Assembly (NCBI GenBank): GCA_964495425.1
Contig: CAZBVG010000003.1
Coordinates: forward strand, 64,518-128,517
Source: an uncultured Candidatus Saccharibacteria bacterium
GTDB lineage: Bacteria; Patescibacteriota; Minisyncoccia; Phycocordibacterales; UBA6065
Direction of reading: 5' to 3'
Length of the DNA stretch: 64,000 bases
Shown here: one piece after another, positions 1 to 64,000 of the stretch
Position numbering within the stretch: position 1 is the first letter of the stretch
Layout of the letters: each line of letters starts with the position of its first letter
Notes under the pieces: generated by a model
The model's input: the letters and a program-made list of their open reading frames with translations, nothing else
Told to the model about the DNA's origin: nothing
The model's database searches: none
Position numbers and translations under genes: made by a program

Positions 1-75
1 TTCACTAGACCAGATACCATCGTAAGGCTATAAAATGGCCAAAACAGCCAGTTTATGGTAATTTACGAGAACATT

Positions 76-1878
76 ATGGATATCTCGCGAATACGAAATT
101 TCTCAATCATAGCCCATATAGACCACGGCAAATCAACACTTGCCGATCGTTTGCTTGAGATCACGGGAACTATTGAAAAGCGTAAAATGCAGGAGCAGGT
201 GCTTGATTCTATGGAACTTGAACGCGAGCGTGGTATCACCATCAAGATGCAGCCGGTGCGCATGAAGTACGTTGTTGAGGGGAAAGAATATGTAATGAAC
301 CTCATCGACACTCCCGGGCATATCGACTTTTCATATGAAGTATCTCGAGCGCTCAAAGCAGTAGAGGGTTCAATTCTTCTTGTCGATGCAACACAAGGGG
401 TTCAGGCTCAGACGCTCACAACATTAAACATGGCACGTGAGTCAGGGCTTGTCATTATTCCCGTGGTTTCAAAAATTGATTCACCGCTTGCTCGAACTGA
501 TGAGGTTAAGTTGGAAATTGCACAGCTTTTAAATGTATCACTCGATACTATTCTTGGTGTTTCAGGAAAAACCGGTGAAGGTGTACCTGAGCTCCTGAAA
601 GAAATTGTAAAACGCGTGCCAGCACCAAAGTCAGAATCACCGGATAAAGATTTCCGATCGCTTGTGTTTGATTTTCAGTATTCAAATCATCGAGGTGTGA
701 CGGTGTACACTCGTGTCATGGATGGTTCAATAAAAAAAGGAGATACGGTTATTTTTCGTGTTGCGAATGAGACATTCATAGCAAACGAAGTGGGTATTTT
801 TTCTCCTGACGAAACTCCGCGAGATTCACTTTCTGCGGGTGAAATCGGTTACATTGTGACAGGTGTAAAAGAACCAGGCATTGCATCCGTGGGAGATACG
901 ATCACGATTGTGCGTTCTGCGCTCGCGCCGCTTCCTGGGTATATGAAACCGTTTCCAGTGGTGTGGGCGTCTATTTATCCTGAAAGCCAGGATGATCTTA
1001 CGCTTTTGCGACAAGCTCTCGGTCGTCTCTCATTATCTGATTCAGCGTTTACATACGAAGAAGAATCATCGGGTACTCTCGGACGAGGTTTCCGATGTGG
1101 TTTCTTGGGAATGCTTCACCTTGAAATTATCACTGAGCGATTGCGCAGGGAGTTTAATTTGAATCTTGTGGTTACAACTCCGTCTATTACATATGAGGTA
1201 ACTTTAAAAAACGGTAAAAAGACCATTATTTATTCACCGCCACTTTTTCCAGAAGAAGGTGATATCGCAAAGATAGAGGAGCCGTGGGTGGAGCTCAAAA
1301 TCATCACGCCTAATGAGTATATTGGCCCCTTAACGCAGATAATCTTTGAGCATGAGGGTACAGCTGATCACATGGATACTTGGGGCGCAGGCAGGACCTC
1401 GATTACGGTTAATATGCCGTTACGTGAACTTATGCGTAATTTCTTTGATGGAGTAAAGTCAGTTACATCCGGTTACGCGTCTATTTCATACACACCAACT
1501 GATATTAAGGTTGCAGATGTGCAGCGACTCGATATCTTGATTGGCGAAGAAGTTGTGCCAGCGTTCACGCGTATTGTTGCGCGCAATAAAGCATATGAAG
1601 AAGCAGAAGCGGCTGTCGAGAAGCTTGAGAAAATTCTTCCAAAACAATTATTCGTCACAAAAATACAGGGTAAGGCAGGTGGACGTATTTTAGCTTCACG
1701 CACACTCGCGGCTCTCAAGCGTACCGTAACCGCGCACCTTTCCGGAGGTGACATCAGTCGAAAGAAGAAGTTGTGGGAGCAGCAAAAAGAAGGAAAGAAA
1801 CGAATGCTTGAACGGGGACAAGGAAACATAAATATTCCCCAAGATGTCTTTGTAAAGATGATGAGAATGGGGGAATAA
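76..1878 (+). CDS. lepA: Elongation factor 4 (LepA), translational GTPase
   Basis: N-terminus MDISRIRNFSIIAHIDHGKSTLADRLL with the GTPase G1 motif, DTPGHIDF, and LepA-specific C-terminal domain; about 600 aa. Start placed at the conserved M, 7 codons inside the ORF-track start. Confidence 0.9.
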   Translation: MDISRIRNFSIIAHIDHGKSTLADRLLEITGTIEKRKMQEQVLDSMELERERGITIKMQPVRMKYVVEGKEYVMNLIDTPGHIDFSYEVSRALKAVEGSILLVDATQGVQAQTLTTLNMARESGLVIIPVVSKIDSPLARTDEVKLEIAQLLNVSLDTILGVSGKTGEGVPELLKEIVKRVPAPKSESPDKDFRSLVFDFQYSNHRGVTVYTRVMDGSIKKGDTVIFRVANETFIANEVGIFSPDETPRDSLSAGEIGYIVTGVKEPGIASVGDTITIVRSALAPLPGYMKPFPVVWASIYPESQDDLTLLRQALGRLSLSDSAFTYEEESSGTLGRGFRCGFLGMLHLEIITERLRREFNLNLVVTTPSITYEVTLKNGKKTIIYSPPLFPEEGDIAKIEEPWVELKIITPNEYIGPLTQIIFEHEGTADHMDTWGAGRTSITVNMPLRELMRNFFDGVKSVTSGYASISYTPTDIKVADVQRLDILIGEEVVPAFTRIVARNKAYEEAEAAVEKLEKILPKQLFVTKIQGKAGGRILASRTLAALKRTVTAHLSGGDISRKKKLWEQQKEGKKRMLERGQGNINIPQDVFVKMMRMGE

Positions 1879-1995
1879 AACCCTCGGGTGCGTTAGATTG
1901 ACCTGATGTACACCTTGTGGTAATTTCAAGCGGAAGAGCTTCGTCCTATGACGAAGTTTTTTGTTCTCTGTTATAACATCGGAATCAATCCTCGA

Positions 1996-2862
1996 ATGAA
2001 AAGTTCAGTCTTCACTGCCACGAAAATCATGGCATTGCTTAGTCTTTGCGTGAGCCTGCTTCATACGCAGCTCATGGCGGTCGATGTGAATGTGGCTCCC
2101 ACAATCACGGTTACTCCGGCATCGGCACCCAATGTGTTTGGCTCCCCGAGCTATCCTGGTTGGGTGAGCAACGCCAATTCAGCGCTTCTTACGGGAGCGA
2201 CGAGTAATGGTACGCCGGGTACTCCGACGTACTATCAACAGGCGCCCGTGAATATGAGTGTCTCTGACAACATCGTCACGGGGTACAACTCCTGGAAAGG
2301 TGATGCAAATCCCACGGTCACCTACGGAGCAGCGTTCGGTAGCGAGCTCGGCAATCGTCTTCTGTTTGGCGTCCTTATTAACGGGAACGGCACTCAGTTC
2401 TCGATTAGTCAGTTGTCGTTTAATGCCGTTTCCACTGATCCAACTTCATCGCTTTCGTTTGGCTTCGGTGCCGGTTCATACAATTATTCCAATGACTATT
2501 GGGGTATCCTTTATGGACCGAATGGCGTTTTGGGCGGCGGTGATGATATTTACATCACAGGTGGTCCAAATACCCAGTTGGTGGACGCGATTGTCGGTCG
2601 GGGTTCTGGAAATGCCTGGGCCTCGTATCTTACTGATCCTGGTGTCACAAACCAAGACAAACTCAATGGCGTTATTGCTTCAATTGGTACGGAACCGTTT
2701 TCATTTACGGGCACGTACTCACTTGGTGCAGTGACCGGTTCTGCGACTGTGTATTTCAATTCCCAGTCGACAAATTCTGTTCCGGATCAAGGCTCAACTA
2801 TCGCCTTGCTCGGTGCGGCATTGATCAGCGTGTTCTACGTTCGCCGATACATGTTGGTTTGA
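1996..2862 (+). CDS. Secreted G/S/T/N-rich protein with PEP-CTERM-like C-terminal sorting signal (VPDQGS-hydrophobic helix-RRY)
   Basis: Signal-peptide-like N-terminus (MKSSVFTATKIMALLSLCVSLLHTQLMA). Low-complexity beta-rich body. C-terminus ...NSVPDQGSTIALLGAALISVFYVRRYMLV follows the PEP-CTERM architecture. The gene is visibly more GC-rich than its neighbours. Confidence 0.5.
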   Translation: MKSSVFTATKIMALLSLCVSLLHTQLMAVDVNVAPTITVTPASAPNVFGSPSYPGWVSNANSALLTGATSNGTPGTPTYYQQAPVNMSVSDNIVTGYNSWKGDANPTVTYGAAFGSELGNRLLFGVLINGNGTQFSISQLSFNAVSTDPTSSLSFGFGAGSYNYSNDYWGILYGPNGVLGGGDDIYITGGPNTQLVDAIVGRGSGNAWASYLTDPGVTNQDKLNGVIASIGTEPFSFTGTYSLGAVTGSATVYFNSQSTNSVPDQGSTIALLGAALISVFYVRRYMLV

Positions 2863-2869
2863 AAGCAAA

Positions 2870-2900
2870 CCGCCGATATCTACTATCGGCGGTTTTTTTA
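2870..2900 (+). terminator. Rho-independent terminator (ccgccgata-tctac-tatcggcgg + T7)
   Basis: Perfect 9-bp stem followed by tttttta, immediately after the stop of the upstream CDS. Confidence 0.75.
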
Positions 2901-3091
2901 TATTGTCTTGAGAGTTTTAGCGATAGAGTGATGGTAGATATGCGAGGATCATTGATCCGGCGATAAGTATTGCTAGCGCGCCCCAAATGATATTGAGGGC
3001 CTTTCTGTGTTTTGGATTGAGAAGCATATGGAAAAATTGGTTATAATGTACGGTAATGGTAGCGTGTTTTGGGCCCATTTTCAATATTTGT

Positions 3092-3472
3092 ATGTTACTT
3101 GAATTTCAGGAACAGCGTCGTATACGAAAGCTTCTTCACTCACGATATGCACTCGCGATTTTGATAGTGCTTCTTTTGCTTCTTGCACGGGCAGTCTGGG
3201 GGATTTATGTAAAGTATGACAAGAGTTTGAGTATTACAGAAAAAGCTCGAACAGATCTTGCTTTGCTTCAGGATCGAGAAAGGCAACTCGCTGTATCTAT
3301 TGAGTCGCTTAAAACAGAAGAAGGTAAGGAACGTGAGCTTCGCGACCGATTTGGTGTTGTAAAAGAAGGGGAAACACTTGTTGTGCTTGTGGATAATAAT
3401 CCTGAGACCAATCGAGCTTTAAAAAAGGAAGAAAAAAGCTGGTGGCAGAAGTTTCTTGACTATATGAGATAA
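3092..3472 (+). CDS. Septum formation initiator-like (FtsB/DivIC family) membrane protein
   Basis: N-terminal TM (ALAILIVLLLLLARAVWGIYV) followed by a coiled-coil rich in L/E/R (LALLQDRERQLAVSIESLKTEEGKEREL) and then a short beta segment. Size about 125 aa. Confidence 0.4.
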   Translation: MLLEFQEQRRIRKLLHSRYALAILIVLLLLLARAVWGIYVKYDKSLSITEKARTDLALLQDRERQLAVSIESLKTEEGKERELRDRFGVVKEGETLVVLVDNNPETNRALKKEEKSWWQKFLDYMR

Positions 3473-3531
3473 GGGTCGTCTTTCGCCCTTTTGACTTTCA
3501 ATTTATATTTAAAATCTGTACAATTGTTGGT

Positions 3532-3768
3532 ATGAAAAAAGTAGAAATATATTCAACGCCGGTGTGTAAGTATTGTGTCGCGGCAAAAGATTTCTTCAAG
3601 AAACATAATATTGAGTACTCTGAGTACAATGTTGCGGCAGATCAAGCGAAGAGGGAGGAAATGGTAGAAAAATCTGGTCAGCTTGGTGTACCAGTGATTG
3701 ATGTGGGTGGTGATATCGTCGTTGGTTACGATGAAAAAGTCTTGAAGGAACTTCTCGAAGTTAAATAG
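3532..3768 (+). CDS. Glutaredoxin-like protein (NrdH/YruB-type, CxxC thiol-disulfide oxidoreductase)
   Basis: 78 aa. CKYC active site at the start of helix 1 (VEIYSTPVCKYCVAAKDFF). GVPVIDVGGDIVVGYD matches the glutaredoxin fold. Confidence 0.75.
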   Translation: MKKVEIYSTPVCKYCVAAKDFFKKHNIEYSEYNVAADQAKREEMVEKSGQLGVPVIDVGGDIVVGYDEKVLKELLEVK

Positions 3769-3775
3769 GATACTG

Positions 3776-3802
3776 AAAAAGCCACCGATCGGTGGCTTTT
3801 TC
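3776..3802. terminator. Hairpin terminator (gccaccgatcggtggc + T-run)
   Basis: Palindromic 16-mer flanked by A5 and T5; lies between the grx-like gene and the tRNA-Phe 3' end. Confidence 0.6.
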
Positions 3803-3809
3803 TTGTCTG

Positions 3810-3882
3810 TGCTTGGGGCCGGGCTCGAACCGGCGACCCCCTCCTCTTCAGGGAGATGCTCTACCAACTGAGCTACCCAAGC
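3810..3882 (-). tRNA. tRNA-Phe (anticodon GAA)
   Basis: Reverse complement folds as GCTTGGG-TA-GCTC-AGTTGGTA-GAGC-A-TCTCC-CTGAAGA-GGAGG-GGGTC-GCCGG-TTCGAGC-CCGGC-CCCAAGC-A. Cloverleaf has a 7-bp acceptor stem; CCA is not encoded. Confidence 0.85.
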
Positions 3883-3887
3883 ATGAT

Positions 3888-4142
3888 TTATAAGTCTTTG
3901 AGGAGCTCTTCAAACGAATTTGTTGAAGGTCCTGGAGTGTCTCCTGCAGCACTCTTTAAAGCGTCAAAATAGGGCTGTATAAAGTAGAATGCTCCAAATG
4001 AGACTCCTAGTATGACTATCCAGTAGATTATCTTGAGAGCAGCGCTGGTACGGTTCATACGCTGGATGCTTTTAAGCACTTTTGAGTTCTCTTCGGTGAG
4101 AGCCTTAACTTCCTCAAGTAATCGACGATCTTCTGGAGTCAT
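3888..4142 (-). CDS. Small single-pass membrane protein (hypothetical)
   Basis: The ORF-track 166-aa ORF was trimmed to the M of MTPEDRRLLEEVKALTEENSKVLKSIQRM...IIYWIVILGVSFGAFYFI. The upstream extension runs into GC-rich foreign DNA and is probably not translated. Confidence 0.4.
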   Translation of the reverse strand: MTPEDRRLLEEVKALTEENSKVLKSIQRMNRTSAALKIIYWIVILGVSFGAFYFIQPYFDALKSAAGDTPGPSTNSFEELLKDL

Positions 4143-4355
4143 GGGTGTAAGTATACCCAAAAAAGGCTCAAAAACAAGATTCTGTGTCTCTATACGACGC
4201 GGCTCGAACCTATTTTCAAGGACAGTCGATGCCGTGACCCCTCGGGGAATCGAACTGGAGTGGGTATCCCCAGAGGTATCCCCGCCTGGGGATACCCTGT
4301 CGTCCTGATCGGTGGTTGCAGGCCTTCGCGGCGTCGAGTTTTCCACAGCGGCAGC

Positions 4356-4426
4356 TCCCCCCGACTGGTTGCTCGTATCAGCGACCACGGGTTTACGGCT
4401 TCACCACGCGCTTTCTTCCGGTCGAG
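4356..4426. repeat. Left 71-bp terminal inverted repeat (IR-L)
   Basis: tccccccgactggttgctcgtatcagcgaccacgggtttacggcttcaccacgcgctttcttccggtcgag equals the reverse complement of 5870-5940 at 71/71 positions. Confidence 0.85.
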
Positions 4427-4437
4427 GTGACGGGTCT

Positions 4438-4466
4438 TTGCGCGCCATGCGCGACACTGGTATGAT
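4438..4466 (+). promoter_or_regulatory. Sigma70-like promoter TTGCGC-17-TATGAT directly upstream of the recombinase ATG (likely leaderless transcript)
   Basis: -35 ttgcgc at 4438-4443; 17-nt spacer; -10 tatgat at 4461-4466. The ATG at 4475 is only 9 nt after the -10 element, and there is no room for an SD sequence. Confidence 0.35.
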
Positions 4467-4474
4467 GCGCACGC

Positions 4475-5986
4475 ATGGCAGCAGACACGAAATATTTCAT
4501 ATACCTCCGAAAATCGACAGACCGTGACGACATGCAGACTCTCTCGATAGAGTCGCAGCGTGACGAGCTAACCGAGTTCGTAAAGCGACTAGATCTAAAC
4601 GTCGTCGGTGAATTCGAGGATCGCAGGTCAGCGAAGCGCCCTGGCCGGCCCGAATTTAGCGAAATGCTTCGGAGGATCGAGCGGGGCGAAGCCAACGGCA
4701 TCGTCGCCTGGGCGCCCGACCGTCTCTCACGCAACGCGCGCGACGGCGGAACCATCATCGACATGCTCGACACCGAGACGCTCACCGATCTCAAGTTTCC
4801 GACGTTCTGGTTCGAGAACACCGCGCAGGGCCGCCAGATGCTCGCGAACGCGTTCATCCAATCGAAATACTACGTCGACGACCTGAGCCAGAACACCAAG
4901 CGCGGACTCAGGAAGAAGGTGCGCCTAGGCATTTGCCCGACCTTTGCGCCCGTCGGGTATCTCAACGATCTGAAAACGAAGCAGTGGGTGGTGGACGAGA
5001 CTCGCCGTGGCGCGATTGTTTCGCTCTTCGAACTTCACGCAACCGGTGAGAGCACCCTTGAACAGGACCGCGCTTATCTCGACTCAATAGGGTTCAAGAT
5101 GCGGCCGACCAAGAAGAACCCCGACGGTCGGCCGATAAGCCGCACAGAGGTGGCCATGATCCTGCACGAACCGGCATACTACGGCCATTTCATGTATTGC
5201 GGCGAGCTGCACGAGGGAAAGCACCAGCCGATCATCTCGAAGACGCTCTATGATCGCGTGCAGGAGGTATTCGCGCAGCACTGGCCATCCCTCCCCAAGC
5301 AGCGCCGCGACAAGCCGTATCTCGGCCTTTTGAAGTGCGCTGAATGCGGCGGCGCAATCACCGCAGAGGTCCAGAAAGGCCACGTGTATTATCGTTGCAC
5401 GAAAAAGAGCAAAAACGTTCGGTGCTCTCAGCCGTTCCTGCGAGGCGAAGACCTCGACGCGGAAGTAGCCTCGGTGATTGCACCGTATGGCCTAACCGCT
5501 GAAGCCGGCGCGGACATGCTGGCGAGGCTCGACCAGGAAGAGGGGGCGTCGAAGGCGACGCGCAAAGCCACAATCGAGCGCCTGCAAAACGCGGCCGCGC
5601 AGGTTACCCGAAGCATCAATATGCTCCTAGACATGGTCCTCTCCGGCGAGATCAGTCGCGACATCTTCACGGGTAAGAAGGCGACACTTCTGAGCGAGAA
5701 GAGGCTCTTGGAGGAACAGATTGCCGCGGTCTCCAAAGGCCGCATACCATGGCTCGAACCGATGCGTAACTGGGTTTTCACCGCTCTACAGGTAGGCGAA
5801 ACTGCCACTGTTGGCACGCCGAACCAGCGTCGCGCTCTCGCCTCAGAAATCTTCGGCTCGAACCTTGTTCTCGACCGGAAGAAAGCGCGTGGTGAAGCCG
5901 TAAACCCGTGGTCGCTGATACGAGCAACCAGTCGGGGGGATACACTGGTGCCCTCAGCAGGAATCGAACCTACATCTTCTCCTTAG
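4475..5986 (+). CDS. Large serine recombinase (resolvase-domain N-terminus + recombinase domain + zinc ribbon)
   Basis: YLRKSTDRDDMQTLSIESQ carries the catalytic-Ser motif of the resolvase/invertase fold. DRLSRN is present. Central recombinase domain. Zinc ribbon C-x2-C...YYRC-x11-C (KCAECGG...YYRCTKKSKNVRCS). A coiled-coil tail follows. 503 aa. Confidence 0.85.
   Translation: MAADTKYFIYLRKSTDRDDMQTLSIESQRDELTEFVKRLDLNVVGEFEDRRSAKRPGRPEFSEMLRRIERGEANGIVAWAPDRLSRNARDGGTIIDMLDTETLTDLKFPTFWFENTAQGRQMLANAFIQSKYYVDDLSQNTKRGLRKKVRLGICPTFAPVGYLNDLKTKQWVVDETRRGAIVSLFELHATGESTLEQDRAYLDSIGFKMRPTKKNPDGRPISRTEVAMILHEPAYYGHFMYCGELHEGKHQPIISKTLYDRVQEVFAQHWPSLPKQRRDKPYLGLLKCAECGGAITAEVQKGHVYYRCTKKSKNVRCSQPFLRGEDLDAEVASVIAPYGLTAEAGADMLARLDQEEGASKATRKATIERLQNAAAQVTRSINMLLDMVLSGEISRDIFTGKKATLLSEKRLLEEQIAAVSKGRIPWLEPMRNWVFTALQVGETATVGTPNQRRALASEIFGSNLVLDRKKARGEAVNPWSLIRATSRGDTLVPSAGIEPTSSP
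5870..5940. repeat. Right 71-bp terminal inverted repeat (IR-R), overlapping the recombinase 3' end
   Basis: Exact reverse complement of 4356-4426; ends 5 nt before the CCA end of tRNA-Arg. Confidence 0.85.
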
Positions 5987-6020
5987 GACGGAGCTGCTCT
6001 ATCCATTGAGCTATGAAGGC
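5946..6020 (-). tRNA. tRNA-Arg (anticodon CCT), CCA encoded
   Basis: Reverse complement GCCTTCA-TA-GCTC-AATGGATA-GAGC-A-GCTCC-GTCCTAA-GGAGA-AGAT-GTAGG-TTCGATT-CCTGC-TGAGGGC-A-CCA. Anticodon-stem pair 27-43 is a G.A mismatch. Confidence 0.8.
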
Positions 6021-6050
6021 AGTGTGATCAATCTACCATTCGGACACCTT

Positions 6051-6087
6051 AAATCAAAATCCCGCTTTTGGGCGGGATTTTGATTTT
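6051..6087. terminator. Bidirectional terminator-like hairpin (aaatcaaaatcccgc-ttttg-ggcgggattttgattt)
   Basis: 15-bp U-rich stem directly downstream of the Hsp20 stop on the minus strand. Confidence 0.55.
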
Positions 6088-6091
6088 GTGT

Positions 6092-6541
6092 TTAAGCAGA
6101 TTTAACTCGGAGTTTGTTTTGTTTGGATTTGTCTACCTTTGGAAGTCGAATGATGAGAAGACCGTGGCGTTCAACCGCTTCAGCTTCTTCGACATCAATT
6201 TCTTCGGGAAGCATAACTGTTCGAGAGAATGAGCCCCAATAGAGTTCTTTGTGGAAGTAATCATGATTGTGAACATCATTTGATTCCTCGCGTTTTCCTT
6301 TAATGGTCACCATGTCTCGAGTGATATTTACGTCGAGATCATCAGGCCGAACTCCGGCGACCATGGTTTTGATCACAATTTCATCAGGTGTTTGGTAGAC
6401 ATCTACAGAAAGTTCACCTTCTTCCTCTGATTCCTCAAGGATGTGATTTCTTGACGGTCGTTCAGTCTCTTCTACCGCCTCCTCATCAAGCTTTACGGTG
6501 CCCGTGAGGCGTTCAAAGAATGATTTTTTTGATGGCTGCAT
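6092..6541 (-). CDS. Hsp20/alpha-crystallin family small heat-shock protein
   Basis: Alpha-crystallin domain: LSVDVYQTPDEIVIKTMVAGVRPDDLDVNITRDMVTIKGKRE...GSFSRTVMLPEEIDVEEAEAVERHGLLIIRLPK. Confidence 0.85.
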   Translation of the reverse strand: MQPSKKSFFERLTGTVKLDEEAVEETERPSRNHILEESEEEGELSVDVYQTPDEIVIKTMVAGVRPDDLDVNITRDMVTIKGKREESNDVHNHDYFHKELYWGSFSRTVMLPEEIDVEEAEAVERHGLLIIRLPKVDKSKQNKLRVKSA

Positions 6542-6547
6542 ATGTTT

Positions 6548-7249
6548 TTATTGTGCTTGTACCTTTTTTATTCTTTCAAACAGGAGGAGTATTCCGATAA
6601 CTGCCATCCAGACGCCAGCAAAAACGAGAAACGTCTTCTCTCCGTTCTGATATATTATAAACATGTTAAACATCGTATGCAATGCAACTGCGATGACTAA
6701 ACCAATCACTCTCCAGCTTATTCTTGCCACTATTCCTCTATAGAACTCGCGGCCAATACAATAACCGAGAACACCTGAGGCGACTACATGCAAGAGGCTT
6801 GCTCCAATAAAGCGCATGTTGCCGGTAATGATGCTTTGGAAGGCATGACCACCCAACAGAGGATTAAGGATAAAGAGGGTATTTTCAAGTGCGGCAAAGC
6901 CAAGGGCACAGGTGATGAGGTATTCAAGTGCATCAATAGGTTCATCGAATGCTTTTGAATGAAGCGCGGTAATAGATACCATGAGGTATTTTGCCGCCTC
7001 CTCTATAAGCGCCCATATAAGAAGAGTGGCGTTTGATACACCAAAGTGTTCATAGATGAATCGCTCAAGAGGGTAAACGATGGGAACAGCAATCATACCG
7101 CCCCAAAATGCAAAAAGAATTCTTCCGCGAGGTTCAGGGTGTAGCTTGTCCTCTTGTAACCAAAACCAGAGCCAAAACAGAGCAGGGAGAATGCCACCAA
7201 CAGCAGCAAAGATAAGAAGGTACAGATTTGATGTACTTAAATCGGCCAT
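6548..7249 (-). CDS. PrsW-family intramembrane protease-like protein
   Basis: Polytopic membrane protein with EEAAK and FAALEN motifs and a conserved His (ASLLHVV), typical of PrsW/CPBP-like proteases. Confidence 0.5.
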   Translation of the reverse strand: MADLSTSNLYLLIFAAVGGILPALFWLWFWLQEDKLHPEPRGRILFAFWGGMIAVPIVYPLERFIYEHFGVSNATLLIWALIEEAAKYLMVSITALHSKAFDEPIDALEYLITCALGFAALENTLFILNPLLGGHAFQSIITGNMRFIGASLLHVVASGVLGYCIGREFYRGIVARISWRVIGLVIAVALHTMFNMFIIYQNGEKTFLVFAGVWMAVIGILLLFERIKKVQAQ

Positions 7250-9405
7250 TCTTCTATTATAAGCGATTTTTTATCTTTTATAGGCATATCAGACCAGATT
7301 TCCTCAGTTACGAAAGGGGCAAATGGATGAAGCGTCTTCAAGATGATGGCAAGTGTATGAAGGAGGAATTGTTTTCGTGATTTTTTATCCGCATCGGTAT
7401 CTTCAGCGAGGATCTTCTTTGAATCTTCGAGGATTACGTCTGCAAACTGTGTCCAGGTATATGCGTAAAGTTTTTCGGCAACGAGGTAGTACTTGAATTC
7501 GTCCATTTCTTTGGTGATTTCTGCGATAAGCTCGTCACGCTTTTTTATGAGTTCTTTATCTGCAGGAGAGAATTTGTTGAATTTTGGTTCAAGAGTTTCA
7601 CCTTCAGTTGATGTAAGGACAAAACGGGTAATATTCCAGAGCTTGTTTGCAAAGTTTTTGTAGGCACGAATTTTGTCTTCGGACATCTTGGTATCATTTC
7701 CTGGACCGGTGCCAACAATAAGAGACATGCGTACCGCATCGGTACCGTACTTGGTTGCCATGTCGAGTGGATCAATAATATTACCGAGAGATTTTGACAT
7801 CTTTCGACCCTGAGCATCTCGAACAAGGCCGTGGAGGTACACAGTTCTAAATGGAATATCACCTAAAAGGTATTGAGACATAAGAATCATACGTGCAACC
7901 CAGAAGAAAATGATGTCGTAACCTGTTTCAAGAACTGATGTTGGGTGATAGGTTTTAAGATCTTTTGTTTTTTCTGGCCAGCCGAGAGTTGAGAATGTCC
8001 AAAGGCCAGATGAAAACCAGGTATCAAGTGTGTCTTCATCTTGAACCCAGCCTGCACCAGGACTTTCCAGACTTACTTTCTGTTTACCATCCTTGTACCA
8101 GACAGGAATTCGATGTCCGAACCAAATTTGGCGGGAAATACACCAATCGCGAAGGTTAGAAATCCAGTTGGTATAAATTTTTTCAAATCGATCAGGAATG
8201 AATTCAATATGTTTGTCGCCCGAGGCTGTTACTTCAAGCATAAGCTCCTTGAGTGACTTGTTTCCACGGGCTTTAATCTTTTTGTTCACATCAACAAACC
8301 ACTGATTCATGATTTGCGGTTCAATAACTCCACCGGTTCGTTCCGCGGTCGCAATATTGTGAGTGTAGTCTTCTTCTTTCTCGAGAAGTCCTTTGGCAGC
8401 AAGTTTTTCTACGATTTTCTTGCGAGCGTCAGTGATTTTCATGCCAGCAAATTCACCAGCAATAGGGAGGAGTTTGCCGTATTTGTCGATGATTTGCTCT
8501 TTATCAAGTTTATGGCGCTCAGTAATCTCAAAGTCGACATTTGAGTGCCATGGAGTGATGGTCATGACTCCGGTACCGAAGTTCATATCGATAGATTCAT
8601 CTTTAATAATAGTTGCTTTGATAGGGCCATTGATCCATTCAAGATCGATATGATCGCCGTGCGCGTACTTTTTGTATCGAGCATCATCTGGATGCATCAC
8701 AACATATTTATCGCCGAATTTGGTTTCAGGTCGAGCTGTTCCGATTGTAAATGGACCATATTTGAAGTAATAGAACTTGGTTTTTTCTTCGCTGTATACA
8801 ATTTCATCATCAGAAATGGTTGTCTGACCTTTTGGATCCCAGTTTACGATTCGATGACCCTGATAAATGAGACCGTCTTCATGCATTTTTTTGAATGCTT
8901 CAAATACAGCGCGCTCTCGCTTTTCATCGAGTGTATATGCTTCTCGTGACCAGTCGATAGAAGCACCCATTTTTTTAACCTGGTTGGTGATGGTGTCATG
9001 ACTTTGCTGTGCAAATTCCTTTACACGTTTAATGAGTTCTTCTCGGCCAAGATCTTGTCTTCGTTTACCTTCTTTTTTATAAATTTCACCTTCAACTTTT
9101 GATTGAGTGGCAATGGCAGCGTGATCAGTACCAGGAAGCCAGAGGGTTTTGAATCCCATCATTCGTTTGTAGCGAATCATGATGTCTTCAATCACAAGCA
9201 TAGATGCGTGTCCGATGTGAAGTGTCCCTGTTACATTAGGCGGTGGCAAGACGACAGAGAAGGGCTTTTTGTGACGTTTTGGGAGGTTATCTGGGTTAAA
9301 GTAGCCAGATGAAATCCATGCGTCGTATATAGCGTTTTCGGTTGCTTGAGGGTCGTACGGTTTCAGGAATTTGGCCGGAATATGTGGCTCTTTAAAAGGC
9401 TCCAT
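7237..9405 (-). CDS. valS: Valyl-tRNA synthetase (short form, 722 aa)
   Basis: VLPPPNVTGTLHIGHA (HIGH motif with ValRS-type PPPNVTG) and KMSKSLGN. Class I editing domain present. Lacks the long C-terminal coiled-coil of canonical ValRS. Confidence 0.85.
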   Translation of the reverse strand: MEPFKEPHIPAKFLKPYDPQATENAIYDAWISSGYFNPDNLPKRHKKPFSVVLPPPNVTGTLHIGHASMLVIEDIMIRYKRMMGFKTLWLPGTDHAAIATQSKVEGEIYKKEGKRRQDLGREELIKRVKEFAQQSHDTITNQVKKMGASIDWSREAYTLDEKRERAVFEAFKKMHEDGLIYQGHRIVNWDPKGQTTISDDEIVYSEEKTKFYYFKYGPFTIGTARPETKFGDKYVVMHPDDARYKKYAHGDHIDLEWINGPIKATIIKDESIDMNFGTGVMTITPWHSNVDFEITERHKLDKEQIIDKYGKLLPIAGEFAGMKITDARKKIVEKLAAKGLLEKEEDYTHNIATAERTGGVIEPQIMNQWFVDVNKKIKARGNKSLKELMLEVTASGDKHIEFIPDRFEKIYTNWISNLRDWCISRQIWFGHRIPVWYKDGKQKVSLESPGAGWVQDEDTLDTWFSSGLWTFSTLGWPEKTKDLKTYHPTSVLETGYDIIFFWVARMILMSQYLLGDIPFRTVYLHGLVRDAQGRKMSKSLGNIIDPLDMATKYGTDAVRMSLIVGTGPGNDTKMSEDKIRAYKNFANKLWNITRFVLTSTEGETLEPKFNKFSPADKELIKKRDELIAEITKEMDEFKYYLVAEKLYAYTWTQFADVILEDSKKILAEDTDADKKSRKQFLLHTLAIILKTLHPFAPFVTEEIWSDMPIKDKKSLIIEEWPI

Positions 9406-9447
9406 AGGTACGGAAAATATAGCAAAAATAAGCCTTTTTTACAAAAA

Positions 9448-10617
9448 TTACGCGCGAGGTCCAAGTGAGAGGGTTCCTTGGGCTTTAAGGTGTGTTGATG
9501 AATCGGTTTTCTTGTCACTGTTATAAAATCCAGCGAGCGCAATCATAAGACCATTGTCGGTTGAGTGATCGGTTTGAGGTAAAAGTAGTTTGATCGAGCA
9601 TTCAGTCGCGAGTTTCTCGAGATTCATTCGAATGTGTTCATTTGCAATGACACCACCGCCAACTATGATGGTCTCAATTGCATAGTGTTCGATCGCTTTA
9701 CGCATTTTTGATATGAGCACATCGGTTACAGCATCTTCAGTCTCGCGAGCGATACCCAGTATCCGGTGCTCGGTAAGTTTTGTGCCTTCGGTGGTGAGTT
9801 TTTGAACCAAATACAGTACTGCCGTTTTTAAACCCGAAAAAGAAAAATCAAAATTTTTTGAATCAATCATCGGTCGTGGCAAAGGTTCTGGGCTGTGAAT
9901 GTTGTGTGCGCGAGCCTCCTTTGCAAGTTTTGAAATCTTTGGACCGCCAGGGTAGGTGAGCCCAAGCATTCGAGCGACTTTGTCAAAGCATTCACCGATT
10001 GCGTCATCTCGTGTCTCGCCAAGGATTTTATATACCCCTACTTTTTCTACAAGAACGATTTGTGTATGACCGCCAGAAATGAGGAGCGAAAGGGCAGGAA
10101 ATTGTGGCTTAAGTAGCTCGTAAGCATCACCTTTCTTTTGTATGAGAGCAGAAAGTATGTGTCCTTCCATGTGATTGCAGGGAATGAGGGGAATGTTCCA
10201 TGCGTGGGAAAGCGCTCGAGCAAAACTAATACCAACCCACAAAGCTGGTTCAAGTCCTGGGCCAGTTGTAATACTTATGAAATCCATATCTGGACGAGCG
10301 ATTGAGGGAATAAATTCCGCGAACGCTTTCGAAAGCGACTCTTCTTTTTCCAAAAACGTCAAAGTTTTTGAATCTAGTTTTCCGGTTGCTTTTTTCAACA
10401 TACCTGCTTCCTTCAGAGTTTTTTTCAAAACAGGAATGAGATTTGCTTGATGCTCTCGCTTGGCAAGCATGGGGAAGACTCCTCCGTGCGGTGAATGAAG
10501 GTCTATTTGAGAATGAACGGTGTTGCCTAAAATGCTCACACTGTGTTTTTTCTCATCTATTTCGATGAGACTTATTGCTGTCTCATCACATGATGTTTCG
10601 ATGCCGAGGATTTTCAT
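9448..10617 (-). CDS. tsaD: tRNA N6-adenosine threonylcarbamoyltransferase TsaD (Kae1/Gcp)
   Basis: MKILGIETSCDETAISLIEID and HMEGHI metal-binding motif. ORF-track N-terminal extension was removed because it reads through tRNA-Val. Confidence 0.85.
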   Translation of the reverse strand: MKILGIETSCDETAISLIEIDEKKHSVSILGNTVHSQIDLHSPHGGVFPMLAKREHQANLIPVLKKTLKEAGMLKKATGKLDSKTLTFLEKEESLSKAFAEFIPSIARPDMDFISITTGPGLEPALWVGISFARALSHAWNIPLIPCNHMEGHILSALIQKKGDAYELLKPQFPALSLLISGGHTQIVLVEKVGVYKILGETRDDAIGECFDKVARMLGLTYPGGPKISKLAKEARAHNIHSPEPLPRPMIDSKNFDFSFSGLKTAVLYLVQKLTTEGTKLTEHRILGIARETEDAVTDVLISKMRKAIEHYAIETIIVGGGVIANEHIRMNLEKLATECSIKLLLPQTDHSTDNGLMIALAGFYNSDKKTDSSTHLKAQGTLSLGPRA

Positions 10618-10619
10618 TG

Positions 10620-10692
10620 TGCGCGCTATAGGACTTGAACCTATGACCCTCTCAACGTCAATGAGATGCTCTACCAACTGAGCTAAGCGCGC
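10620..10692 (-). tRNA. tRNA-Val (anticodon GAC)
   Basis: Reverse complement GCGCGCT-TA-GCTC-AGTTGGTA-GAGC-A-TCTCA-TTGACGT-TGAGA-GGGTC-ATAGG-TTCAAGT-CCTAT-AGCGCGC-A. Confidence 0.85.
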
Positions 10693-10747
10693 GTGTTGTA
10701 GAGTTACTTTACATGAAAAACCGCCTTTTTCAAGCGGTTCTTCCGAG

Positions 10748-11080
10748 TTATTTAAGTGGCGCTGGAGGATCCTTTGGTCGATCCAAAAGATCCGAGAGTT
10801 TCTTGATGCCGAAGTACACAACCGCAGCAACAATGACAAAGTTAATGAGAAGAGAGATAAACTTTCCGTATGCGATAACTGAATCATTAATGGTGAATGA
10901 AAGTTGAGAAAGATCACCAAAACGTCGAAGGGCCAGACCGATTAGGGGATTAATAATGTCGTTTACTAGTGATGAAACGAGGTCGGAAATTGCTTTACCG
11001 AGGATAAAGCCGATCGCGAAACCAGCTACACCCTGGGTGCGAATAAAATGAATAAAACCGCGAAATTGATCTTTAAGCAT
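10748..11080 (-). CDS. mscL: Large-conductance mechanosensitive channel MscL
   Basis: MLKDQFRGFIHFIRTQGVAGFAIGFILGKAISDLVSSLVNDIINPLIG. Two TM helices and a conserved N-terminal amphipathic helix. A minus-strand terminator hairpin at 10723-10747 overlaps the 3' end. Confidence 0.8.
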   Translation of the reverse strand: MLKDQFRGFIHFIRTQGVAGFAIGFILGKAISDLVSSLVNDIINPLIGLALRRFGDLSQLSFTINDSVIAYGKFISLLINFVIVAAVVYFGIKKLSDLLDRPKDPPAPLK

Positions 11081-11190
11081 ACTTATATTGTAGTACATAT
11101 GCGCACCGATCTCTATTGTTTCGTGTGGCCGAATTCATATGTTGCAATGGCTATAATAAGAGCGACAGAAATCGCCAATATTACGTATTC

Positions 11191-11265
11191 TGGTGACCCT
11201 ACGGAGAATCGAACTCCGATTTAAAGCTTGAAAAGCTTCTGTCCTAACCATTAGACGATAGTGCC
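11191..11265 (-). tRNA. tRNA-Glu (anticodon TTC), CCA encoded
   Basis: Reverse complement GGCACTA-TC-GTCT-AATGGTTA-GGAC-A-GAAGC-TTTTCAA-GCTTT-AAAT-CGGAG-TTCGATT-CTCCG-TAGGGTC-A-CCA. One A.G mismatch in the acceptor stem. Confidence 0.75.
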
Positions 11266-11345
11266 ATTGCTATGAGAAACAGGCCCCAAATATAACATTT
11301 TTTGTCAAAAAGGCAAAAAATGCTAGGATATTCGGGCGTTTCTAT

Positions 11346-11432
11346 GGAGAGGTGGCAGAGTGGTCGAATGCAGCGGTTTCGAAAACCGCCAGGGGCGAAA
11401 GCTCCTCGGGAGTTCGAATCTCCCCCTCTCCG
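11346..11432 (+). tRNA. tRNA-Ser (anticodon CGA), long variable arm
   Basis: GGAGAGG-TG-GCAGAGTGGTCGAATGC-AGCGG-TTTCGAAAA-CCGCC + long variable arm + GGGAG-TTCGAAT-CTCCC-CCTCTCC-G. Perfect 7-bp acceptor stem. Confidence 0.8.
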
Positions 11433-11462
11433 CAGTCTATTTTGAGGAGTATACTTAGGGTA

Positions 11463-12305
11463 ATGAGTACACTTCTTAACATTTTTATTTGGGCACTTGT
11501 TCTTGTGCCAGTAGCGGTATCCGCTTCTGCGATTTCTGTTATACCTGAAAACCCAATTCAGGGTGAGCCGCTTCGTATTGAAATTGTCGGTACTACCTCA
11601 GCTTCACTTTTATTTTTTGATGGTAAAAAGATCCCTGTATTTACATATAAAAACGCTCAGACCGCATTCTATGGCATTGATCTTTACAAAAAACCGGGGC
11701 ATTACAAGATTGTCGCGGCTCTAACGGACGGAAAGATTCTTGAGAAAAATATAACAGTACTTGAACGAACTAAAATTGAAGCACCGCTTGGAATTCCAGA
11801 GAAATTGGGAGGTAATACACAGGCGAGCGCCACAACGTTGGTAAATACTCTTGCTCAAGAAAACGCGAGCCTGCTTAATTTGCGAACCGGTACGCATGCT
11901 TTCTGGACTGCACCATTCAAATATCCCGTTGCAAATCCAGTGATTACCGATGAGTATGGTTACCAACGACAAACAGGCTCCTATTCGATTGCTCATAAAG
12001 GTACTGATTTTCGGGCGGCTGAAGGTACGCCTGTTTTGGCAATGAATCGAGGTGTGGTACGACTTACGCAGGTTGGTAGAAATTACGGCAAGACAGTTGT
12101 CATTGATCATGGTCTCGGACTACAAACTTTTTATATGCATCTTTCAAAAATATATGTAAATGAGGGTGAATTGGTGCTTCCTGGCACGGTAATTGGCCTC
12201 TCAGGACAGACTGGATATGCAGATAAACCGCATTTGCATGTCACCGTCCGTATGAGTGATGTATCGATTGATCCAAAGAAATTCCTTGAGATTTTTGGTA
12301 AATAA
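11463..12305 (+). CDS. M23 family (LytM-like) peptidoglycan metallo-endopeptidase with N-terminal membrane anchor
   Basis: HKGTDFRAAEGTPVLAMNRGVV...VIDHGLGLQTFYMHLS...GQTGYADKPHLHVTV (HxxxD and HxH zinc motifs). ORF-track start inside tRNA-Ser was trimmed to MSTLLNIFIW. Confidence 0.75.
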   Translation: MSTLLNIFIWALVLVPVAVSASAISVIPENPIQGEPLRIEIVGTTSASLLFFDGKKIPVFTYKNAQTAFYGIDLYKKPGHYKIVAALTDGKILEKNITVLERTKIEAPLGIPEKLGGNTQASATTLVNTLAQENASLLNLRTGTHAFWTAPFKYPVANPVITDEYGYQRQTGSYSIAHKGTDFRAAEGTPVLAMNRGVVRLTQVGRNYGKTVVIDHGLGLQTFYMHLSKIYVNEGELVLPGTVIGLSGQTGYADKPHLHVTVRMSDVSIDPKKFLEIFGK

Positions 12306-12331
12306 AAAGCTCGGGTATACTATCTGGATCG

Positions 12332-12760
12332 ATGAAGAAAAATATTAAAACTCACGTAGTATACGCTACGACAAATAAAAAAAAGATAAAAGAAGTGGGG
12401 AAACATTTTGATCCTCATGGCATTTCACTAGCGTCTCTCCAAGATTTTCTACCGGTAAATCTTGAGATAGAGGATACGGGCGAGGCACTTGGCGAAAATG
12501 CTATCTGCACCTCATATGCGTATGCTCGTGAGCTTTCTGAGTGTGTAAAGCCAGGAACCCAATTTTTGGTTATTTCTGAGGATACAGAAAAAATAGTATT
12601 GCGAACAATTATTGCAATCGTGCATGTAGACCAATATGGGTTGATTTCAGAGCCACATGTTTTTGAAGGCTCGGGTACGAAGGATGATAAAAAGGTAAAT
12701 AAGGACCACCAAACGCAAGCATATGAGCGAGCGTTACCCTTTATCAAGATGTATCTGTAA
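12332..12760 (+). CDS. Ham1/RdgB-like non-canonical purine NTP pyrophosphatase (short, 142 aa)
   Basis: VVYATTNKKKIKEV...EIEDTGEALGENAICTSYAYARELSE...FLVISEDT matches the ATGNxGKxxE / EETG / ENA / DDSGL pattern of ITPases. The C-terminal third is missing. Confidence 0.45.
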   Translation: MKKNIKTHVVYATTNKKKIKEVGKHFDPHGISLASLQDFLPVNLEIEDTGEALGENAICTSYAYARELSECVKPGTQFLVISEDTEKIVLRTIIAIVHVDQYGLISEPHVFEGSGTKDDKKVNKDHQTQAYERALPFIKMYL

Positions 12761-12819
12761 TGAAACTGCCAGAGAGCCGGCTTCGTATGCTAGAATAGAT
12801 ATCTAGCTTAAATTACATC

Positions 12820-14265
12820 ATGACATTTATAAAACGCCATAAAATAGCCATTGGTATTACCGTTATTATACTTATAATCATTGTTTTTGCTTTTAGTTCT
12901 CGAGGGAATGGCGGAGGTGAAGCAATCATGGTCTCAACCGGAGAACTTGTTCGAACGGTGGAGCTTGCTGGTAAAGTGGTTCCAGCTGAAGATGCTGATC
13001 TTGCCTTTGAAGTGACAGGAACAGTTGCTCGAACCTACAAAAAGGTGGGTGATAAGGTTATGCCTGGCGATGTCATAGTCGAGCTTGATCAATCTGGCAC
13101 ACGAGCTGATTACCTTAAGGCGAGCGCGGATTTGGCGGCTGCGCAAGCAGAGCTTGCGAAACTTTCAGGAGGTAATGATCTTCAGGCAAAGGTAACGAAT
13201 TCAAAAACAAGTGTCACTCAAAATATCATTGATGCGTATACAGATGCTGATGATGCAATTTCAAATAAGATAGATCAGTTTTTTGAAGATGCACGCACGG
13301 CAAATCCTAAAATCGTTTTTTCATTTGATGACTATACGCTTCGAAACAAAATAAATGATACCCGTGTTCGAGTTGGCACCATTCTTACATCATGGAAAGA
13401 AAATGTATCAAAACTCTCTGTGGCCACTTACACAGAGGCGGATCTAGAGTTGGCAAAGGCAAATCTTCGTGAGATTTCTCTTTTCCTCGATGATGTTGCT
13501 CGAGCGGTTAATTCATTTAAACCAAATTCATCAGTAAGTCAGACACTTATAGATAAATATAAGACGGATGTGGCAGCAGCGCGTCAAAACGTAAACGGGG
13601 CAGCGGCAACACTTATTTCAGGTGAGGAGAGCTATTCTGCAACTCTCTCTGATGTTCCTGTACAAGTTGCCCGTGTAGCAGCTGCGGAGGCAAATGTGGC
13701 TACCTATCAGGCTCGTTTGGGCAAGATGACACTTCGATCACCAATTGCAGGAGTTGTTTCAAAACAGGATGCAAAGACCGGTGAATCAGTTTCTGCAAAT
13801 ATGAATCTTGTCTCAGTCATAAGTGCAGATTATAAGCTCGAAGCGTATGTTCCGGAGGTGAGTGTTGCCGGAATCGTTGTCGGCGCAAAGGCGAAAGTTA
13901 CACTCGATGCATATGGCAAGGACATTGTTTTTGATGCAACGATCACTCATGTTGATCCACGAGAAACTATTCGAGATGGAGTTTCGACATATAAAATTGA
14001 ACTCGTATTCAGCACGCCTGATAGTCGAATCCTTTCTGGTTTAACTTCAAATATATCTATTGAGACTTTACGAACAGGGGAGGTGCTCTATATTCCTTCT
14101 CGATCGGTTCTCAATGAGGATGGCAAAAAAACAGTAAAGGTAAAGATTTCAGATAAGGAAGTGATTACAAGGGAAATTGTGACAGGTATCACAGATACCA
14201 AAGGTAATGTTGAGGTCGTGTCTGGTCTTTCAGCAAACGACTCGGTGATAGTCAATCCAAAATAA
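12820..14265 (+). CDS. HlyD-family periplasmic adaptor (membrane fusion protein) of tripartite ABC exporter
   Basis: N-terminal TM, then biotinyl-lipoyl-like motifs (VPGDVIVELD), a long coiled-coil and a C-terminal beta-barrel. First gene of an operon with an FtsX permease and an ABC ATPase. Confidence 0.7.
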   Translation: MTFIKRHKIAIGITVIILIIIVFAFSSRGNGGGEAIMVSTGELVRTVELAGKVVPAEDADLAFEVTGTVARTYKKVGDKVMPGDVIVELDQSGTRADYLKASADLAAAQAELAKLSGGNDLQAKVTNSKTSVTQNIIDAYTDADDAISNKIDQFFEDARTANPKIVFSFDDYTLRNKINDTRVRVGTILTSWKENVSKLSVATYTEADLELAKANLREISLFLDDVARAVNSFKPNSSVSQTLIDKYKTDVAAARQNVNGAAATLISGEESYSATLSDVPVQVARVAAAEANVATYQARLGKMTLRSPIAGVVSKQDAKTGESVSANMNLVSVISADYKLEAYVPEVSVAGIVVGAKAKVTLDAYGKDIVFDATITHVDPRETIRDGVSTYKIELVFSTPDSRILSGLTSNISIETLRTGEVLYIPSRSVLNEDGKKTVKVKISDKEVITREIVTGITDTKGNVEVVSGLSANDSVIVNPK

Positions 14266-14283
14266 TAACTGACATAACTGACG

Positions 14284-15531
14284 ATGCCACAATTTATACG
14301 CATAGGATGGTTTCTCGCGTTTAGGCAGGTGCGCCGCGCGAATAAATGGACCACAGGACTCATCATCTTCGTGATGACCTTAACCTTTCTAAACCTCGTC
14401 GTAGTATCGGGTATCCTTGTGGGTTTGATTGAAGGAGCGGTGGAAGCAAACAAAGAGTTTTACACAAGCGATATTCTTATTACCAAGCTAGATAAGAAAA
14501 ATTATATCGAGCAGACACCAAAGGTGCTGAGCATTATAAATAGTATGCCTGAAGTAGAGACATCATCTGCGCGCTATCTCGAATCAGGTCGTATTGAGGC
14601 AAACTATAAGAGTGCCGCTAAACCAGAAGAGATTGATTCGGCCGGCGGTACACTTGCGGGAATTGATCCAATCAGAGAAAACGAACTCACTGATATATCT
14701 CGATTCGTAGTAGAGGGTCAGTATCTTGAACCTCAGGACTATGATCAAATCCTTATTGGTGGCTATCTTCTCCAAAAATATTTTCCTGTAGAAACTCCTG
14801 CTTTCCCAACCCTCAAAAATGTGAATGTGGGTGATCGTGTGCGTATCACTGTTGGAGATGTGACCCGCGAAGTTACCATCAAGGGTGTGATTTTGTCTAA
14901 AGTTGATGAACTTTCATACCGAATATTCTTTGTTGATCGACAGCTCCGTGATCTCATTGGAAGAACCGATTATAACGTTGATGAAATATCAATAAAGTTG
15001 AAGCCGGGTGCGGATCCCGTATTGGTTAAGGAGGCTCTCATTCGAGCGGGTGTGAGTGAATATGCTCGTGTCCAGACTTTCGAAGATGCTCAGCCTAAAT
15101 TCCTTAAGGATATTAAGGCAACTTTTGCGCTTTTGGGTAACATGATTAGTTCAATTGGTCTTGCTGTGGCTTCTATCACGATATTTATTGTGATTTTCGT
15201 TAATGCAATCACACGACGTAAGTTCATTGGTATTTTGAAGGGTATTGGTATAAGCGGTCGTACCATCGAAGCCTCATATATCTTCCAGTCATTCTTTTAC
15301 GCTATTTGCGGTTCAGGCATCGGTCTCGCTATTTTGTACGGTTTCCTCAAGCCGTATGTGACAGCGCATCCGATTAACTTCCCATTCTCTGATGGTATTC
15401 TTGTGGCACCGCTTTTAAGCACAGGTATTAAGCTTGGTATTCTCGTGATTACGACAATCATCGCAGGTTATATTCCAGCTCGTATGATTGTGCGCAAAAA
15501 TACACTTGATTCGATATTGGGTAGAAATTAA
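14284..15531 (+). CDS. ABC transporter permease, FtsX/MacB-like
   Basis: N-terminal TM, large extracytoplasmic domain, and C-terminal 3-TM FtsX domain (GILKGIGISGRTIEASYIFQSFFY...). Confidence 0.7.
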   Translation: MPQFIRIGWFLAFRQVRRANKWTTGLIIFVMTLTFLNLVVVSGILVGLIEGAVEANKEFYTSDILITKLDKKNYIEQTPKVLSIINSMPEVETSSARYLESGRIEANYKSAAKPEEIDSAGGTLAGIDPIRENELTDISRFVVEGQYLEPQDYDQILIGGYLLQKYFPVETPAFPTLKNVNVGDRVRITVGDVTREVTIKGVILSKVDELSYRIFFVDRQLRDLIGRTDYNVDEISIKLKPGADPVLVKEALIRAGVSEYARVQTFEDAQPKFLKDIKATFALLGNMISSIGLAVASITIFIVIFVNAITRRKFIGILKGIGISGRTIEASYIFQSFFYAICGSGIGLAILYGFLKPYVTAHPINFPFSDGILVAPLLSTGIKLGILVITTIIAGYIPARMIVRKNTLDSILGRN

Positions 15532-15535
15532 ATTT

Positions 15536-16231
15536 ATGGCTTTAATACAGACAAAAAACCTCATAAAGACTTTCAAGAACGGAGACAAGGAGACCCGTGT
15601 TCTTAAGGGTATTGATTTTACTGCGGATGAAGGAGAATTCATTGCTATTATGGGTCGTTCTGGTGCAGGAAAATCTACGTTTATGTACCAAATATCGCTC
15701 TTGGATGAGCCATCATCGGGAGAGATTGTGGTATTTAATAAAAATACGCACGATATGACGCACGAGGAAAAAACCAAGTTTCGTCTTAATGAGCTTGGAT
15801 ATGTGTTTCAAGATTATGCGCTTCTACCTGATCTTACAGCTATCGAAAATGTAGCAGTGCCACTTATGATGCAGGGTAAGTCAAAGACTGATGCATATGT
15901 CTATGCCCGTGTATCACTGGAACGCGTTGGACTTGGCCACAGACTTGATAACCTTCCGTCGCAAATGTCAGGGGGTGAACAGCAGAGAACATCGATTGCT
16001 CGTGCGCTCGCTCATAAACCACGAGTTCTCTTTGCTGATGAACCAACCGCAAACCTTGATAATGAATCATCACTTGCCATCATGAAGTTGTTTGAGGATG
16101 TACATAAGCAAGGTCAAACAATTATCATGGTTACCCACGAAGAGGAATACGCAAAGCTCGCCACTCGTGTCGTTCGACTAAATGATGGAATGATAATTGA
16201 AGATGTGAAAGGGAAGCACGCTTCTCTCTAA
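15536..16231 (+). CDS. ABC transporter ATP-binding protein (MacB/LolD-like)
   Basis: Walker A GRSGAGKST, signature LSGGEQQR, Walker B VLFADEPT, H-loop VTHE. Start trimmed to MALIQTKNLIKTF. Confidence 0.85.
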   Translation: MALIQTKNLIKTFKNGDKETRVLKGIDFTADEGEFIAIMGRSGAGKSTFMYQISLLDEPSSGEIVVFNKNTHDMTHEEKTKFRLNELGYVFQDYALLPDLTAIENVAVPLMMQGKSKTDAYVYARVSLERVGLGHRLDNLPSQMSGGEQQRTSIARALAHKPRVLFADEPTANLDNESSLAIMKLFEDVHKQGQTIIMVTHEEEYAKLATRVVRLNDGMIIEDVKGKHASL

Positions 16232-16662
16232 GCTGTGAATCCTCTGCGCGCGCGTTTAAGATCAACGAATACCATCGCAACCAAAGCGAGGATAATAACG
16301 TTTTTGATGATGTATTGACCTTCGAGTGAAGGTGTTAAAAATCCATCCCAAGTGATTTCTGGAAGAAAGAAGAGAGGTAGGAGGGTGGTAAGCATGTGAG
16401 GAAGAAGAAGGAGTGTCGCAACCTTTTCCATTCGTGGAATTACAAAGAGGATTCCGATTAGCACCTCAAAACCTCCAAACAATACAATAAACTTATCCGC
16501 TGTTAAGAATGGAATAACAAGACCGAGTGTGTGGTTAAAGAGTTCGGTGACGAGGGGTCCTGCTGGTGAGAGACCGAGTAGTTTTAAAGACCCAAACCAG
16601 ACAAAGACAATAAATAACGCGATATGAGCGAATACAAACGCTGTGTGTTCTTTCTTTTGCAT
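16228..16662 (-). CDS. DoxX-like small polytopic membrane protein
   Basis: Four predicted TM helices in 144 aa; DoxX-like hydrophobic profile. Confidence 0.35.
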   Translation of the reverse strand: MQKKEHTAFVFAHIALFIVFVWFGSLKLLGLSPAGPLVTELFNHTLGLVIPFLTADKFIVLFGGFEVLIGILFVIPRMEKVATLLLLPHMLTTLLPLFFLPEITWDGFLTPSLEGQYIIKNVIILALVAMVFVDLKRARRGFTA

Positions 16663-16680
16663 AACTTTATCGTATCACGA

Positions 16681-17601
16681 TTATTTTGCGTGTAGGTGGA
16701 TATAGATATCCTCAAGCGCTTTGACCGCATCTCCGGCAGCAATATTGTTCTGATGGTACAGACCATCGGTACAGTCTCCTGCGGCCCATATACCCTTAAT
16801 TGAGGTGCTCTGAGTGCGTGGATCGACTTTGATCTTGCCTATGGCATCCATGTCTACAAGACCCTTTGCAAAGTCTGTAGAAGGCGTAGAGCCGATTTCA
16901 ACAAAAATACCAGACACCGCAAGCTCTTTTGCTTCACCGGATTCTTTGTCCGTGTATATGAGTGATTTTACAAATTTTCCACCTCTCACTTCGGTTGGGA
17001 TCGCGTTGGTAAGTGCATGCATCTTTGGGTTAGTAAGCACTTTCTTTACGGTTATTGGATCTGCTCTGAATTCATCACTTCGATTAAGGAGTGTCACTGA
17101 TTTACAGTATGCAAGGAGCTGTGAAGCTGATTCAAATGCAGCATTTCCTCCACCGATGACAGCCACATCCTGTCCGGCAAACACTGGTCCATCACAAGAC
17201 GCGCAATATGTAATACCTTTATGTTCAAAGATGTCCGCGCCGGTTATAGTAAGTTTTTTGCGGTGACTACCTGTTGCGATTAGGATGGTTTTGGCTTTGT
17301 ATGTCGCTCCTTCAGTTGCTATTTCGAATCCATTGTTTGTTTGAGAGATCTTTTTGCAATATTCTCCCGTTTTTACATCAACAATACCGTCTGCGTACGC
17401 ACGAAGGTGTCCCTCTAGGCTTTTCGCAAAATCAGCGCCTGAGATTTTTATAGTACCAATCCAGTTTTCAATGCCTTCAGAGACGGTTGATTGGCTTTCC
17501 CAGTCTTTAGTTATAAACACAGTTTTAAGACGCTTACGTGAAGCGTATACACCCGCTGCAACACCCGCGGGTCCTCCTCCAATGATTGCAAGATCATACA
17601 T
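16681..17601 (-). CDS. trxB: Thioredoxin-disulfide reductase
   Basis: MYDLAIIGGGPAGVAAGVYA (FAD Rossmann motif), redox-active CASCDG, and a second GGGNAAFESA NADPH-binding motif. 306 aa. Confidence 0.85.
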   Translation of the reverse strand: MYDLAIIGGGPAGVAAGVYASRKRLKTVFITKDWESQSTVSEGIENWIGTIKISGADFAKSLEGHLRAYADGIVDVKTGEYCKKISQTNNGFEIATEGATYKAKTILIATGSHRKKLTITGADIFEHKGITYCASCDGPVFAGQDVAVIGGGNAAFESASQLLAYCKSVTLLNRSDEFRADPITVKKVLTNPKMHALTNAIPTEVRGGKFVKSLIYTDKESGEAKELAVSGIFVEIGSTPSTDFAKGLVDMDAIGKIKVDPRTQSTSIKGIWAAGDCTDGLYHQNNIAAGDAVKALEDIYIHLHAK

Positions 17602-17625
17602 AGTTAGGAAACATTATATCAGAAG

Positions 17626-17665
17626 AAAACCGCTCTCGATCTTGTCGAAAAGCGGTTTTTCTTTT
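17626..17665. terminator. Hairpin terminator downstream of ftsZ (aaaaccgct...agcggtttt + T-run)
   Basis: 9-bp stem with U-rich flanks on both strands, between the ftsZ stop and the trxB start. Confidence 0.5.
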
Positions 17666-18851
17666 ACTTCTTTCTTCGCAAGAATGCTGGAACTGCACCC
17701 CAGTCATCATCATCTGAATCAATTACTGGAATGGTCGCTTTTTTATCTTCAACAACAGGAGCCTGCTTTGGTTCAGGTTTCTCTTCTTTTTCCTTTGAAG
17801 GCATTGTTATTGAATTGTGGATCTTACCCTTTTCCTCCTTTGGTTCTGGTGCATTAAAGAGTGATTTGCTCTTTGACGTCATTGCAGCGGCAATGCTGTC
17901 TCCGAAACCGGAAGCAATAACCGTCACTTTGACTTCACCCTTTTTGAGCTTTTCATCTCGAACGGTACCGAAAATAACTTTTGCGCCTGGATCAATTGAT
18001 TCAGTGATAAGTTTTGCAGCGTCCTGGATTTCAAACATGGTGAGATCATCGTTACCAGCGATAGAGAAGAGAACGCCCTTAGCGCCAGCGATTGAAATAT
18101 CCAAGAGAGGAGAAGAGATTGCCATTTTTGCTGCATCTTCTGCGCGCTTTTCGCCAGAGCCGACACCAATACCCATGAGTGCAGGACCAGCATTTTCCAT
18201 AACAGCTCGAATATCAGCAAAGTCGATATTGATGATACCTGGAGTGGTAATGAGGTCAGAAATACCCTCGACAGCCTGCTTCAATACTTCATCGCACATT
18301 GCGAATGCTGCCTTTGCGGTGGTATTGCGATCAATGTTTGCCAAGAGTCGGTCGTTTGGAATGACAATAATTGCATCCACTTCTTTGCGAAGGTTATCAA
18401 GTGCAATATCTGCAATTTTTCCTCGCTGAGCGCCTTCAAAGAAGAATGGCTTTGTAACAACAGCGACGGTGAGAGCACCGAGTTCCTTTGCTGTTTTTGC
18501 GACAATTGGAGTGGCACCAGATGCAGTTCCACCACCCAAGCCTCCGGCTACGAATACCATGTCCGCTCCTTTGATAGATTCCTGGAGTTCTTCCTTTGTT
18601 TCTTCGACTGCACGACGACCCAAATCTGGGTTCATACCAGCACCGAGGCCCTTTGTGAGGTTTTTACCAATGTGAATTTTCTTCTTCGCCAATGAGTGGT
18701 GAAGATCTTGTGCATCTGTGTTTACGGCAATAAATTCAACTCCACGGACCTTTGAGTTGATCATATGGTTAACGGCGTTTTTTCCTGAACCTCCGACGCC
18801 TAGAACCTTAATCCGAGCGAACGTCTCTACTTCTGGAACGATGTTTGGCAT
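17664..18851 (-). CDS. ftsZ: Cell division GTPase FtsZ
   Basis: IKVLGVGGSGKNAVNHM, tubulin signature GGGTASG (GLGGGTASGATPIVAK), and a C-terminal conserved peptide (DDDDWGAVPAFLRRKK). Confidence 0.9.
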   Translation of the reverse strand: MPNIVPEVETFARIKVLGVGGSGKNAVNHMINSKVRGVEFIAVNTDAQDLHHSLAKKKIHIGKNLTKGLGAGMNPDLGRRAVEETKEELQESIKGADMVFVAGGLGGGTASGATPIVAKTAKELGALTVAVVTKPFFFEGAQRGKIADIALDNLRKEVDAIIVIPNDRLLANIDRNTTAKAAFAMCDEVLKQAVEGISDLITTPGIINIDFADIRAVMENAGPALMGIGVGSGEKRAEDAAKMAISSPLLDISIAGAKGVLFSIAGNDDLTMFEIQDAAKLITESIDPGAKVIFGTVRDEKLKKGEVKVTVIASGFGDSIAAAMTSKSKSLFNAPEPKEEKGKIHNSITMPSKEKEEKPEPKQAPVVEDKKATIPVIDSDDDDWGAVPAFLRRKK

Positions 18852-18983
18852 GATAATAAGTCGTTATTGGCCGATCAGAATGCATCTGTTTCGGGTTTGG
18901 TAAGGTGGGTACATCATAGCAAGGTGCTTTTAAAAGGCAATAACCTTGACTATCCATTATTTTCTGTCGAAATATGGCTTAAA

Positions 18984-20159
18984 TTAAGGCAAAAATTGTT
19001 TGAACCAGCCTCCGATTTTAAGCGCGAGAGTCTTTCCGTTTTTTGAAATTCCTGAATCAGTTGCATCCTCAGTTCCGATGCCCAAAAAAGTAAGTCCATA
19101 TGCCACAGACCATGCGGGATCTTTGAGTCCTCCTTTTTCGCCCTGGCCGAATTGTGCAATTCGAGAAGGGAGTTTAAGAGATGCTTTTGCAAGTTCATCT
19201 ACGCCGGTAAGTGCCGCTCCACCGCCGGTCAAAATAATACCTGCAGGTAAAAGTCCATTACGATCGATTCGTTTGAGGTGTGCTTCAATTAAATCAAAGA
19301 CATCGGAAAGGCGAGCAGCGATAATTTCATCAAGTTTCTTTTTGGATACTTGGACAGTGGTGAGTCCGCCTCGCTTTATTGTTTCTGCATCCTCAATAGG
19401 CACCTTTAAACCAAGCGCGATGTCATTGGTGATGTCATTTGAGCCAAGAGAAAAGACTTCTAATGAAATAGGGAGGTTATTTTCAAATACAACTATTGAA
19501 ACTGTTTCAGCGCCGACATTTGCAAGAAGGCAACCGGCAACTTTTTGATTTTTTGAAAGTGTAACAAGAGAGGCTGCGAGCGGTGAAGCGACCACATCAA
19601 CCACTTCAATGCCGGCATCAGAAAGAGCGTCGAGGAGATCTTCAAGGTGCTGCGAGAGACAAGTAACGAAAAGTACTTTTGCTTCGAGTTTGTTTCCCTT
19701 CATTCCTAGTGGTCGACCCATTACGGTCTTGCCGTCGATTTTATATGAAAGGGGAACCGTATGAAGAATTTTCCGATTAATTGTTTGAGCGCTTGGAATG
19801 TTGCGTTCAGCTAGTGCGGTCGCTTTGTCGAGATCAAGTTGTGTCACCTCAGCGTCTGCGCGTGAAATTGCTACCGAACCAAGTGATACGGTGCTTTGGA
19901 GGCTTACACCACCCATTGAAAGATATGCCTTTTTGATCTTTACACCTGATGATCGTTCTGCGGAGGCTACCGCTTGCATGATGCTTTTGGCAGTATCGCG
20001 ACCATTTACAATATATCCATGTCGTAAGCCTTTTGACTCTGCTACGCCAGTTCCTAATACCTTAGGCAAAAGTTTATCACTCCCAGGATCTGATTCTGAG
20101 ATAACAACTTTAATGTGGTGTGTACCTATGTCTATGCCTGCGGCAATGTGTTTGCGCAT
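18984..20159 (-). CDS. ftsA: Cell division protein FtsA (actin-like ATPase)
   Basis: AAGIDIGTHHIKVV phosphate-1 motif and actin-fold subdomains; immediately upstream of ftsZ. Start placed at MRKHIAAGIDIG. Confidence 0.8.
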   Translation of the reverse strand: MRKHIAAGIDIGTHHIKVVISESDPGSDKLLPKVLGTGVAESKGLRHGYIVNGRDTAKSIMQAVASAERSSGVKIKKAYLSMGGVSLQSTVSLGSVAISRADAEVTQLDLDKATALAERNIPSAQTINRKILHTVPLSYKIDGKTVMGRPLGMKGNKLEAKVLFVTCLSQHLEDLLDALSDAGIEVVDVVASPLAASLVTLSKNQKVAGCLLANVGAETVSIVVFENNLPISLEVFSLGSNDITNDIALGLKVPIEDAETIKRGGLTTVQVSKKKLDEIIAARLSDVFDLIEAHLKRIDRNGLLPAGIILTGGGAALTGVDELAKASLKLPSRIAQFGQGEKGGLKDPAWSVAYGLTFLGIGTEDATDSGISKNGKTLALKIGGWFKQFLP

Positions 20160-20192
20160 GAAAAGATGCAAAGAAGGAAGCACGACGCTTCT

Positions 20193-20582
20193 TTAAATCC
20201 CGAATTTCTTGCGGAATGACGCTTCTTTACTCTCCATCTTACTACCATGAGTCATTCCTTTCAAATGGCATAGTCCATGGATATAGAGGAAACCAATCAT
20301 ATTTTCAGGGGTCCGATCGAAATGCGGTGCCTGACGCGCTGCCTCAACAGGATTGATAAACATTTCACCGGAAGTCTCATCAAGTGGGAAGGAAAGTACG
20401 TTTGGAATGTAATCTTTGCCTCGAGATTCGATATTAAGGGTTCGAGATTCTTCGTCATCGAGGAAGACAAGTGAAAGTTGATAGTCTTCACCGAGAATTT
20501 CATTCTTCATATGCTCAAAAGGCAAGCTTGGGAGCTTGCCTTTTGTTTTGTTTATCAAAGAGTAGTTCTCTGAAGTAGACAT
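20193..20582 (-). CDS. ybeY: Endoribonuclease YbeY (rRNA maturation factor)
   Basis: HGLCHLKGMTHGSKME matches the H-x-x-x-H-x5-H zinc motif of UPF0054. Start trimmed to MSTSENY to avoid overlap with rpsU. Confidence 0.75.
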   Translation of the reverse strand: MSTSENYSLINKTKGKLPSLPFEHMKNEILGEDYQLSLVFLDDEESRTLNIESRGKDYIPNVLSFPLDETSGEMFINPVEAARQAPHFDRTPENMIGFLYIHGLCHLKGMTHGSKMESKEASFRKKFGI

Positions 20583-20589
20583 TCGTGAT

Positions 20590-20844
20590 CTATCGCTTTG
20601 CTTTACCTCGAGGAGCGTCTGGATTGATCTTTCCGAGCTTGATATCCTCTGCAATTTCAGCGCGCTTCTTGATTGAAGCGAGAGTCTTCATCTTGTTCTT
20701 GTAGTGAGACAAGGTTCGCTCGTAATATCGTTCGCCTCGAACTCGGGGAAGGATACCTGAACCCTGAACTCGCTTGGTAAAACGGCGCAAAAGACCCAAT
20801 GGGTTTTCTGTTCCGTTTCGTGTTACTTCTACGTTTGTTGCCAT
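20590..20844 (-). CDS. rpsU: 30S ribosomal protein bS21
   Basis: VEVTRNGTENPLGLLRRFTKRV...ERYYERTLSHYKNKMK; basic, about 80 aa. Pattern resembles S21 (xLRRFKR...REFYEKP...RK). Confidence 0.6.
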   Translation of the reverse strand: MATNVEVTRNGTENPLGLLRRFTKRVQGSGILPRVRGERYYERTLSHYKNKMKTLASIKKRAEIAEDIKLGKINPDAPRGKAKR

Positions 20845-20990
20845 CTAAAATCTAAAATTAATAAGTAAATAAGCCGCTTTTTCTTGGTCCCGCGAGGCAC
20901 CGATTGGGGCCATTGCTTGTAATAACTGACGAGACGTGTAGACCGATACCTTACCATAAGGAGCACAAAAGCTCAATATTGGGCGTATGT

Positions 20991-22265
20991 TTAGACTTTA
21001 TATTTCTTTAATCGAGCAGGAGCGTCTGTGACAAGCACAGAATCTTGTGAGCGGGTCACTGTTTCTCGAATAATTACTGAATTTTCCATCGCTTCCTTTT
21101 TGCCCATAATGATGACAATTGGAGATTGATATTTTTCAGCCATACCTACCTGGCCAGCCATTTTGTCTTTGGCGAGAGACTGCATAATAGGAATTCGTGC
21201 CTGTCGGAGGGTTTCTACAAGTTTAAGGCTCTTAAGTTTCGCCTCAAATCCGAGTTGCATGAAGCAAATTTGGGGATCAAGAATTTTTGCTACGGTCGAT
21301 GCCTTGATCGCTGCAGTTTTAACTGCCTTAGTTGGGAGGGCGATCGAGACACCTACTGCTGAAAGTTCTTTTTTGTGTCCAAGTCGCTTTGCGAGCGCAT
21401 CATAACGAATACCGATTGCGAGGGGATGTGCTTTTGGGTCAGAAGTTCGAATTTCGAAGACGGTTTCATCACAATAATCTCGATTTGCTACTAGAGCATT
21501 GTTGATCGAATAAGGAATTTCGAGGGTTTCAAGGAATTCAAGAACCTCTTTGAAATGTTGACGGGATCGCTCGGAAAGGAAATTGATTGCCTTTGGACAA
21601 TCTTCGGCGAGCTTCAAACATTCAGCATGGTCACAGCCAAGAAGCGAGAACACATCCTTTTTGAATGTATCGCGGCATTTTGCTGGGAGAGTATGGAGAT
21701 GTTTTCGATAGTACGCGGTGACTTCACGTGTAAAGCGTGCGAGCGACTCTTTGTCACCGATAGAATTAATTTCTACATGTAGATCTTCATGACCTGTTTC
21801 TTTGAGGATAGAGATTGCTGCTTGAATAAGTATCGCTTCGGCAATTGATTTATTCGTTCCCAAAATTTCAAAGCCGTAATGTAATTCTTTGTTGCTTGGC
21901 TTTCGTCGATCGCCAGAAAATGGTTTTCGGTATGAAAACATAACTGGCTGAGGCAAGCTACCCATTTTTTCTCTTTCATAAAGACGTAAGAGGGCAATTT
22001 TTTCTTCGAGGCGCACGGTTGCACCCTCTTCATGATTGTCATGATCAACGATTATTTCTCCTTCAGAAATTTTCTTTGCTTCAGTACTATCTTCTGGATG
22101 AATTTGAGGATGAGCTAATGGAGTGAAGCCGTAAAAAAGGCCGGCCTCGAGCACCTGGTCGAGATGATCGTATGAGACATACTTTGGATGTTCGATCTTG
22201 GTAGATTTTTTTCGTACTGCTGGAGCTTTTGTATCTACTTTTACTGTCTTCGTAACCTGAGTCAT
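20991..22265 (-). CDS. hisS: Histidyl-tRNA synthetase (class II)
   Basis: Motif-2-like FSYRKPFSGDRRKPSNKELHYGFEILG, motif 3 GIRYDALA, and a C-terminal anticodon-binding alpha/beta domain. Confidence 0.65.
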   Translation of the reverse strand: MTQVTKTVKVDTKAPAVRKKSTKIEHPKYVSYDHLDQVLEAGLFYGFTPLAHPQIHPEDSTEAKKISEGEIIVDHDNHEEGATVRLEEKIALLRLYEREKMGSLPQPVMFSYRKPFSGDRRKPSNKELHYGFEILGTNKSIAEAILIQAAISILKETGHEDLHVEINSIGDKESLARFTREVTAYYRKHLHTLPAKCRDTFKKDVFSLLGCDHAECLKLAEDCPKAINFLSERSRQHFKEVLEFLETLEIPYSINNALVANRDYCDETVFEIRTSDPKAHPLAIGIRYDALAKRLGHKKELSAVGVSIALPTKAVKTAAIKASTVAKILDPQICFMQLGFEAKLKSLKLVETLRQARIPIMQSLAKDKMAGQVGMAEKYQSPIVIIMGKKEAMENSVIIRETVTRSQDSVLVTDAPARLKKYKV

Positions 22266-22281
22266 GTCTTTAAAATATGTA

Positions 22282-22878
22282 TTATTTCGGGGTTGCTACT
22301 AATGTGCTGCTTGCGTATGTTCCGGGAACCACATCAAGCTTGTGAATCGGCAGAAGTCTAATAATAGGCCTACCCACAAGATCTTTTTTAGGTAGTGGTC
22401 CCCAAACGCGTGAATCAGAGCTGACAAGCCGGTTATCTCCCATGACGAAGTATTCATCAGGGCCAAGTGTTGTGTTTACACTTCCAAAAGTTTTTGAATG
22501 GATATAGGGCTCATTCAAGGTAATGCCTTCTGGATGTTCTTTGTTTGTTACAACAACACTGTCGTTTGCAATCGCAATGGTTTCACCAGGAAGGCCGATG
22601 AGACGCTTAATAAAATACTTTGAGGGATTTTGAGGATATTTAAAAATGAGGACTTCACCACGTTCTGGTTCGCGGAATCGATACGTGAGTTCGTCGACAA
22701 TAAGGTACTCGCCGTCCTTAAATGTGGTGTCCATCGATGAACCGCTCACAACAAAAGGTTGAGCAATCCACATACGGACCGGGACTACAATAACGAGTGC
22801 AATTGCCGCGTATGTAATGAGCTCCTTAAAGAAAGAACTCTGCTTGGTCGGGGTCGGGTTCGCGGCTGGTGTGTCCAT
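22282..22878 (-). CDS. lepB: Signal peptidase I
   Basis: Catalytic Ser in GSSMDTTFKDGEY, KRLIGLPGETI (catalytic Lys box), and GDNRLVSSDSRVWGP. N-terminal TM anchor. Start trimmed to MDTPAAN. Confidence 0.8.
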   Translation of the reverse strand: MDTPAANPTPTKQSSFFKELITYAAIALVIVVPVRMWIAQPFVVSGSSMDTTFKDGEYLIVDELTYRFREPERGEVLIFKYPQNPSKYFIKRLIGLPGETIAIANDSVVVTNKEHPEGITLNEPYIHSKTFGSVNTTLGPDEYFVMGDNRLVSSDSRVWGPLPKKDLVGRPIIRLLPIHKLDVVPGTYASSTLVATPK

Positions 22879-23016
22879 GAATGAGGCTATAAAAATGTAA
22901 AGGTAGACAAAGTATATTCCCGAGTATGCCGTTGACGCAAGGGTTTTTTGATGTTTCTTTGCGCGAAGTTGCCATTTCAAATTTTCGTGGTAATGTGTCG
23001 AAAGATTATTGCAACC

Positions 23017-23289
23017 ATGCTCCTAAAAATTACTGGCGATTGGCAATGCAAGACAGAAGATGTGGTAAGAATTCTTCGCGGAAATCTTGCTTCAGAAGTA
23101 AAAGGTCAGGTACACATCATTTGTACGCGAGAGTATATTGAAGGAGACTTCAAAACTCTCGTCGAAGTGTATGGTGTGTCCGATTTCGATCACACTTTGC
23201 AAGCAAGTATTGCAAAAGCGGTCGAAGCGATGCCGAATTTCTTTAAAAGGCCAAAAGTATTGTTCCTCCAGAGCCCCATCACAGCGTGA
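23017..23289 (+). CDS. Hypothetical small protein (about 90 aa)
   Basis: ORF MLLKITGDWQCKTEDVVRILRGN... ends at a good intrinsic terminator (23272-23304). No recognisable motif. Confidence 0.3.
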   Translation: MLLKITGDWQCKTEDVVRILRGNLASEVKGQVHIICTREYIEGDFKTLVEVYGVSDFDHTLQASIAKAVEAMPNFFKRPKVLFLQSPITA

Positions 23290-23304
23290 TTGGGGCTTTT
23301 TTAT
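23272..23304 (+). terminator. Rho-independent terminator (agccccatcac-agc-gtgattggggct + T7)
   Basis: 11-bp stem with one bulge, followed by ttttttatttt. Confidence 0.6.
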
Positions 23305-23324
23305 TTTCATGTATACTCTTAGGC

Positions 23325-23957
23325 ATGATATTAATCGGATTAGGAAACCCGGGCGGAGAATATGAGGGTACACGACATAACGTTGGTCGTGAGGCAGTAA
23401 TGAAATTTGCGCAGAAATGTAAGTTCGATGATTTTGAATTTGATAAGAAAAAAGCTGCGCTCGTAACAAGTGGAAAGGTCGGTAAGACAGAGACCACACT
23501 TATTTTGCCTGAGACATTCATGAATAAGTCCGGTGATGCGGTTGGAAAATATGCGAAAGGGGCAAAGAAGGTAAAAAATGCACAAGGGAAATCGGTAAAA
23601 GCATATCCACACATAATTGTGGTGCATGATGATCTTGATATTCCATTGGGAAAAGCAAAGATGTCATGGGACAAGAGCGCAGGAGGTCACAAGGGCGTAG
23701 ATTCTGTTATAAAAGCACTTGGCACTCAGGCGTTTTTCCGAATTCGTATCGGTATTACTCCTACTACCGCAAAAGGTGCGCTTAAAAAACTTGATCACGA
23801 AACCATTACAGAAAATTTTATTGTTGCAGAGTTTAAGGATAAAGAAGCAGAAGAACTTAAATCAGTGTTAAAGAAAGTTGTTGAGTGTCTTGAGATGGCT
23901 GTTTCAGATTCTCCTGAGCGAGCGATGAGCGAGTACAACGCCATCTTTAATAAATAG
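23325..23957 (+). CDS. pth: Peptidyl-tRNA hydrolase
   Basis: MILIGLGNPGGEYEGTRHNVG, HDDLDIPLGK and GGHKG/NGV motifs of Pth. Start trimmed to MILIGLGNPG. Confidence 0.85.
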   Translation: MILIGLGNPGGEYEGTRHNVGREAVMKFAQKCKFDDFEFDKKKAALVTSGKVGKTETTLILPETFMNKSGDAVGKYAKGAKKVKNAQGKSVKAYPHIIVVHDDLDIPLGKAKMSWDKSAGGHKGVDSVIKALGTQAFFRIRIGITPTTAKGALKKLDHETITENFIVAEFKDKEAEELKSVLKKVVECLEMAVSDSPERAMSEYNAIFNK

Positions 23958-23995
23958 CTTTACTCCTCTGAAGTAAAAGTGGTAGGGTTCTTGAT

Positions 23996-24208
23996 ATGAA
24001 CTGGTATCAGCAGTTTGCTCTTTCGTGTGCAGTTATCGCTATCTGCATGATTGTCTTCCTTTTTGGGATGTGCATGATTTTTAAGAGACAAACCTTAAAG
24101 GGTTGTGGAGTAGTTCTTGCGGCGCTTGCTCTTTTAATGGTGAGCACGGATTTTCTGAGAAATATGAAAGGCTACAGAAATCCTTTGATTATGAAAACTG
24201 AAAAATAA
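23996..24208 (+). CDS. Hypothetical small two-TM membrane protein
   Basis: 70 aa with two hydrophobic helices, followed by terminator aaccgctctgagcggttttt at 24210-24236. Confidence 0.3.
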   Translation: MNWYQQFALSCAVIAICMIVFLFGMCMIFKRQTLKGCGVVLAALALLMVSTDFLRNMKGYRNPLIMKTEK

Positions 24209-24240
24209 ACCGCTCTGAGCGGTTTTTATTTTTTTAAATA

Positions 24241-24740
24241 AAAAAGACGCTCCATATGAAGCTTCTCGAAAGAAGCGATGGAACGCCATGGTTCAAATAA
24301 AGAACAAGTAAGTCGGGCGGCGCGCCCAAGATTGTGAGGTAGTCAGTACCTTGGGAAATCCCCTCGATTTCCGGCCTTGAGCGCGCCGCCGTCCTTATTC
24401 AGACCCCAGTCCTGTGCCAGCAGCCTTGCAGAGCATGGAGGATCAAGGGCTTTCATACTCTATACCTAAGGTATTGTAGAGTCAATAAAAGGAAAATCGC
24501 TTCAAAAGAAGCGATTGTGTGCCGCGGTGGCGGGGTGGCAGTGCTGCCACCCCGCCAGTTATGTCGCGGCGGTCGGCGTTCGCCTCATACCGTTTGTCGG
24601 CAGAGGAAATACTAAAAGAACAGAAGCTCTGGGCAGAGGCGGCATCACGGGACACCGCCTCTGCTGTTGTCGAGAGACACGGCAGTATGGCTACGCTGCC
24701 TGTGCGTAATACATACTAACCAGTGGTTATTTTTTGTCAA
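24241..24740. ncRNA. Candidate structured non-coding RNA(s), family unassigned
   Basis: A 500-nt non-coding stretch that is visibly GC-rich against an AT-rich genome. It holds several long hairpins: 15-bp stem 24309-24390, aatcgcttc/gaagcgatt 24496-24517, ggcggggtggca/tgccaccccgcc 24529-24556, and gcagaggcgg/ccgcctctgc 24633-24664. Flanked by terminators. By eye no RNase P P4 or tmRNA T-arm consensus, and only partial SRP-like AGCAGCC...GCAGAG. Confidence 0.35.
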
Positions 24741-24741
24741 A

Positions 24742-24770
24742 CAAAAAACCGCCGAAGCGGTTTTTGAGAT
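24742..24770. terminator. Bidirectional terminator (aaaaaaccgccgaagcggttttt)
   Basis: Perfect hairpin with A/T runs on both sides, at the convergent 3' ends of the ncRNA region and rpsA. Confidence 0.65.
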
Positions 24771-25888
24771 TATTTCTTGTCTCCAGCGAATGCGAGAGTC
24801 ATTTTCTGATTATTCGCATCGAAGAGAGTGATCTTGAAAGGATATACCTTTCCAAGTTCGAGGTGGGCTCGGAGTTTCTCGTCAGAACCGAATTCAGAAA
24901 CATGAACGAGACCCGCGATACCTTCTTCAATAGAAGCAAGTGCGCCATGGCGGTTAAACTTGATAACAACACCCTTAACAACCATGTCCTTCTTGTACTT
25001 CTTGCCAGCCTCAACCCATGGATTTGGCTTGAGTGCCTTAATAGAGAGGGAAACTTTACCTTCCTTTACTTCGATTACGCGAACGCGAACTTTGTCGCCA
25101 ACCTTGAATCGAGTCTTTGGATCCTCAACGAGTGCCCAGTCGATTTCAGAGATGTGAACAAGACCTTCGAGACCCTCATCGATCTTAACGAAGACGCCGA
25201 AGTCAACCATGCCGGTAACTTTGCCTTCTACTTCATCGCCAACTTTGAACTTTGCTACTGCAACTGCCTTGTCTGCACCTGCAACAGAATTCTTTTCAGA
25301 GAAGATAAGTTTTCCTTCCTTAGGGAATGCACCGATGATAGAAACCGCAAGCTTTGTACCAACGAGTTTCTTGAGTTCTTCGAGAATTCGATCCTTGTCA
25401 CCGTCCTGTACTCGAGGATAGTGCTCAGGTTTAAGCTGTGAAGCTGGGAGGAAGCCCTGGATGCCCTGCCATTCGATAATAAGACCACCTTTGTTTGCTT
25501 CCTTGATAGGGAGTTCGAGGATTGCCTTGGTTGCGATAGCCTGTTCAGCCTCAGTCCAGATCAAAGCCTGTCGTGCTTCCTTGAGAGAAAGTTCGATGTA
25601 GCCATCCTTGTTTGAAGGATCAACAACTTTGGCTGAAACTTTGTCGCCAATGTTTATCTTTTTAATAACATCTCGAGCGAGAATGTATTCTCGACCGTAA
25701 ATGATACCGGTACCGAAAGGAGGAAGGTCAATAAAGACGCCTTTCTTGTCGATAGCGATGACGGTGCCTTCTACAAGGTCACCAGCGTTTGGTGGGGTAA
25801 CAGAATCAGCAAGAAACTTGCCCATAAGGGTATCTGGTTTCTTTTCTTCTGGTGCAACCACCTTTTTTATTTCTTTAAGAATTGCCAT
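24770..25888 (-). CDS. rpsA: 30S ribosomal protein S1 (short, four S1 domains)
   Basis: Repeated S1 OB-fold motifs (GDLVEGTVIAIDKKGVFIDL; GDEVEGKVTGMVDFGVFVKI; GDKVRVRVIEV). 372 aa. Confidence 0.8.
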   Translation of the reverse strand: MAILKEIKKVVAPEEKKPDTLMGKFLADSVTPPNAGDLVEGTVIAIDKKGVFIDLPPFGTGIIYGREYILARDVIKKINIGDKVSAKVVDPSNKDGYIELSLKEARQALIWTEAEQAIATKAILELPIKEANKGGLIIEWQGIQGFLPASQLKPEHYPRVQDGDKDRILEELKKLVGTKLAVSIIGAFPKEGKLIFSEKNSVAGADKAVAVAKFKVGDEVEGKVTGMVDFGVFVKIDEGLEGLVHISEIDWALVEDPKTRFKVGDKVRVRVIEVKEGKVSLSIKALKPNPWVEAGKKYKKDMVVKGVVIKFNRHGALASIEEGIAGLVHVSEFGSDEKLRAHLELGKVYPFKITLFDANNQKMTLAFAGDKK

Positions 25889-26096
25889 ACATGAAAAAAG
25901 CCTGAAATGTCTTTTTGCGCAGTTGCTCTAAGCCGTGTGCCTACAAAAAGGGTTAATTTCGAGGGAATTTTCTAATAAATCCCAATATTCCGTAAGGTTT
26001 ATTGGTAGGGGAACCTTATCATTTTGAGAGGGGAATGTAAAGGTATAGATAAAAAGCTAGATTTGAAGCCAGAAATACCCTATACTGATTCCACTT

Positions 26097-26726
26097 ATGG
26101 TTATCACATATCAAGGCGGCGCGTTTGTAAAAGTTCAGTTCGGCGATATTACACTTGCGGTAAATCCTATTTCAAAGGATTCAAAACTTAAGGCATCAAA
26201 ATTTGGTGCAGATATTGCACTCATTTCACTTAATCATGTTGATTTTTGTGGTGCCGATCAGGTTTCATTTGGTGAGAAAACAGCATTTTCAATCACCGGT
26301 CCTGGTGAATACGAAATCAAAGACGTCTTTATCAAAGGCTTCAAGTCAGAATCAAAGTACGGCGGTGAGGATCGACTTAATACCATTTACACGGTGAATC
26401 TCGAGAATATGAACCTTTGTTTCCTTGGAGCAAATGCTGCAAAGGAACTCTCGAGCGAAGTTTCAGAAGCAATCGATGATATTGATATTCTTTTTGTGCC
26501 TATCGGTGTTGATGGTGTGCTTGCACCAGCTGATGCAGCAAAACTTGCGGTGAAAATGGAACCAAAGCTCATCATTCCTCTCTATTTTGGAAATACAGCT
26601 GCACTTAAATCATTCCTCAAAGAAGCTGGCGAGGAAGATCAGAAACCTCAGGACAAACTTACGCTCAAAAAGAAGGATCTCGAAGGAAAGGATGCGGATG
26701 TTGTGGTGCTCGAACCTCAGGCATAA
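26097..26726 (+). CDS. MBL-fold metallo-hydrolase-like protein (degenerate metal motif)
   Basis: MVITYQGGAFVKVQFGDITLAVNP...ADIALISLNHVDFCGAD resembles the MBL HxHxDH region with substitutions. 209 aa. Confidence 0.4.
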   Translation: MVITYQGGAFVKVQFGDITLAVNPISKDSKLKASKFGADIALISLNHVDFCGADQVSFGEKTAFSITGPGEYEIKDVFIKGFKSESKYGGEDRLNTIYTVNLENMNLCFLGANAAKELSSEVSEAIDDIDILFVPIGVDGVLAPADAAKLAVKMEPKLIIPLYFGNTAALKSFLKEAGEEDQKPQDKLTLKKKDLEGKDADVVVLEPQA

Positions 26727-26737
26727 TTACTTGGTAA

Positions 26738-27016
26738 TTGGTTATAGTGGTCATGCTTAACTATCTTGAAAATTTACGAAAGCGACCGGAAGCAGAGCGA
26801 AGACGCAAGGTTTTTACTATTTCATTACTGATCACACTTATAATCGCAAGCATCTGGGGTGTATCACTTTTCATATATAAAAAGGGAATGCCTGTCGCAA
26901 AAGAAGGCACACCTTCAAATATTCCGAGCCTCTCAGATACTTTTTCAGCTTTCGGCAGCCAGATTCAAAAAATATTCCAAAATAGTGATACATATCAAAG
27001 CGAAACTGCGAAATAG
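26738..27016 (+). CDS. Hypothetical small membrane protein
   Basis: Single TM (VFTISLLITLIIASIWGVSLFIY) and a short tail. Confidence 0.3.
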   Translation: MVIVVMLNYLENLRKRPEAERRRKVFTISLLITLIIASIWGVSLFIYKKGMPVAKEGTPSNIPSLSDTFSAFGSQIQKIFQNSDTYQSETAK

Positions 27017-27118
27017 GGCTACTAATTTACCCCCAGGTCAACTACTTGAAAAGGCCTAAAAATGCTAGTATTTATGTATAAGAAGCTCAGTTTCTGAGCA
27101 TTATTTTTATCTTTTGTT

Positions 27119-29587
27119 ATGAGCCCAAAAACACCTGCGCCGGACCCTAAACTGCCATTCGTTGAGAAGGGCATTGTGCCACGATCAATTGTTACAGAAA
27201 TGCGAGATTCATATCTCGATTACGCGATGTCTGTTATTACATCGCGTGCTTTGCCTGATGTTCGAGATGGTTTGAAACCAGTGCATCGCAGAATTTTGTA
27301 CGCAATGCATGATATTGGTTTGACTGCATCAGCAAAGACCAAAAAATCCGCGACGATCGTTGGAGATGTGCTCGGTAAATATCATCCTCATGGAGACGCA
27401 TCTGTATATGACGCAATGGTGAAAATGGCACAGGACTTCTCGATGCGTTATCCGCTCATCATTGGCCAGGGTAACTTCGGTTCTATTGATGGTGATGGTG
27501 CTGCTGCGTATCGATACACTGAGGCGAAAATGTCTCGAGTTGCCGGTGAACTTCTCAGAGATCTAGAAAAGGAGACAGTAGATTTCCGACCAAACTACGA
27601 CAACACTCGAAAGGAACCTTCGGTTCTTCCAACATCTGTTCCTAATCTTTTGCTTAACGGTACTTTAGGTATTGCCGTTGGTATGGCGACGAACATTCCT
27701 CCTCACAACATGGTGGAGGTTTTAGATGCCACATCACATCTCATTGAAAATCCTGATGCAACGACTGAGGATCTTCTTCAATTTATTAAAGGTCCTGATT
27801 TTCCAACGGGTGGAACTATTTTCAGTGAAAAAGATATTCAGCATGCGTATTCAACTGGTCGTGGAGGAATTCTTACACGTGGTGACGCAGAAATTGTTGA
27901 AAACAAGGCTGGTCAATTCCAGATCATCATTACCTCAATCCCATATCGAGTTGTTAAAGCTGATCTTATCGTTGCTATTGCAGATCTTGTTCGAGATAAA
28001 AAAATTGAAGGTATTAAGGGCCTTCGAGACGAATCAGCAAAAGATATTCGTGTTGTAATCGATCTCAAGCAGGGTGCACATCCTCAGAAAGTTTTGAACT
28101 TCCTCTACAAGCACACACAGCTTGAAGATACGTTCCATCTCAACATTGTTGCTCTTGTTAAGGGCCGACCAGAGACACTTTCTCTCAAATCAATTCTTGA
28201 AAACTTCATCGAGCATCGAGTAGAAGTTGTAAAGCGACGAACTGCGTATGATTTGCGCATCGCTGAGGCTCGCGAGCATATCTTGATTGGTCTCAAAAAA
28301 GCACTCGATCATATCGACGAGATCATTAAACTTATTCGAAAATCTTCAAGTGTTGAAGATGCGAAGAATGGTCTCATGAAGACATTCAAATTCTCTGCGC
28401 TTCAGGCACAGGCGATTCTTGATATGCGACTCCAGAAGCTAGCCGCACTCGAACGCCAGAAGATCGAAGACGAACTCAAAGAAGTTCAGGCTCTCATTAA
28501 GGAACTCAAGGAACTTCTCGCAAGTCCAAAGAAAATTCTCGGCGTGATTAAGAAGGAAATCACCGACATTAAAGAAAAGTATGGCGATGAACGAAAGACT
28601 AAGGTCATTAAGCATGGTGCAAAGGTCATTTCAGATGAAGACCTTATTCCAGACGTCGAAAATGTGCTTGTGCTAACCCAGGGTGGTTATGTAAAGCGAA
28701 CTGTTCCAGATGAATATCGCAGACAGAAGCGAGGTGGTGTTGGAGTTGTTGATCTTGATACAAAAGAAGAGGATTTTGTGACAAACCTTGTTACTGCAAA
28801 TACTCATTCAGACATTCTTTTCTTTACAGATAAAGGAAAGGCTTACCAGATCAAGATGTACGAATTACCAGAAGGGAAGCGTGCAACAAAGGGTAAAGCG
28901 CTTGTGAATTTCCTTTCTCTTGCAGATAACGAGAAGGTGACCTCAATTCTTCCTATGCCAAAATCAGCGAAGGCACAGGCTGAACTTTCGCTTATGATGG
29001 TGACTAAATTGGGTACCGCAAAGAAGGTGAAAGCAGAAAGCTTCCATGATGTACGACGATCAGGATTGATTGCGATTACTCTTGAGCCAGGCGACGCGCT
29101 TATGTCAGTATCCTTTGTTTCAAAGGGCGATGATATGTCTATTATTACGTCTGAAGGTCAGTCGATTCGATTCGAAGAAGCAGATGTTCGTGAAATGGGC
29201 AGATCAGCAATGGGTGTGCGTGGTATAAGCCTTGCGAAAAATGATTTTGTAATTTCAGCAGACGTTATTAAGAAGGATCACAAGAATCCTCGCGTTATGG
29301 TTATTTCAAAGAATGGTTATGGCAAGACAACAAAGGCTGATGAGTACAAAACACAGAATCGTGGCGGATCAGGCATCCTCACAATGAATGTAACTGACAA
29401 GACCGGCCCAGTGATTGCTGCAAAAGTTATTACCGAAGAAGATAGCGAGCTTGTGGCAATGTCCAAGAAATCACAAGTTGTGCGTGTTGGACTCGATGAA
29501 ATTCCTGTGCTCGGACGATCAACACAGGGGGTACGAGTTATGAAACTTCGAGAAGGCGACTCATTAGCATCAGTGGTTTGCCTCTAG
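27119..29587 (+). CDS. gyrA: DNA gyrase subunit A
   Basis: [14 protein letters not shown], the active-site Tyr region, [28 protein letters not shown] (QRDR-like), and C-terminal beta-pinwheel repeats. 822 aa. Confidence 0.9.
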
Positions 29588-29595
29588 TATTTCAA

Positions 29596-29640
29596 AATAT
29601 AAGCAACAATAAAAAATCACCCTTACAGACAGGGTGATTG
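29596..29640. terminator. Bidirectional terminator hairpin (tcaccct-tacagac-agggtga)
   Basis: 7-bp stem between the convergent gyrA and cmk 3' ends. Confidence 0.5.
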
Positions 29641-29645
29641 TTGCT

Positions 29646-30359
29646 TTAGGCGACAGCCTTGTAGCGATCCAGAATCGACAACCTAGAGAGCCAAATGCCC
29701 TCGATGAGCTTGATCACACCATCAAGTGACATGTGATCGCTTTCGATAAGGAATGCTTCGGGCACCCGAATGAGCGGGCAACATGCACGCTTCATGTCTC
29801 GTTCATCCCGGAGGAGCAGGCTGGCATACGTTTCCACCATGGTGGTCCGTTCTCCTTTGAGGCGACGCTCCTCATACCGACGAGCCGCACGAACGTTGGC
29901 ATCTGCCGTAAGGTAGATTTTCAATACGGCATCCATAAACACGACGGAAGTCATGTCGCGACCTTCAGCGACAAGTCCAACGTTGTTGATGCAGCTGCGC
30001 TGTAGGCCAGTAACGAGATGTCGGACCTCGGGTATTTCCGAGACGAACCTGACATTGTTATCGATGTGAGCTGTCCGGATTTCGTGCCCAATTCGCCTCC
30101 CGTCGAGGTGGGCAATACTTTTCTTCATCTCGATGCGATGAATATTGTTTTCAGCAATTGTGATGACGGAGCGTGGATCGTGCTCCGGATTGACGCCTTC
30201 ATTGAGACAAAAAAGCGTCATGATCCGAAAAAGTGATCCCGAGTCGAGATGTTCGTATCCGAGCACCTGAGCAAGACCTTTGGCGGTCTGTGACTTTCCA
30301 GAACCAGCAGGTCCATCAATCGCAATGACGCGAACGGGACTGGCAGGATTAGAGTTCAT
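29646..30359 (-). CDS. cmk: Cytidylate kinase
   Basis: IAIDGPAGSGKSQTAKGLAQVLGYEHLDSGSLFR (P-loop plus Cmk signature). Confidence 0.85.
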   Translation of the reverse strand: MNSNPASPVRVIAIDGPAGSGKSQTAKGLAQVLGYEHLDSGSLFRIMTLFCLNEGVNPEHDPRSVITIAENNIHRIEMKKSIAHLDGRRIGHEIRTAHIDNNVRFVSEIPEVRHLVTGLQRSCINNVGLVAEGRDMTSVVFMDAVLKIYLTADANVRAARRYEERRLKGERTTMVETYASLLLRDERDMKRACCPLIRVPEAFLIESDHMSLDGVIKLIEGIWLSRLSILDRYKAVA

Positions 30360-30459
30360 AAAAAGAAGTTCCCTGGATTTGGTTGTAGAGTGACTGTTCC
30401 GGCTTCTAATGCTACCCGGTGTGACTCGATTGTCAATCGAAGTCCAAAAGCACTATAAT

Positions 30460-30993
30460 ATGTACATGTTTTCAGATCCCCGTCATAATATTGATCAACT
30501 ACACATTTCTCCAAATCAAATAGTGGTTGATATGGGAGCAGGTTCAGGTCACCACGCTCTGTGGGCAGCAAAAGCAGTTGCTCCGAACGGGCGAGTGGTC
30601 GCTGTTGATATACAAAGAGATCTTCTCGGGCGTCTTCAAAAAGAAGCACAAAAAAATCATATAAGAAATCTCGAGGTGGTTTCTGGTGATCTTGAAATGT
30701 TACGGGGAACAAATCTTCGTGACGGTTTTTGTGATGTGGTTATCGCCTCAAATATTCTCTTTATGATTAAAAACAAAAAAGTGTTTTTAGAGGAAGCGAA
30801 AAGAATATTAAAGCCTCGGGGAAGACTTTTGGTTATAGACTGGACGGGTTCATTTTCAAGCATGGGACCACATTCAGATCATGTATTGTATAAGGATGAC
30901 TGCGTAAAACTTGTAAAAAGTGTTGGATTTGAACAGGAAGAAGAAATACATGCTGGCTCCCATCATTATGGTATAATTTTCCGCAAGCCCTAA
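30460..30993 (+). CDS. Class I SAM-dependent methyltransferase
   Basis: Motif I VVDMGAGSGHHA, acidic motif II VVAVDIQ, and motif IV-like VVIASNIL. The overlapping antisense ORF 30356-30712 was rejected. Confidence 0.7.
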   Translation: MYMFSDPRHNIDQLHISPNQIVVDMGAGSGHHALWAAKAVAPNGRVVAVDIQRDLLGRLQKEAQKNHIRNLEVVSGDLEMLRGTNLRDGFCDVVIASNILFMIKNKKVFLEEAKRILKPRGRLLVIDWTGSFSSMGPHSDHVLYKDDCVKLVKSVGFEQEEEIHAGSHHYGIIFRKP

Positions 30994-30997
30994 GCAT

Positions 30998-32296
30998 ATG
31001 ACCCGTTTTCAACTTATATTCACCGGTATACTCGTGACTCTTGGCATCGCGGGAGTTATTGTGTTCGCAACGTTTAAAAATTCAGGAGAAAAGACTGCGC
31101 CCCGTGTTGTGATGTGGGGAACGCTTAAGTCTGAATATGTAAACACATTCCTTTCGGAGGTAATGCTCAAGAAGAAGGATACGATTAATGTTTCTTATAT
31201 CGAAAAGAGGTCTGATACATTTGAAGATGATCTCATCGCCGCCCTTGCTCGTGGCGCGGGTCCAGATATGGTACTTTTGCCGCAGGACCTAATTGTAAAG
31301 CAGCTCGATAAATTTTATATAACCCCGTACGAGAATTACTCTGAGAGAACATTTAAGGATTCGTTTATTCAAGAAGGTGAGTTGTATTTGATGCCAACGG
31401 GTATTGTAGGTTTTCCTTTCGCGGTTGACCCAATGGTTATGTATTGGAATAAAGATTTATTTGCAGCCGTAGATGCAGCGCTTCCACCGACATCATGGAC
31501 AGAGTTTTTTGGTCTCGTGCCAAAACTTACTAAGAAAGATGAGACAGGAAATATTAGCCAGAGCCTTGTTGCGTTTGGTGAAGTTCGGAATGTAACACAC
31601 GCAAAAGATATTATTTCACTTCTTGCGATTCAGGCAGGTACACCTATCGTCACGCGAGGACAGCAGGGTAATCTTGCAAGTGTATTCAATACTCGAAATT
31701 CATCAGGGTTAGTACCGGGCGAGCAGGCGGTTTCATTCTTTACTGAATTTTCTAATCCTGTTAAGGGATCATATTCGTGGAACAGAGCACTTTCAAATGA
31801 TCGAAGTTCATTTATTGCCGGCAAGCTTGCCTTGTATTTTGGTTATGCGAGTGAATTGGTGGGTATTCGTGACGCGAATCCAAATCTTAATTTTGATGTT
31901 ACGGTAGTGCCACAGACTACAGCGACACTTGCGGGTACCGCACGAAAAATGACGTTCGGTAATATGAACGGAGTGGCAATTCTTAAATCATCGAGAAATG
32001 TGGGGGCGGCATTTACGGCTGCGGTGAATCTCACAAATACAGATGCCCAGACATTGTGGGTTGAGAAATCCGGCTATCCTCCGGTAAGACGAGATCTACT
32101 AACAAAACTCCCTGGAGACGCATATATGGCAACGTTCTACCGTAGTGCGTTGGTTTCAAATGCATGGCTTGATCCAGATCGTGAGGGCACGGATTCGGTG
32201 TTTATGAAATTAGTGGAAAATATTACATCGGGTAGGCAGAGGGTAAGCGCGGCAGTAACAACAGCAAGTGTCGAAATTGATAATTTCATCCGCTAA
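30998..32296 (+). CDS. Extracellular solute-binding protein-like (SBP family 1), membrane anchored
   Basis: N-terminal TM anchor, then a two-lobe periplasmic-binding-protein-like sequence (VVMWGTL..., GAGPDMVLLPQD, SWTEFF). No cognate permease is adjacent. Stop is 3 nt before the first pilin-like gene. Confidence 0.45.
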   Translation: MTRFQLIFTGILVTLGIAGVIVFATFKNSGEKTAPRVVMWGTLKSEYVNTFLSEVMLKKKDTINVSYIEKRSDTFEDDLIAALARGAGPDMVLLPQDLIVKQLDKFYITPYENYSERTFKDSFIQEGELYLMPTGIVGFPFAVDPMVMYWNKDLFAAVDAALPPTSWTEFFGLVPKLTKKDETGNISQSLVAFGEVRNVTHAKDIISLLAIQAGTPIVTRGQQGNLASVFNTRNSSGLVPGEQAVSFFTEFSNPVKGSYSWNRALSNDRSSFIAGKLALYFGYASELVGIRDANPNLNFDVTVVPQTTATLAGTARKMTFGNMNGVAILKSSRNVGAAFTAAVNLTNTDAQTLWVEKSGYPPVRRDLLTKLPGDAYMATFYRSALVSNAWLDPDREGTDSVFMKLVENITSGRQRVSAAVTTASVEIDNFIR

Positions 32297-32299
32297 TTT

Positions 32300-32809
32300 A
32301 TGAGAAAAATTACTCTTATTAAGGTTCTCTTTGTTGTCACATTGCTTGTTTGCCTCATGCCGTCCATTTCTTTTGCGCAAAATATTCCTACTAACCCTTC
32401 CGTAAGAACCGGGGCAGATGGTGGAACTGGTAGTAACGATCCAGTTGATGTCGATTTTCAGTTTGTGACCTGTTCAGGAGTGGATGATCCAAGAACTCCA
32501 CAAAAGGAGAGGGAGTGTACATTTGAAGATATTATTCTTACTGCACGCAGAATTATTTATTTTGCGCTCTTTATGATTACGCCTATTCTTGTGGCGATGC
32601 TTGTATATACGGGATTTAAGTACATGACCGCAGGAGGTGATGTAAACCTAATTGCTGATGCTAAACGAATGCTTAAACCTGTTATCTATGGACTAATTCT
32701 GGTATTTGCAGCATGGCTTATTGTGTATACCCTATTGGGAAAGTTGCTCGCATTAAATATAAATGATGTATCAAAAGACTCCATTGTTCCGTCATCAATT
32801 AGATATTAA
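32300..32809 (+). CDS. VirB2/TrbC-like (T4SS-pilin-like) two-helix small secreted membrane protein, paralogue 1
   Basis: Signal peptide (LLVCLMPSISFAQ), loop, helix 1, YTGFKYMTAGGD, then AKRMLKPVIYGLILVFAAWLIVYTLL. Same architecture as the four paralogues downstream. Confidence 0.45.
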   Translation: MRKITLIKVLFVVTLLVCLMPSISFAQNIPTNPSVRTGADGGTGSNDPVDVDFQFVTCSGVDDPRTPQKERECTFEDIILTARRIIYFALFMITPILVAMLVYTGFKYMTAGGDVNLIADAKRMLKPVIYGLILVFAAWLIVYTLLGKLLALNINDVSKDSIVPSSIRY

Positions 32810-32813
32810 AAAT

Positions 32814-33227
32814 ATGAAAAATAAATTTTTCGTTACCTTGTGCTTACTTGCAGTGTTTCTTCCTTCTATTGTTTTTGCGCAGGGTGGAAGTAGTCAGGGT
32901 GGTGCGGGCGGAAGTTCACAAGGTGGTGCGGGCGGAAGTAGTCAGCCGGTTAATGTGGGCATACCAAATCCTCTTGGTGAGATAGATAGTTTGGCCGAGC
33001 TAGTTTTTAAGATAGTTGAGTTTGTTATAAGTTTTAGTTACGTAATCATCGCTTTCTTTATTATTCTTTCTGGTTTTAAATTTGTATTAGCTCAAGGGAA
33101 TGAGGAAAAACTTACAGAGGCAAAACAGATGTTGAAATATACAATTATTGGAGCATTTCTTGTGATAGGTGCACAAATAATTGTTGAGGTGCTAAAAGAC
33201 GTGTTGACTCAAATTGCCTCCTCATAA
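32814..33227 (+). CDS. T4SS-pilin-like two-helix protein, paralogue 2 (with GGSSQ/GGAGG tandem repeat)
   Basis: Signal peptide and (GGSSQGGAG)x2.5 repeat, then helix 1 IIAFFIILSGFKFVLAQGNEEKLTEAKQMLKYTIIGAFLVIGAQIIVEVL. Confidence 0.45.
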   Translation: MKNKFFVTLCLLAVFLPSIVFAQGGSSQGGAGGSSQGGAGGSSQPVNVGIPNPLGEIDSLAELVFKIVEFVISFSYVIIAFFIILSGFKFVLAQGNEEKLTEAKQMLKYTIIGAFLVIGAQIIVEVLKDVLTQIASS

Positions 33228-33231
33228 ATAA

Positions 33232-33265
33232 AAAAGTCCGGCTGTGAGGCCGGACTTCGCAATAA
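33232..33265. terminator. Bidirectional terminator (gtccggc-tgtgag-gccggac)
   Basis: 7-bp GC stem flanked by A6 and T-rich sequence, between paralogue 2 (+) and the minus-strand coiled-coil gene. Confidence 0.55.
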
Positions 33266-33271
33266 AGAACT

Positions 33272-34345
33272 TCAGAGGTTACTACCCAATGTGTATCTTG
33301 GTGAGAGTTTTGAGACCACCATTGGTTCGAATTTTGATACAAACTGTACCTGCGTGTTTGCACGCATGTGTGCTCGAGTGATCGGGCGGTCGACGATGCG
33401 AATCTTGTTGTCATCAACCAACTGTATCTCAACACCCGGTTTTTCGTCCCACTCGACTTGGTTTCTCAGTACATCCATAATTGGATATTTCATTGAAACC
33501 TCGCCGGCTGCATACTGATATCCTGTCCACTTACCACGTGAGTCAACTTTTACGATCGCGACTTTTGGTCCTGATACTGGAGTTGGAGGAGTGGAAACGG
33601 TAGGGGTAGACGCGATTGCCACAGAAGCTTTCTTTTCGGAAAGTTTCTGTGATAGATTCGCGATCTGTTCAGCCAAATCTTTTCGGCTGGATGACTGTGT
33701 GCCCAATTCCGTCTTCACTTCTTTGATGAGATTTTCGACACCGCTGTCGATATCATCCTGACGGAGACTGATACTTGTTAGTTTGTTTTCAAGTACTGCG
33801 ATCTTGCCGCATAGTTCGAGAACAGTTTTCTTGTGGAGATCAAGCTCAGTTGTGGTCTCCGAGTCTGATTTCCTTGAGCGAGCAATCATCATCTCCAGTC
33901 TGTCGACCTGATGTACTAGGTCGACATACTTTTGTTGTGAGTCACTGAGACTAGTGTCCACAACAGTGTTGTCAGAGTTCCAGAGCTGAGAAATAAATTT
34001 CCTACCCGTGGATTTTTCTGCAATGAGTATGATGATCACCACACCCGCGGCGATGAGAAAGAAGTTGAAAACTTGTAGAGTCAACGAGCGCTTCGGTGCC
34101 ACCGCCGATGTTATCGGGGTGGATGACGAAACCTTGTGGCTCTTTGTCGTCGTCTTCTTGGACATCTTCGTGGCCCGGGTGGCATTTTTCTTTGCCTCAC
34201 GACCAGTATAGTAGTTACGAATTCTTGTGGACATCCAGATCCAACCTTTCATCCACACACCGGGTCCTTTTGTGGGTGGCGGGGGCGGATTACTTGATGG
34301 TGGGGTATTCGCTGAAGAAGCTGTCGGTTTTGCAGGAGTTGTCAT
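33272..34345 (-). CDS. Membrane-anchored coiled-coil protein with Pro/Thr-rich N-terminus and C-terminal beta domain (hypothetical)
   Basis: 357 aa. Pro-rich N-terminus (PPSSNPPPPPTKGP), a TM (FNFFLIAAGVVIIILIA), long heptad-like segments, and a C-terminal beta-rich domain. Embedded in the pilin-like cluster. Confidence 0.4.
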   Translation of the reverse strand: MTTPAKPTASSANTPPSSNPPPPPTKGPGVWMKGWIWMSTRIRNYYTGREAKKNATRATKMSKKTTTKSHKVSSSTPITSAVAPKRSLTLQVFNFFLIAAGVVIIILIAEKSTGRKFISQLWNSDNTVVDTSLSDSQQKYVDLVHQVDRLEMMIARSRKSDSETTTELDLHKKTVLELCGKIAVLENKLTSISLRQDDIDSGVENLIKEVKTELGTQSSSRKDLAEQIANLSQKLSEKKASVAIASTPTVSTPPTPVSGPKVAIVKVDSRGKWTGYQYAAGEVSMKYPIMDVLRNQVEWDEKPGVEIQLVDDNKIRIVDRPITRAHMRANTQVQFVSKFEPMVVSKLSPRYTLGSNL

Positions 34346-34572
34346 TGAGAACCTTTCTGTTTGTTGTTGATTGTTGGGTGTATATCAAAGTACCTATTTA
34401 AAGTATTACATAAAATTATAGATTTGTCAATATATAAAGAGGTATGAAAAGCTCTTAGTACGGCCGTATAAATGGTCGGAGTGTCGTGTCTGTGGGTTGT
34501 ATTTGTTGTATAATGAATGAAAGCAACTTTTGAGAACCTATCAGAGGTGCTATTTATTACATAAGTAAACAT

Positions 34573-35022
34573 ATGAAAAGGAAATTAACGTTTGGGAAAG
34601 TACTAACTTTTACGGTGGCACTTTGCCTTATGGCGGCATTCGTAGCACCGATTGTCGTAAGCGCAGCACCAGCAACAAATACACAAGCTGGCGCGTGTGG
34701 AAATCTTACTAACACAGGTTTGAAGGGTGTTGTCGGCTGTATTATTGAGATTCTAAATACAGTTGTAGGTCTTCTAATTGCGGGTGGAGTTGTGTATACA
34801 GTCTATGGTGCTTTTCAAATGGTTCAAAGCGAGGAGAAGAGAGATGAAGGAAAGCAAAGAATTTACCACGGTATTATAGGTCTTTTCATAATGGTTTCAA
34901 TTTGGGGGTTGGTGAATATTCTTACTTCAACATTTAATTTGATTGGTACTCCTGTTGCCGCACCTGTTATTCAGGCACCCGCTGGAACAGGTGATGTGCC
35001 AGGTTTTGACGGTTCGTCCTAG
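34573..35022 (+). CDS. T4SS-pilin-like two-helix protein, paralogue 3
   Basis: Signal peptide AAFVAPIVVSAAPA, Cys pair, then LLIAGGVVYTVYGAFQMVQSEEKRDEGKQRIYHGIIGLFIMVSIWGLVNILTSTF. Confidence 0.45.
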   Translation: MKRKLTFGKVLTFTVALCLMAAFVAPIVVSAAPATNTQAGACGNLTNTGLKGVVGCIIEILNTVVGLLIAGGVVYTVYGAFQMVQSEEKRDEGKQRIYHGIIGLFIMVSIWGLVNILTSTFNLIGTPVAAPVIQAPAGTGDVPGFDGSS

Positions 35023-35120
35023 TTTTATCCCCATTGCCCTGTATCTATCGATATTTCCTGGTATAATAGGGAAGTACAGGCATTTAACAGCATTATTTAA
35101 GAGTTTTTTAGTAACTTAGT

Positions 35121-35489
35121 ATGAAAAAATTAGTCTATACCGCAGCTTTGTCACTTGCGCTTCCTCTTACGGCAGCAGCACAGGTTTCAAATCTCGAAGA
35201 CGTATTTCAGTTTATTAACAACCTCCTCAATACACTTCTTCCGCTTATCATCGCGGCAGCAGTTGTATACTTCATTTATGGTATCGCTCGCTACGTTATG
35301 GCAGGTGATGAGGATGCAAAGGCAGCAGCAAAGGACAAGATCATCTACGGTGTGATCGGCCTCTTTGTGATGGTATCTGTATGGGGACTCGTAAACATCC
35401 TTACAAATACTTTCTTCGGCGGTAGCGTTACGAATGCTGTGCCTTCTAACGTAAACGATCAGATTCCTGACGTAGACGTTGACCTCTAA
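35121..35489 (+). CDS. T4SS-pilin-like two-helix protein, paralogue 4
   Basis: Signal peptide ALPLTAAAQ, then LIIAAAVVYFIYGIARYVMAGDEDAKAAAKDKIIYGVIGLFVMVSVWGLVNILTNTF. Confidence 0.45.
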   Translation: MKKLVYTAALSLALPLTAAAQVSNLEDVFQFINNLLNTLLPLIIAAAVVYFIYGIARYVMAGDEDAKAAAKDKIIYGVIGLFVMVSVWGLVNILTNTFFGGSVTNAVPSNVNDQIPDVDVDL

Positions 35490-35500
35490 TCTTTAGAGAG

Positions 35501-35743
35501 ATGAATATTCCGGCGGTCCAAAAATTCTTTGAGCTTGTAGTCAATCCAATTGTACAATTGATGTTTGCGCTTGCTGTGGTTTATTTCATCTACGGAGTAT
35601 TCACATATATTCGTAAGTCAGATGATTCAGATGGAAGACTTACGGGAGGAAGACATATTCTCTGGTCTACCGTCGGACTCTTTATAATGGTATCTGTCTG
35701 GGGCATAATCGCTGTACTCAGAAGCACTATCGGAGTCAATTAA
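35501..35743 (+). CDS. T4SS-pilin-like two-helix protein, paralogue 5 (no cleavable signal peptide)
   Basis: 80 aa: LMFALAVVYFIYGVFTYIRKSDDSDGRLTGGRHILWSTVGLFIMVSVWGIIAVL. Shares the GLF(I/V)MVS(I/V)WG motif. Confidence 0.4.
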   Translation: MNIPAVQKFFELVVNPIVQLMFALAVVYFIYGVFTYIRKSDDSDGRLTGGRHILWSTVGLFIMVSVWGIIAVLRSTIGVN

Positions 35744-35810
35744 ATCACTATAGAAAAGAAAAAAGGAGTCGGGACGTATGTCTCGACTCCTTTGCTATTG
35801 AAAGAACACT

Positions 35811-36317
35811 CTAATGCCACCAATTTATGATCCACTCTTTTGCCTCTGTCGTTTCGCGGGTTACCCGAAACGATAGATACTCTGGCTTATAAGCCCCCCA
35901 GTCCGTTAAGTGAGGAGTCTCTTCGACCAGGTTACCCTGGCCGTCGTTTACTTTTATCACTTTTCCCGCGCGATTGTAGATCTTGAACCGAAGGCCGTCG
36001 AGATCGTTTAGGAAGCGAATCTTTCGGCCACGAATCGGTATCATTTCCACGGCTTCACCCGGCTTGATGATATTAGGTCTTGCTGCCTGGTAAAGTGTTC
36101 TGGTCGTTTGGACCGGATCACCTACATAGACATGTCCTTGTGACGACGTGGTAGGGGGGTCGCCATTAACTGCGGTCTCACTCCACTTCGTTGCCAGCAA
36201 TCTGCCCGCCATGTTAAACAGCAGAAGGATTGCGAAGAGGACTGCGAGCGTTTTCCCGAGCTTGTTAAGGCCCGTGAAATCGATTTTTCCTCTGACGTGA
36301 CCTGTAGTAGTGCTCAC
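35811..36317 (-). CDS. Membrane-anchored beta-rich protein, possible NfeD-like partner of the upstream SPFH-like gene
   Basis: N-terminal TM (LAVLFAILLLFNMAG) and a C-terminal beta-strand-rich (OB-like) domain. Overlaps the SPFH-like gene stop by 4 nt, which suggests an operon. Confidence 0.3.
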   Translation of the reverse strand: MSTTTGHVRGKIDFTGLNKLGKTLAVLFAILLLFNMAGRLLATKWSETAVNGDPPTTSSQGHVYVGDPVQTTRTLYQAARPNIIKPGEAVEMIPIRGRKIRFLNDLDGLRFKIYNRAGKVIKVNDGQGNLVEETPHLTDWGAYKPEYLSFRVTRETTEAKEWIINWWH

Positions 36318-37435
36318 TTTGATTTTCCTTGATTTTTTGAGTTATCACGTTGGCCGAACACAGCGGTTAGGCCACCGACCATTTTGTCTCCTTCACCGAC
36401 GCCGTTCACGATGATTTCTTGGCGCGTGAGGTTGCCTTCCTGTGCCTGAACCATACGGAGCGCTTCGGTTGGATCGAGATCCTTACCCATGGCCTTGAAC
36501 TGGGCAACGAGCTTTACAGCGCGCTTTCCCTGTTCCTCCATGTCCCGTTTTTGAGCCTTTGATTTTGCCGCTTCCTTCATCTCCTCTTCCATTGCGCGCA
36601 AAATTTCGGTATTGGTTGGCAGGATTTCCGTATTCAATACATCAATAACCTTGACCCCTGATTCCGTTTGGAATTCGCGGTCGATAGCCTTTGAAATATT
36701 GAAATCTTTAGGCATCTCGTTGCTAGCATCTTCGGCGTTACCTGCGACTGCATCAATTCCATCTTTCTCTTCGAGAGATATAACACGCTCACGCATGTCT
36801 ACTGACTCTTGATCCATAAAGGGCCAAGGAAGCCAGTGGATACCTTCATCAAGAAAGATTCGTTGACGTCTGCCGAGGAGCGTTAAGACTCCCATATGGG
36901 CAATGTCTATCCTGTTGAAACTTGCGATAAACATTCCTATTGCGATTCCCATCACACAAAGTGATGGAAAAAAGGGTAGGTCGAGCACTACGAATGGAAT
37001 TACTATGCCCATAAAAAGGGTAAAAATAATTCCGAGTAGAATCGACTGCCAAGGCTTGATCGAAGTTTTGACTTCGTTCAGCGTACCCTTACGCAGGCAT
37101 TCGGCAACCACGCTACTCATTTCGAGCTTAAGACCCATGAGGGCATTGAGCTCAATTTTTGAAGCGAGATGGCGCGAGACAGCAGATGAGAGTGCCACGA
37201 TAGTTTTTTCGACAATCAATGACCCTCCCATGTTGAGATACGTATATGGGTCAACGACCCTGTATCGTATCGCTTGTTGGATTTTGACCTGGGCGGAGCC
37301 GAGATCTTCGTAAGGATTTCCTTTCTTTCCAGACTTATCCTTCGAACCCTTCGAAGGCGGGACGGGTGTGCTAGGCACACTTGATTGAGGACGAGGTTGT
37401 GCCTTCGTCGCAGGCACGGTTTTGGTTTTAGCCAT
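36314..37435 (-). CDS. SPFH/band-7-like membrane protein with atypical domain order
   Basis: Band-7-like signature AIRYRVVDPYTYL lies N-terminal to three or four TM helices. A second SPFH-like stretch (RIFLDEGIHWLPWPFMDQESVDMRERVISLEEKDGIDAV) and an E/K-rich coiled-coil follow. Confidence 0.35.
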   Translation of the reverse strand: MAKTKTVPATKAQPRPQSSVPSTPVPPSKGSKDKSGKKGNPYEDLGSAQVKIQQAIRYRVVDPYTYLNMGGSLIVEKTIVALSSAVSRHLASKIELNALMGLKLEMSSVVAECLRKGTLNEVKTSIKPWQSILLGIIFTLFMGIVIPFVVLDLPFFPSLCVMGIAIGMFIASFNRIDIAHMGVLTLLGRRQRIFLDEGIHWLPWPFMDQESVDMRERVISLEEKDGIDAVAGNAEDASNEMPKDFNISKAIDREFQTESGVKVIDVLNTEILPTNTEILRAMEEEMKEAAKSKAQKRDMEEQGKRAVKLVAQFKAMGKDLDPTEALRMVQAQEGNLTRQEIIVNGVGEGDKMVGGLTAVFGQRDNSKNQGKSK

Positions 37436-37577
37436 TGTTAGTGTGGTTTCAAAAAACTTGATTTACAGGGAAAGACGACCGTCCTTCCAATTACTGTATT
37501 CTATTATCTATTATACTACATTTTATATAAAAGTCAATAATCGCTTTATTTTTAAATACGGCTTGGTTAAGAGCTTT

Positions 37578-37612
37578 AATACAATAAAAAAAGAACTGTG
37601 TGGTACACAGTT
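37578..37612 (-). terminator. Terminator hairpin (aagaactgtgt-ggta-cacagttctt)
   Basis: 11-bp perfect stem with A/T runs, downstream of the minus-strand receiver gene stop at 37627. Confidence 0.6.
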
Positions 37613-37626
37613 CTTGTAAACGAATG

Positions 37627-37986
37627 CTAGTTCTTGGCGAACCTGGTGATGGTTTCGCGGATCTCCTCCATGTAAAACGGCTTCTGGATAATTTTCTTCA
37701 CATTAGTCCAGCCGATTTCATCGGCGACGGACTTGACGTTTCCACCGCTCATGATGACAATGGGGAGGTCGGGGTGGGTGCGTCGTGCTTGGTGGGCGAA
37801 ATCCACCCCGCTCATGCCGGCCATGATGTAGTCGGTAAAGACCAGATCAAGGTTCTCGACACTAAGCAGGCTCAAGCCGTCACTTCCGTTGCTTGCTTCG
37901 GAGACGGAGTGTCCGTCCCTTCGCAGCATGAGTGCAAGTGTGGTTCTCACTGATTCGTCTTCTTCAATGATGAGTATGTTTTTCAT
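37627..37986 (-). CDS. Stand-alone response-regulator receiver domain (CheY-like)
   Basis: MKNILIIEEDESVR...LDLVFTDYIMAGMSG (phospho-acceptor Asp), PIVIMSGG and a conserved Lys region. 119 aa with no output domain. GC-rich coding sequence. Confidence 0.7.
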   Translation of the reverse strand: MKNILIIEEDESVRTTLALMLRRDGHSVSEASNGSDGLSLLSVENLDLVFTDYIMAGMSGVDFAHQARRTHPDLPIVIMSGGNVKSVADEIGWTNVKKIIQKPFYMEEIRETITRFAKN

Positions 37987-38036
37987 AGATGTGCAACTTG
38001 TGAGGACATTACCATATTTTTCGATTAAGTCAAGTA

Positions 38037-38063
38037 AAAGCCGTCACGTGATGACGGCTTTTG
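38037..38063 (-). terminator. Terminator hairpin after tRNA-Leu (aaaagccgtcacgtgatgacggctttt)
   Basis: Perfect palindrome gccgtcacgtgatgacggc flanked by A4 and T4. Confidence 0.6.
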
Positions 38064-38068
38064 GACTG

Positions 38069-38150
38069 TGGGCACGAAGAGACTCGAACTCTTAATCCGT
38101 GAGGAACTAGTTCCTAAGACTAGCGCGTATACCAATTCCGCCACGTGCCC
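38069..38150 (-). tRNA. tRNA-Leu (anticodon TAG), long variable arm
   Basis: Reverse complement GGGCACG-TG-GCG-GAATTGGTATA-CGC-G-CTAGT-CTTAGGA-ACTAG-TTCCTCACGGATT-AAGAG-TTCGAGT-CTCTT-CGTGCCC-A. Confidence 0.8.
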
Positions 38151-38290
38151 AATAGATGATAGGATAGCATTAGAGCCTGGAATTATGAAGCCTTTGTCCG
38201 TGTGCTCCTATTGTTTTATTTGTATATTTGTGTTATTACACGAACGGGGGTATTTCGTAATAACGTACAGAAACAACAATAACGGTAGAA

Positions 38291-38719
38291 ATGAAACAAC
38301 ATATCGTAAGAGCGTTTTCAGTGGTTTTTATCCTGTTTGCATTTGCGCAGACTGTTTTCGGTCAAGAGGTTTTCAAGCTCAGAATTGGCGAGGAGTTAAT
38401 CCTTGTCGCAAGCACAGATGGAACACCGCCACTTACCTTTGTTTGGTATAAGGACGGGGTGGATACAGGTGTTACAACTGCTAAGTATGTGGTCAACTCG
38501 GTGACACCTCAGGATGCCGGAACGTACTCGGTTAAGGCAAGTAATTCCGCTGGTTCAGCTATCTCTCCGACAGTAATTTGTCGAATGGTTGTTTTGCCTA
38601 AAAAAGCAGTGGACACCTACGAGGTGCTGCTCAGTTGGCTTGAGTTAAGGAAAGATTTTGCACGGGCAAGTCTATGGAGACGGCCGCTCATAGCTAGAAC
38701 ACAAGGAGGGCGGATATGA
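38291..38719 (+). CDS. Secreted protein with eukaryote-like immunoglobulin I-set domain
   Basis: Signal peptide (AFSVVFILFAFAQTVFG). ILVASTDGTPPLTFVWYKDGVDTGVTTAKYVVNSVTPQDAGTYSVKASNSAGSAISPTVI matches the I-set pattern (WxKDG ... DxGxYxC-like) with the Cys positions substituted. Overlaps the next gene by 4 nt. Confidence 0.5.
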   Translation: MKQHIVRAFSVVFILFAFAQTVFGQEVFKLRIGEELILVASTDGTPPLTFVWYKDGVDTGVTTAKYVVNSVTPQDAGTYSVKASNSAGSAISPTVICRMVVLPKKAVDTYEVLLSWLELRKDFARASLWRRPLIARTQGGRI

Positions 38720-39354
38720 ATAAAGTCTATTTATCTGTCTTCCTTTTTATTGTTACGCCTGCATTCGCGATGACGTATCGGATTATTAACCTGGCGGTGC
38801 AACAGGTGTCAGACACAAAGGTTGTGCTTACATGCACGGTACCCAAGCCAAAAAGTGGGACTGCGCCTGTAACACAAATCGAGCTACGTATCGATGATGC
38901 TGCAATTACGGCGAAGAATTATCATCAAGCAACGATAGTTCAGGTGGTGAATAATCCCGGAGTTGCGTCTGCTCCTGTTACATTTACGGTGGCTGGTCTT
39001 CAGTCAAACACTACATACTATTTCGCGTGCAGAGCTTTTGATACGGAATGGAATGAGGTGTCGAATTATTCGCTCGTTAAAACAAGTCCGCCCAGCAAAA
39101 AGACTCAGGTCAACAAGACCATACGAGTAAACCTGAATTATAGGGAGGATGATACTGGGGAAATACCTGATGCGGTAGTCGTGTTTCACGGCTCCACGAG
39201 GGGACTTATGGAAAAACCACTCGTAGTAAAGGGTAACGTCCGCTATGTGGATATCACCGGCTTAAAGCAAGGTGACGTTCATTATTGGCAGGTTGTTACG
39301 GTGAGCACCGATGGTGAGACCAACGAAAATCCCGTGCGATCTGACAGTAGATAA
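38716..39354 (+). CDS. Secreted fibronectin type III-like domain protein
   Basis: Signal peptide (LSVFLFIVTPAFA). FN3-like strand pattern (VVLTCTVPKP...LQSNTTYYFACRAFD). A second beta-sandwich-like C-terminal half. Confidence 0.4.
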   Translation: MNKVYLSVFLFIVTPAFAMTYRIINLAVQQVSDTKVVLTCTVPKPKSGTAPVTQIELRIDDAAITAKNYHQATIVQVVNNPGVASAPVTFTVAGLQSNTTYYFACRAFDTEWNEVSNYSLVKTSPPSKKTQVNKTIRVNLNYREDDTGEIPDAVVVFHGSTRGLMEKPLVVKGNVRYVDITGLKQGDVHYWQVVTVSTDGETNENPVRSDSR

Positions 39355-39374
39355 GTTGCAATAACACATTGCGA

Positions 39375-39410
39375 GCCGCTTGGTGAAGTAATTCACTAAG
39401 CGGTTTTTTT
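39375..39410 (+). terminator. Rho-independent terminator (ccgcttggtgaa-gtaa-ttcactaagcgg + T9)
   Basis: 12-bp stem with one mismatch, followed by tttttttta. Confidence 0.65.
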
Positions 39411-39512
39411 TATTTCGACGCTTTTTAATTGCTCGATCTGTTGTACGACGTCATACATAATTTAACTAGACAATCTGGTTATTTTCACTAGCATAGGGAC
39501 AAACCGTGTTCC

Positions 39513-40016
39513 ATGAAATTCAAAACCTATACAGAGAACGATGAAAGTCTGATGTCTCAGGATGAGAAAGATCTTCTCGTGCGTATCAGAGGGCTGATGG
39601 ACCATTTTCCTGAAGGTCTTGGCTACGACATGGGCGATAAAGGCAGATTCGTGTCCTTGTCGTGCCATATGGTGGTGCGGGCTATGGCTCGCGTCATCGG
39701 CAGGGAGGTTAAAGTGATCGACGGCTACTTTTTCCCGGTCTATCAGCACAGCTGGCTCAGGACAAAGCAAGGTAATGTCATCGATGTGTTTCCGGTAGGT
39801 ATTGTTGGGGGTCCGATCTTTGTGAGTAAAATCGTTGCCGACAGAAAGTGTAAGATTGTATTCAAGGACCTTTTCACCGAAAGGGAGAAGAGGCAGGACG
39901 TTGGGTTGTATCTTCGTAAAAGGCTTCCCAAGGATACTCGCGCTTCGTTCAAGGATAAGAGATTTGTTAGGACTGTCGAATTGATCGTGCGCTCGATGCG
40001 ATCCGCATTTGTCTGA
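39513..40016 (+). CDS. Hypothetical protein
   Basis: 167-aa ORF with no recognisable motif, followed by GC hairpin gcgtcccgcgaggggcgc + T5 at 40020-40050. Confidence 0.35.
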   Translation: MKFKTYTENDESLMSQDEKDLLVRIRGLMDHFPEGLGYDMGDKGRFVSLSCHMVVRAMARVIGREVKVIDGYFFPVYQHSWLRTKQGNVIDVFPVGIVGGPIFVSKIVADRKCKIVFKDLFTEREKRQDVGLYLRKRLPKDTRASFKDKRFVRTVELIVRSMRSAFV

Positions 40017-40188
40017 CTGCCGTCTAAGCGTCCCGCGAGGGGCGCTTTTTATTACACGAGCGAGGTTTCCATGTTGTCTATTTTGTCCAATCTCAGAACC
40101 AGTTTTGTTGGTGTCCTGAAATTAAAAACCTCCAATAGCATTAGAGCTCGGAGGTTTTAAGGCCTTATATCTGGGCGGTAGCAGGGTG

Positions 40189-40458
40189 TCAGCTTCCCAC
40201 ATAGATCGAACATTTCTTGCCGAGCACTTCCGGCTCTCCTTCGATTTTCTCGGTGCCGGAAGGTTTGGGCGAGTCTTTCTCGACGATGTGGATTTCAAAC
40301 GCTTTGATTGCACCAAACAGCGGATTGTATGTGTAGAGGCGAACCTCATTATTCTCGACTCGCTCGTAGTGGACAGAGCCTCGGACGGAAAGTTCTGCGC
40401 GGAAAACGGCGGGCAAAGTGCGCACCGGACAATACAGTGGGTGGTGGGTTCTAGACAT
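40189..40458 (-). CDS. Hypothetical small protein (90 aa)
   Basis: ORF-track 174-aa ORF trimmed to MSRTHHPLYCPV... because its extension crosses two tRNA genes. Confidence 0.25.
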   Translation of the reverse strand: MSRTHHPLYCPVRTLPAVFRAELSVRGSVHYERVENNEVRLYTYNPLFGAIKAFEIHIVEKDSPKPSGTEKIEGEPEVLGKKCSIYVGS

Positions 40459-40517
40459 AAATAAAAAGAAGTTTATACAAACCTTACATGAGAGTTCGTT
40501 TGTGTCAACAAACGCAA

Positions 40518-40552
40518 AAAGCCGAGAGAACTGATTCTCTCGGCTTTTTGAT
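40518..40552 (-). terminator. Terminator after the tRNA cluster (gccgagagaa-ctga-ttctctcggc + T-run)
   Basis: 10-bp perfect stem immediately 3' of tRNA-Lys on the minus strand. Confidence 0.6.
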
Positions 40553-40559
40553 CCGCTTG

Positions 40560-40632
40560 TCCGCCCTGTAGGAATCGAACCTACGACCTTCTCCTTAAGA
40601 GGGAGCAGCTCTACCAACTGAGCTAAGGGCGG
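40560..40632 (-). tRNA. tRNA-Lys (anticodon CTT)
   Basis: Reverse complement CCGCCCT-TA-GCTC-AGTTGGTA-GAGC-T-GCTCC-CTCTTAA-GGAGA-AGGTC-GTAGG-TTCGATT-CCTAC-AGGGCGG-A. Shares a G27.A43 mismatch with tRNA-Arg. Unusual C1-G72 pair. Confidence 0.75.
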
Positions 40633-40685
40633 ATATAAATTTGCTTCGAAAATGTAACAGAAAATTGGGTAATTGGCAATTTTCC

Positions 40686-40776
40686 TGGTGCCCAAGGTGG
40701 GAATCGAACCCACATGCCCCTATTAGAGGGCGAAGGATTTTAAGTCCTCTGCGTCTACCAATTCCGCCACCTGGGC
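40686..40776 (-). tRNA. tRNA-Leu (anticodon TAA), CCA encoded
   Basis: Reverse complement GCCCAGG-TG-GCG-GAATTGGTAGA-CGC-A-GAGGA-CTTAAAA-TCCTT + 19-nt variable arm + GTGGG-TTCGATT-CCCAC-CTTGGGC-A-CCA. Confidence 0.8.
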
Positions 40777-40801
40777 AAAAGAAACACGGAAGCGTTTCTT
40801 G

Positions 40802-40873
40802 AGGCCACGGCGAGAATCGAACTCGCGCATAGAGATTTTGCAGATCTCCGAATTACCACTTTTCTACGTGGCC
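40802..40873 (-). tRNA. tRNA-Cys (anticodon GCA)
   Basis: Reverse complement GGCCACG-TA-GAA-AAGTGGTAA-TTC-G-GAGAT-CTGCAAA-ATCTC-TATGC-GCGAG-TTCGATT-CTCGC-CGTGGCC-T, with the U73 discriminator typical of tRNA-Cys. Confidence 0.8.
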
Positions 40874-40903
40874 TTGTATGAGATAGAGTATACTATCTTT
40901 TTT

Positions 40904-41227
40904 TTACTTAGCGAGACTAGCGTCGATCTTTTGTCGCGCTTTTTCTCCTTTATCAATTTCAAAATCAAAGAAAGGAATCTTCATGAGTCGAGCATTATAT
41001 TTAACATATGCTCGGAAATCAGAGCGTTTACGCTTCAGGAAGTCTAAGGCAGCTTCTTCCTGAGTATCAGGGAAGACAGTAAAGAAGATGGTCGCAAGGT
41101 TACCTTTGTCGTTTGTAACGACGCGGGTAACCGTAATCATAGATGTGCGATTAGACTCCAAAGCTAGGAATTTGGCCGCGCAACCACGCAATATTTCCTC
41201 AAATCGCTCTTGTTTAAACGTAGACAT
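40904..41227 (-). CDS. rbfA: Ribosome-binding factor A
   Basis: RbfA-like KH fold (ITVTRVVTNDKGNLATIFFTVF), about 107 aa, immediately downstream of infB. Confidence 0.7.
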   Translation of the reverse strand: MSTFKQERFEEILRGCAAKFLALESNRTSMITVTRVVTNDKGNLATIFFTVFPDTQEEAALDFLKRKRSDFRAYVKYNARLMKIPFFDFEIDKGEKARQKIDASLAK

Positions 41228-41228
41228 A

Positions 41229-42764
41229 TTACTTTTCTACCATAACTATGTCCTCAATGACATCTCCCGGGGCAAGTTCCATCTTTGAGTCGATCATGGC
41301 ACCGAATTCAAAACCTTCTTGAACAGAATCGGTTTTAAGCTTGGTTTGCTGCAATTCTCGAATAACACCTTCACCGATGATTGTCTCTCGACGACAGATT
41401 TTCACGCGGTGACCAAGTCTGATTTCTCGATCAATTACTTTTCCTCCGATGATTTGTTTGTCCTTTGTTCGGCTAAAGAATTTGAGGATTTTTGCTTTGC
41501 CAGCCACTTCTTCAACTTCAACTTTTGGAGTTCGCTCTTTTACGCGGTCTGCAATCCATTCAACGAGTTTGTAGATGATATCAAATGATGCGTGAGCAAG
41601 ATTAAGGCGTTCGATCATTGCCTTTGCTTGGCTGTCTATTTTCACATTAAACCCAACGACAAGAGTTTCTGGATCCGCTCCGGCTACTTTAATATCAGAT
41701 TCGGTGATATCGCCAATAGAAGCATAAATAACTTTAATGAGTACACGTTCGCTCTGAATTTTTCGTACTTCATGCTCAATCGCTTCAACTGATCCCAATA
41801 CATCTGCTTTAACAATGAGAGGGATGATTTTTTTGTCAGATTGAGCCGGATCTCGCTTTTCAGCAGGTTTTGCTTTCGACTCTTGGATTTTAGCTTCTTC
41901 AACATACTCTTCAAGATCGCGCTTTGATGTAAATGTGACAAAGGTACTGCCAACTGCAGGAGCTTTGTTCCAACCAACAAGTCGTATTGGCGAAGAAAAG
42001 GTTGCCTCAGTTATTTTCTTTCCAGCATGATTTTCAATGATACGAGTAGGGGAGAATGCTGTTCCAGATGCAACAAACATACCAGGACCAATCGATCCGT
42101 TTTTGATAACCAATGTTGCTGAGATGCCTTTTTTAGGATCACGGTCAGCTTCGATGACAGTGCCTTCAGCTGGCTTTGTTGCATCTCCCTTGAGGTCTGA
42201 AATTTCGGCAGTAAGTAATATAAGATCGAGGAGTTCGTCTACGCCCGCGCCTGTTTTTGCTGAAATAGCTACGAAAGAAATATTTCCACCGTATCCTTCG
42301 AGATAAATACCAGCCTCAGCGAGAGAAATTTTGGTTTTCTCAACATTTGCAGAAGGCTTGTCGATTTTGTTTATGGCAACAATAAATGGGACTTTAGCTT
42401 TTTCTATTTCCTTGTACGCTTCGAGTGTTTGTTTCTTTACACCGTCCTCAGCTGAGACTACGAGGATGGCAATATCTGCTGTCGTAGCACCTCGTTCACG
42501 CATACCGGAGAATGCTTCGTGACCTGGTGTGTCGATAAAGGTAATTTTTTCTGTTTTTTCGCCGCTCGTACGTTCAACTTCGTATGCAGAAATAGCCTGG
42601 GTGATGCCACCGGCTTCTTCATCAACGATGTGAGTTTTACGGATGTAATCGAGTAGCGTTGATTTACCGTGGTCTATATGACCAAGAATGGCAACGACAG
42701 GTGGGCGCTTTGTGAGGGCGCCTGATTTCGCATGTACTGCTTGTTTTGATGCTTTTCCTGCCAT
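41229..42764 (-). CDS. infB: Translation initiation factor IF-2 (short, 511 aa; N-terminal domains absent)
   Basis: G domain VVAILGHIDHGKSTLLDYIRKT, DTPGHEAF, NKID, plus beta-barrel domains II and IV. Begins about 20 aa before the G domain. Confidence 0.9.
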   Translation of the reverse strand: MAGKASKQAVHAKSGALTKRPPVVAILGHIDHGKSTLLDYIRKTHIVDEEAGGITQAISAYEVERTSGEKTEKITFIDTPGHEAFSGMRERGATTADIAILVVSAEDGVKKQTLEAYKEIEKAKVPFIVAINKIDKPSANVEKTKISLAEAGIYLEGYGGNISFVAISAKTGAGVDELLDLILLTAEISDLKGDATKPAEGTVIEADRDPKKGISATLVIKNGSIGPGMFVASGTAFSPTRIIENHAGKKITEATFSSPIRLVGWNKAPAVGSTFVTFTSKRDLEEYVEEAKIQESKAKPAEKRDPAQSDKKIIPLIVKADVLGSVEAIEHEVRKIQSERVLIKVIYASIGDITESDIKVAGADPETLVVGFNVKIDSQAKAMIERLNLAHASFDIIYKLVEWIADRVKERTPKVEVEEVAGKAKILKFFSRTKDKQIIGGKVIDREIRLGHRVKICRRETIIGEGVIRELQQTKLKTDSVQEGFEFGAMIDSKMELAPGDVIEDIVMVEK

Positions 42765-42808
42765 GTGTGTGTAATTATGACCGCCATCGCAATTTCCTTA
42801 GTATGAAA

Positions 42809-43282
42809 TTATTTTTTCTCGAGCTTGTTCTTTGCTCGTGATACAACTTCTTTTTCTTCTTCAGAAAGTTCAATTTCAGAAGTGTATTTCGCAATCGGTT
42901 TTGAAAATACTGACATGCGATCTCGTGAATAAAGGCTTGAGATGACTGTGCCGTCGCCCTCTTCATTGAGAAAAGCTGTTGCAAAGCTCTGGTAACCGCC
43001 GGTAGAGTCGCCTCGAAATGCATTAAAGCGCACGGTTTCTGTTGCCTGAGTTGCTCGGCGCATTCGTTTCTCTACATTCACTAAATACTTTTCCATATCG
43101 GCCTTAAACGCCGCCATTTCCTTGAGCTCCTTGTCGATGGTTTTCAAGGAATCGCCGAGATTCTCATTATTCTTTCCTCGAAGAAGCTTTCGGACCTTCC
43201 AGCGGAGAAGGAACACATTGACGATCAAAATGACAACAAGGATCGCCAAAGCACCGATAAGGATGTTCGAGTCAAGAATCAT
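42809..43282 (-). CDS. Hypothetical membrane-anchored protein
   Basis: N-terminal TM (ILIGALAILVVILIVNVFLL) followed by a charged helical region and a C-terminal alpha/beta segment. Confidence 0.35.
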   Translation of the reverse strand: MILDSNILIGALAILVVILIVNVFLLRWKVRKLLRGKNNENLGDSLKTIDKELKEMAAFKADMEKYLVNVEKRMRRATQATETVRFNAFRGDSTGGYQSFATAFLNEEGDGTVISSLYSRDRMSVFSKPIAKYTSEIELSEEEKEVVSRAKNKLEKK

Positions 43283-43374
43283 GGCTTACATACTAGCTCT
43301 AAAAGGGGCTAAAGGCAAACCATCATTCCCTACAGGGCGTTGTTTTTAGGGAGCTTTTTGCATAGTATGAACAT

Positions 43375-44553
43375 ATGTCATTTTTCGGCAAAAAGCGCAT
43401 ATATGCTGACTGGGCGGCGACCACACCTGTGCACTGGCAGGTTGTTAAAGCTATGCAGAAGGTTGGTAAGTATTGGGCTAATCCTTCGGCTATATATAAA
43501 GAGGGGGTAGAAGCCAAAAAACTCCTCGATGAAGCGCATGCAAAGACTGCGCGGATTTTGGGTGTAAAGCCAGAGGAGGTGTATTTCACATCTGGTGGTA
43601 CTGAAGCAAACGCGACAATCATACAAGGTGTTTTGCGCACACGACTTGAAAAGGGAATAAAAGATGTTCATGTTGTTACAACTGCGATAGAGCACTCTTC
43701 GATTCTTGAAACGCTGAAACTTTTTGAAAAGCATGGCGTAAAAGTTACGTACGTAAAGCCTGATAAAAACGGAATCGTACAAGCAGAAGAAATAGTAAAA
43801 GCAATTACTCCTCACACCGCTCTCGTTTCAGTGATGTACGCAAACAATGAGATAGGAACTATTCAGCCGGTTTCAAAAATTGGTGCAGAAATTCGAAAGA
43901 TCCGTTCAAAGAAAGTGGGAAGTGCTGATGCGGATTTTCCGGTCTTTCATGTCGATGCGTCTCAGGCACCTCTCTGGCTTTCATGCGAAGTAGAAGGTTT
44001 GCGAGCAGATGCGATAACGCTTGATGCACATAAAATGCAGGGACCAAAGAGCATTGGAGCATTGATTGTCCGTCGTCATGTATCCTGGGAACCTCTGATG
44101 GTTGGTGGAGGACAGGAACGGGGTAAGCGACCAACCACCGAATCACTTCGACTCTATACCGCCTTTGCTCGAGCGCTCGAAATTGCTCAAGAAGGTCGAA
44201 ACGAACGGACGCAGAAAGCTGAAAAGGTGCGCACCTATTTTTTCTCCCAATTTGAAAAAGAATTTCCACAGGGAGTAATTAATGGTTCAACTGATAAACG
44301 TCTTCCAAACAACGTAAACATTTCGCTCCCTAAAATCTCTGATCCGGAAATGGCGGTACTGTATTTAGACAAGTGTGGCGTAGCGTGTTCGACCAAAAGT
44401 TCATGCCTCAAAGGCGAGGAAGAATCGTATGTTGTAAAAGCATTAGGTGGTGATGCGTGGCGAGCAAAAAATACATTACGATTTTCATTTGCACCCAATG
44501 CATCACTCAAAAACGTAGATACCATTGTAAATCTACTCAAAAATCTGCCGTAA
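43375..44553 (+). CDS. Cysteine desulfurase (class V aminotransferase, IscS/NifS-like)
   Basis: YADWAATTP; SGGTEANATIIQG; PLP-Lys region LDAHKMQGPKSIGALIV; catalytic Cys loop STKSSC. 392 aa. Confidence 0.8.
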   Translation: MSFFGKKRIYADWAATTPVHWQVVKAMQKVGKYWANPSAIYKEGVEAKKLLDEAHAKTARILGVKPEEVYFTSGGTEANATIIQGVLRTRLEKGIKDVHVVTTAIEHSSILETLKLFEKHGVKVTYVKPDKNGIVQAEEIVKAITPHTALVSVMYANNEIGTIQPVSKIGAEIRKIRSKKVGSADADFPVFHVDASQAPLWLSCEVEGLRADAITLDAHKMQGPKSIGALIVRRHVSWEPLMVGGGQERGKRPTTESLRLYTAFARALEIAQEGRNERTQKAEKVRTYFFSQFEKEFPQGVINGSTDKRLPNNVNISLPKISDPEMAVLYLDKCGVACSTKSSCLKGEEESYVVKALGGDAWRAKNTLRFSFAPNASLKNVDTIVNLLKNLP

Positions 44554-44638
44554 ACTTGACTCAAGTGATATAATTATAGTAATTCCCGAGGTATACAGCC
44601 AAACTGATCTGCCTTTAACCCTTTAATCTAAGAACTAC

Positions 44639-47347
44639 ATGCCCCCAATAAGTCATTTCACAACCAAAGCAAAAGAAGCAATCCGTAGAGCACATGAGCT
44701 TGCGATTGAACGAGGTCAAAACCATGTAAATCCGCTCCATATGCTCTCGGCTCTCATTCTCCAGGAAGAATCGATTGTTACAGCTATCCTCGAGAAGCTC
44801 GAAGTCGATATTATTTTACTTTCAGACTCAATCGCTGAGTCTATTGAAGGTGCAGGAACAGGTGCGACACTTTCACAGTCGTATCAGCTTTACCTTACGC
44901 CAGAACTCGCTCAGGCGATGGAAAACTCTGCAAAAGTTGCAGCGGTACTTAAAGATGAATTTATTTCAACTGAACACCTTTTCATCGCCCTTCTCGAAGT
45001 TCCATCACCAGCAGTGGAAATTTTGTCGAAATTCCGTATTACAAAACAAAATGTGTTGCGAGTACTTGAAGAACTTCGTTCAGCAAAGACAACAGAACAA
45101 GCAACATCAAAAAAGCCTCGCGCGCTCCTTAAGTACACTAAAAGCCTTACGAAACTCGCAAGTGAAAATAAGCTTGATCCAGTCATTGGTCGTGATCAGG
45201 AAATTACACGTATCATTCAGATTCTTTCTCGACGAACAAAAAACAATCCGATTCTCATCGGTGAAGCTGGTGTAGGAAAGACAGCTATTGTTGAAGGTCT
45301 TGCTCTTCGTATGGCACAAGGAGATGTGCCGGAATCTTTGAAGGATAAAGAGCTCGTGCTTCTTGATCTCGGACTTCTAGTTGCGGGAACGAAATATCGC
45401 GGTGAATTCGAAGAGCGTTTGAAGAATATTATGAAAGAAGTTGAGCGCTCTGAAGGAAAAGTAATTTTGTTCATCGATGAAATCCATACCATTGTTGGCG
45501 CGGGTGCTGCCGAAGGTTCTATGGATGCTTCTAATTTGTTGAAGCCAGCACTTGCTCGAGGTGAACTTCGCGCAATCGGTGCTACCACGTTGAAGGAATA
45601 TCAAAAGCATATAGAAAAAGATCCCGCGCTCACACGACGATTCCAGCCTGTGTATGTCGCAGAGCCTTCAACTGAAGACGCGATTGCTATCCTGCGAGGA
45701 CTCAAGGAAAAATATGAGCTCTATCACGGCGTGCGAATTACTGATGATGCAATTGTCGCAGCAGTGAATCTTTCGTCTCGTTACATCTCTGACCGATTCT
45801 TGCCTGACAAGACAGTTGATTTGATTGATGAAGCTGCGTCTGCGCTTAAAATTTCTCTTGAATCGAAACCGCCGCTCCTTGAAGATACTCATCGAAAAAT
45901 CATGCGACTCGAAATCGAACGGGAAGCGTTGCGAAAAGAAATTGAGTCAACTAAAGATGAGAAGGTGGAAGCGAAAGCGCCAAAGGCTCGTATAAAGGCT
46001 ATTGAAAAGGAAATTGCAGATCTCAAGGAAAAGACGAGCGAACTTGAAATTAAATGGAAGAGTGAGAAGGAGCTTCTCATGGGCATCAAGGCTAACAAGA
46101 AGGATCTAGAGAAATTGCGACTTGATGCGGAGGCGGCAGAACTCAAAGCTGAGCTCTCAAAGGCTGCTGAAATTCGTTACGGAAAAATTCCTGCCCTCGA
46201 ACGAGATCTCGATACCAAGATGAAGAAACTTAAAAAACTTCAATCATCTCGACGAATTCTTAAAGAAGAGATCAATGAACAGGATATTGCTGATGTGGTT
46301 TCTAAATGGACCGGCATTCCTGTTTCGCGAATGCTCGAAGAAGAAGCATCAAAGCTCATGCGTATGGAAGAGGAGCTTTCAAAGCGAGTTGTTGGTCAGT
46401 TAGAAGCTGTAAAGAAGATCGCAGACACCGTACGACGTGCACGCGCAGGCATCGGGGATCCAAATCGACCGATCGGCTCTTTCCTTTTCCTTGGTCCAAC
46501 CGGAGTGGGAAAGACAGAGCTTACAAAAGCGCTCGCTGAATTCATGTTCAATGATGAAAAGTCACTCATTCGTGTGGACATGTCAGAATTCATGGAAAAG
46601 CATTCAACGTCAAAACTTATCGGTGCACCTCCTGGATATGTGGGATATGAAGAAGGTGGAGCGCTCACAGAGATGGTGCGTCATCGACCGTATTCTGTAA
46701 TTTTGTTCGACGAAATCGAAAAGGCACATCCGGAAGTATTCAATATTCTTTTGCAGGTATTGGATAACGGACGTCTAACCGACACCAAGGGCCGTGTGGT
46801 GAACTTCAAGAATACAGTTATTATCCTCACTTCAAACATTGGCGCTCAGTATATCGACAAAATGGAGAAGCTTGGCTTCGCATCAGAATCTAGCGATAAA
46901 GCAAAGTACAATGATGTAAAGGGTAAGGTCATGGAGAGTCTCAAGGATTACTTCCGACCAGAATTCTTGAATCGTCTCGATTCGATCATTCTCTTTGATG
47001 TACTTTCTGAAGAATCCATCAGAAATATTGTTAAGATCCAGGTTGATCAGATCATCAAGCGACTTGAAGAAAAGGAGATCAAGCTTGAAATCGCGACAAC
47101 GGTGCTCGAGTATCTTGCAAAGGAAGGATATAACCCTCAGTACGGAGCTCGTCCCTTGAAGCGCCTCATTCAGGAGAAGATTCTGACACCAGTTGCTGGA
47201 TTTATGATTTCACAAGGTGTAGGCAAGGGCGGAACAATTTCTGTCGGTGTAAAAAACGGAGAGTTCACCTTCGACGTAAAGAAAGGTAAGAAGCCGATTC
47301 CTATTAAGGCATTTGGTGAGGAAATGGAAACAGAAAAGGTTGGTTAA
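44639..47347 (+). CDS. clpB: ATP-dependent chaperone ClpB (two AAA+ modules with long M-domain coiled-coil)
   Basis: Clp N-domain repeats. NBD1 [15 protein letters not shown]. Long coiled-coil insertion 45.8-46.3 kb. NBD2 [15 protein letters not shown]. Sensor-2 GARPLKR. 902 aa. Confidence 0.85.
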
Positions 47348-47350
47348 ACA

Positions 47351-47375
47351 AAAAGCCGGCATGTGCCGGCTTTTG
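47351..47375. terminator. Bidirectional terminator (aaaaagccggcatgtgccggctttt)
   Basis: Perfect hairpin between the clpB stop and the tRNA-Tyr 3' end. Confidence 0.65.
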
Positions 47376-47462
47376 TGGTGCGTAGAGAGGGATTCGAACC
47401 CCCGTAGCCCAATGGGCGACAGATTTACAGTCTGCTGCGATTGACCACTCCGCCATCTACGC
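47376..47462 (-). tRNA. tRNA-Tyr (anticodon GTA), long variable arm, CCA encoded
   Basis: Reverse complement GCGTAGA-TG-GCG-GAGTGGTCAAT-CGC-A-GCAGA-CTGTAAA-TCTGT + 15-nt variable arm + GGGGG-TTCGAAT-CCCTC-TCTACGC-A-CCA. Confidence 0.8.
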
Positions 47463-47542
47463 ATGGGAACTTCACCACTTTATCAGATTTTTCCTTTATA
47501 ACAAGTTTCATTTGTTGGGCGTGGACTGGTATTATGCTTCAT

Positions 47543-48670
47543 ATGAAAAAAGTTCCGATGCGCACATGGGTGGAAGTTAACAGCAAGGCAATCGAACAGA
47601 ATGCCCGCACACTTAAAAGTCTCTTATCAGACGAGGTTTTAATGATGGCAGTCGTTAAGTCGAATGCATATGGACATGGAATGTTAGTTGCAGCGAAGGC
47701 TGCGCTTAAAGGAGGTGCGACATGGCTTGCAGTTGATGAAATAACGGAAGCATTAGAGCTTCGAAAAGGAGGCATTAAGGCACCGATACTCGTGCTTGGG
47801 TATACGCTTCCTGCTTTGTATAAAATTGCTGCGGATAAAAAGATTTCGTTAACAATCTCTTCACTCGATTCCTTGCAAATTTTGGCAAAGACAAAACTGG
47901 GTAAGCGCCTCATGATCCATCTCAAGTTTGATACAGGATTGCATCGACAGGGTATTCCTGAGTCACAGGTCCAACAGGTGCTGAGGCTACTGACGGGCAA
48001 GCAGTTTCCAGCAATTGTAGAGGGTGCGTATACACATTTTGCAGTTATGGAAGATCCACTGCGAGAAGATTATTCTCGACGACAAGCAGAAATGTTTAAA
48101 TCCATGGTTGAAAAACTTCAGGCAAAAGGATTCACTCCTATAACTCATGCTTCAGCAAGCTCGGGTATTCTTTTTTCAAAAAAATTCCACTTTGATATGT
48201 CGAGAACAGGAATTGCTTTGTACGGTATATGGCCTTCGCCTGAAATCAAGAAATGGGCAAAGGAGACAACACTTATTCCGGCACTTTCATGGAAAGCAAT
48301 CGTAAGCGAAGTAAAGCTCGTTTCAAAGGGCTCAAAAGTTGGGTACGATTTGACGCATGAAGTCACGAAAGATTCTCGTATCGCAATTGTACCGATTGGT
48401 TACTGGCATGGACTCCCACGAAGTCTTTCAAATACAGGTTCTGTGTTAGTTAGGGGTAAAAAAGCGCCGATCATTGGAAGGGTGTCTATGGATATGACTA
48501 TTATTGATGTCACTGCAGTACCGAGTGTTGAGCAAGGAGATGAGGTTGTGCTTATAGGCACACAAGACAAGGAGACGCTACCAGCCGAAGAAATGGCCCA
48601 AAATGCAGGTACTATCAACTATGAGGTCCTAACCCGCATAAACCCTCTTATAGCCCGTATTAGCGCCTAA
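47543..48670 (+). CDS. alr: Alanine racemase
   Basis: PLP-Lys motif AVVKSNAYGHG and the C-terminal beta domain. Start trimmed to MKKVPMRTWVEVN; the ORF-track start overlaps tRNA-Tyr. Confidence 0.8.
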   Translation: MKKVPMRTWVEVNSKAIEQNARTLKSLLSDEVLMMAVVKSNAYGHGMLVAAKAALKGGATWLAVDEITEALELRKGGIKAPILVLGYTLPALYKIAADKKISLTISSLDSLQILAKTKLGKRLMIHLKFDTGLHRQGIPESQVQQVLRLLTGKQFPAIVEGAYTHFAVMEDPLREDYSRRQAEMFKSMVEKLQAKGFTPITHASASSGILFSKKFHFDMSRTGIALYGIWPSPEIKKWAKETTLIPALSWKAIVSEVKLVSKGSKVGYDLTHEVTKDSRIAIVPIGYWHGLPRSLSNTGSVLVRGKKAPIIGRVSMDMTIIDVTAVPSVEQGDEVVLIGTQDKETLPAEEMAQNAGTINYEVLTRINPLIARISA

Positions 48671-48727
48671 ATTTGCCCTTTTAGGGTGTCTGTGATAGTA
48701 TCCTTCGTACAACTTTAAGGTAATTCC

Positions 48728-48883
48728 ATGTCACAGGATCAACTCATAATTCTACGAAATAAAGAGACCGGAGAGGTCTACTACACCCGCAAGAACAAGC
48801 GAAAGGTGGAACGCAAGATTGAGCTTAAGAAATATTCAAAGAAGCTCCGAAAGCGCGTTACATTTAAGGAGGCAAAGAAATAA
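48728..48883 (+). CDS. rpmG: 50S ribosomal protein bL33 (51 aa; below ORF-track size cutoff)
   Basis: MSQDQLIILRNKETGEVYYTRKNKRKVERKIELKKYSKKLRKRVTFKEAKK resembles the L33 core (GxxYxTxKNKRxxPEKLELKKYDPxxRKHVxxKExK). Followed by terminator ctgccgaaaggcag + T6 at 48888-48908. Confidence 0.6.
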   Translation: MSQDQLIILRNKETGEVYYTRKNKRKVERKIELKKYSKKLRKRVTFKEAKK

Positions 48884-48908
48884 AAAACTGCCGAAAGGCA
48901 GTTTTTTG

Positions 48909-49397
48909 CTAAATCTTTTTTACGAGTGTGAGCTCTTGAATTTTGTAACCAGTGTTTTCATACGCCGCAATGGCCGCTTTATTCTTCGCTATAACATTTA
49001 GTTTAACAACGGTCACCCTGTTGAGGCCCTTAAGGTATTGAATGGCTGCATCATTAAGTGCTCTAAAGATACCTTGTTTACGATACTCACGGTCAGTCCA
49101 GGCATCAGAAATATACCCAAATATGTTGTAGTTCTCAGTTGTTGTTACACTTTCGTCTGTTTCAATTCGACAACTGATAAATCCTACAATTTTTTCATCA
49201 AATTCAGCCACTAGGATTAATCCAGAATTTTCGGAGTTGAGCTTAATAAGGAGGTCTAGATATCTTTCACCCACGTCTTTTCCAGGGAGGCAAAATTCTG
49301 AAATAGCATGCTCGGTTTCCTGTAGATCAATACAACCGATTATTACAGCGGCCCGATCTGATTTTCTGTAGGGTCTAATTATTAATTTTTTATCCAT
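48909..49397 (-). CDS. GNAT family N-acetyltransferase
   Basis: Acetyl-CoA-binding motif A (REYRKQGIFRALNDAAIQY) and the C-terminal beta-strand typical of the GNAT fold. Confidence 0.7.
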   Translation of the reverse strand: MDKKLIIRPYRKSDRAAVIIGCIDLQETEHAISEFCLPGKDVGERYLDLLIKLNSENSGLILVAEFDEKIVGFISCRIETDESVTTTENYNIFGYISDAWTDREYRKQGIFRALNDAAIQYLKGLNRVTVVKLNVIAKNKAAIAAYENTGYKIQELTLVKKI

Positions 49398-49418
49398 ATT
49401 TAAATAGTTATATTCTAT

Positions 49419-49856
49419 TTGGATTGCTTTGACAAATTCTTAAAAAAGAATAAAAAGAACTACAGAGCTTACGTATGGTGCGTAAGCAAAAATCCAGAAT
49501 ATTCAGAGAGGCTCTCTATGGAATATCCCAAAATAGTTCTCCCCAGACGGTGTTTTGTTGTCACGAAAAATGCTGGGGTCTCGCCACGAGTGCAACTTGC
49601 ACGGAGTGATCATCGGGAATGGCTTTGTGAATTACGGGCCAAGGCAGAACAGGGTCGGCGATACGAGGGCAAGGATCGCTTCGAGGAAAGGCGGATTCGT
49701 ATGTTTTGGCGCGCCATCAGCTTTTTCGTTGATAAGCTGTGTGACAGTAGTACCCCTATCATGATCAATTCAGTACGAGGCGAAATGAGCCGTGTGCGTG
49801 ATTACTGCGAGGATGCGTTTAACGCGGCGGCGAAAGCACTTTTCAAGGTTTCTTAG
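49419..49856 (+). CDS. Hypothetical protein (GC-rich C-terminal two-thirds)
   Basis: ORF with an Arg-rich central segment and no recognisable motif. Ends at hairpin agccatctacatatgtaggtggct + T6 (49866-49895). Confidence 0.3.
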   Translation: MDCFDKFLKKNKKNYRAYVWCVSKNPEYSERLSMEYPKIVLPRRCFVVTKNAGVSPRVQLARSDHREWLCELRAKAEQGRRYEGKDRFEERRIRMFWRAISFFVDKLCDSSTPIMINSVRGEMSRVRDYCEDAFNAAAKALFKVS

Positions 49857-49897
49857 AAACAAACAAGCCATCTACATATGTAGGTGGCTTTTTTATG

Positions 49898-49969
49898 CGG
49901 GCCCGCCCCGACTCGAACGGGGAACCTCGCGTTTGGAGTGCGATGTTTTACCATTGAAACTACAGGCCC
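49898..49969 (-). tRNA. tRNA-Trp (anticodon CCA)
   Basis: Reverse complement GGGCCTG-TA-GTTT-CAATGGTA-AAAC-A-TCGCA-CTCCAAA-CGCGA-GGTT-CCCCG-TTCGAGT-CGGGG-CGGGCCC-G. G73 discriminator. A31.C39 mismatch. Confidence 0.75.
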
Positions 49970-50041
49970 GTACGAACTTTTATAACATACATTCTGACTA
50001 ATTGGAATTTCGCGTGGATTCTATTGGAATATACTTGGCAT

Positions 50042-51196
50042 ATGGAATCAGAGCCTTTGGCCAATAAAATACGTCCGACACGTCTAGATGAATTTGTTGG
50101 GCAAGAAGAATTGGTGGGAGAAGGAAAGCCGCTCCGTAAAGCTGTCGAAGACAAGCATCTTTTTTCATTCATTCTTTGGGGGCCGCCAGGTGTTGGAAAG
50201 ACTACACTTGCCCGAATATATGCAAAAGCACTCGACGCCCGCTTTTATGAACTTTCAGCAGTTAATGCGGGCAAAGATGATATTAAGAAAATCATAGATG
50301 ATTCCACACTTTTAGATCAACGACCCAAAGTTTTATTTTTGGATGAAATTCATAGATTTAATAAAGCTCAACAGGACTTTTTGCTACCCTTTGTTGAATC
50401 TGGTCGACTGACGCTCATCGGTGCCACAACTGAAAATCCAAGTTTTGAAGTCATCTCGGCACTTCTTTCTCGCTGTCGGGTATTTGTTTTGAAAAGTCTT
50501 AGTGAGGAGGAAATAAAAAAGATTCTTAAGAGAACAAAATTAAAGATTCCTAAAGATGCGGTTTCTTGGCTTGCCACAATGGCAAATGGTGACGCTCGTA
50601 TGGTGTTAACCGCTGTTGAAAATGCTGGAAAATTATACGGATCAGTAACTCTAGAGAATCTTAAAAACGCTTACGAGCAGATATTTATTCGCTTTGATAA
50701 GAAAGGAGAAGAACATTACGATACAATCTCTGCATTTATAAAAAGCATGAGATCAGGTGATGTGGACGCGGCTCTGTATTATTTGGCCCGAATGATCCAA
50801 GGCGGGGAAGATCCAAAATTTATCGCACGGCGTATGGTTGTCTTTGCATCTGAGGATATCGGTCTCGCTCAGCCAACTGCGTTAGTGGTCGCAAATGAAG
50901 TATTTAGTGCAGTAGAAAATATCAGCTTACCTGAAGCAGCAATAAATCTGGCACACGGGGTTTCATATCTTGCATTAGCTGCAAAAGACCGTTCCTCATA
51001 CGATGCATATTTTGAAGCGCTCGCTGATGTGCAAAAGTACGGTAATTTGCCTATTCCTATGAAGATACGAAATGCGCCCACAAAACTCATGAAAGAGCTC
51101 GGTTATCACAAGGGTTATAAAAAGTACGACACAGAGTCATATTTGCCAGACAAATTAAAAGGAAAGAAGTATTTAAAAAGAAAAGACAAGAAGTAG
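50042..51196 (+). CDS. rarA: Replication-associated recombination protein A (RarA/MgsA AAA+ ATPase)
   Basis: [14 protein letters not shown], Walker [12 protein letters not shown], Walker [10 protein letters not shown], sensor regions, and the MgsA C-terminal domain ([15 protein letters not shown]). Confidence 0.85.
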
Positions 51197-51270
51197 ATTG
51201 ACCCAATACCTAATGTGTGGATAATCTGCTTTAGATATGTAATGGGCTCTAAATCCCACAGAGGTGATCT

Positions 51271-51780
51271 ATGACAAGATTAAAAATTGATGTTTACGGC
51301 TTGCTTTCATTTAGGCAAGTTGGCCCGGAATTTACAATTCCTGTTTGTGCAATGTCGGCATTGGAACTGGTGAAGAAGTTTAAACAAGAAGGCGTTTCTC
51401 TTTTTTCATCCACAATCTTTGCTGATCCGGGCAGAATGTTTACTGTAACGTCTGGTTCAGCACGAGTCGCGATTGTTGAAGTTACGGCTCCTCGGCCGTG
51501 TTTTTTCGGAACTGAATTTATGGAACGGGCAAAACTTTCAGGTTTCAATTACCTGCAAGCTGATGTCGGTCCTTATATCGCATTAAGTTATGCGTACAAG
51601 TTCAGTCCTGTTACGGTCGCATCGCTGCCATTTCCTTCAACTGTAAACTCGAACGATCCAGCTCATTTATTGTGGAAGATTAGTCGGATCGGAGACGCCA
51701 AGCCCAATCTTATGGCGATTGAAGCCAATCCTCGAATCGAGGGTGTACGATACATCGCCTGCTTGCCGTGTCCAAACTAA
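51271..51780 (+). CDS. Hypothetical protein
   Basis: 169-aa ORF followed by terminator actccgcttgtcggagt + T7 (51783-51806). No recognisable motif. Confidence 0.3.
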   Translation: MTRLKIDVYGLLSFRQVGPEFTIPVCAMSALELVKKFKQEGVSLFSSTIFADPGRMFTVTSGSARVAIVEVTAPRPCFFGTEFMERAKLSGFNYLQADVGPYIALSYAYKFSPVTVASLPFPSTVNSNDPAHLLWKISRIGDAKPNLMAIEANPRIEGVRYIACLPCPN

Positions 51781-51801
51781 ACTCCGCTTGTCGGAGTTTT
51801 T

Positions 51802-52695
51802 TTATGCGAGAAATGATGCGAGTTTTTTGTCTATCTTTTTGTTCTCGTTGAGTTCAAACCACTGAATCTTTTTATTTCTTTTAAACCACATCATCTGACG
51901 TTTAGAAAAATGAAATATATCCCACTCAAGTTTATTGAGCATATCTTCTTTTGAAAGCTTTTTTTGTAGATAGAGAGCAATGTATCTGTATTCTAGGCCG
52001 AGTGAGTGGAGTCTTTTCCAAGATATGCCTTTTGCATGAAGCTTTTTTACTTCGGTAATCATTCCCGCATCGATACGCTTCAAAAGGCGATTATGGATTC
52101 GTGCTCGGAGAAGTTCCCGGGAAGTCGTAAGTCCGATAAAGAGCGTTTGGTATTGTTTTTTCTTGAGGGTGGGAGGGACTGTACCAAGGGTTTTCGCAAT
52201 TTCAATTGCGCGAATGATCCGCACCTTGTTATGCGGATCCAGAGTTTTTGCTCGACGTGAATCCAGCCTCATTATTATTTTCATGAGAGCTTCAGTGGTT
52301 TTCTTGGCGAGTTCTGCGCGTAGTTTTTTATTAGGTGGCGCTTTAGGAAATTGTTCGTTGAATACAAGGGCATCTATATAAAATCCTGTACCGCCACATA
52401 TGATAGGGAGCTTACCTTTTGACAAAATGCTTGCGATCGCGTGTGTGCCATCATTTTTAAAATTTTCAACCGTGTAGACTTTTTTGGGTGAAACAACGTC
52501 GAGGAGGTGGTGGTTCACACCCTGCATTTCGTCATGTGTTATTTTTCCTGAACCTAGATCCAATCCTTTATATACCTGACGAGAATCAGCGGAAATAACC
52601 TCGCCATTGTATTTTTGGGCAAGTTGTACCGCGAGGTCGCTTTTACCAGTAGCAGTGGGTCCGCAAATTACTACGATTTTTGGGAGATTTGCCAT
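51802..52695 (-). CDS. miaA: tRNA dimethylallyltransferase
   Basis: P-loop KIVVICGPTATGKSDLAVQLA, ISADSRQVYKGLDLGSGK, and DVVSP motifs. Start placed at MANLPKIVVIC; an upstream in-frame M at 52731 is also possible. Confidence 0.8.
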   Translation of the reverse strand: MANLPKIVVICGPTATGKSDLAVQLAQKYNGEVISADSRQVYKGLDLGSGKITHDEMQGVNHHLLDVVSPKKVYTVENFKNDGTHAIASILSKGKLPIICGGTGFYIDALVFNEQFPKAPPNKKLRAELAKKTTEALMKIIMRLDSRRAKTLDPHNKVRIIRAIEIAKTLGTVPPTLKKKQYQTLFIGLTTSRELLRARIHNRLLKRIDAGMITEVKKLHAKGISWKRLHSLGLEYRYIALYLQKKLSKEDMLNKLEWDIFHFSKRQMMWFKRNKKIQWFELNENKKIDKKLASFLA

Positions 52696-52790
52696 CGATG
52701 CATTTCTACCAGGGATAGACGTCTTTAGCAATAGAAGAGATTGCTTTACTTACAGGTTACTGTATAGTCCTTTCGGAACTCTTTCACACT

Positions 52791-53453
52791 ATGATGAACA
52801 TGCCAATACGAATTGTTATTGTTGATGCCCAGCAGTTATTCCGCGAGGGAGTGGCGGCACTTCTTACTCAGGCAGGGGGTTTTGAGGTTGTGGGTCAGGC
52901 AGCAAAAGCGGGTGAAGTGATATCTGTTGTTGAGACAACACAGCCACACATTGTGCTTACCAGTTTCATTCTTCAAGCTCAAACGGGTTTTGATGTCGCT
53001 CGCAATGTGAGTGAAATTTCATCAGATATTCCCATTGCGATGCTTGTTGATGAGGTAACGGATATTCTCCTGATGCACATTTTGAGGTCGCGTGTTTCGG
53101 GCGTCATTGCTAAATCAGATTCTAGTGCCAGCTTGATTGCCGTTATTCAGACCATTGTCTCGAAAAAGGAATTCGGTGCTCCGGATCACGTTATTCGTCG
53201 CTTACCGAAGGTCATTAGTCATTTTGAGGCAAGCAAAAGGTCTCTTTCAGAGCGCGAGGTGGTTGTGCTCTTGCTACTCGCGCAGGGTAAGCCGTCCCGT
53301 GAAATCGCTCAAATTCTGAATATATCAACGAAGACGATTGATTCTCACAGGGAGCACATCAAATTGAAACTCAATATTCGTGGCGGTGCTGAATCATACA
53401 TGCATGCTGCTCGAGTGTTGGGTGTTATGCAGGTAACTCCTAGTGCTGCATAA
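52791..53453 (+). CDS. LuxR/NarL-family transcriptional regulator with atypical (Asp-less) receiver domain
   Basis: C-terminal LuxR HTH (LSEREVVVLLLLAQGKPSREIAQILNISTKTIDSHREHIKLKL). The N-terminal receiver-like fold has VDAQQ at the acidic pocket and LTSF where the phospho-acceptor Asp is expected. Confidence 0.7.
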   Translation: MMNMPIRIVIVDAQQLFREGVAALLTQAGGFEVVGQAAKAGEVISVVETTQPHIVLTSFILQAQTGFDVARNVSEISSDIPIAMLVDEVTDILLMHILRSRVSGVIAKSDSSASLIAVIQTIVSKKEFGAPDHVIRRLPKVISHFEASKRSLSEREVVVLLLLAQGKPSREIAQILNISTKTIDSHREHIKLKLNIRGGAESYMHAARVLGVMQVTPSAA

Positions 53454-53455
53454 AT

Positions 53456-53487
53456 TTAAAGCCGCGATTACATCGCGGCTTTTTCTT
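53456..53487 (+). terminator. Rho-independent terminator (agccgcgat-taca-tcgcggct + T5)
   Basis: 9-bp stem directly after the regulator stop. Confidence 0.7.
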
Positions 53488-53490
53488 GTG

Positions 53491-53571
53491 TGCCGGAGGT
53501 GGGACTTGAACCCACACACCTTGCGGTACACGATTTTGAGTCGTGCGTGTCTGCCATTCCACCACTCCGGC
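53491..53571 (-). tRNA. tRNA-Leu (anticodon CAA), long variable arm
   Basis: Reverse complement GCCGGAG-TG-GTG-GAATGGCAGA-CAC-G-CACGA-CTCAAAA-TCGTG + 13-nt variable arm + GTGGG-TTCAAGT-CCCAC-CTCCGGC-A. Confidence 0.8.
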
Positions 53572-53638
53572 GATTCATTGAATCTACACTAAAAACTCAG
53601 TTTTCTCAATTTCTTTAGGCTTATGATAAAATCATTGC

Positions 53639-54622
53639 ATGACATCCCAATTCTTTGGTGATTCAATCTTTTGGATTGAGACCGATAAAATTCACCCAAA
53701 CCCATATCAGCCACGACGCGAGTTCGATGAGGGCGCTCTTCGTGATCTTTCAGAATCAATCCGCATGTATGGTTTGCTCCAGCCGCTCGTAGTTACACGA
53801 ACGGAAATTCAAAAGGAAGATGGTGGTATGGCCGTTGAGTATGAACTCATTTCAGGAGAGCGACGATTGCGAGCATCGAAGCTTTTGGGCCTACAACAGG
53901 TTCCTGCAATCATTCGTGCAAATACCGATGACGCTCGAGTAAAATTAGAGTTGGCAATTATTGAAAACCTTCAAAGAGAAGACCTTAATCCTGTTGAACG
54001 TGCGCGATCGTTCAATCAGTTGGTCGAAGAATTCGGTTTAAAACACATACAAGTTGCTCAAAAAATAGGAAAATCGCGCGAGTATGTTTCTAACTGTATT
54101 CGACTTCTCGCACTTCCATCAGATATTCTTGATGCGCTCTCCGCGGGTAAAATATCAGAAGGTCATGCGCGACCGCTCTTAATGCTTTGTGATCGACCTG
54201 AGGAACAATCAACCTTATTCAAGGAAATTATGTTCAAGCGCTTGACGGTGCGAGAAACAGAAATGATAGCTCGCAAGATTGCGGTTGAAAAAGCTCGAAA
54301 GAAGGAACGTCAGTTCGATCCAGAAATTCTCGAGATCGAACAGAAGCTTTCAGAGACATTTGGCACTCGGGTTTCTATCGAGCAGAAACAAAAGGGAGGT
54401 AAAATTACTATTGATTTCTTTTCTCCAGAAGATTTGAAGGCAATTATTAATATTGTGGGCAAGAAAGAGGGAGCGATTGCGGTGAACACGGTAAAAGAAA
54501 CTGAACCAGGTACTGCAACGCCTTCAGAGGTGCAGGCGACACTCGATGATAGATCAAAAGAGGAAAAGAAAGAAGATGAAAATACCGAGGAATTGTATTC
54601 GATAAAGAACTTTAGCCTCTAA
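53639..54622 (+). CDS. parB: Chromosome partitioning protein ParB/Spo0J
   Basis: ParB N-terminal box LQPLVV...GERRLRASKLLGL..VPAIIR, an HTH region, and a C-terminal dimerisation domain. Terminator accgacattatgtcggt at 54628-54645. Confidence 0.8.
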   Translation: MTSQFFGDSIFWIETDKIHPNPYQPRREFDEGALRDLSESIRMYGLLQPLVVTRTEIQKEDGGMAVEYELISGERRLRASKLLGLQQVPAIIRANTDDARVKLELAIIENLQREDLNPVERARSFNQLVEEFGLKHIQVAQKIGKSREYVSNCIRLLALPSDILDALSAGKISEGHARPLLMLCDRPEEQSTLFKEIMFKRLTVRETEMIARKIAVEKARKKERQFDPEILEIEQKLSETFGTRVSIEQKQKGGKITIDFFSPEDLKAIINIVGKKEGAIAVNTVKETEPGTATPSEVQATLDDRSKEEKKEDENTEELYSIKNFSL

Positions 54623-54647
54623 GAATAAAACCGACATTATGTCGGTT

Positions 54648-56900
54648 TTATTCTGCCTTCTTTTTTCTAAATCCTCTTGGTTTCTTTGGCTCTTTAATGA
54701 TTTCTAATGCACGATCGAGCTTAATGTTATAGACATCATCAGGCTTTTTCACTGATCGAAAATCTCCATCATGAACAACGTATGGGCCGAATCGTCCGAT
54801 GTTTGCCGTGATGACTTTACCTGTTTCTGGATGATTCCCAAGTTGGCGTGGAAGAGAAAGGAAATGGACGGCCTGAGCAAGCGTCACTTCTTCAGGTTTA
54901 ACTTCCTTTGGAACAGAAGCGCGACGAAGCTTTGGTTTTGGAGCTTTCTTTGATTTTCGCTTTTTCGGTTTTTCTTCTGGGGCAGGCGTCTCAACCGGAG
55001 TAGCTTCTTCAGGCATAACCATTTCAACGTACGGACCGTATTTACCTGTCTTGAGAGTTATTTCTGATTTAGTGTCTGGGTGAATACCAATTACTTTATC
55101 CTTTGGCATTTCAGAGCCGTCGAGCATGAGCGCTCCATCGCAATCCGGGTATCGGGAGCATGAAAGGAATTTACCTGAGCGACCAAGTTTTATGATCATG
55201 CCTGAGCCACATTTTGGACAGGTGATATGTGGGTCGGCATCGCCAAGTGTCGTAGCCTTATCGAGTTTTTCTTTCGATTTAACGTCTTTAAGGAACGGTT
55301 TATAGAATGTTGAAAGTGTTTTTGCGTACTCAGCCTTACCTTCAGCGATGAGGTCGAGCTTATCTTCCATGTCAGCAGTAAAGGTGTCACTAATATATTC
55401 GCCAAGATTGTCCTCGAGGAATGATGAAACCACTTCACCTGTATCAGTTGGTTTGAGTGAGCGACCTTCTTTTGTTACGTATTCTCGATCCTCAAGAGTT
55501 TTGATAATTGATGCGTATGTTGAAGGGCGACCAATACCTCGAGCTTCGAGTTCTTTAATAAGTCCTGCTTCAGAGTATCGAGACGGTGGTTCGGTGAATT
55601 TCTCAAGTGATGCAATGTCGACCAGTTCGAGTTTTTCTCCTTCCTTAACTTTCGGTAACTCAACATCTTCACCACGAGCTTCTGAGTCAGCCATAAACCA
55701 ACCTTGGAAAATAGTTCGAGAACCGTTTGCCTGGAAATCAGGAATAGATTTTGAAGCAACGTTTGCGGTGATTTTAGTCCTCATGAGGCGAGCGTCTTTC
55801 ATCTGTGATGCAACTGTTCGGGACCAGATAAGTTCATACAGTTTGTGTTCATCCGGGTTCGCTCCTGCAGTCCTTTTTGATGAATTGGTTGGACGAACTG
55901 CTTCGTGTGCTTCCTGTGCGTTTTTTGATTTTGTTGCATAGGTACGGACTTCGACAAGATCTTTGCCGAATTCTTTTGCAATTACATCAGAAATTTGCGC
56001 AACTGCTTGCTTTGAGAGGGTTGTTGAGTCAGTTCTCATGTAAGTGATGAGGCCGGCTTCATATAACTTTTGAGCGGCACGCATGGTTCGTGAAGGTGAA
56101 AAGCCGAGGCGTGTCGAGGCTGCCTGCTGAAGGGTAGAGGTAGTAAACGGCGCGCGCGGTGATCGCTTTGCCTCTGATTCATCTACGGAAATGACCTGCC
56201 ATGATTCTTTCTTGCCCGTTGCAACAATTCGTTCAGCTTCTTTTTGTTCTTTCGGCTCAACGCTACATATGAGAGGGAATTTTTCTTTCTTAAGTGTTTT
56301 TGTTTCTGCTGAAATAGTAAAGTAGCGTTCTGGCTTGAATGCTTTGATTTCTCGTTCTCGTTCTACGAGAATGCGAAGGGCAGGTGACTGCACGCGACCC
56401 GCTGAAAGGCCGTAACGGACTTTTTTCCAAATGATACCTGAGAGGTCGTATCCTACGAGTCTGTCGAGCACTCGACGCGCTTCTTGAGCTCGGCGCAAAT
56501 TTTCATCGATATCACGAGGATGATTGAGGGCTTCGACGATGGCGTCCTTTGTAATCTCGTGAAAGACAACTCGCTTTACAGGCTTTTTCCCAAAGTTAAC
56601 CGCTTCCGCAATGTGCCATGCAATTGCTTCACCTTCTCGGTCGGGGTCGGTTGCAAGGAGAACTTCAGAAGATTTTTTGGCCAAGCGCTCGATTTCACTC
56701 AACACTTTTTCCTTGCCTGCGCTTACTTCGTAATGAGGAACAAAGCCGTCGAGATCAATTGCTTTCTTGTTTGATTTAGGAAGGTCGCGCACATGACCAA
56801 CAGAAGCGACAACGGTGTAGTCGCTTCCCAAATATTTTCCGATTGTCTTTGCCTTTGCCGGAGACTCGACGATAAGAAGTTTTGACATATATTGTGCCAA
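54648..56900 (-). CDS. topA: DNA topoisomerase I
   Basis: Toprim LLIVESPAKAKTIGKYLG, the active-site Tyr region, Zn-ribbon CPKCGS...C, and a Lys-rich C-terminal tail. 750 aa. Confidence 0.9.
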   Translation of the reverse strand: MAQYMSKLLIVESPAKAKTIGKYLGSDYTVVASVGHVRDLPKSNKKAIDLDGFVPHYEVSAGKEKVLSEIERLAKKSSEVLLATDPDREGEAIAWHIAEAVNFGKKPVKRVVFHEITKDAIVEALNHPRDIDENLRRAQEARRVLDRLVGYDLSGIIWKKVRYGLSAGRVQSPALRILVEREREIKAFKPERYFTISAETKTLKKEKFPLICSVEPKEQKEAERIVATGKKESWQVISVDESEAKRSPRAPFTTSTLQQAASTRLGFSPSRTMRAAQKLYEAGLITYMRTDSTTLSKQAVAQISDVIAKEFGKDLVEVRTYATKSKNAQEAHEAVRPTNSSKRTAGANPDEHKLYELIWSRTVASQMKDARLMRTKITANVASKSIPDFQANGSRTIFQGWFMADSEARGEDVELPKVKEGEKLELVDIASLEKFTEPPSRYSEAGLIKELEARGIGRPSTYASIIKTLEDREYVTKEGRSLKPTDTGEVVSSFLEDNLGEYISDTFTADMEDKLDLIAEGKAEYAKTLSTFYKPFLKDVKSKEKLDKATTLGDADPHITCPKCGSGMIIKLGRSGKFLSCSRYPDCDGALMLDGSEMPKDKVIGIHPDTKSEITLKTGKYGPYVEMVMPEEATPVETPAPEEKPKKRKSKKAPKPKLRRASVPKEVKPEEVTLAQAVHFLSLPRQLGNHPETGKVITANIGRFGPYVVHDGDFRSVKKPDDVYNIKLDRALEIIKEPKKPRGFRKKKAE

Positions 56901-56944
56901 GTATTACATGATGCGAAAACGTTTGGCAAATTTGTTGTTCAAAT

Positions 56945-56975
56945 ATGTGAATAAAAAAGCTGCGCAATGACGCGC
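56945..56975 (-). terminator. Terminator (gctgcgcgtcattgcgcagc + T6 on minus strand)
   Basis: 7-bp GC stem followed by a U-run when read on the minus strand, downstream of the 56987 gene. Confidence 0.55.
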
Positions 56976-56986
56976 AGCGATAGTAA

Positions 56987-57460
56987 TTAACCGGCCCTGA
57001 CTTCAGCGGTTGAAGGGGGTTGCTCGATCTGACTTTTTTCAGTCAGTCGACGTGTGCGAATTCCAGCGTACAAATCCATCGAATTGTTCGGGATTCGATG
57101 ATTTGTATACACCTCATGAGGTAGGATGTAATTAACATCCAGTGTCGTTACCTTGCAGCCATTCCAGGTGCTGATGGAATAACTTTTAAGAAGCTGGGGG
57201 TTATTAACAAGACCCCGTAGATCTTCTTCGGAAACAAATGCGATACCGCATTTGCCCATTTCCCAGACCGGCGTGTCATCCTTTTCAACCTGTGGACGCC
57301 AGCGGAAGATGTATATTGTCTCACCGAATTGGCTTTGGCATTTCATGACAGTCTTGAGACGGCTGCCATAGAATGGGTTGTAGAGTTTAATGAGCTGGTT
57401 TTTAAAGCACAGCAGGAGTAATCCTGCGACAGCAATAGGAAGGACTAATGGATAATCCAT
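56987..57460 (-). CDS. Hypothetical membrane-anchored protein
   Basis: Start trimmed to MDYPLVLPIAVAGLLLLCF (TM anchor). Cys- and Trp-containing extracytoplasmic domain with no known motif. Confidence 0.35.
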   Translation of the reverse strand: MDYPLVLPIAVAGLLLLCFKNQLIKLYNPFYGSRLKTVMKCQSQFGETIYIFRWRPQVEKDDTPVWEMGKCGIAFVSEEDLRGLVNNPQLLKSYSISTWNGCKVTTLDVNYILPHEVYTNHRIPNNSMDLYAGIRTRRLTEKSQIEQPPSTAEVRAG

Positions 57461-57509
57461 GGTAAGTATAAAGAGATCTAAAGACAGTATGACGTAAATA
57501 TTATTTGGG

Positions 57510-58367
57510 TCAAATTCGTCTAATTTCACCCATCGTTTCGATAATTGCACCTTTAATCTCAAGAAGTGAAATAAGTGCATTGAGCGTGCTTATATCCATA
57601 TGTAAGCTTTCAATAAGTTGATCTCTTGATTGAGGTGTTTCGAGTGCAGCAAGCAGCTTCAGTTCATTTTCTGAAGCATCTTTATAATCAAACGACGGTT
57701 GTTTTTCTTTGAAGGTAAATCCGAGGGCTTCAATGAGTTCCTGGCCGGTCGTGATTGGGGTAGCACCAAGTCTGATAAGCATGTGGGGACCGGCGCTTTG
57801 TACTGAAAATATTGAACCAGGTACCGCGAAAACATTTCTATTAAATTCTGTTGCGTATTTCGATGTAATTAGTGTTCCTGATTTTATCTCTGCCTCAATG
57901 ACAAGAGTTGCATGAGAAATACCAGCCATGATTCGATTGCGGATAGGAAACATCCATGGTGCCGCAGGCATATCGTGTGCAAAAGGAGATATGAGTGCGC
58001 CATGCGATTCCAAAATCTGTTTCGCAATAGTTCGATTCGATGCGGGATAGAGTGTGTTGTCAGAAAGTCCTGATCCGGGTATTGCAATGGTTCGGAGTCC
58101 AGCTGCGAGTGCCGCTTTGTGTGCCAAGATATCGATTCCATGTGCTAAACCCGACACAATTACTACTGGAAATCCAGAAAGACTTTTGACGAGCATCTCA
58201 ACCACTTCTTTTCCATATGCCGTATGCTTTCTCGAGCCAACAATAGTAAGAAATATGTGCGTATCATCCGGTAATTCTCCTCTTATAGAGAGTTTTTCAG
58301 GTAAGCCTGATATTTGCTGTAATAAAGCTGGGTATTCATGGGGGAGAAGTTCCTGGATGGAATTCAT
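57510..58367 (-). CDS. dprA: DNA-processing protein DprA (Smf)
   Basis: Rossmann-like DprA core IVGSRKHTAYGKEVVEMLVKSLSGFPVVIVSGLAHGIDILAHKAAL, with SAM-like and C-terminal WH regions. Start at MNSIQELLP. Confidence 0.8.
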   Translation of the reverse strand: MNSIQELLPHEYPALLQQISGLPEKLSIRGELPDDTHIFLTIVGSRKHTAYGKEVVEMLVKSLSGFPVVIVSGLAHGIDILAHKAALAAGLRTIAIPGSGLSDNTLYPASNRTIAKQILESHGALISPFAHDMPAAPWMFPIRNRIMAGISHATLVIEAEIKSGTLITSKYATEFNRNVFAVPGSIFSVQSAGPHMLIRLGATPITTGQELIEALGFTFKEKQPSFDYKDASENELKLLAALETPQSRDQLIESLHMDISTLNALISLLEIKGAIIETMGEIRRI

Positions 58368-58409
58368 AATGCAAGTATTGTAGTATGGGTAAGTTAAAGA
58401 AAATCTAAA

Positions 58410-59672
58410 ATGCTTGATATTAAGTTTATTCGGGACAACAAGGATCTTGTGCAGATGGGCGCAAAAAAGAAGCATGTCGATATCGATATTGCGGCTTTAA
58501 TTGCGCTTGATGATAAAAGACGTGCTCTTCAGACATCACTTGAGGCAAAGAGGGCAGAGCAGAATGCTGTTTCAGCAAAACTCCCGCAGGTAGATGCTGC
58601 TACAAAGGCGTCTCTTCTTGAATCAATGAAGAAGCTTAAGACTGATCTTCAAGCAGAGGATGAAAGTCTCAAAGAAGTAATGAAAGAGTGGCAGAATATG
58701 ATGCTTCGGGTACCTAATATTCCTGACATGTCTGTGCCAGAAGGTGCCACTGATGCGGAGAATAAAGAAATCAAAGTTTGGGGAGATAAGACTAAGTTTA
58801 CGTTTGAACCAAAGGATCATGTTGAAATAATGACCAAGCTTGGCATGGTTGATTTTGAGAGGGGAGCAAAAGTTCATGGCTTCCGAGGATATTTCCTTAC
58901 AGGCGAAGGTGCTCGACTTTCGTTTGCGATCTGGAGCTATGCAATGGATTTCTTTTCAAAGCGAGGATTTACGCCAATCATTCCTCCGGTCATTGTTCGC
59001 AAGCAACATTTGTACGGCACAGCGCACCTTCCCGGTGATGTTGAGGACTATTATATGACTCAAGACGGTGATGCTCTTGCGGGTACGGCAGAAGTTCCGG
59101 TTATGGCACTTCACTCAGAGGAAGTTCTTGAATCAAAAGATTTTCCAATAAAATATTTGGGATTTTCTCCATGCTTTAGACGAGAAGCGGGCAGTCACTC
59201 AAAGGACGTGAAGGGACTTATTCGTGTCCATGAATTCTACAAACTCGAGCAAGTGGTTTTGTGTGAGGCAAGCCACGAGACATCAGTGAAATTACACGAT
59301 GAGATCAACCGCAACACCGAAGAATTCATTGAATCACTCGGCATTCCATATCATACGGTTATTAACTGTGGCGGTGACCTTGGGTTGGGTCAGGTAAAGA
59401 AGTACGACATCGAACTATGGGTTCCAAAAGAAGGTAAGTATCGAGAAATTTCTTCTGCATCATATTTCCATGATTTCCAGTGCCGACGATTTAATATCCG
59501 CTATCGTGATGCTGAAGGAAAACTTAAATATGCCCACTCACTTAACTGCACGGCGATTCCAACACCACGAATCCTCGTATCGCTCGTCGAAAATAACCAG
59601 CAGGCAGATGGTTCTATCCGCATACCAGAGGCTCTCAAACCGTACTTCGGAAAAGATTCTATAACCAAATAA
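58410..59672 (+). CDS. serS: Seryl-tRNA synthetase
   Basis: N-terminal coiled-coil arm (MLDIKFIRDN...). Class II motifs 2 and 3 (FRREAGSHSKDVKGLIRVHEF; GLGQ...). 420 aa. Confidence 0.85.
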   Translation: MLDIKFIRDNKDLVQMGAKKKHVDIDIAALIALDDKRRALQTSLEAKRAEQNAVSAKLPQVDAATKASLLESMKKLKTDLQAEDESLKEVMKEWQNMMLRVPNIPDMSVPEGATDAENKEIKVWGDKTKFTFEPKDHVEIMTKLGMVDFERGAKVHGFRGYFLTGEGARLSFAIWSYAMDFFSKRGFTPIIPPVIVRKQHLYGTAHLPGDVEDYYMTQDGDALAGTAEVPVMALHSEEVLESKDFPIKYLGFSPCFRREAGSHSKDVKGLIRVHEFYKLEQVVLCEASHETSVKLHDEINRNTEEFIESLGIPYHTVINCGGDLGLGQVKKYDIELWVPKEGKYREISSASYFHDFQCRRFNIRYRDAEGKLKYAHSLNCTAIPTPRILVSLVENNQQADGSIRIPEALKPYFGKDSITK

Positions 59673-59676
59673 GTTC

Positions 59677-60543
59677 ATGCGTGGCCAGGTAAAGGTCTAC
59701 CAGAAAAAGATCGTCGCCAAGCGCCGCAGGCGAATATTTCTTCTTTCTATATACACGTGTGTAGTCATTGGCCTCCTTGTTTCGGGGCTTTCATTTGTAA
59801 GTCATCTTGATTCGCTTACAATTGAAAATATTGTGACGGAAGGATCAACACCAAGTTTGGATGCAGATTTGAGAAATGTGGTTTTGGAAAAAATGAACGG
59901 TAATTATGGTTTCCTTTTTTCAAAACGAAATACGTTTCTATACCCTAAAGATCAAATAGAGAAGGCGCTTGCGTCACTTCCTTCAATAAAGAGAGCGGAT
60001 GTTTCGCGCAGGGGACTTAATGCACTCGTGGTTTTTGTAACTGAGCGAGACGAATCTGCCCGATGGTGTTCAAATAACGATGGATCAGCATGTTACCTCT
60101 TGGATGATGCGGGAATGGTATTTGCACCTGCTCATGTTGGCTGCGGATCGAATGTGTGTGTATCTGAAGTCGCGACAAGCTCACTCTTTGTGTATAAGGG
60201 TCTCATTGATGAAAATCCGATCGGTAAGCAATTTTTACCTGCCGATGATTTTAAGAAAATTCAATTTTTCATGCAGGAAATTGAAGGTCTCTCACTTCAT
60301 CCTGTAGAAGCTGATATGGCTGAAACGGGCTATATAACAATTCGTCTGTTTGATGGAGGAGAAATTGTGGTAAATAGTAAAGATAATTTGGCTAAGGTGC
60401 TCGTAAATCTTGAAACGCTAATCACTGACAAGAAAATTGCCCCAGATTTCTCGCTCTTTCTACGAACACTTGATTACATAAAAATCGATTCTGGAAATAA
60501 GGCAGTGTATAAAATGAAAACCTCGACCAATTTGGCAGAGTAG
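59677..60543 (+). CDS. Cell division protein FtsQ/DivIB-like (TM + POTRA)
   Basis: Basic N-terminus and TM (IFLLSIYTCVVIGLLVSGL). POTRA-like IENIVTEGST...LNALVVFVTERDE. C-terminal beta domain. Confidence 0.45.
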   Translation: MRGQVKVYQKKIVAKRRRRIFLLSIYTCVVIGLLVSGLSFVSHLDSLTIENIVTEGSTPSLDADLRNVVLEKMNGNYGFLFSKRNTFLYPKDQIEKALASLPSIKRADVSRRGLNALVVFVTERDESARWCSNNDGSACYLLDDAGMVFAPAHVGCGSNVCVSEVATSSLFVYKGLIDENPIGKQFLPADDFKKIQFFMQEIEGLSLHPVEADMAETGYITIRLFDGGEIVVNSKDNLAKVLVNLETLITDKKIAPDFSLFLRTLDYIKIDSGNKAVYKMKTSTNLAE

Positions 60544-60561
60544 GGTAAGGTGGTGATCTAT

Positions 60562-61542
60562 ATGAATCGTGGATTTTGGGCAAAACTGCATAAACCATTT
60601 TTCGTCCTTGCGCCGATGGCAGATGTCACCGACGCGGCTTTTCGACGAATTATTGCTAAACACGGAAGACCGGATGTGTTTTGGACTGAATTCGTCTCAG
60701 CTGACGGGCTTGCTTCACCTGGACGCAAGGTGCTGCTTCGGGATCTTGAATTTACCCGTTCAGAAAAACCTATTGTTGCGCAGCTTTTTTCTTCTAAGCC
60801 AGACAAAATGCGAGAGGCGGCTGCTCTCTGCCAGAAGCTTGGCTTTGACGGAATTGATATCAATATGGGTTGTCCCGATCGATCTATCGAAGGGCAGGGG
60901 TGTGGTGCTGCGATGATTAAAAATCCAAAGAATGCACGCGAGATTATACGTGCTGCGAAAGAAGGTGCGCCGAAGCTTCCTATTTCTGTGAAGACTCGTA
61001 TTGGATATAACAAAAATGAGATTGCTACGTGGATTCCCGAGATTTTGGCTGAAGGCGTAGCAGCTCTTACCGTTCATTGCCGCACACGAAAAGAAATGTC
61101 TCTTGTTCCAGCTCGCTGGGAACATATTAGAGAAGTAACAGCACTACGAGACAAGATTTCTCCTGAGACTTTGATCATTGGAAATGGTGATATTAAAGAC
61201 ATCGACGATGCACGAGCAAAGGCAGCAGAGTTTGGCGCAGATGGGGTGATGCTCGGTCGCGCGATATTTGGAAATCCGTGGCTCTTCTCGTCTCTTCACG
61301 GAAAGCAAAACATCCCAACAATTTCTGAGAAACTAAATGTACTAGTAGAGCACACAAAACTCTACGAAAAGCTTTTGGGGGATATAAAAAGCTTTGCGAT
61401 CATGAAAAAGCACTTTAAGGCGTATGTGAATGGCTTTGAAGGAGCAAAAGAATTTAGAACTGAGCTCATGGAAGCGGTTGATGCTAAAGAAGTGGGGAAG
61501 AAGGTGAAAGCATTTCTCACCACAAGACAGGATCTTAAATAA
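60562..61542 (+). CDS. dus: tRNA-dihydrouridine synthase
   Basis: FVLAPMADVTDAAFRRI, FMN-binding TIM barrel (DGIDINMGCP), and the catalytic Cys region. 326 aa. Terminator cggctcaatagagccg + T5 at 61545-61568. Confidence 0.8.
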   Translation: MNRGFWAKLHKPFFVLAPMADVTDAAFRRIIAKHGRPDVFWTEFVSADGLASPGRKVLLRDLEFTRSEKPIVAQLFSSKPDKMREAAALCQKLGFDGIDINMGCPDRSIEGQGCGAAMIKNPKNAREIIRAAKEGAPKLPISVKTRIGYNKNEIATWIPEILAEGVAALTVHCRTRKEMSLVPARWEHIREVTALRDKISPETLIIGNGDIKDIDDARAKAAEFGADGVMLGRAIFGNPWLFSSLHGKQNIPTISEKLNVLVEHTKLYEKLLGDIKSFAIMKKHFKAYVNGFEGAKEFRTELMEAVDAKEVGKKVKAFLTTRQDLK

Positions 61543-61596
61543 ACGGCTCAATAGAGCCGTTTTTCATATTTTTCATGTAATTTGGGTCAAGAGTAC

Positions 61597-61624
61597 TTGA
61601 CTTATTATTTAAGTATGCTATGAT
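61597..61624 (+). promoter_or_regulatory. Strong sigma70-like promoter TTGACT-16-TATGAT
   Basis: -35 cttgact at 61597-61602 and -10 tatgat at 61619-61624. It drives transcription into a 560-nt GC-rich untranslated region ahead of the ORF at 62205. Confidence 0.5.
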
Positions 61625-61639
61625 ACTGGCATAACAGTT

Positions 61640-62204
61640 CCTTGATTTCGTGTTTCGTTGTTGGCTTCATATGAAGTCGACGCACGTTGTTATTGAACTG
61701 TAGGAGTCTACCTCGCCCATGAATAATGGTCCCCCGCAGAATCGCAGCTCCAACCTCTTGTGCGTCAGTGTCCTCAACGCCGGCCGCGGCGACGTCAGCT
61801 AATCGCTGACGTCGGCCTTAACCTTTCCGTTATGATTCAGCAGACCGCGTGATCGCCGGCACAAGTTGCCGGTGGAAAGAGATTACGAGGAAAGAAAACC
61901 TGAAAAGCCACTGCAGGCATGAGTATTCGTAGATTGTAGGTGTCAGGACTTGATCCTGAAACGAACCGACGATCAAAGTTTTTATCACAATTTTTTAGAA
62001 AAAAAGTGTGAGCCTAGAGGAAGCAGAGCCTCCAGAGGAAGTTGTTTCTACAAGGACACTAAACAAATCAGAAATACGTCCATGTGGTTTCAAAAAGACC
62101 TCAACCCACCAAAGCAATTTGGTGGGTTCTTTGTTTCTGGACAACTTATATACAAAAGAGTATGGTTGGGGCGGAATAGATTTTCAACATCAAACACTCT
62201 CATT
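61640..62204 (+). ncRNA. Long GC-rich structured leader or independent ncRNA candidate
   Basis: Lies downstream of a consensus-like promoter and has no credible ORF. Local GC is elevated and hairpins include gacgtcagc-taatc-gctgacgtc at 61793-61815. Ends at a hypothetical ORF. Confidence 0.3.
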
Positions 62205-62630
62205 ATGACGAAACCAAAAAGTGAAAGAGTTGAATGGCTCATTCGAGCTCAGCGAAACATGACCCACAAAAATGTGGGTAGGACGTTGGCAGGGAATCAG
62301 GACGAACTTTCTGATCCCGGAGCACTTCGCTTTGAAGTGAAAACAAATGATGGTGTGTGGAATATGTGGAGTTGCGGTGAACGCAATTTTGCTGATTCCA
62401 AAGCCATCGTCTTGGATTTCCTGGGACAGGGTGAGGTTGTGTTTCTCTACAAGAAAATTGGGGAGGCATATCCTTTTCGTTTTGAAGATGAGGAAATCAA
62501 GCAGGCGATGCAAAGCATCGGCGCACGTGAGGTACCTCTGCCCAGCCCAAAGAAGAGTAAAGCTCACAAGGCGGCAGAAAAGCGTCTCAAGGAACTTCAA
62601 AAGAAGCGCAAGCATCAGGGCGTGCACTAG
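62205..62630 (+). CDS. Hypothetical protein (141 aa, Lys-rich C-terminus)
   Basis: ORF-track ORF trimmed to MTKPKSERVEWLIRAQ... No motif recognised. Terminator caggtgga-ataca-tccacctg + T6 at 62641-62668. Confidence 0.35.
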   Translation: MTKPKSERVEWLIRAQRNMTHKNVGRTLAGNQDELSDPGALRFEVKTNDGVWNMWSCGERNFADSKAIVLDFLGQGEVVFLYKKIGEAYPFRFEDEEIKQAMQSIGAREVPLPSPKKSKAHKAAEKRLKELQKKRKHQGVH

Positions 62631-62699
62631 ATGTGATCGACAGGTGGAATACAATCCACCTGTTTTTTATTGTGTACAACGTGCTTGCAAAGGTGTCTA

Positions 62700-62920
62700 G
62701 GTGGGTGTAGGCTCAAGATGAAATGGAGGGGGATTTCCAAAAGAAGGTCATTTGGACCTTATCCAGCGGCTTCTAGCCCTCCATGATCATTTTCACTTTC
62801 CCCGGCTTAATCAAGTCTCGGGAATACAAATCGCTTAACTTCATTTGATGTTACGCTGTTTGCTGCCTGACATTACGCCTAACGCGGGCGGAGGTGATTC
62901 CTCCGCCCGCTCGTTTTTTA
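62700..62920 (+). ncRNA. Candidate small structured RNA immediately upstream of dnaX (SRP RNA position by synteny; family not confirmed)
   Basis: Non-coding stretch of about 220 nt between two terminators. It has a long imperfect stem (atggaggg...ccctccat) enclosing hairpin aaggtc-attt-gacctt. It ends in the strong terminator gcgggcggagg-tgatt-cctccgcccgc + T7 at 62884-62919. Confidence 0.3.
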
Positions 62921-62952
62921 TATAAATGGCTTGAGTTTGCTATACTTTATCC

Positions 62953-63987
62953 ATGTCACACGAAGTTTTATACCGAAAATACCGCCCGAAACATTTTAAG
63001 GAAGTAATTGGCCAGGATTCTGTTGTTAAGGCATTGAAAGGTGCAATTGAGAATGAGGCGATAGCTCACGCATATCTTTTTGCTGGCTCACGCGGAATTG
63101 GAAAGACCTCCATTGCACGTATTTTTGCATCAGAGATTGGCACATCTCAAAACGATATTTATGAGATAGACGCTGCGTCTAATCGCGGTATTGATGATAT
63201 TCGAGCACTTCGTGATGCTGTTGCTACACTTCCGTTTGAATCAAAATACAAGGTGTACATAATTGATGAAGTACACATGCTTACGAAAGAAGCGTTTAAT
63301 GCACTTTTGAAAACACTTGAGGAACCGCCAAAGCACGTTGTATTTATTCTTGCGACAACTGAAGTTCATAAGCTTCCTGAAACGATTGTCTCCCGATGCC
63401 AGGTATTTGAATTTAAGCGTCCAACGGTAGATATTTTAAAGGATGTTGTTACGGCGGTGGCCAAAAAAGAGGGCTATAGTATTGAGCCGTCTGCTGCTGA
63501 ACTTGTGGCTTTGGTAGGGGATGGATCATTCCGTGACACACACGGCATCTTGGAACGGGTCATAGCAGGAATTTCGGGCAAGAAAATTTCTCGAGAAGAT
63601 GTGGAAGAAGCAACAGGTTCGCCAAAATCTGAGCTCGTGCGAAATTTTGTACAGGCGCTAGCGGAGAAGAATACAAAAGCTGCATTTGATGCATTATCAA
63701 AAATTCGAGCGAAATCTTTTGATCCAAAGCTTTTTCTTGAATTAACAGTTTCAATGGTACGGTTAGCGTTGTTTGTAAAAATGGGTGTAGCGCATGATGC
63801 AATCGAGCAAGCATCAGATGAGGATAAAAAATTCCTCAAGGATGTATCAGTTAAGGTTGATTCAAAGTTACTCCGATCACTTTTGGGTGCATTTCAATAT
63901 ATTGGTATTTCACCAATCAGAGAATTGCCGCTTGAGCTCGCGGTTATAGAAATAGCTGGCGAAAAAGAGCAGGGACTCTTTGCCTAA
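62953..63987 (+). CDS. dnaX: DNA polymerase III subunit gamma/tau (short form, 344 aa)
   Basis: YRKYRPKHFKEVIGQDSVVKALKGAIENEAIAHAYLFAGSRGIGKTSIARIFA (clamp-loader Walker A). DEVHMLT Walker B. SRC sensor motif (TIVSRCQVFEF). Domain III present; no tau C-terminal extension. Confidence 0.9.
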   Translation: MSHEVLYRKYRPKHFKEVIGQDSVVKALKGAIENEAIAHAYLFAGSRGIGKTSIARIFASEIGTSQNDIYEIDAASNRGIDDIRALRDAVATLPFESKYKVYIIDEVHMLTKEAFNALLKTLEEPPKHVVFILATTEVHKLPETIVSRCQVFEFKRPTVDILKDVVTAVAKKEGYSIEPSAAELVALVGDGSFRDTHGILERVIAGISGKKISREDVEEATGSPKSELVRNFVQALAEKNTKAAFDALSKIRAKSFDPKLFLELTVSMVRLALFVKMGVAHDAIEQASDEDKKFLKDVSVKVDSKLLRSLLGAFQYIGISPIRELPLELAVIEIAGEKEQGLFA

Positions 63988-64000
63988 TTATCTTTTTGGT

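Follow-up and report, generated by a model that had tools for sequence, protein, structure and literature searches.

A probable minimal integrative element at the 3' end of a tRNA-Arg(CCT) gene, with the attachment site of a large serine recombinase inside its own reading frame

The recombinase gene, the inverted repeat and the tRNA-Arg(CCT) gene

The window (the whole 64-kb stretch of DNA that was analysed) contained a plus-strand open reading frame of 503 aa (4475-5986) which, in its present integrated state, consists of a native part (4475-5947) and a final 13 codons (5948-5986) that are antisense tRNA-Arg sequence. Three domains scored above their Pfam cut-offs: Resolvase (PF00239; 74.4 bits, cut-off 23.3, residues 8-150), Recombinase (PF07508; 31 bits, cut-off 21.1) and Zn_ribbon_recom (PF13408; 45.6 bits, cut-off 25.3). 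On this domain content the protein is a large serine recombinase (LSR), as the initial annotation had classified it. An alignment of 19 homologs had more than 100 invariant columns, including R12, S14, D82, R83 and R86 and the Cys cluster C288, C291, C308 and C317, and the intact ORF retained every family-invariant residue. The protein scored under all NCBIfam cut-offs and was no more than 27% identical to the phage integrases of the collection searched. Its distant structure matches were SprA, A118 and TP901-1, and 18 relatives were present among 2.9 million viral contigs. The same protein was found on 4-5 contigs, with the exact protein confined to this genome.

The ORF runs into a minus-strand tRNA-Arg(CCT) gene (5946-6020, CCA end at 5946), which was intact (ARAGORN; Rfam tRNA, 60.7 bits) and is overlapped by 41 nt. 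Two arms of an inverted repeat, IR-L (4356-4426) and IR-R (5870-5940), were reverse complements at 71/71 positions with a spacing of 1443 nt, and an arm 30-mer occurred at two sites only in the 64-kb window (0 expected from shuffles). The perfect repeat, the 503-aa LSR and its adjacency to tRNA-Arg(CCT), all described previously, were verified by alignment, Pfam and ARAGORN/Rfam. The last 23 codons of the gene had been assigned to IR-R and the final 15 to the tRNA gene; the first figure held (about 23.7 codons) and the second was reduced to 12.7 codons plus the stop (5946-5986). No further copies of the repeat or the recombinase were found elsewhere in the window. A consensus promoter scan of 4100-6150 returned nothing at threshold, and the sole terminator in a scan of the same interval was the Hsp20/tRNA hairpin at 6051-6086. 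A weak promoter-like TTGCGC-N17-TATGAT (4438-4466) was found by hand.

Element ends, attachment junctions and the displaced 3' end of the gene

Junction analysis set the ends of the element at 4187 and 5947 (1.76 kb), with the core CAC (tRNA nt 72-74) on both sides, a shared core of only 3 nt at which resolution stops short of the exact 2-nt crossover. The left core copy (4184-4186; GTG, CAC on the tRNA strand) is the attR junction between host DNA and a segment that we call the X arm, and in tRNA sense it reads ...GGTTCGAGCCGCGTCGTATAGAGACAC before the junction and AGAATCTTG after it. The right core copy (5948-5950; GTG, representing C72-A73-C74 of tRNA-Arg) is the attL junction. The final 7 nt of the element (tacacTG, 5941-5947) provide, at 5946-5947, bases C75 and A76 of the tRNA, neither of which is encoded by the genes of relatives. 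On the tRNA side the window reads GAGGGCAC followed by CAgtgta and the repeat, and on the other side ...GTATAGAGACAC followed by AGAATC; left-flank similarity to the relative L082 picks up again at CTTGTTTT. The reconstructed attP sequence is ...GTATAGAGACACCAGTGTATCCCCCC..., the predicted circular junction ...GATACACTGGTGTCTCTATACGAC..., the predicted circular attP ...CGGGGGGATACACTGGTGTCTCTATACGACGCGG... and the predicted restored attB ...CTGAGGGCACAGAATCTTGTTTTTG... GC content was 59.2% in the element and 43.6% in the remainder of the window, which upheld the earlier view that the segment is foreign, and the foreign GC-rich sequence reached 169 bp further left than IR-L.

Relatives were located via the neighbouring ValRS gene and six contexts were compared with respect to the state of the tRNA end, not to both flanks jointly. 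The element was absent at tRNA-Arg(CCT) in the six contexts, with the Hsp20-Grx interval rearranged, and in three relatives the element-free tRNA-Arg(CCT) gene ended in ...GAGGGCACA followed directly by A, with CCA unencoded. The empty locus that an insertion implies was recovered as far as the tRNA end is concerned; no exact orthologous site in which the two window flanks adjoin was found among these ValRS-neighbour relatives, and the contig of the closest one (L115, 89% ValRS identity) stops inside the tRNA. Both host flanks of the element belong to one Taylorbacteria-like genome. The tRNA-Phe/tRNA-Arg block beside the element was rearranged among relatives.

The CAC on either side of the element, the element-free tRNA gene of relatives and the junction triads seen at about 18 loci (see below) form the signature of a conservative short-core attP × attB reaction that yields attL and attR and leaves the target unduplicated. 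On this sequence evidence the locus is an integrase-mediated insertion and not an insertion sequence with terminal repeats, and site-specific insertion at the tRNA 3' end, as first suggested, was borne out by the junctions and the relatives. The alternative raised at the same time, an IS- or transposon-like unit at 4356-5940 with 71-bp terminal inverted repeats and a serine transposase, fits a perfect repeat that encloses a single recombinase gene, and TnpX and TndX are LSRs that act as transposases. The arms are, however, internal, lying 169 nt (IR-L) and 7 nt (IR-R) from the respective element ends, and the att-type junctions (4186/4187 and 5947/5948) lie away from them. Nor is the mobile unit a single gene between terminal repeats, for it also holds, over the 169 bp past IR-L, a foreign and family-conserved X arm (4187-4355) with the displaced last 16 codons of the gene. 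IR-L is coreless, unlike in all other family members, the repeats of relatives are internal to elements of up to >20 kb, and the IS607 model NF033518 stayed below its threshold (16.8 bits, cut-off 110). IS607 was also rejected on domain order, with a small TnpA that starts with a MerR-like HTH in that group and an N-terminal catalytic domain followed by the LSR domains here. The IS-like reading is already contradicted by these data and we consider it highly improbable.

The X arm (minus strand) was present as a sole copy at the left end of the integrase-mediated insertion and comprises the P arm of attP and a 3' UTR-like region. An nhmmer profile made from 33 family loci matched the minus strand of the window at 4227-4184 (E=4e-9), and the arm could be aligned to its counterparts in L002 and L004. 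Credible Rfam matches over 3500-6600 at a permissive threshold were two tRNAs only, so the X arm corresponds to no known RNA family. A T-arm-like stretch at 4238-4262 was rejected as a tRNA fragment, with no ARAGORN or Rfam call; in P0026 a comparable stretch gives ...SGIEP... on translation. A host ORF (window 3888-4388) is over-extended into the element.

The native 3' terminus of the recombinase gene, 16 codons and a stop (SLYDAARTYFQGQSMP followed by the stop), now lies displaced at 4187-4237 on the plus strand and in a circularised element would be in frame with the codon at 5945-5947 (...LV). A conserved tail of roughly 14 aa (xLYNxARTYFxxN) is read across the intact attP in the family, 12-19 aa long in 35/45 loci (mode 14 aa), and 40 of the 45 tails contained x-R-T-aromatic-F with an Arg codon that was CGA in 30 and AGA in 7. 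Tails of the integrated form scattered widely, from 0 to 123 codons. The P-form proteins P0043 and P0050 had the C-termini ...GGMVSLFDTARTFFQGQS and ...GGLVSVYDAARTFFQGQASL, and the tails of the 120 closest database proteins were tRNA-antisense in 107 and native in four. Two short P-form contigs (L118 and L119) lacked terminal overlap and do not qualify as excised circles.

A T-loop-like motif, GGCTCGAACC, had four exact matches in the window compared to 0.16 expected, the fourth being the T-loop of tRNA-Phe. The other three copies, all on the plus strand, fall in three reading frames and show synonymous-site conservation. Copy 1 (4201-4210) lies in the native tail and is read as A-R-T, copy 2 (5751-5760) as (W)-L-E-P (family codons CTC 44/60 and GAA 60/60), and copy 3 (5855-5864), 104 nt past copy 2 and 6 nt ahead of IR-R, as G-S-N-L, with family codons GGC in 35/36, TCG in 33/36 and AAC in 36/36 compared to backgrounds of 41%, 15% and 46%. 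These motifs are candidate recognition sites, a role that would account for the many tRNA species used; the likeness of the X-arm motif to a T-loop is confounded, the same bases encoding the A-R-T-Y-F tail.

A homologous family with inverted attachment-site duplicates

About 80 homologous loci had a common architecture in which the recombinase gene runs antisense into a tRNA 3' end. At 46 of the 63 loci whose repeat measured 60 nt or more, IR-R ended 3-9 nt (mostly 5-6) inside a minus-strand tRNA 3' end, and the tRNAs at those loci covered 16 amino-acid identities and 30 isoacceptors. Three junctions, P-core-P', B-core-P' and P-core-B' (attP, attL and attR), were read at about 18 loci, with a core that varied with the discriminator base of the tRNA (CACCA, CTCCA, CCGCCA) and the host trailer often starting directly past nt 74. 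A single scan of species-representative genomes confirmed at least 591 family copies, most of them in Patescibacteria. The elements abound in the tiny genomes of this group, where one genome often has several, each at a different tRNA gene. The cargo of the family comprises restriction-modification, defence and metabolic genes and was delimited via identical-protein contexts; host-flank sharing among the 80 loci gave a single uninformative pair. A description of the family was not found in the literature, with coverage incomplete and novelty thus unproven.

IR-R encodes the conserved C-terminal segment LDRKKARGEAVNPWSLIRATSRG and, judged from these comparisons, is at once the conserved 3' terminus of the recombinase coding sequence and the P' arm of attP, an arm of which IR-L is a spare inverted copy. 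This comes close to the earlier proposal of a novel att architecture in which the repeats serve as arms for recombinase binding. Other copies, absent from the rest of the window, did exist at homologous loci: an equivalent repeat was present in 63/80 (72-179 nt long with a median of 127, and 99.2% identical in the median, 27 of them perfect), inverted, upstream of the recombinase gene and copying the 3' end of that gene. Arms are near-perfect family-wide though the proteins are only 40-50% identical, which points to concerted evolution. The undiverged repeats had been taken as a mark of recent insertion; on these alignments perfect arm identity, taken alone, is no sign of recent arrival.

In relatives the X arm is also duplicated in inverted orientation (86-269 nt, most 154-269 nt; 81-100% identity), the duplicates enclosing 0.9-5.2 kb of variable cargo, and the conserved non-coding X arm completes a second, intact attP. 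The window copy lacked cargo, had the X arm once only and carried a spare repeat that is truncated; neither a recombination directionality factor (RDF) candidate nor a second gene was found within the element. IR-L lacks the outermost 10 nt of the arm (CACCAgtgta), among them the crossover core, which is present at that position in every other family member. The second attP of the window is probably a vestige, IR-L minus the core and X arm. The lone inverted X arm abutting IR-L was unique among about 57 loci inspected, and the element may therefore be defective.

Inverted arms might alternatively be the crossover sites of a Hin-like switch, in which 4427-5869 flips and alters the C-terminus or the expression of the recombinase. 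Four relatives were assembled in the flipped gene state (tRNA(+)-CCA, then IR-L and gene(+)), contigs were broken in X/IR-L or IR-R at 44/80 loci, and inversion between the X repeats is documented by the cargo of one element, found in both orientations across different samples at 99.9-100% identity; a flip in full elements would also bring back the conserved native tail. The IR-L of the window, however, is without core and without a correctly oriented X arm, so that a flip would fuse the ORF to a non-conserved X read-through of 56 codons and not to the native tail. Flipping here would be possible only by RecA-type recombination over 71 bp, a single orientation was assembled, and the same protein was found on 4-5 contigs. 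A Hin/Gin-type switch in the strict sense (about 190 aa, C-terminal HTH, short sites) is ruled out by the 503-aa LSR and the coreless IR-L, and we regard a switch at this locus as improbable.

The sequence comes from a metagenome assembly of sample SAMN08389277 and one related contig (L082) is plainly a palindromic artefact, which would allow the repeat to be an assembly artefact or the contig to be chimeric. Against this, the architecture recurred in 63/80 independent loci that stem from numerous studies and assembly programs and each have a sequence specific to their element, the flanks on both sides derive from the one Taylorbacteria-like genome and 71 bp is below typical read length, making an artefact extremely improbable.

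Proposed mechanism, known systems and significance

We consider it quite likely that 4187-5947 is a minimal, cargo-less integrative element mobilised by an LSR, with attP within the ORF and insertion at a tRNA end. This builds on the observed coordinates, the junction logic of about 18 full elements, the three element-free relatives, the in-frame tail and the two segment orientations in relatives. In the proposed mechanism attP would lie inside the recombinase ORF, 16 codons ahead of the native stop, and the LSR, which would itself catalyse the reaction, would recombine it with the terminus of tRNA-Arg(CCT) at nt 72-74 (CAC). The products would be attL, joining the tRNA to the P' arm (IR-R) at 5948-5950, and attR, joining the P arm (X) to the host trailer at 4184-4186. 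The tRNA gene would be left intact and would gain an encoded CCA, and the recombinase would lose its native tail, stranded at 4187-4237, and in its place take 13 codons of tRNA-antisense sequence. In the family the complete attP region (300-400 bp, made up of X arm, core and P' arm) is normally present twice and inverted, one copy serving integration and the other staying intact just upstream of the gene, and a full element may rejoin its ORF to the spare native tail by inverting the gene segment. The window copy may be a deletion derivative. Deletion between CCCCCGACT microhomologies as the origin of the cargo-less form was favoured by one alignment and failed in a longer alignment, and was dropped.

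A dead relic, integrated as proposed and then fixed after loss of the second attP and cargo, with no native integrase made from the chromosome, is a possible but rather unlikely description of the present copy. The architecture unique among the inspected loci, the native tail detached from the gene, the absence of an RDF and a second gene and the restriction of the exact protein to this genome all fit such a relic. The intact ORF with its invariant residues, the intact attL and attR, and the 100% identical arms with unameliorated GC, which argue for a recent event, do not, and inactivity of the tRNA-tailed protein is an assumption. For the family that the integrative element represents, the joint reading is of a widespread set of LSRs that would recognise the T-arm/acceptor end and cross over at nt 72-74, with many tRNA species per enzyme type. 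The attP in their own ORF would make integration swap the tail, a second inverted and homogenised attP would make gene and cargo invertible and regenerate the native integrase, and T-loop-mimic motifs in three frames would serve as recognition sites; we give this combination about even chances.

Phage and ICE serine integrases use simple 40-50-bp sites and protein-coding or intergenic targets, and we know of none with a long inverted attP duplicate. The element shares with A118/LI, phiC31, Bxb1, TP901-1 and SPbeta SprA the combination of Resolvase, Recombinase and Zn ribbon, the attP × attB logic and a short core. Integration within the integrase ORF also alters or splits the C-terminus in Myxococcus phage Mx8 (intP/intX), whose target is a tRNA 3' end, and in Sulfolobus SSV1 (int); unlike here, these are tyrosine recombinases with other chemistry, and no spare inverted 3'-end copy is known there. 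Inverted-repeat-flanked segments in both orientations are likewise found with Hin and Gin, both of them small serine recombinases that use 26-bp sites and an enhancer, and with FLP/FRT of the 2-micron plasmid, a tyrosine recombinase system on a replicating plasmid. As in the 2-micron plasmid, the putative circle would have two long inverted repeats, each with a recombination site, parting two unique regions of which one encodes the recombinase; unlike in Hin, Gin and FLP, the repeats would be attP duplicates of an integrative element. SCC membership was rejected (CcrB 68 bits, cut-off 900; CcrA 55, cut-off 700; CcrC 48, cut-off 900), as was an Islander-type island (a serine and not a tyrosine integrase, a 3-nt repeat only, and no left-end tRNA fragment called by ARAGORN/Rfam).

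The tycheposons of Prochlorococcus are also small cargo-carrying elements at tRNA genes; 910/937 use tyrosine recombinases, with LSRs in a minority, their flanks are partial tRNA repeats, and unlike in the present family an inverted attP architecture is undescribed there (Hackl et al., bioRxiv 10.1101/2020.12.28.424599). The ssrA-specific islands of Dehalococcoides carry a CcrB-like LSR, DsiB, whose ORF always overlaps attL antisense into the RNA gene, with a variable C-terminus, and the authors suggested that the gene is perhaps fully functional only on the circular form (McMurdie et al., 2011; PMC3146451). The conserved in-frame tail supports that idea for the present serine-integrase family. 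By description, the two systems share LSR insertion in the 3' portion of a tRNA or tmRNA gene and an ORF antisense over attL (46/63 family loci). They differ in the site (in DsiB islands the T-loop of tmRNA, where a 20-bp direct repeat is left, and here tRNA nt 72-74 with a 3-nt core), in gene content (a six-gene integration module including DsiA is required there, one gene is present here) and in targets (a single gene there, at least 30 isoacceptors in the present family), and no inverted attP duplicate is described for DsiB. Serine integrases are thought to avoid tRNA genes, and in 2020 their use of such genes was termed unreported, with 14/297 predicted cases (PMC7192596).

The locus exposes two systematic annotation errors, the reading of recombinase C-termini on into tRNA genes and the calling of host ORFs that extend too far into the element, and the long inverted repeats of the family break metagenome assemblies. 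Serine integrases are valued in genome engineering because their sites are short and host factors are unneeded, and a clade that docks on the conserved 3' ends of many tRNA genes and leaves those genes undamaged would give a near-universal natural landing site. The elements may also drive rearrangements between tRNA genes. Finally, the family suggests an undescribed form of serine-integrase control, in which an attP inside the ORF would swap the tail upon integration and a spare inverted attP would reverse the swap.

Insertion at the 3' end of tRNA-Arg(CCT)

The two repeat arms (IR-L, 4356-4426; IR-R, 5870-5940) were exact reverse complements over 71/71 positions, as the initial annotation had stated, with a spacer of 1443 nt, and an arm-derived 30-mer occurred twice in the window, at the two arms, and not in shuffled sequences. 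The annotated large serine recombinase (LSR) gene was confirmed between them: the ORF (4475-5986, plus strand; 503 aa) matched Resolvase, Recombinase and Zn_ribbon_recom above Pfam cut-offs and overlapped by 41 nt the tRNA-Arg(CCT) gene (5946-6020, minus strand), whose CCA end points toward it. The described GC-rich character also held, with GC near 60% from about 4190 to 5945 and an element average of 59.2% vs 43.6% for the remaining window. GC-rich DNA started about 165 bp left of IR-L, the first hint that the repeats are not terminal as had been claimed, and the element was found to extend from 4187 to 5947 (1761 bp). A profile of the conserved arm X (4187-4355) gave a single match in the window (4227-4184, minus strand), so the window carries just the left-end copy, directly adjoining IR-L; no cargo and no second X were present. 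A weak profile match at 61987-62022 (plus strand; E=0.04), with no adjoining tRNA gene, is probably due to chance. The outer CACCAgtgta was present after IR-R and missing from IR-L.

Read in tRNA sense with a slash at the junction, attL was GAGGGCAC/CAgtgtaTCCCCCC... and attR was ...GGTTCGAGCCGCGTCGTATAGAGACAC/AGAATCTTG. The search for tRNA-Arg(CCT) without the element succeeded in three Taylorbacteria-like host relatives (ValRS identity 83-87%), where the gene lacks an encoded CCA and ends GAGGGCACA/A..., giving ...GAGGGCAC/AGAATC... as the pre-insertion site. Copies of a 3-nt core lay at 4184-4186 and 5948-5950, C75-A76 of the tRNA being supplied by the element, and on the left flank homology to a relative's contig (L082) picked up at CTTGTTTT, 8 nt off the junction. 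A strictly orthologous empty site matching on both flanks was not found among the host relatives compared, because the Hsp20-glutaredoxin interval is rearranged among them. The att-type junctions at nt 72-74 agree with the integrase-mediated insertion at a tRNA 3' end that had been proposed, and the element is an integrase-type insertion at these nucleotides, not a transposon with terminal repeats.

That interval (window 3500-6600, compared with the close relatives' loci L083, L082 and L116) has tRNA genes as its borders and is a hot spot of rearrangement, in which the order and orientation of tRNA-Phe, a small membrane-protein gene and tRNA-Arg vary and TK, MsrA and MsrB occur in some relatives only. 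A publicly called 166-aa ORF (3888-4388, minus strand; 9414-9914 on contig L001) spans the X arm and IR-L; ATG 4142 is the most likely start of the underlying host gene, which encodes an 84-aa small membrane protein with an 88-aa homolog adjoining tRNA-Phe in L082. L082 (1-10715; NCBI GCA_040384025.1, JAWVHG010006891.1) mirrors itself around ~6776, running ValRS-PrsW-Hsp20-tRNA-Phe-gene88-Lnb_N-tRNA-Arg and then reversed; the contig is an artefactual palindrome from the assembly of a public MAG. At 5226-5400 it carries a 25-nt duplicate of the tRNA-Phe 5' part ahead of an intact tRNA-Phe, with about 150 nt of GC-rich sequence in between; this arrangement looks like the scar of another tRNA-targeting element.

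Family architecture

Homologs of the recombinase numbered in the thousands. The closest 120, counted without this genome's own identical entry, shared 36-50% identity across 89% or more of the query, and most were ~500 aa long; the exact sequence occurred in this genome only. The protein is a genuine LSR, distant from characterised ones: identity to phage integrases was at most 27%, the SprA, A118 and TP901-1 structures were weak matches, and scores for the CcrA, CcrB, CcrC, XisF and IS607 models fell far under cut-offs. At least 591 relatives were confirmed in a scan of species-representative genomes, mostly Patescibacteria with other labels including Elusimicrobia, Omnitrophota, Verrucomicrobiota and Planctomycetes, and 80 of their loci were kept for comparison. 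Viral relatives were just 18 among 2.9 million viral contigs.

An equivalent inverted repeat, with one arm 5' of the start codon and its partner forming the gene 3' end, recurred in 63/80 loci (72-179 nt, median 127; median identity 99.2%; 27 perfect). In 46/63, IR-R reached into the 3' end of a minus-strand tRNA gene by 3-9 nt (usually 5-6), these tRNAs covering 16 amino-acid identities and 30 isoacceptors. Proteins of different elements were 40-50% identical, yet the two arms within each were near-identical, so the arms evolve in concert. The repeat is not an assembly artefact, and the argument that undiverged repeats mean recent arrival did not stand, since by itself the repeat is no sign of a recent event.

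X, conserved and non-coding, lay left of IR-L in every typical locus, its terminus ...TTGATAAAATAgGTTCGAGC-N6-GTA-N5 directly adjoining CACCA-IR-L. A second, inverted X stood 0.9-5.2 kb further upstream in about 20 loci (copies 86-269 nt, most 154-269; identity 81-100%), the DNA between being variable cargo with apparent ORFs, by sequence reading, for alanine racemase, methylase/restriction, XRE regulators, glycosyltransferases, an aminoacyl-tRNA synthetase-like protein and transposase. In one orientation, each element has three junctions, X-core-IR-L, tRNA-core-IR-R and inverted X-core-host trailer, which read as P-core-P', B-core-P' and P-core-B', i.e., an intact attP, attL and attR. The core corresponds to tRNA nt 72-76 and varies with the discriminator base (mostly CACCA; CTCCA at tRNA-Thr; CCGCCA at tRNA-Ser). 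The attR host trailer directly follows nt 74 in several loci (CAC/AAATTT, CAC/AGGTAC, CTC/ATGG, CCGC/AAAA), so the crossover must fall within nt 72-74. The integrated full element runs rc(X)-cargo-X.IR-L-gene-IR-R (rc, reverse complement), the structure that conservative recombination would yield from a circle holding the whole attP region twice, in inverted orientation, with one copy used. The 71-bp repeat of the window is a truncated spare copy of the attP P' arm, a probable relic or remnant of this family-wide dual-attP architecture, and the window copy is the simplest member seen, possibly crippled. Two complete elements lay <10 kb apart at different tRNA genes in two loci (L050, 2595-9431; L038, 3743-9440; tRNA pairs Leu-taa + Leu-gag and Thr-ggt + Tyr-gta), so genomes can hold several copies.

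T-loop-like motifs and the exchanged C-terminal tail

GGCTCGAACC occurred four times in the window vs 0.16 expected, once as the T-loop of tRNA-Phe and three times in the element (4201, 5751, 5855), there in three different reading frames (A-R-T, L-E-P, G-S-N). Its synonymous positions were nearly fixed family-wide (GGC in 35/36, background 41%; TCG in 33/36, 15%; AAC in 36/36, 46%; GAA in 60/60, 62%; CTC in 44/60, 17%), which indicates a DNA-level constraint. In X, 23 nt separate the motif from the core; in tRNAs, the T-loop is 19 nt away from it. Serine integrases have attP-type and attB-type half-sites that differ in spacing, and the 4-nt shift may recall this difference. The many tRNA species used as targets would be explained if the universal T-arm/acceptor end is the part recognised.

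In a 19-homolog alignment a C-terminal block (FGSNLVLDxKKARGxxxxPWSLL), encoded by IR-R, was conserved and followed by tails such as GMVRAAGFEPATPTV, tRNA T-loops read antisense. To obtain the native tails, the frame of the recombinase was followed across IR, core and rc(X), the order present on an intact attP. They measured 12-19 aa in 35/45 loci (mode 14 aa), vs a scatter of 0 to 123 codons in the integrated state, and 40/45 had an x-R-T-aromatic-F pattern, typically xLYNxARTYFxxN before the stop. For the tail Arg, 30 loci use CGA and 7 use AGA, which points to selection on the peptide in addition to that on the DNA. The window's native tail, SLYDAARTYFQGQSMP plus stop, lies at 4187-4237, the element end opposite the rest of the gene. 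A tRNA-antisense tail was present on 107 of the 120 closest database proteins and a native tail on 4; on two native-tail contigs (L118, L119) the gene is followed by an intact IR-core-rc(X). DsiB, from the ssrA islands of Dehalococcoides, is in the same situation, with an ORF end changed by integration, and the authors who described it suspected the gene to be complete on the circle only (PMC3146451). A 2020 survey stated that t(m)RNA gene use by serine integrases was unreported and predicted it in 14/297 cases (PMC7192596); the ssrA islands are an earlier exception (PMC3146451).

Directly after the displaced native stop, window 4238-4300 contains a stretch resembling a tRNA T-arm (CCCCTCGGGGAATCGAACTGGAG) together with three hairpin-capable copies of GGTATCCCC/GGGGATACC. 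GGGGATACC hairpins, possibly a terminator or a protein-binding site, likewise occur in the X arms of L118, L119 and two further loci (L002, L004). Directly upstream of the recombinase, the native-tail contigs, which belong to the window's subfamily, carry a small conserved ORF (L118, 2-151; L119, 139-306; ...KKNPAAVALGKLGGxKGGxARAKxLSxxER...) that is missing from the window and could encode an accessory DNA-binding factor.

Inversion of gene and cargo segments

Inversion in the family is real. Four loci (L018, L032, L044, L046) were assembled as tRNA(+)-CCA/IR-L-gene(+)-IR-R, with the gene segment flipped relative to the tRNA. In one element (ENA GROS21-1 scaffolds L087/L088/L095; identical recombinase on 16 contigs), different samples show the >20-kb cargo between the X repeats in either orientation (identity 99.9-100%), with breakpoints exactly at the X boundaries. 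This cargo encodes ClpP, HU, a CHAP-domain protein, an HTH/M78 peptidase pair, a DnaG-like primase, an FtsK-like ATPase, and, as a ubiquitin-like defence system, ThiF with BilA/BilB-like genes. Between IR-L and the recombinase is a further gene, of 198 aa and without annotation. Contigs ended in X/IR-L or IR-R in 44/80 cases. Either the recombinase or homologous recombination by the host may be the inverting agent. If the gene segment of a full element flipped, its ORF would become continuous with the spare native tail, a proposed reason for keeping the second attP.

A full-text literature search returned no account of the family or of inverted attP duplication. As far as found, the family combines undescribed features, which are supported by comparative sequence evidence: targeting of multiple tRNAs at the discriminator base, an attP placed within the ORF so that a conserved tail can be swapped, gene and cargo modules that can invert, and apparent T-loop mimics inside coding sequence.

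Follow-up and report, generated by a model that had tools for sequence, protein, structure and literature searches.

What is encoded in the large ORF-free island that adjoins rpsA, the gene for ribosomal protein S1? Within the window (the whole 64-kb stretch of DNA analysed here), the gap at 24209-24769 (561 nt) is the largest that is free of ORFs, as ranked by a crude ORF call that counted ORFs of at least 70 aa; the initial annotation had likewise singled out this region as the largest non-coding gap, and had interpreted it as one structured RNA of about 500 nt. The GC enrichment over the flanks that was claimed there is real: in 200-nt windows, GC content is 0.52-0.605 across 24300-24700, compared with ~0.37-0.44 in the flanks. 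Terminator-like hairpins were also found on both sides, as had been proposed. One of these, at 24744-24765 on the minus strand, is the intrinsic terminator of rpsA (24770-25888, minus strand) and is bidirectional in form. The other, at 24207-24225, also has a bidirectional form, follows a 70-aa ORF (23996-24208, plus strand) and marks the far border of the island.

The structure of the island exceeds chance expectation. Relative to shuffled sequences, the whole island has a z-score of -10.4 when folded as the minus strand, against -6.8 for the plus strand (folding energies of -220 and -209 kcal/mol, respectively), and the two halves that we call RNA1 and RNA2 below, folded separately on the minus strand, reach z = -7.5 and -4.5. 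All of the stems listed in the initial annotation were found in the island, and several could be refined. The 15-bp perfect stem is continuous, with a G-U pair, on the minus strand, but is interrupted by a C-A mismatch on the plus strand; the 12-bp GC stem is present at 24528-24557, but measures 13 bp rather than 12; and the 10-bp perfect stem (24633-24642/24655-24664) grows to 14 bp on the minus strand. The 9-bp stem, with its 4-nt loop, lies at 24495-24516, and the arms of the outer stem (24309-24330 and 24376-24397) surround the GGAAATC/GATTTCC hairpin. Similarly, G-U pairs in the GC-rich stems that we term clamps, and in the second terminator, on the minus strand become C-A mismatches on the plus strand. 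Because the minus strand folds better, accommodates these G-U pairs and carries both promoter-like sites as well as the internal terminators, these predictions favor transcription of the island from the minus strand, which also encodes the upstream rpsA.

Our data indicate that the island most likely consists not of one 500-nt RNA but of two tandem small-RNA (sRNA) genes on the minus strand, of ~215-220 nt each. We reasoned that there are two units since each has its own predicted promoter and terminator, and since one related locus (L081) lacks exactly RNA1 and another (L181) contains three units. Promoter P1 (24713-24740, minus strand) comprises TTGACA at 24740-24735, a 16-nt spacer and TAGTAT at 24718-24713 (10/12 matches), with a predicted start at ~24706. 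Promoter P2 (24457-24485, minus strand) comprises TTGACT at 24485-24480, a 17-nt spacer and TAGAGT at 24462-24457, with a predicted start at ~24450. Each of these predicted sigma-70-like promoters starts inside the U-tract of the preceding terminator: the U-tract of the rpsA terminator overlaps the -35 box of P1, a junction that relatives share. Counted on their own, promoter-like sites show no enrichment in the 1.1-kb region (2 found vs 1.4 expected). Their positions are conserved: a P1-like TTGACA-16/17-TAGTAT/TATCGT is found at the same place in L177, L179 and L181, and the TTGACT and -10 box of P2 are conserved in these three loci and in L081. As modeled, the units combine the generic features expected of sRNA genes, namely a predicted promoter, an intrinsic terminator, the lack of a conserved ORF, and conservation in relatives.

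RNA1 (24484-24706, minus strand; ~220 nt) is predicted to contain, in order, a 5' hairpin, the clamp hairpin, the sequence GUUCUUU, two more hairpins that include a 13-bp GC stem, and the terminator. The clamp hairpin (24633-24664) pairs GCAGAGGCGGUGUC with GAUGCCGCCUCUGC over 14 bp around a 4-nt loop, and has a folding energy of -26.7 kcal/mol on the minus strand vs -23.5 kcal/mol on the plus strand. Beyond it lies CUGUUCUUUUAG (24612-24623), a motif resembling the BoxA element of rRNA leaders, whose GUUCUUU core (24621-24615) is invariant in all family members. The 3' hairpin (24520-24566) is built on the 13-bp stem with its GUGC loop and has an outer GCCGCG/CGCGGC extension; its pairing is kept in L177 through two-sided changes (GGCGGGGUGGCAG/CUGCCACCCCGCC to GGCGGGGCGGCC/GGCCGCCCCGCC). 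The terminator (24484-24516) reads AAUCGCUUC-UUUU-GAAGCGAUU, followed by UUCCUUUUAUU.

RNA2 (24237-24451, minus strand; ~215 nt) is predicted to contain a variable 5' hairpin, a clamp that closes a three-way junction, GUUCUUU, and the terminator. Its clamp (24309-24397) pairs GGCGGCGCGCUCAAGG with UCUUGGGCGCGCCGCC over 16 bp, including one G-U, and encloses two inner hairpins, GGAAAUC/GAUUUCC and AGGUA/UACCU. The BoxA-like motif, UUGUUCUUUAUUUGAA, occupies 24292-24307, with the GUUCUUU core at 24305-24299. The terminator (24240-24288; GGCGUUCCAU...AUGGAGCGUC, with an inner GCUUCU/AGAAGC hairpin, then UUUUUU) has an energy of -20.0 kcal/mol on the minus strand vs -11.6 on the plus strand, and two of its pairs are changed two-sidedly in relatives.

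Comparison with related loci bears directly on the number of units. A search of 80 species-representative genomes with the island (blastn and nhmmer) gave no match, and homologues were reached only via closer strains, fetched through the S1 protein cluster; because all relatives were obtained in this way, only the 64-kb window gives an unbiased view of the linkage to rpsA. At the same locus, L174 and L085 contain one unit, L177 and L179 contain two, and L181, L182 and L185 contain three. In L081, whose S1 is 98% identical, RNA2 and its promoter are kept and RNA1 alone is absent. Over its 3' 93 nt, RNA2 is 93.5% identical to L081, compared with 80% at the third codon positions of rpsA. The consensus of the RNA2 alignment (A4) contains ten clamp pairs, which are invariant in all 6 sequences, and the clamp interior is replaced in relatives, with two hairpins still formed. 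Homologues of RNA1 with compensatory changes occur in L177, L179, L181 and L185. Compensatory, two-sided pair changes were counted in both alignments, 6 for RNA2 and 18 for RNA1.

Could the island nonetheless produce a single structured RNA of ~500 nt, whether a divergent SRP RNA, 6S RNA or RNase P RNA or a large lineage-specific ncRNA, as first proposed? The whole island does fold far better than shuffles, and read-through of the weak internal terminator, with its UUCCUUUUAUU tail, could lengthen the transcript. However, the internal terminator and second predicted promoter argue against a single transcript, as do the loci with the second half only (L081) or with three units (L181). In addition, the island is not conserved even between genomes whose S1 proteins are 93-98% identical, and essential RNAs are not expected to be replaced wholesale at such distances. 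Searches for known families point the same way. Neither Rfam at the gathering threshold on the whole window nor Rfam at E <=10 on 24100-24850, a check raised in the initial annotation, identified a known family for the island, and both modes, applied to 30 related loci, gave nothing beyond tRNAs and chance matches. SRP RNA (RF00169/RF01854) had no match at E <=10 on 24100-24850; the SRP domain IV-like AGCAGCC...GCAGAG noted earlier is on the plus strand, within a 5' hairpin that is swapped for unrelated sequence in L081, L179 and L181, and is therefore not conserved. A divergent RNase P RNA, 6S RNA or tmRNA was rejected as well: no Rfam model matched in the island or relatives, and ARAGORN found no tmRNA here or in relatives, in line with the earlier statement that no RNase P or tmRNA match was recognisable. 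We therefore consider a single long RNA very unlikely.

Protein-coding potential was assessed in parallel. The 64-aa and 66-aa ORFs described previously exist, with no Pfam match and no conservation in relatives. A missed protein gene, or else a cis-acting 3' UTR/terminator complex of the two convergent genes, would find some encouragement in the presence of ORFs of 57-66 aa, in a public 179-aa gene call that covers the homologous island in L177, and in the bidirectional form of both flanking terminators. In contrast, Pfam matched none of the island ORFs; indels and whole-segment replacements break all frames, such that none is kept between the window, L081, L177 and L179; and many relatives lack such sequence altogether, having 35-nt gaps with one terminator. 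Both versions of this explanation are thus highly improbable, and the original description of the island as non-coding and structured holds. Two further candidates were rejected. A type I toxin-antitoxin pair with the neighboring 70-aa membrane ORF does not fit, as each transcript has its own terminator and neither overlaps the other, RNA2 persists in L081 and L177, which both lack the ORF, and other loci contain no homologue of it. An antisense to 16S rRNA was suggested by plus-strand GTGCCAGCAGCC, which equals 16S positions 515-526; we rejected this reading because the hairpin is not conserved and a 12-mer match is near chance.

The two units share a module: a GC-rich clamp of 10-16 bp and variable sequence, a linker of 7-21 nt, and an invariant GUUCUUU. 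We found this module in 19 members (16 distinct), whose clamps differ in sequence and whose GUUCUUU is identical throughout; it is also present in more distant Paceibacteria. Across genomes with no more than 66-75% identity in S1, GUUCUUU stays invariant while the remainder of the RNA is entirely replaced. Non-redundant sequence totaling 969 kb was scanned for GTTCTTT preceded by a clamp: this arrangement holds for 22/111 cases on the S1 strand vs 2/157 on the other strand, and GTTCTTT ranks first among the 42 permutations of the 7-mer; in the 64-kb window, the descriptor fits the two island copies only. A strict promoter lies upstream of 12/22 elements (66/400 controls) and a terminator lies downstream of 20/22 (158/400 controls). 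The conserved feature, a clamp hairpin with GUUCUUU after it, had not been recognised in the initial annotation. From sequence comparison, the best explanation appears to be that RNA1 and RNA2 are paralogues, or sibling sRNAs, of a fast-evolving family that is specific to the Paceibacteria (CPR) and absent from Rfam; the earlier suggestion that the island is lineage-specific is supported.

These data also speak to the alternative that the island has no function, in which case the gap between the convergent S1 and pth genes would simply tolerate insertions and the island would be decaying copies of rRNA-leader-like or mobile DNA, its hairpins retained by descent and GC content. The gap is indeed plastic: among relatives, its length varies between 6 and 2730 bp, with many only ~35 bp, and it has taken up an IS30-like transposase in L090 and contains long inverted repeats in L087. 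Exact 19-20-nt copies of 16S rRNA segments occur in L001. Foreign DNA in the window is also GC-rich, as in the serine recombinase region at 4165-6025. However, replacement affects the intervening sequence and spares the promoter boxes, the clamp pairing, the 7-mer and the terminators, the 3' part of RNA2 is more conserved than rpsA third codon positions, and the strand bias (22 vs 2) is strong. Moreover, searches for phage and plasmid similarity gave no matches, and IMG/VR gave none for two island patterns. Together, these results make a non-functional island unlikely.

What might the conserved 7-mer do? The published BoxA consensus is GYTCTTTAANA, and NusB-NusE read 8 nt of U1 G2 C3 U4 C5 U6 U7 U8 A9, of which G2, C5, U6 and U8 are critical. 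The RNA2 sequence UGUUCUUUA matches the E. coli rrn BoxA core UGCUCUUUA at 8/9 positions, with the proviso that this core is from E. coli and may not be the host's. The single mismatch is at position 3 (C to U), which is tolerated; the critical G2, C5, U6 and U8 are matched. Judged by its letters, the motif seems to conform to the BoxA core N-G-Y-U-C-Y-U-U-R (G2, C5, U/C6 and U8 critical), and UGUUCUUUA fits the start of GYTCTTTAANA; RNA1 reads UGUUCUUUU, in which position 9 is not a purine. The AANA 3' part of the proteobacterial consensus is not conserved among members, which continue with AUUUGAA, CUUUGAA, UAGUAU, CAGAAA and others; only L109 and L128 read GUUCUUUAA downstream. In RNA2-type genes, the motif is unpaired or lies in a non-conserved 4-bp helix, and in RNA1-type genes a weak 5-bp hairpin can form between GUUCU and an AGAR that precedes it (4/5 sequences). 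A Gram-positive BoxA of the form UGUUCUUUGAAAA was not confirmed: the rrn leaders that we fetched from Bacillota read GAACUUUGAAAA instead, and those from Thermomicrobium read CACCUUGACAA. BoxA thus differs from phylum to phylum, and a U-rich motif such as this one could resemble the E. coli core by coincidence. Neither the window nor the ~1 Mb of fetched loci contains rRNA, and IMG/VR scans gave unrelated 16S loci only.

The arrangement is reminiscent of the BoxB-BoxA (nut-like) module of rRNA operon leaders, which also occurs upstream of CRISPR arrays and suhB. As in that module, a promoter-proximal hairpin is followed, a few nt on, by a pyrimidine-rich 8-9-mer, which is single-stranded there and may be so here; in the E. 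coli rrnH leader, the hairpin is followed by GCUCUUUAACAA. In contrast to that module, the linker here is 7-21 nt rather than ~4 nt as in E. coli, and the AANA tail is not conserved. Moreover, the motif here lies ~75-150 nt from the predicted start and an intrinsic terminator follows ~35-160 nt further on, whereas a long untranslated RNA follows there; no gene lies downstream on the minus strand. The setting thus departs from that of known BoxA elements, which lie close to the 5' end of transcripts that are long and untranslated or regulated, where they prevent or promote Rho termination. The units here are self-contained tandem genes adjoining rpsA, with Nus-factor binding only predicted.

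We propose that the RNAs would act through the clamp and GUUCUUU, which resemble the BoxB-BoxA pair of rRNA leaders, and that the motif may be bound by BoxA recognisers, that is, the NusB-S10 heterodimer and/or S1. S1 is reported as a BoxA binder in passages of PMC2176067 and PMC8632103 that cite Mogridge & Greenblatt 1998. The RNAs might either sequester NusB-S10/S1 or modify the transcribing polymerase, and the output of an sRNA locus beside rpsA could thereby be tied to the ribosome-synthesis machinery. To the joint reading, in which two paralogous sRNA genes of a lineage-specific family act through a BoxB/BoxA-like module, we assign a probability of roughly 0.5. A more specific form, namely that Paceibacteria carry stand-alone "BoxA sRNAs", short tandem units by rpsA in which nothing is conserved but an rRNA-leader-like BoxB/BoxA module and which serve as decoys or loaders for NusB-S10 and/or S1 and provide RNA-based feedback between ribosomal-protein supply and rRNA transcription, is offered tentatively and is itself rather doubtful.

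The main rival to a BoxA-type mechanism is that the two sibling sRNAs use GUUCUUU as a base-pairing seed for AAAGAAC-like or purine-rich mRNA sites, with the clamp and terminator serving stability only. The anatomy (a hairpin, a conserved 7-mer that is probably exposed, and an intrinsic terminator) is typical of such sRNAs, and there are precedents for tandem paralogues with a common seed in OmrA/OmrB, PrrF1/PrrF2 and LhrC1-5, tandem sibling trans-acting sRNAs that each have their own promoter and Rho-independent terminator. However, RNAduplex predictions against the 64 translation-initiation regions in the window were no better than those for shuffled seeds, and the complement AAAGAA lies upstream of only 2/64 starts. 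Shine-Dalgarno motifs are rare in this genome. In addition, because the 7-mer is invariant at 66-75% S1 identity while the rest of the RNA turns over, a very conserved partner fits better than variable mRNA targets. We thus regard a base-pairing seed as a serious possibility, but one well short of even odds.

Irrespective of mechanism, the units resemble OmrA/OmrB, PrrF1/PrrF2 and LhrC1-5 in being tandem paralogues with their own predicted promoter and terminator, one short, conserved and probably exposed motif and a divergent remainder, and in a copy number that varies between relatives (1-3 here). They differ from these sRNAs in lacking sequence homology, an Rfam match and targets found, in their CPR host, and in a motif whose conservation reaches much further than the rest of the RNA. 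With 6S RNA and CsrB/RsmZ, they would share the proposed mode of action, mimicry of a natural nucleic-acid ligand that titrates an abundant regulator; unlike those RNAs, they have no 6S-like long bulged duplex and no repeated GGA loops, and carry one motif per RNA. Rfam at E <=10 gave no match to the 6S and CsrB/Rsm families except for a 21-nt terminator match to rsmX. The likeness to SRP RNA, RNase P RNA and tmRNA extends only to being GC-rich, structured, stand-alone RNA genes; the island differs from these in having no covariance-model match, two units, and poor conservation between close genomes.

Regulatory small RNAs of CPR/Patescibacteria were not described in any paper that our literature search turned up; because these genomes are tiny, the retention of fast-turning-over tandem non-coding genes calls for explanation. 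To our knowledge, all BoxA elements described to date are cis elements that form part of longer transcripts. If the motif is a real BoxA, it would be the first to be packaged as an independent small RNA and, if the proposal is true, BoxA, S10/NusB and S1, which are already connected biochemically, would be linked. Finally, the island and its relatives' counterparts are in some cases annotated as hypothetical proteins, as in the 179-aa call in L177, and a covariance model for the module would correct such calls.

The GC-rich, ORF-free island at 24209-24769 (561 nt by a crude ORF call) is, as the initial annotation had it, the largest non-coding gap of the window. By the window gene calls it sits between convergent transcription units: pth (23286-23957) and a 70-aa membrane ORF (23996-24208) on the plus strand, and rpsA (24770-25888), encoding S1, on the minus strand. 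The best named matches of this S1 are from Paceibacteria ('Ca. Taylorbacteria'-like), CPR. The other features first described for the island could be reproduced: GC content is 0.52-0.605 within 24300-24700 vs ~0.37-0.44 in the flanks, the listed inverted repeats are all present, and terminator-like hairpins border both sides. Compared with dinucleotide shuffles, both strands fold far more stably, with the minus strand (-220.2 kcal/mol, z = -10.4) ahead of the plus strand (-209 kcal/mol, z = -6.8).

A divergent member of a known RNA family had been suggested. Rfam at the gathering threshold returned 12 tRNAs and nothing else across the whole window, Rfam in E-value mode on the island gave nothing past chance terminator look-alikes, and ARAGORN found no tmRNA. 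The island did not match the covariance models of SRP, RNase P or 6S, and membership in these families or among tmRNAs was rejected. The putative sRNA family is new and absent from Rfam; a literature search for sRNAs in the host's phylum found none described. The 64-aa and 66-aa ORFs within the island had been dismissed as GC-driven; in the window they are the pieces of a broken frame that spans 179 aa in a related locus, L177. The public annotation of L177 (1731-2270, minus strand of the locus) calls this frame a hypothetical protein on the opposite strand, spanning the homologous sRNA island; it has no Pfam match and is probably a spurious GC-driven ORF.

Several features point to the minus strand as the functional one. 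Where single helices differ between the strands, this strand is favoured because its G-U pairs turn into C-A mismatches on the other: the GC-rich hairpins that we call clamp 1 (24633-24664) and clamp 2 (24309-24397) have energies of -26.7 vs -23.5 and -46.3 vs -43.8 kcal/mol (minus vs plus), and the terminator of the second unit -20.0 vs -11.6 kcal/mol. A consensus scan placed on the minus strand two sigma-70-like promoters, at 24740-24713 (TTGACA-16-TAGTAT) and 24485-24457 (TTGACT-17-TAGAGT), and a terminator-like hairpin with U-tract at 24516-24495; a second such hairpin with U-tract (~24262-24249, minus) is the inner part of a larger terminator hairpin at 24288-24246. By number, the promoter-like matches are not significant (2 found vs 1.4 expected); the promoter argument rests instead on placement and conservation. 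Each -35 box begins within the preceding terminator's U-tract or just past it, a junction also seen in relatives. These signals delimit two candidate minus-strand units, RNA1 (~24706 to 24484, z = -7.5) and RNA2 (~24450 to 24237, z = -4.5). Their terminators share CGCUUCUUU(U/C)GA(G)AAGCG (repeat D1), which supports an origin by tandem duplication. Together, these sequence features define the island as two tandem paralogous units with promoter-like and terminator-like signals. This organisation resembles that of the sibling sRNAs OmrA/B or PrrF1/2.

We examined relatives fetched through S1, comprising 80 species-representative genomes and 80 metagenome contigs. The convergent S1/pth pair is widely conserved among these loci, but its intergenic gap is hypervariable in length: 6 to 2730 bp, and just ~35 bp in many genomes. 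Searches of the 80 genome loci with the island (blastn/nhmmer) or with Rfam gave no match; therefore, the island does not encode a housekeeping RNA. Closer strains were obtained via the 90% protein cluster of S1. We found that L081, whose S1 is 98% identical to that of the window, is without exactly RNA1 and retains the promoter, clamp arms, motif and terminator of RNA2. Both units are present in L177 and L179, three tandem units in L181, L182 and L185, and one unit, or at least one, in L174, L084 and L085. This copy number of 1 to 3 fits modular promoter-RNA-terminator cassettes and is at odds with the single 500-nt RNA envisaged earlier.

Comparison with L081 also separates conserved from variable parts of RNA2. 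Identity between the two rpsA genes is 92.7% over the whole gene and 80% at third codon positions, a near-neutral yardstick that the 3'-terminal 93 nt of RNA2 exceed with 93.5%. The clamp 2 interior and the 5' hairpin are unalignable between the two loci. The interior nevertheless still forms two hairpins, GGAAAUC/GAUUUCC in the window vs GGUAAC/GUUACC in L081, and AGGUA/UACCU vs GGUAG/CUACC. L177 is a mosaic, since it joins a window-type 5' hairpin to an L081-type interior. With RNAalifold on MAFFT alignments, 6 of the 29 pairs predicted for RNA2 and 18 of the 57 predicted for RNA1 change on both sides, counts that are noisy because the alignments hold only 4-6 sequences and are not structure-aware. 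Two of the RNA2 changes affect terminator-stem pairs (U-A to C-G and C-G to U-A), and the ten clamp pairs of the RNA2 consensus are invariant.

The 5' hairpin of RNA2 has a further property: the plus strand at 24416-24427 reads GTGCCAGCAGCC, identical to 16S rRNA 515-526 (the '515F' site), so that the hairpin is antisense to this segment. The likeness is probably due to chance, since GTGCCAGCAGCC is kept in L177 and absent from L081, L179 and L181.

Every unit contains a clamp of 10-16 bp, followed by a linker of 7-21 nt and an invariant GUUCUUU (19 members tabulated). The clamp arms differ in sequence between genes, with CCGCC common in the 3' arm, and the loop ranges from 3 to 57 nt. This module lies downstream of rpsA in L001, L004 and L088 (S1 88-92% identical) and L094 (75%), and upstream of rpsA on the same strand in L075, L109, L128 and L154 (66-70%). 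We scanned 969 kb of non-redundant sequence for a clamp (≥8 bp, ≥6 of them G-C) with GTTCTTT no more than 30 nt behind it; this descriptor fits 22 of the 111 GTTCTTT copies on the S1 strand vs 2 of the 157 on the other. Among 42 permutations of the 7-mer, GTTCTTT ranked first and its one-base shift second; the others gave 1-12 matches each, mostly terminator U-runs. A strict promoter lay at most 420 nt upstream of 12/22 elements (66/400 random positions), and a terminator at most 260 nt downstream of 20/22 (158/400). The descriptor has no match in the 64-kb window apart from the two copies in the island; the apparent link to rpsA is unbiased only within this window, as all other loci were fetched through S1. 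The comparisons show the clamp and GUUCUUU to be the family's only invariant content, kept under selection while all else turns over.

The window sequence UGUUCUUUA is nearly identical to the BoxA core of rRNA leaders. In the E. coli rrnH leader, a hairpin (GCGAC...GUCGC) is followed by AACU and then GCUCUUUAACAA. BoxA reads U1 G2 C3 U4 C5 U6 U7 U8 A9 in E. coli and GGCUCCUUG in Aquifex; NusB-NusE reads 8 nt, of which G2, C5, U/C6 and U8 are critical, and a contiguous dsRNA site on the heterodimer has been proposed to accommodate the BoxB stem (Stagno et al. 2011, PMC3177189). Against the E. coli core, the window motif has a single difference, C to U at position 3, a change allowed by the gamma-proteobacterial consensus. 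That consensus is GYTCTTTAANA, from a search with non-coding RNAs outside its scope (Baniulyte et al. 2017, PMC5725501). The BoxA of rrnB has also served to enhance translation, as an A/U-rich element. S1, encoded by the gene adjoining the island, is itself a reported specific BoxA binder (Mogridge & Greenblatt 1998, as cited in PMC2176067 and PMC8632103). Some points tell against calling the motif BoxA outright. The module members do not keep the AANA tail of BoxA, and known BoxA elements lie ahead of long untranslated RNAs, whereas here a terminator follows after ~35-160 nt. In rrn operon leaders of Bacillota, of Thermomicrobium and of IMG/VR loci, BoxA takes forms such as GAACUUUGAAAA and CACCUUGACAA, indicating that it drifts between phyla. 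In RNA1-type genes, GUUCU can sit in a weak AGAR/GUUCU hairpin. The motif agrees with BoxA in its core sequence and departs from it in context and 3' consensus, and the island may contain, and work like, a BoxB/BoxA module. A BoxA-like module is not otherwise known in such a stand-alone, tandem context.

We propose that both units are transcribed as small RNAs of ~220 nt, which would act through the exposed motif; the partner would be a very conserved BoxA reader, NusB-S10 and/or S1. With such a partner, the RNAs would be decoys or loaders, not classical antisense regulators. In the main rival reading, the gene model stands and GUUCUUU is a seed for base-pairing; a target test on a small scale within the window was negative for such a seed, with little power. 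We consider the two-unit gene model likely and the BoxA-protein mechanism tentative, and assign their combination a probability of about 0.5. The most far-reaching proposal, BoxA decoy sRNAs coupled to rpsA, seems doubtful.

The S1-pth gap is a hot spot of variation across L001-L163. It holds various unrelated small membrane-protein ORFs, an ORF judged by eye to resemble IS30-family transposases (L090, ~4320-5280), and, around a small ORF in L087, a long near-perfect hairpin pair (1938-2065 and ~2590-2720). In L001, rpsA is followed by two tandem RNA units, the first of which (4150-4650) carries sense copies of 16S rRNA segments in scrambled order, including an exact 20-mer (E. coli 413-432) and an exact 19-mer (259-277) that forms a complete helix-11-like hairpin; L088 has a helix-11-like 'GGGGUUACGGCCCACCAAGGC' at ~2110-2170. 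These copies may reflect rRNA mimicry or a recombination relic. Two loci with an S1 that shares 93% identity with that of the window, L164 (2885-3275) and L168 (1360-1715), have a conserved RNA-like element of ~350 nt in the gap. The element comes with a promoter and a terminator of its own, a stem that closes its 5' and 3' sides (GGUGGCGC...GCGCCACC), the conserved blocks GAACGAAAUGUCG and GGGAAUCCGCCCGCUAGCCUC, and a CCCUUUCCAACC tract on the 3' side. Neither Rfam nor ARAGORN matched it, and its sequence bears no relation to that of the window island; its 5' CGAAAU block also occurs in L004 and L088.

Elsewhere in the window, 4165-6025 has a GC content of 0.60-0.68 vs 0.44 for the window as a whole. 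Its 503-aa plus-strand ORF (4475-5986), which we take from eye reading of the N-terminal sequence to be large serine recombinase-like, runs into a minus-strand tRNA-Arg (5946-6020); a tRNA-Phe lies at 3809-3882. The region looks like a mobile element that has integrated at a tRNA gene, and shows the foreign DNA of this genome to be GC-rich. A second GC-rich ORF-free island (61543-61949, up to 0.61), upstream of an ORF at 61950-62630, lies behind a terminator and a strong promoter on the plus strand (TTGACT-16-TATGAT, ~61598-61626); it has no Rfam match in E-value mode and no GUUCUUU module, and could be a leader or ncRNA. Finally, Shine-Dalgarno-like motifs are rare before starts in the window (GGAG, GAGG and AGGA at 2/64 each, by crude gene calls), pointing to a genome that makes weak use of SD sequences.

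Follow-up and report, generated by a model that had tools for sequence, protein, structure and literature searches.

A five-gene array of T4SS_pilin-family proteins joined to an oligosaccharide-type solute-binding protein gene in a Patescibacterium

Five small genes on one strand of a 64-kb stretch of patescibacterial DNA (64,000 nucleotides, hereafter the window) raise the question of whether they encode the subunits of a surface filament, and what their neighbours contribute to it. The initial annotation had described five pilin-like ORFs of VirB2/TrbC type, and all five are present on the plus strand with the lengths it gave (Table 1). A profile built from the five proteins and run against the six frames of the window retrieved exactly these five, the next best match having an E-value of 1.2. 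For copy 2, the orthologues favour a start at MKNKFF over the longer form beginning at 32763 that the ORF finder reports. Below, the copies are also called types 1 to 5 according to their position.

Table 1. Coordinates of the pilin-like genes and neighbouring features in the window
Feature	Position	Strand	Length	Evidence or remark
Promoter-like site TTGTCA-18 nt-TATAAT	30430..30459	+		consensus scan, 11/12 matches
Class I SAM-dependent methyltransferase	30466..30993	+	~175 aa from ATG 30466	Pfam Methyltransf_31/11/25
Solute-binding protein (SBP) gene	30998..32296	+	432 aa	3 nt gap to pilin 1
Pilin-like type 1	32300..32809	+	169 aa	PF18895 35.5 bits, topology, orthologue alignment
Pilin-like type 2	32814..33227	+	137 aa	PF18895 33.8 bits, tandem repeat
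10-bp G+C-rich hairpin, pilin 2 / coiled-coil gene (convergent)	33234..33257			terminator scan; RNAfold -17.6 kcal/mol
Bitopic coiled-coil gene	33272..34345	-	357 aa	between pilin copies 2 and 3
Pilin-like type 3	34573..35022	+	149 aa	PF18895 35.3 bits
Pilin-like type 4	35121..35489	+	122 aa	PF18895 52.4 bits
Pilin-like type 5	35501..35743	+	80 aa	PF18895 28.9 bits
14-bp hairpin 3' of pilin 5, between convergent genes	35762..35793			RNAfold -23.4 kcal/mol
Two overlapping membrane-protein genes, convergent to array	35811..37435	-	168 aa + 373 aa	

The promoter-like site lies directly 5' of two methyltransferase ATGs (30460 and 30466) and may drive a leaderless or near-leaderless transcript that runs from the methyltransferase through the SBP gene to pilins 1 and 2. 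Further downstream, a TATAAT (34509-34514) precedes type 3 and an extended -10 element (TGgTATAAT, ending at 35067) precedes type 4. The hairpin behind pilin 2 is followed by a T-run on the minus strand and preceded by an A-run on the plus strand, and is probably a terminator; the one behind pilin 5 is probably a bidirectional terminator.

All five copies belong to the Pfam family T4SS_pilin (PF18895), as the initial annotation had suggested. Each scores above the gathering threshold of 26.6 bits and covers 83-96% of the profile (59-68 of 71 positions), with whole-protein E-values from 5.6e-14 to 1.2e-6. The same family is annotated on nearly all of the 203 homologues found, which NCBI names 'pilin [Candidatus Paceibacterota]'. 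The nearest homologues and the syntenic loci carry the titles Candidatus Paceibacterota, Parcubacteria, Patescibacteria or Taylorbacteria, placing the array on a metagenomic scaffold from a Patescibacterium of the Paceibacteria (Parcubacteria). Membership of the TrbC/VirB2 family proper, which had also been proposed, was not borne out: against PF04956 (gathering score 27.9 bits) copies 1, 2 and 4 reached 15.5, 19.3 and 21.0 bits and copies 3 and 5 gave no match, and hhalign against VirB2 of A. tumefaciens returned an E-value of 0.15 with a probability of 0.4%. Copy 4 narrowly passes the cutoff of the NCBIfam family NF045849, the Mbov_0395 pilin-like conjugal transfer protein (40.6 versus 40 bits); every other copy falls below it, copies 3 and 5 at 30 and 29 bits.

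At the level of topology, the description given at the outset stands. A hydropathy scan reveals a signal peptide and two hydrophobic helices in copies 1-4, with Ala-x-Ala-like cleavage sites, and two helices only in copy 5, whose orthologues (81-94 aa) likewise lack a signal peptide. AlphaFold models copy 4 as a hairpin of two helices (25-60 and 64-98), with a pLDDT of about 90 in the hairpin. A fold search with this monomer yielded nothing significant: the best match stood at E = 0.65, and third place went to an archaeal conjugative pilin (E = 1.2). The proteins thus resemble VirB2/TrbC of the A. tumefaciens T-pilus (PF04956) in size, in the N-terminal signal peptide and in a pair of hydrophobic helices linked by a short charged loop. 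The hhalign alignment, itself insignificant, sets the two AAAQ motifs in register, next to the signal-peptide cleavage site predicted here. The present proteins differ in showing no significant sequence similarity to that family, in coming from a monoderm host and in having no adjacent virB3 or virB4.

Around this common hairpin the five types are clearly differentiated, with identities to copy 1 of 13-30%. In type 1, the signal peptide gives way to a variable stretch that bears a conserved Cys pair (FQxVxC...EC), and the hairpin follows. Type 2 carries a low-complexity repeat extension and a conserved NP(L/V)G motif between the same two elements. The reported GGSSQ tandem repeat is real, with a 24-nt unit encoding GGSSQGGA present in 2.7 copies (32882-32945), and orthologues of type 2 have different repeats at the same place. 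In type 3 the extension is variable, a conserved Cys-x13-Cys lies where helix 1 begins, and a Pro-rich tail comes after the hairpin. A Cys pair had been attributed to copy 3 alone; copy 1 has one as well (C58, C73), and both pairs are kept in orthologues. Type 4, which scores highest of the five against PF18895, passes directly from signal peptide to hairpin and ends in the acidic, variable tail noted before. Type 5 consists of the hairpin alone, with almost no extra-membrane sequence. The second helix had been called near-identical throughout, with the pattern GLF(I/V)MVS(I/V)WG. This holds for copies 3-5; copy 1 reads GLILVFAAWLIV and copy 2 GAFLVIGAQIIV.

Do these differences reflect variation for its own sake? 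The initial annotation regarded the copies as possibly antigenically varied paralogues, an idea also raised for Patescibacteria arrays in the discussion of PMC12102498. The low identity among the copies, the tandem repeat in copy 2 and the hypervariability of the exposed regions between orthologues would all suit antigenic or host-range variation. A parallel would be the trwL (VirB2) genes amplified in the Trw T4SS of Bartonella, likewise multiple, sequence-variable tandem pilin genes that are thought to broaden host-surface binding (PMC12857230). The order from type 1 to type 5 is, however, fixed in more than 60 related loci, and each copy is closer to the same-position gene of other genomes than to its own neighbours. 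Type 4 is 57-68% identical to its orthologues and type 5 is the last gene in every complete array examined. Across relatives with GyrA identities of 60-94% the types retain both position and features, including the Cys pairs of types 1 and 3 and the missing signal peptide of type 5, and recent duplication or gene conversion was not seen between the copies. In some relatives type 3 occurs twice, or has moved to a place upstream of the SBP gene. We therefore interpret the five copies as ancient positional orthologue groups, neither recent duplicates nor an antigenic-variation cassette, and consider the latter function very improbable. The trwL copies differ in the same respect, being lineage-specific amplifications inside a T4SS operon, whereas the five types here are ancient and individually conserved. 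The hairpin core is conserved, and in types 1-3 the segment between signal peptide and helix 1 is hypervariable, which fits outward-facing termini as in VirB2 pili.

Arrays of this kind are already on record. Published arrays of 2-11 divergent VirB2-like pilin genes (PMC12102498; PMC12857230) number 441 in Patescibacteria, with a mean identity of 25% and with genes that follow one another directly or have a single non-pilin gene in between (PMC12102498), and the present array is of the same kind. That study defines a VirB2 array by at least two VirB2-type profile matches (i-Evalue < 0.001, >50% coverage), in tandem or with one non-pilin gene between them; here there are five such genes and one intervening gene. 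Shared with the published arrays, among them the six-gene array of Ca. Southlakia epibionticum ML1, are the PF18895 family, divergent copies in a row, a signal peptide and two helices, the possible split by one non-pilin gene, a chromosomal location and the lack of a relaxase. The present array differs in comprising five types in fixed order with a last member devoid of signal peptide, in its operonic arrangement with a methyltransferase and an SBP gene, and in lying neither in nor near a T4SS locus. In line with the initial annotation, which saw no VirB4/VirD4 ATPase, a Pfam scan of the roughly 50 ORFs of the window found no VirB4, VirD4 or VirB6 domain. Extending the search to 10 kb on each side (~84 kb in all) and to the 20-kb contexts of six relatives revealed no VirB4, VirD4, VirB6 or VirB3, so the genes are not encoded together with T4SS assembly genes within these spans.

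Elsewhere in Patescibacteria, VirB2-like pilins occur in 1,948 VirB4-positive assemblies (PMC12102498), and in S. epibionticum the array of six pilins is essential (PMC12857230). A published table records VirB4 in 2,417 of 3,035 assemblies; of six Taylorbacteria assemblies read from it, most have VirB4 and two have none detected. A pilus made of PF18895-family proteins has been seen in no Patescibacterium and is called a 'possibility' in PMC12857230. Taken together, we put at roughly 60% the probability that this chromosomal array encodes five differentiated VirB2-like pilins for a T4SS-assembled filament or channel coupled to the SBP. Types 1-4 would be exported by Sec, their signal peptides being cut after the Ala-x-Ala-like sites, and type 5 would insert without one, so that all five would reside as two-helix hairpins in the cytoplasmic membrane. 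Most likely, a VirB4-type T4SS with its genes at another place in the genome would draw on this pool to build a filament or channel at the surface. A core subunit present in abundance, for which type 4 is the best candidate, would be accompanied by specialised subunits, and the variable N-terminal extensions of types 1-3 would face outward, in contact with the host cell. In this proposal the array is co-transcribed and tightly coupled with the gene for the membrane-anchored, oligosaccharide-type SBP, which probably works with the structure at the cell surface.

The same hairpins could instead stay in the membrane as accessory or channel subunits of a monoderm-type T4SS, lining or stabilising the translocon and never extending into a pilus. 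Some Gram-negative systems that make no pilus likewise need VirB2. Such a role would suit the near absence of extra-membrane sequence in type 5, as well as its lack of a signal peptide, and the score of copy 4 is sufficient for a family from Mycoplasma ICEs. The Mbov_0395 protein of these elements likewise has two helices, in 80 residues, and serves conjugation in a monoderm, yet it is encoded by a single gene within a mobile element. Moreover, the T4SS of Patescibacteria stem from the monoderm MPF_FATA class, which has no conjugative pilus (PMC12102498). We nevertheless regard a purely translocon role as unlikely: the N-terminal extensions of types 1-3, which are long and hypervariable, rich in repeats and equipped with disulphides, look surface-exposed, the array adjoins no translocon gene, and in Patescibacteria cultures T4SS-pilin genes rank with the most strongly expressed genes of unknown function (PMC10936435).

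The methyltransferase, the membrane-anchored oligosaccharide-type SBP and the pilin array form a conserved block. The SBP matches SBP_bac_8 (80.7 bits) and SBP_bac_1 (63.3 bits) above the Pfam threshold, and by sequence it matches PDB entry 4r9f (E = 4e-11). Its AlphaFold model (pLDDT 89.8) adopts a MalE-like two-lobe oligosaccharide-binding fold, for which Foldseek returned manno-oligosaccharide-, cycloalternan- and maltodextrin-binding proteins as best matches (E ~1e-21). An N-terminal TM anchor spans residues 6-24, and an N-terminal motif, x(S/T)xFQ(L/I)(I/V), is conserved. The SBP and pilin 1 genes, nearly contiguous here, overlap in relatives. By BLAST/HMM, the genome and metagenome loci proved to have the same neighbours, a methyltransferase gene upstream of the SBP gene and pilins downstream. 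In 68 of 71 metagenomic loci the SBP gene is followed within 400 nt by the start of a pilin gene, and pilins follow it in all genome loci with downstream sequence (10 of 12, the other two ending at the SBP gene). The methyltransferase adjoins the SBP gene in 54 of 60 metagenomic loci; its orthologues, conserved directly upstream of the SBP, measure 174-177 aa, in line with the ATG in Table 1 as opposed to the mechanical ORF start at 30409. We found no paper reporting this link between SBP and pilin array. This operonic union with a sugar-type SBP looks unreported and is the sole lead of real interest from the locus.

Such close linkage (nearly invariant, with signs of translational coupling) raises a further alternative, namely that the SBP and the five hairpin proteins constitute a surface module of their own, independent of VirB4, either as a bindosome-like SBP scaffold or as a non-canonical SBP-fed uptake pore. 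In the annotated contexts examined, of the window and of relatives, the SBP gene has a methyltransferase gene upstream and pilins downstream and adjoins neither an ABC permease nor an ATPase gene; this screen covered annotated contexts, and permeases could be encoded elsewhere. Conservation of the SBP is as high in the TM anchor and N-terminal FQ motif as in the globular domain, hinting at a partner within the membrane. The Sulfolobus bindosome offers a precedent: there, sugar-type SBPs are assembled with small pilin-like Bas proteins, to which they are tied genetically and functionally, at the surface of a single-membrane cell (PMC2910488). The likeness goes no further than analogy: the bindosome is built with type IV pilin-like proteins, class III signal peptides and the ATPase of a type IV pilus, whereas the present SBP has no class III cleavage motif and the small proteins belong to the VirB2 type. 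The absence of nearby T4SS genes agrees with an independent module, but the same pilin family occurs within T4SS loci in other classes (PMC12102498), and a transporter built of two-helix pilins has no known precedent. Furthermore, the whole region from gyrA through methyltransferase, SBP, pilins, SPFH and rbfA to infB is syntenic across the clade, so the SBP-pilin adjacency may partly reflect general synteny. We thus hold an independent module to be distinctly unlikely and favour pilins that depend on a T4SS.

The initial annotation placed a 357-aa coiled-coil membrane protein in the middle of the cluster; the strand is correct and the gene lies between copies 2 and 3, but it does not belong to the cluster as such, being absent from most related arrays. 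The protein comprises a Pro-rich basic N-terminus, one TM helix (residues ~90-108), a charged coiled coil and, behind a Pro-rich linker, a small C-terminal domain rich in beta structure. It matches no Pfam family above threshold, and a search of 5.8e9 proteins found only the protein itself. One relative whose GyrA is 94% identical (L019) encodes a homologue of 32% identity, and two others (L008 and L014) have analogous minus-strand bitopic genes in the same gap. Minus-strand genes of this sort interrupt 5 of 64 arrays, and in 4 of these 5 the product is bitopic. The 357-aa gene is a lineage-specific, fast-evolving insertion confined to the closest relatives and not as a conserved component. 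The two downstream genes, by comparison, have same-position counterparts in all long relatives. The 373-aa product is a divergent SPFH/Band-7 protein; the window's own copy gives no Pfam match, and its positional orthologues in two relatives (L022 and L021) pass Pfam Band_7.

The five-gene pilin-like array proposed in the initial annotation is real. All five open reading frames lie where they had been placed, and a profile built from them, run against the six frames of the window, matched these five copies alone (E = 1e-32 to 1e-55; next match, E = 1.2). Copies 1–5 score 28.9–52.4 bits against the T4SS_pilin family PF18895, above its gathering score of 26.6 bits, whereas matches to TrbC/VirB2 (PF04956) stay below threshold throughout. 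Queried with copy 4, the database yielded 203 homologues, of which nearly all already carried the PF18895 annotation and several the NCBI name 'pilin [Candidatus Paceibacterota]'. Set against the sub-threshold PF04956 matches, these scores and homologues establish, at the level of profile searches, that the five copies belong to PF18895; membership of VirB2/TrbC proper is not established. The earlier family call was correct for PF18895 in all five copies, while the proposed TrbC affinity was not supported: aligned by hhalign with a genuine VirB2, that of A. tumefaciens pTiC58, the pilin profile showed no significant match (E = 0.15). The comparison with VirB3 was likewise insignificant (E = 0.21), and we rejected type 5 as a VirB3 homologue, since its paralogy with type 4 is clear (39–45% identity). 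Copy 4 barely reached the cutoff (40.6 bits, cutoff 40) of the NCBIfam model for Mbov_0395, a pilin-like conjugal transfer protein of Mycoplasma ICEs, and a tblastn search with it against 72,556 plasmids gave zero matches. Among PDB sequences, the five-copy profile found only chance matches to GPCRs or designed proteins (E ≥ 0.26).

A hydropathy scan revealed a signal peptide followed by two hydrophobic helices in copies 1–4, and two helices without a signal peptide in copy 5, as previously described. Each signal peptide terminates at an Ala-x-Ala-like site (SFA, VFA, VSA or AAA). The AlphaFold2 model of copy 4 (116 sequences) comprises the signal-peptide helix and a hairpin of two long helices (residues 25–60 and 64–98) with a pLDDT of about 90 in the helices. 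Foldseek comparison of this model with the PDB gave a best E of 0.65, with an archaeal conjugative pilin in third place (E = 1.2); the helical hairpin is too simple a fold for this search to discriminate. The near-identical second helix noted earlier is found in copies 3–5 and does not extend to copies 1 and 2.

Features of the array and its putative expression signals
Feature	Position in window	Strand
Near-consensus promoter TTGTCA-18 nt-TATAAT, abutting methyltransferase start	30430-30459	
Solute-binding protein, 432 aa	30998-32296	+
Pilin-like copy 1, 169 aa	32300-32809	+
Pilin-like copy 2, 137 aa	32814-33227	+
Hairpin after type 2	33234-33257	
357-aa protein gene between copies 2 and 3	33272-34345	-
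TATAAT before type 3	34509-34514	
Pilin-like copy 3, 149 aa	34573-35022	+
Extended -10 TGgTATAAT before type 4	ends at 35067	
Pilin-like copy 4, 122 aa	35121-35489	+
Pilin-like copy 5, 80 aa	35501-35743	+
14-bp hairpin after type 5	35762-35793	

Two relatives with long contigs (L003 and L005) carry the same five-gene series downstream of the solute-binding protein (SBP) gene. In an all-against-all comparison, the window copies score far higher with same-position genes of other genomes (76–155 bits) than with their own neighbours (at most 73 bits, mostly below 55). The order type 1-2-3-4-5 is invariant across 15 loci, apart from type 3, which is at times duplicated or relocated. Each type keeps its hallmark in its orthologues: a Cys pair in type 1, low-complexity repeats followed by an NP(L/V)G motif in type 2, Cys-x13-Cys in type 3, no extension in type 4, and, in type 5, no signal peptide and a constant place as the last gene. 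The Cys pair singled out for copy 3 is present but not unique to it, as copy 1 has a conserved pair of its own. The GGSSQGGA repeat of copy 2 corresponds to a 24-nt tandem repeat at the DNA level. In the orthologue alignment the hairpin core is conserved, and the stretch from signal peptide to helix 1 is hypervariable in types 1–3. Such a pattern speaks for a stable set of specialised subunits whose N-termini would face outward, and against recent paralogues or an antigenic-variation cassette. Antigenic variation, suggested by the divergence between the copies, thus appears very improbable, given same-position orthologues in a fixed order with type-specific features retained.

Extra type-3-like pilin genes lie upstream of the methyltransferase–SBP gene pair in three relatives (L003, 5144-5611; L009, 5192-5677; L012, 807-1828, minus strand); in one relative they are two copies on the opposite strand. 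Their presence marks type 3 as the mobile or duplicating member of the set.

The coiled-coil membrane protein reported on the opposite strand in mid-array is indeed there, but it does not qualify as an array component: only 5 of 64 arrays are broken by a minus-strand gene, which in 4 of these 5 is bitopic like the 357-aa protein. The latter has a basic Pro-rich N-terminus, one transmembrane segment, a charged coiled-coil, a Pro-rich linker and a small β-rich C-terminal domain. Searched against 5.8 billion proteins it matched only itself, and Pfam and NCBIfam gave sub-threshold coiled-coil noise; IcmG/DotF was rejected (17.7 bits against a cutoff of 200). By BLAST, the closest relative (L019, GyrA 94% identical) has a homologue with 32% identity, and analogous minus-strand bitopic genes fill the same gap in two further loci (L008 and L014). 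Judged from these comparisons, the gene is a fast-evolving, lineage-specific insertion outside the conserved system.

The conserved partner of the pilin-like genes is the SBP gene: in the window 3 nt separate its end from type 1, and in relatives the two genes overlap. A small methyltransferase (MTase) gene precedes the SBP gene with equally tight spacing. All 12 genome loci found via the SBP (SBP 57–77%, GyrA 85–94% identical) have the MTase–SBP–pilin block, with pilin genes downstream in each of the 10 whose sequence continues beyond the SBP. The block recurs in loci with SBPs of 46–47% identity or reached via pilins of 43–49% identity. Among 80 metagenomic loci (SBP 39–64% identical), 71 have at least 500 nt downstream, and in 68 of these 71 a same-strand pilin-like gene begins within 400 nt of the SBP gene; complete arrays mostly comprise 5–7 pilin genes. 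The MTase gene adjoins the SBP gene in 54/60 loci, and gyrA lies upstream in 39/40. Because the whole neighbourhood is syntenic in the clade, adjacency by itself overstates the functional link between SBP and pilins; more weight falls to the 3–4-nt spacings and overlaps.

The best promoter-like site abuts the MTase gene, its -10 hexamer ending 6 nt upstream of the ATG at 30466, the start codon for an MTase of orthologue length. This spacing suggests a leaderless MTase mRNA. Neither the pilin genes nor the SBP gene show a recognisable Shine-Dalgarno sequence. Together, the predicted promoters and hairpins suggest the transcription units MTase–SBP–type 1–type 2 and type 3(–type 4–type 5), with an additional promoter for types 4–5.

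The SBP model shows a confident MalE-like fold (AlphaFold, pLDDT 89.8), and the nearest structures are manno-oligosaccharide-, cycloalternan-, β-1,2-gluco-oligosaccharide- and maltodextrin-binding proteins. ABC permease or ATPase genes are absent beside it in all annotated contexts examined. Its N-terminal transmembrane anchor (30998-31080, residues 1–27) has a motif, x(S/T)xFQ(L/I)(I/V), that persists even where overall identity falls to 44%. The anchor and the globular domain are conserved to about the same degree, an unusual finding for a simple signal anchor. This conservation led us to consider a type IV pilin-like (class III) signal, which was rejected for lack of Gly at -1 and Glu at +5.

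The window sits in a 131-kb metagenomic scaffold (166 kb in a sister-sample version). Its other genes are housekeeping genes (lepA, a valS-type synthetase, ftsZ/ftsA, hisS, gyrA, cmk, infB, clpB, alr, topA, parB, dprA, serS and dnaX) and 12 tRNAs. Related loci are titled Paceibacterota, Parcubacteria, Patescibacteria or Taylorbacteria. The window had been described as devoid of VirB4/VirD4 ATPases; domain searches agree, finding no VirB4, VirD4/T4CP, VirB6 or relaxase domain there or in 10 kb of parent scaffold on either side. In a large Paceibacteria clade the array is a stable five-type set, and its genetic tie is to an orphan oligosaccharide-type SBP, not to secretion ATPase genes.

Such arrays have precedents. 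In a survey of 3,035 Patescibacteria genomes with PF18895 and further VirB2 profiles, Quinonero-Coronel et al. (2025, PMC12102498) found VirB4 in 2,417 assemblies and VirB2-like pilins in 1,948 VirB4-positive ones, near virB4 in 1,135 of those. A six-pilin array is essential in S. epibionticum, and a pilus in Patescibacteria has been called an 'intriguing possibility' (2025 review, PMC12857230). In metatranscriptomes, T4SS-pilin genes are among the top-expressed unknown Patescibacteria genes (PMC10936435). The present array fits the published definition (PMC12102498) exactly, so its kind is already described for the phylum and the pilins themselves are nothing categorically new. Two aspects are modestly new: the array's conserved coupling with an orphan SBP of the oligosaccharide type, and its fixed architecture of five types at a distance from any T4SS gene; we found no mention of the SBP–pilin association in the literature.

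We favour a T4SS-dependent filament or channel, with a probability of roughly 0.6. By analogy with VirB2 and the Patescibacteria literature, the pilin-like proteins would be exported by Sec and cut by signal peptidase (a lepB-type gene lies at 22282-22980), and the hairpins would form a pool in the membrane. A VirB4/VirB6-type machine encoded elsewhere could then extract and polymerise them, showing the variable extensions outward for host contact. A membrane-resident accessory role for the five proteins we consider unlikely. An autonomous SBP–pilin module, to which the conserved operon would point, seems less probable still, the neighbourhood being syntenic as a whole.

Patescibacteria depend on host cells, and in the only species tested so far their T4SS, together with its VirB2-like pilin arrays, is essential. 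More speculatively, and with rather long odds, MTase, membrane-anchored oligosaccharide-binding SBP and the five VirB2-like proteins might form one nutrient- or host-glycan-capture organelle of Paceibacteria, the SBP being held on, or feeding, a VirB2-type filament or conduit. If true, this would genetically link a solute-binding protein with T4SS-type pilins for the first time; it would also give concrete substance to the view that Patescibacteria use their essential T4SS to take up material from the host. If the SBP link is functional, it would point to uptake or host-glycan recognition as the structure's job; the locus also provides a soluble, expressible protein with a determinable ligand.

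Several neighbouring features were also observed. Convergent with the array, genes for two membrane proteins (373 and 168 aa; 35811-37435, minus strand) overlap each other and keep their position clade-wide; the 373-aa protein is itself too divergent to score with Pfam Band_7/SPFH, but its positional orthologues in L022 and L021 pass. Further on (38291-39354, plus strand), two overlapping genes encode small secreted proteins, one of 142 aa with an Ig-like domain and one of 212 aa with an fn3-like domain; they are 79–83% conserved in L019 and could be adhesins. A 1.85-kb island (4150-5990; 58–61% GC against 43% for the genome) contains one gene, for a 503-aa large serine recombinase (4475-5986, plus strand) whose 3' end overlaps tRNA-Arg(CCT) (5946-6020, minus strand); it resembles a minimal integrative element of foreign origin, or the remnant of one. 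About 4.5 kb past the window end, the sister scaffold (L104, 15569-16989) carries a reverse transcriptase (RVT_1) adjoining a bAvd gene, a pairing that is the hallmark of diversity-generating retroelements, near a 944-aa gene with PG_binding/cellulase domains.
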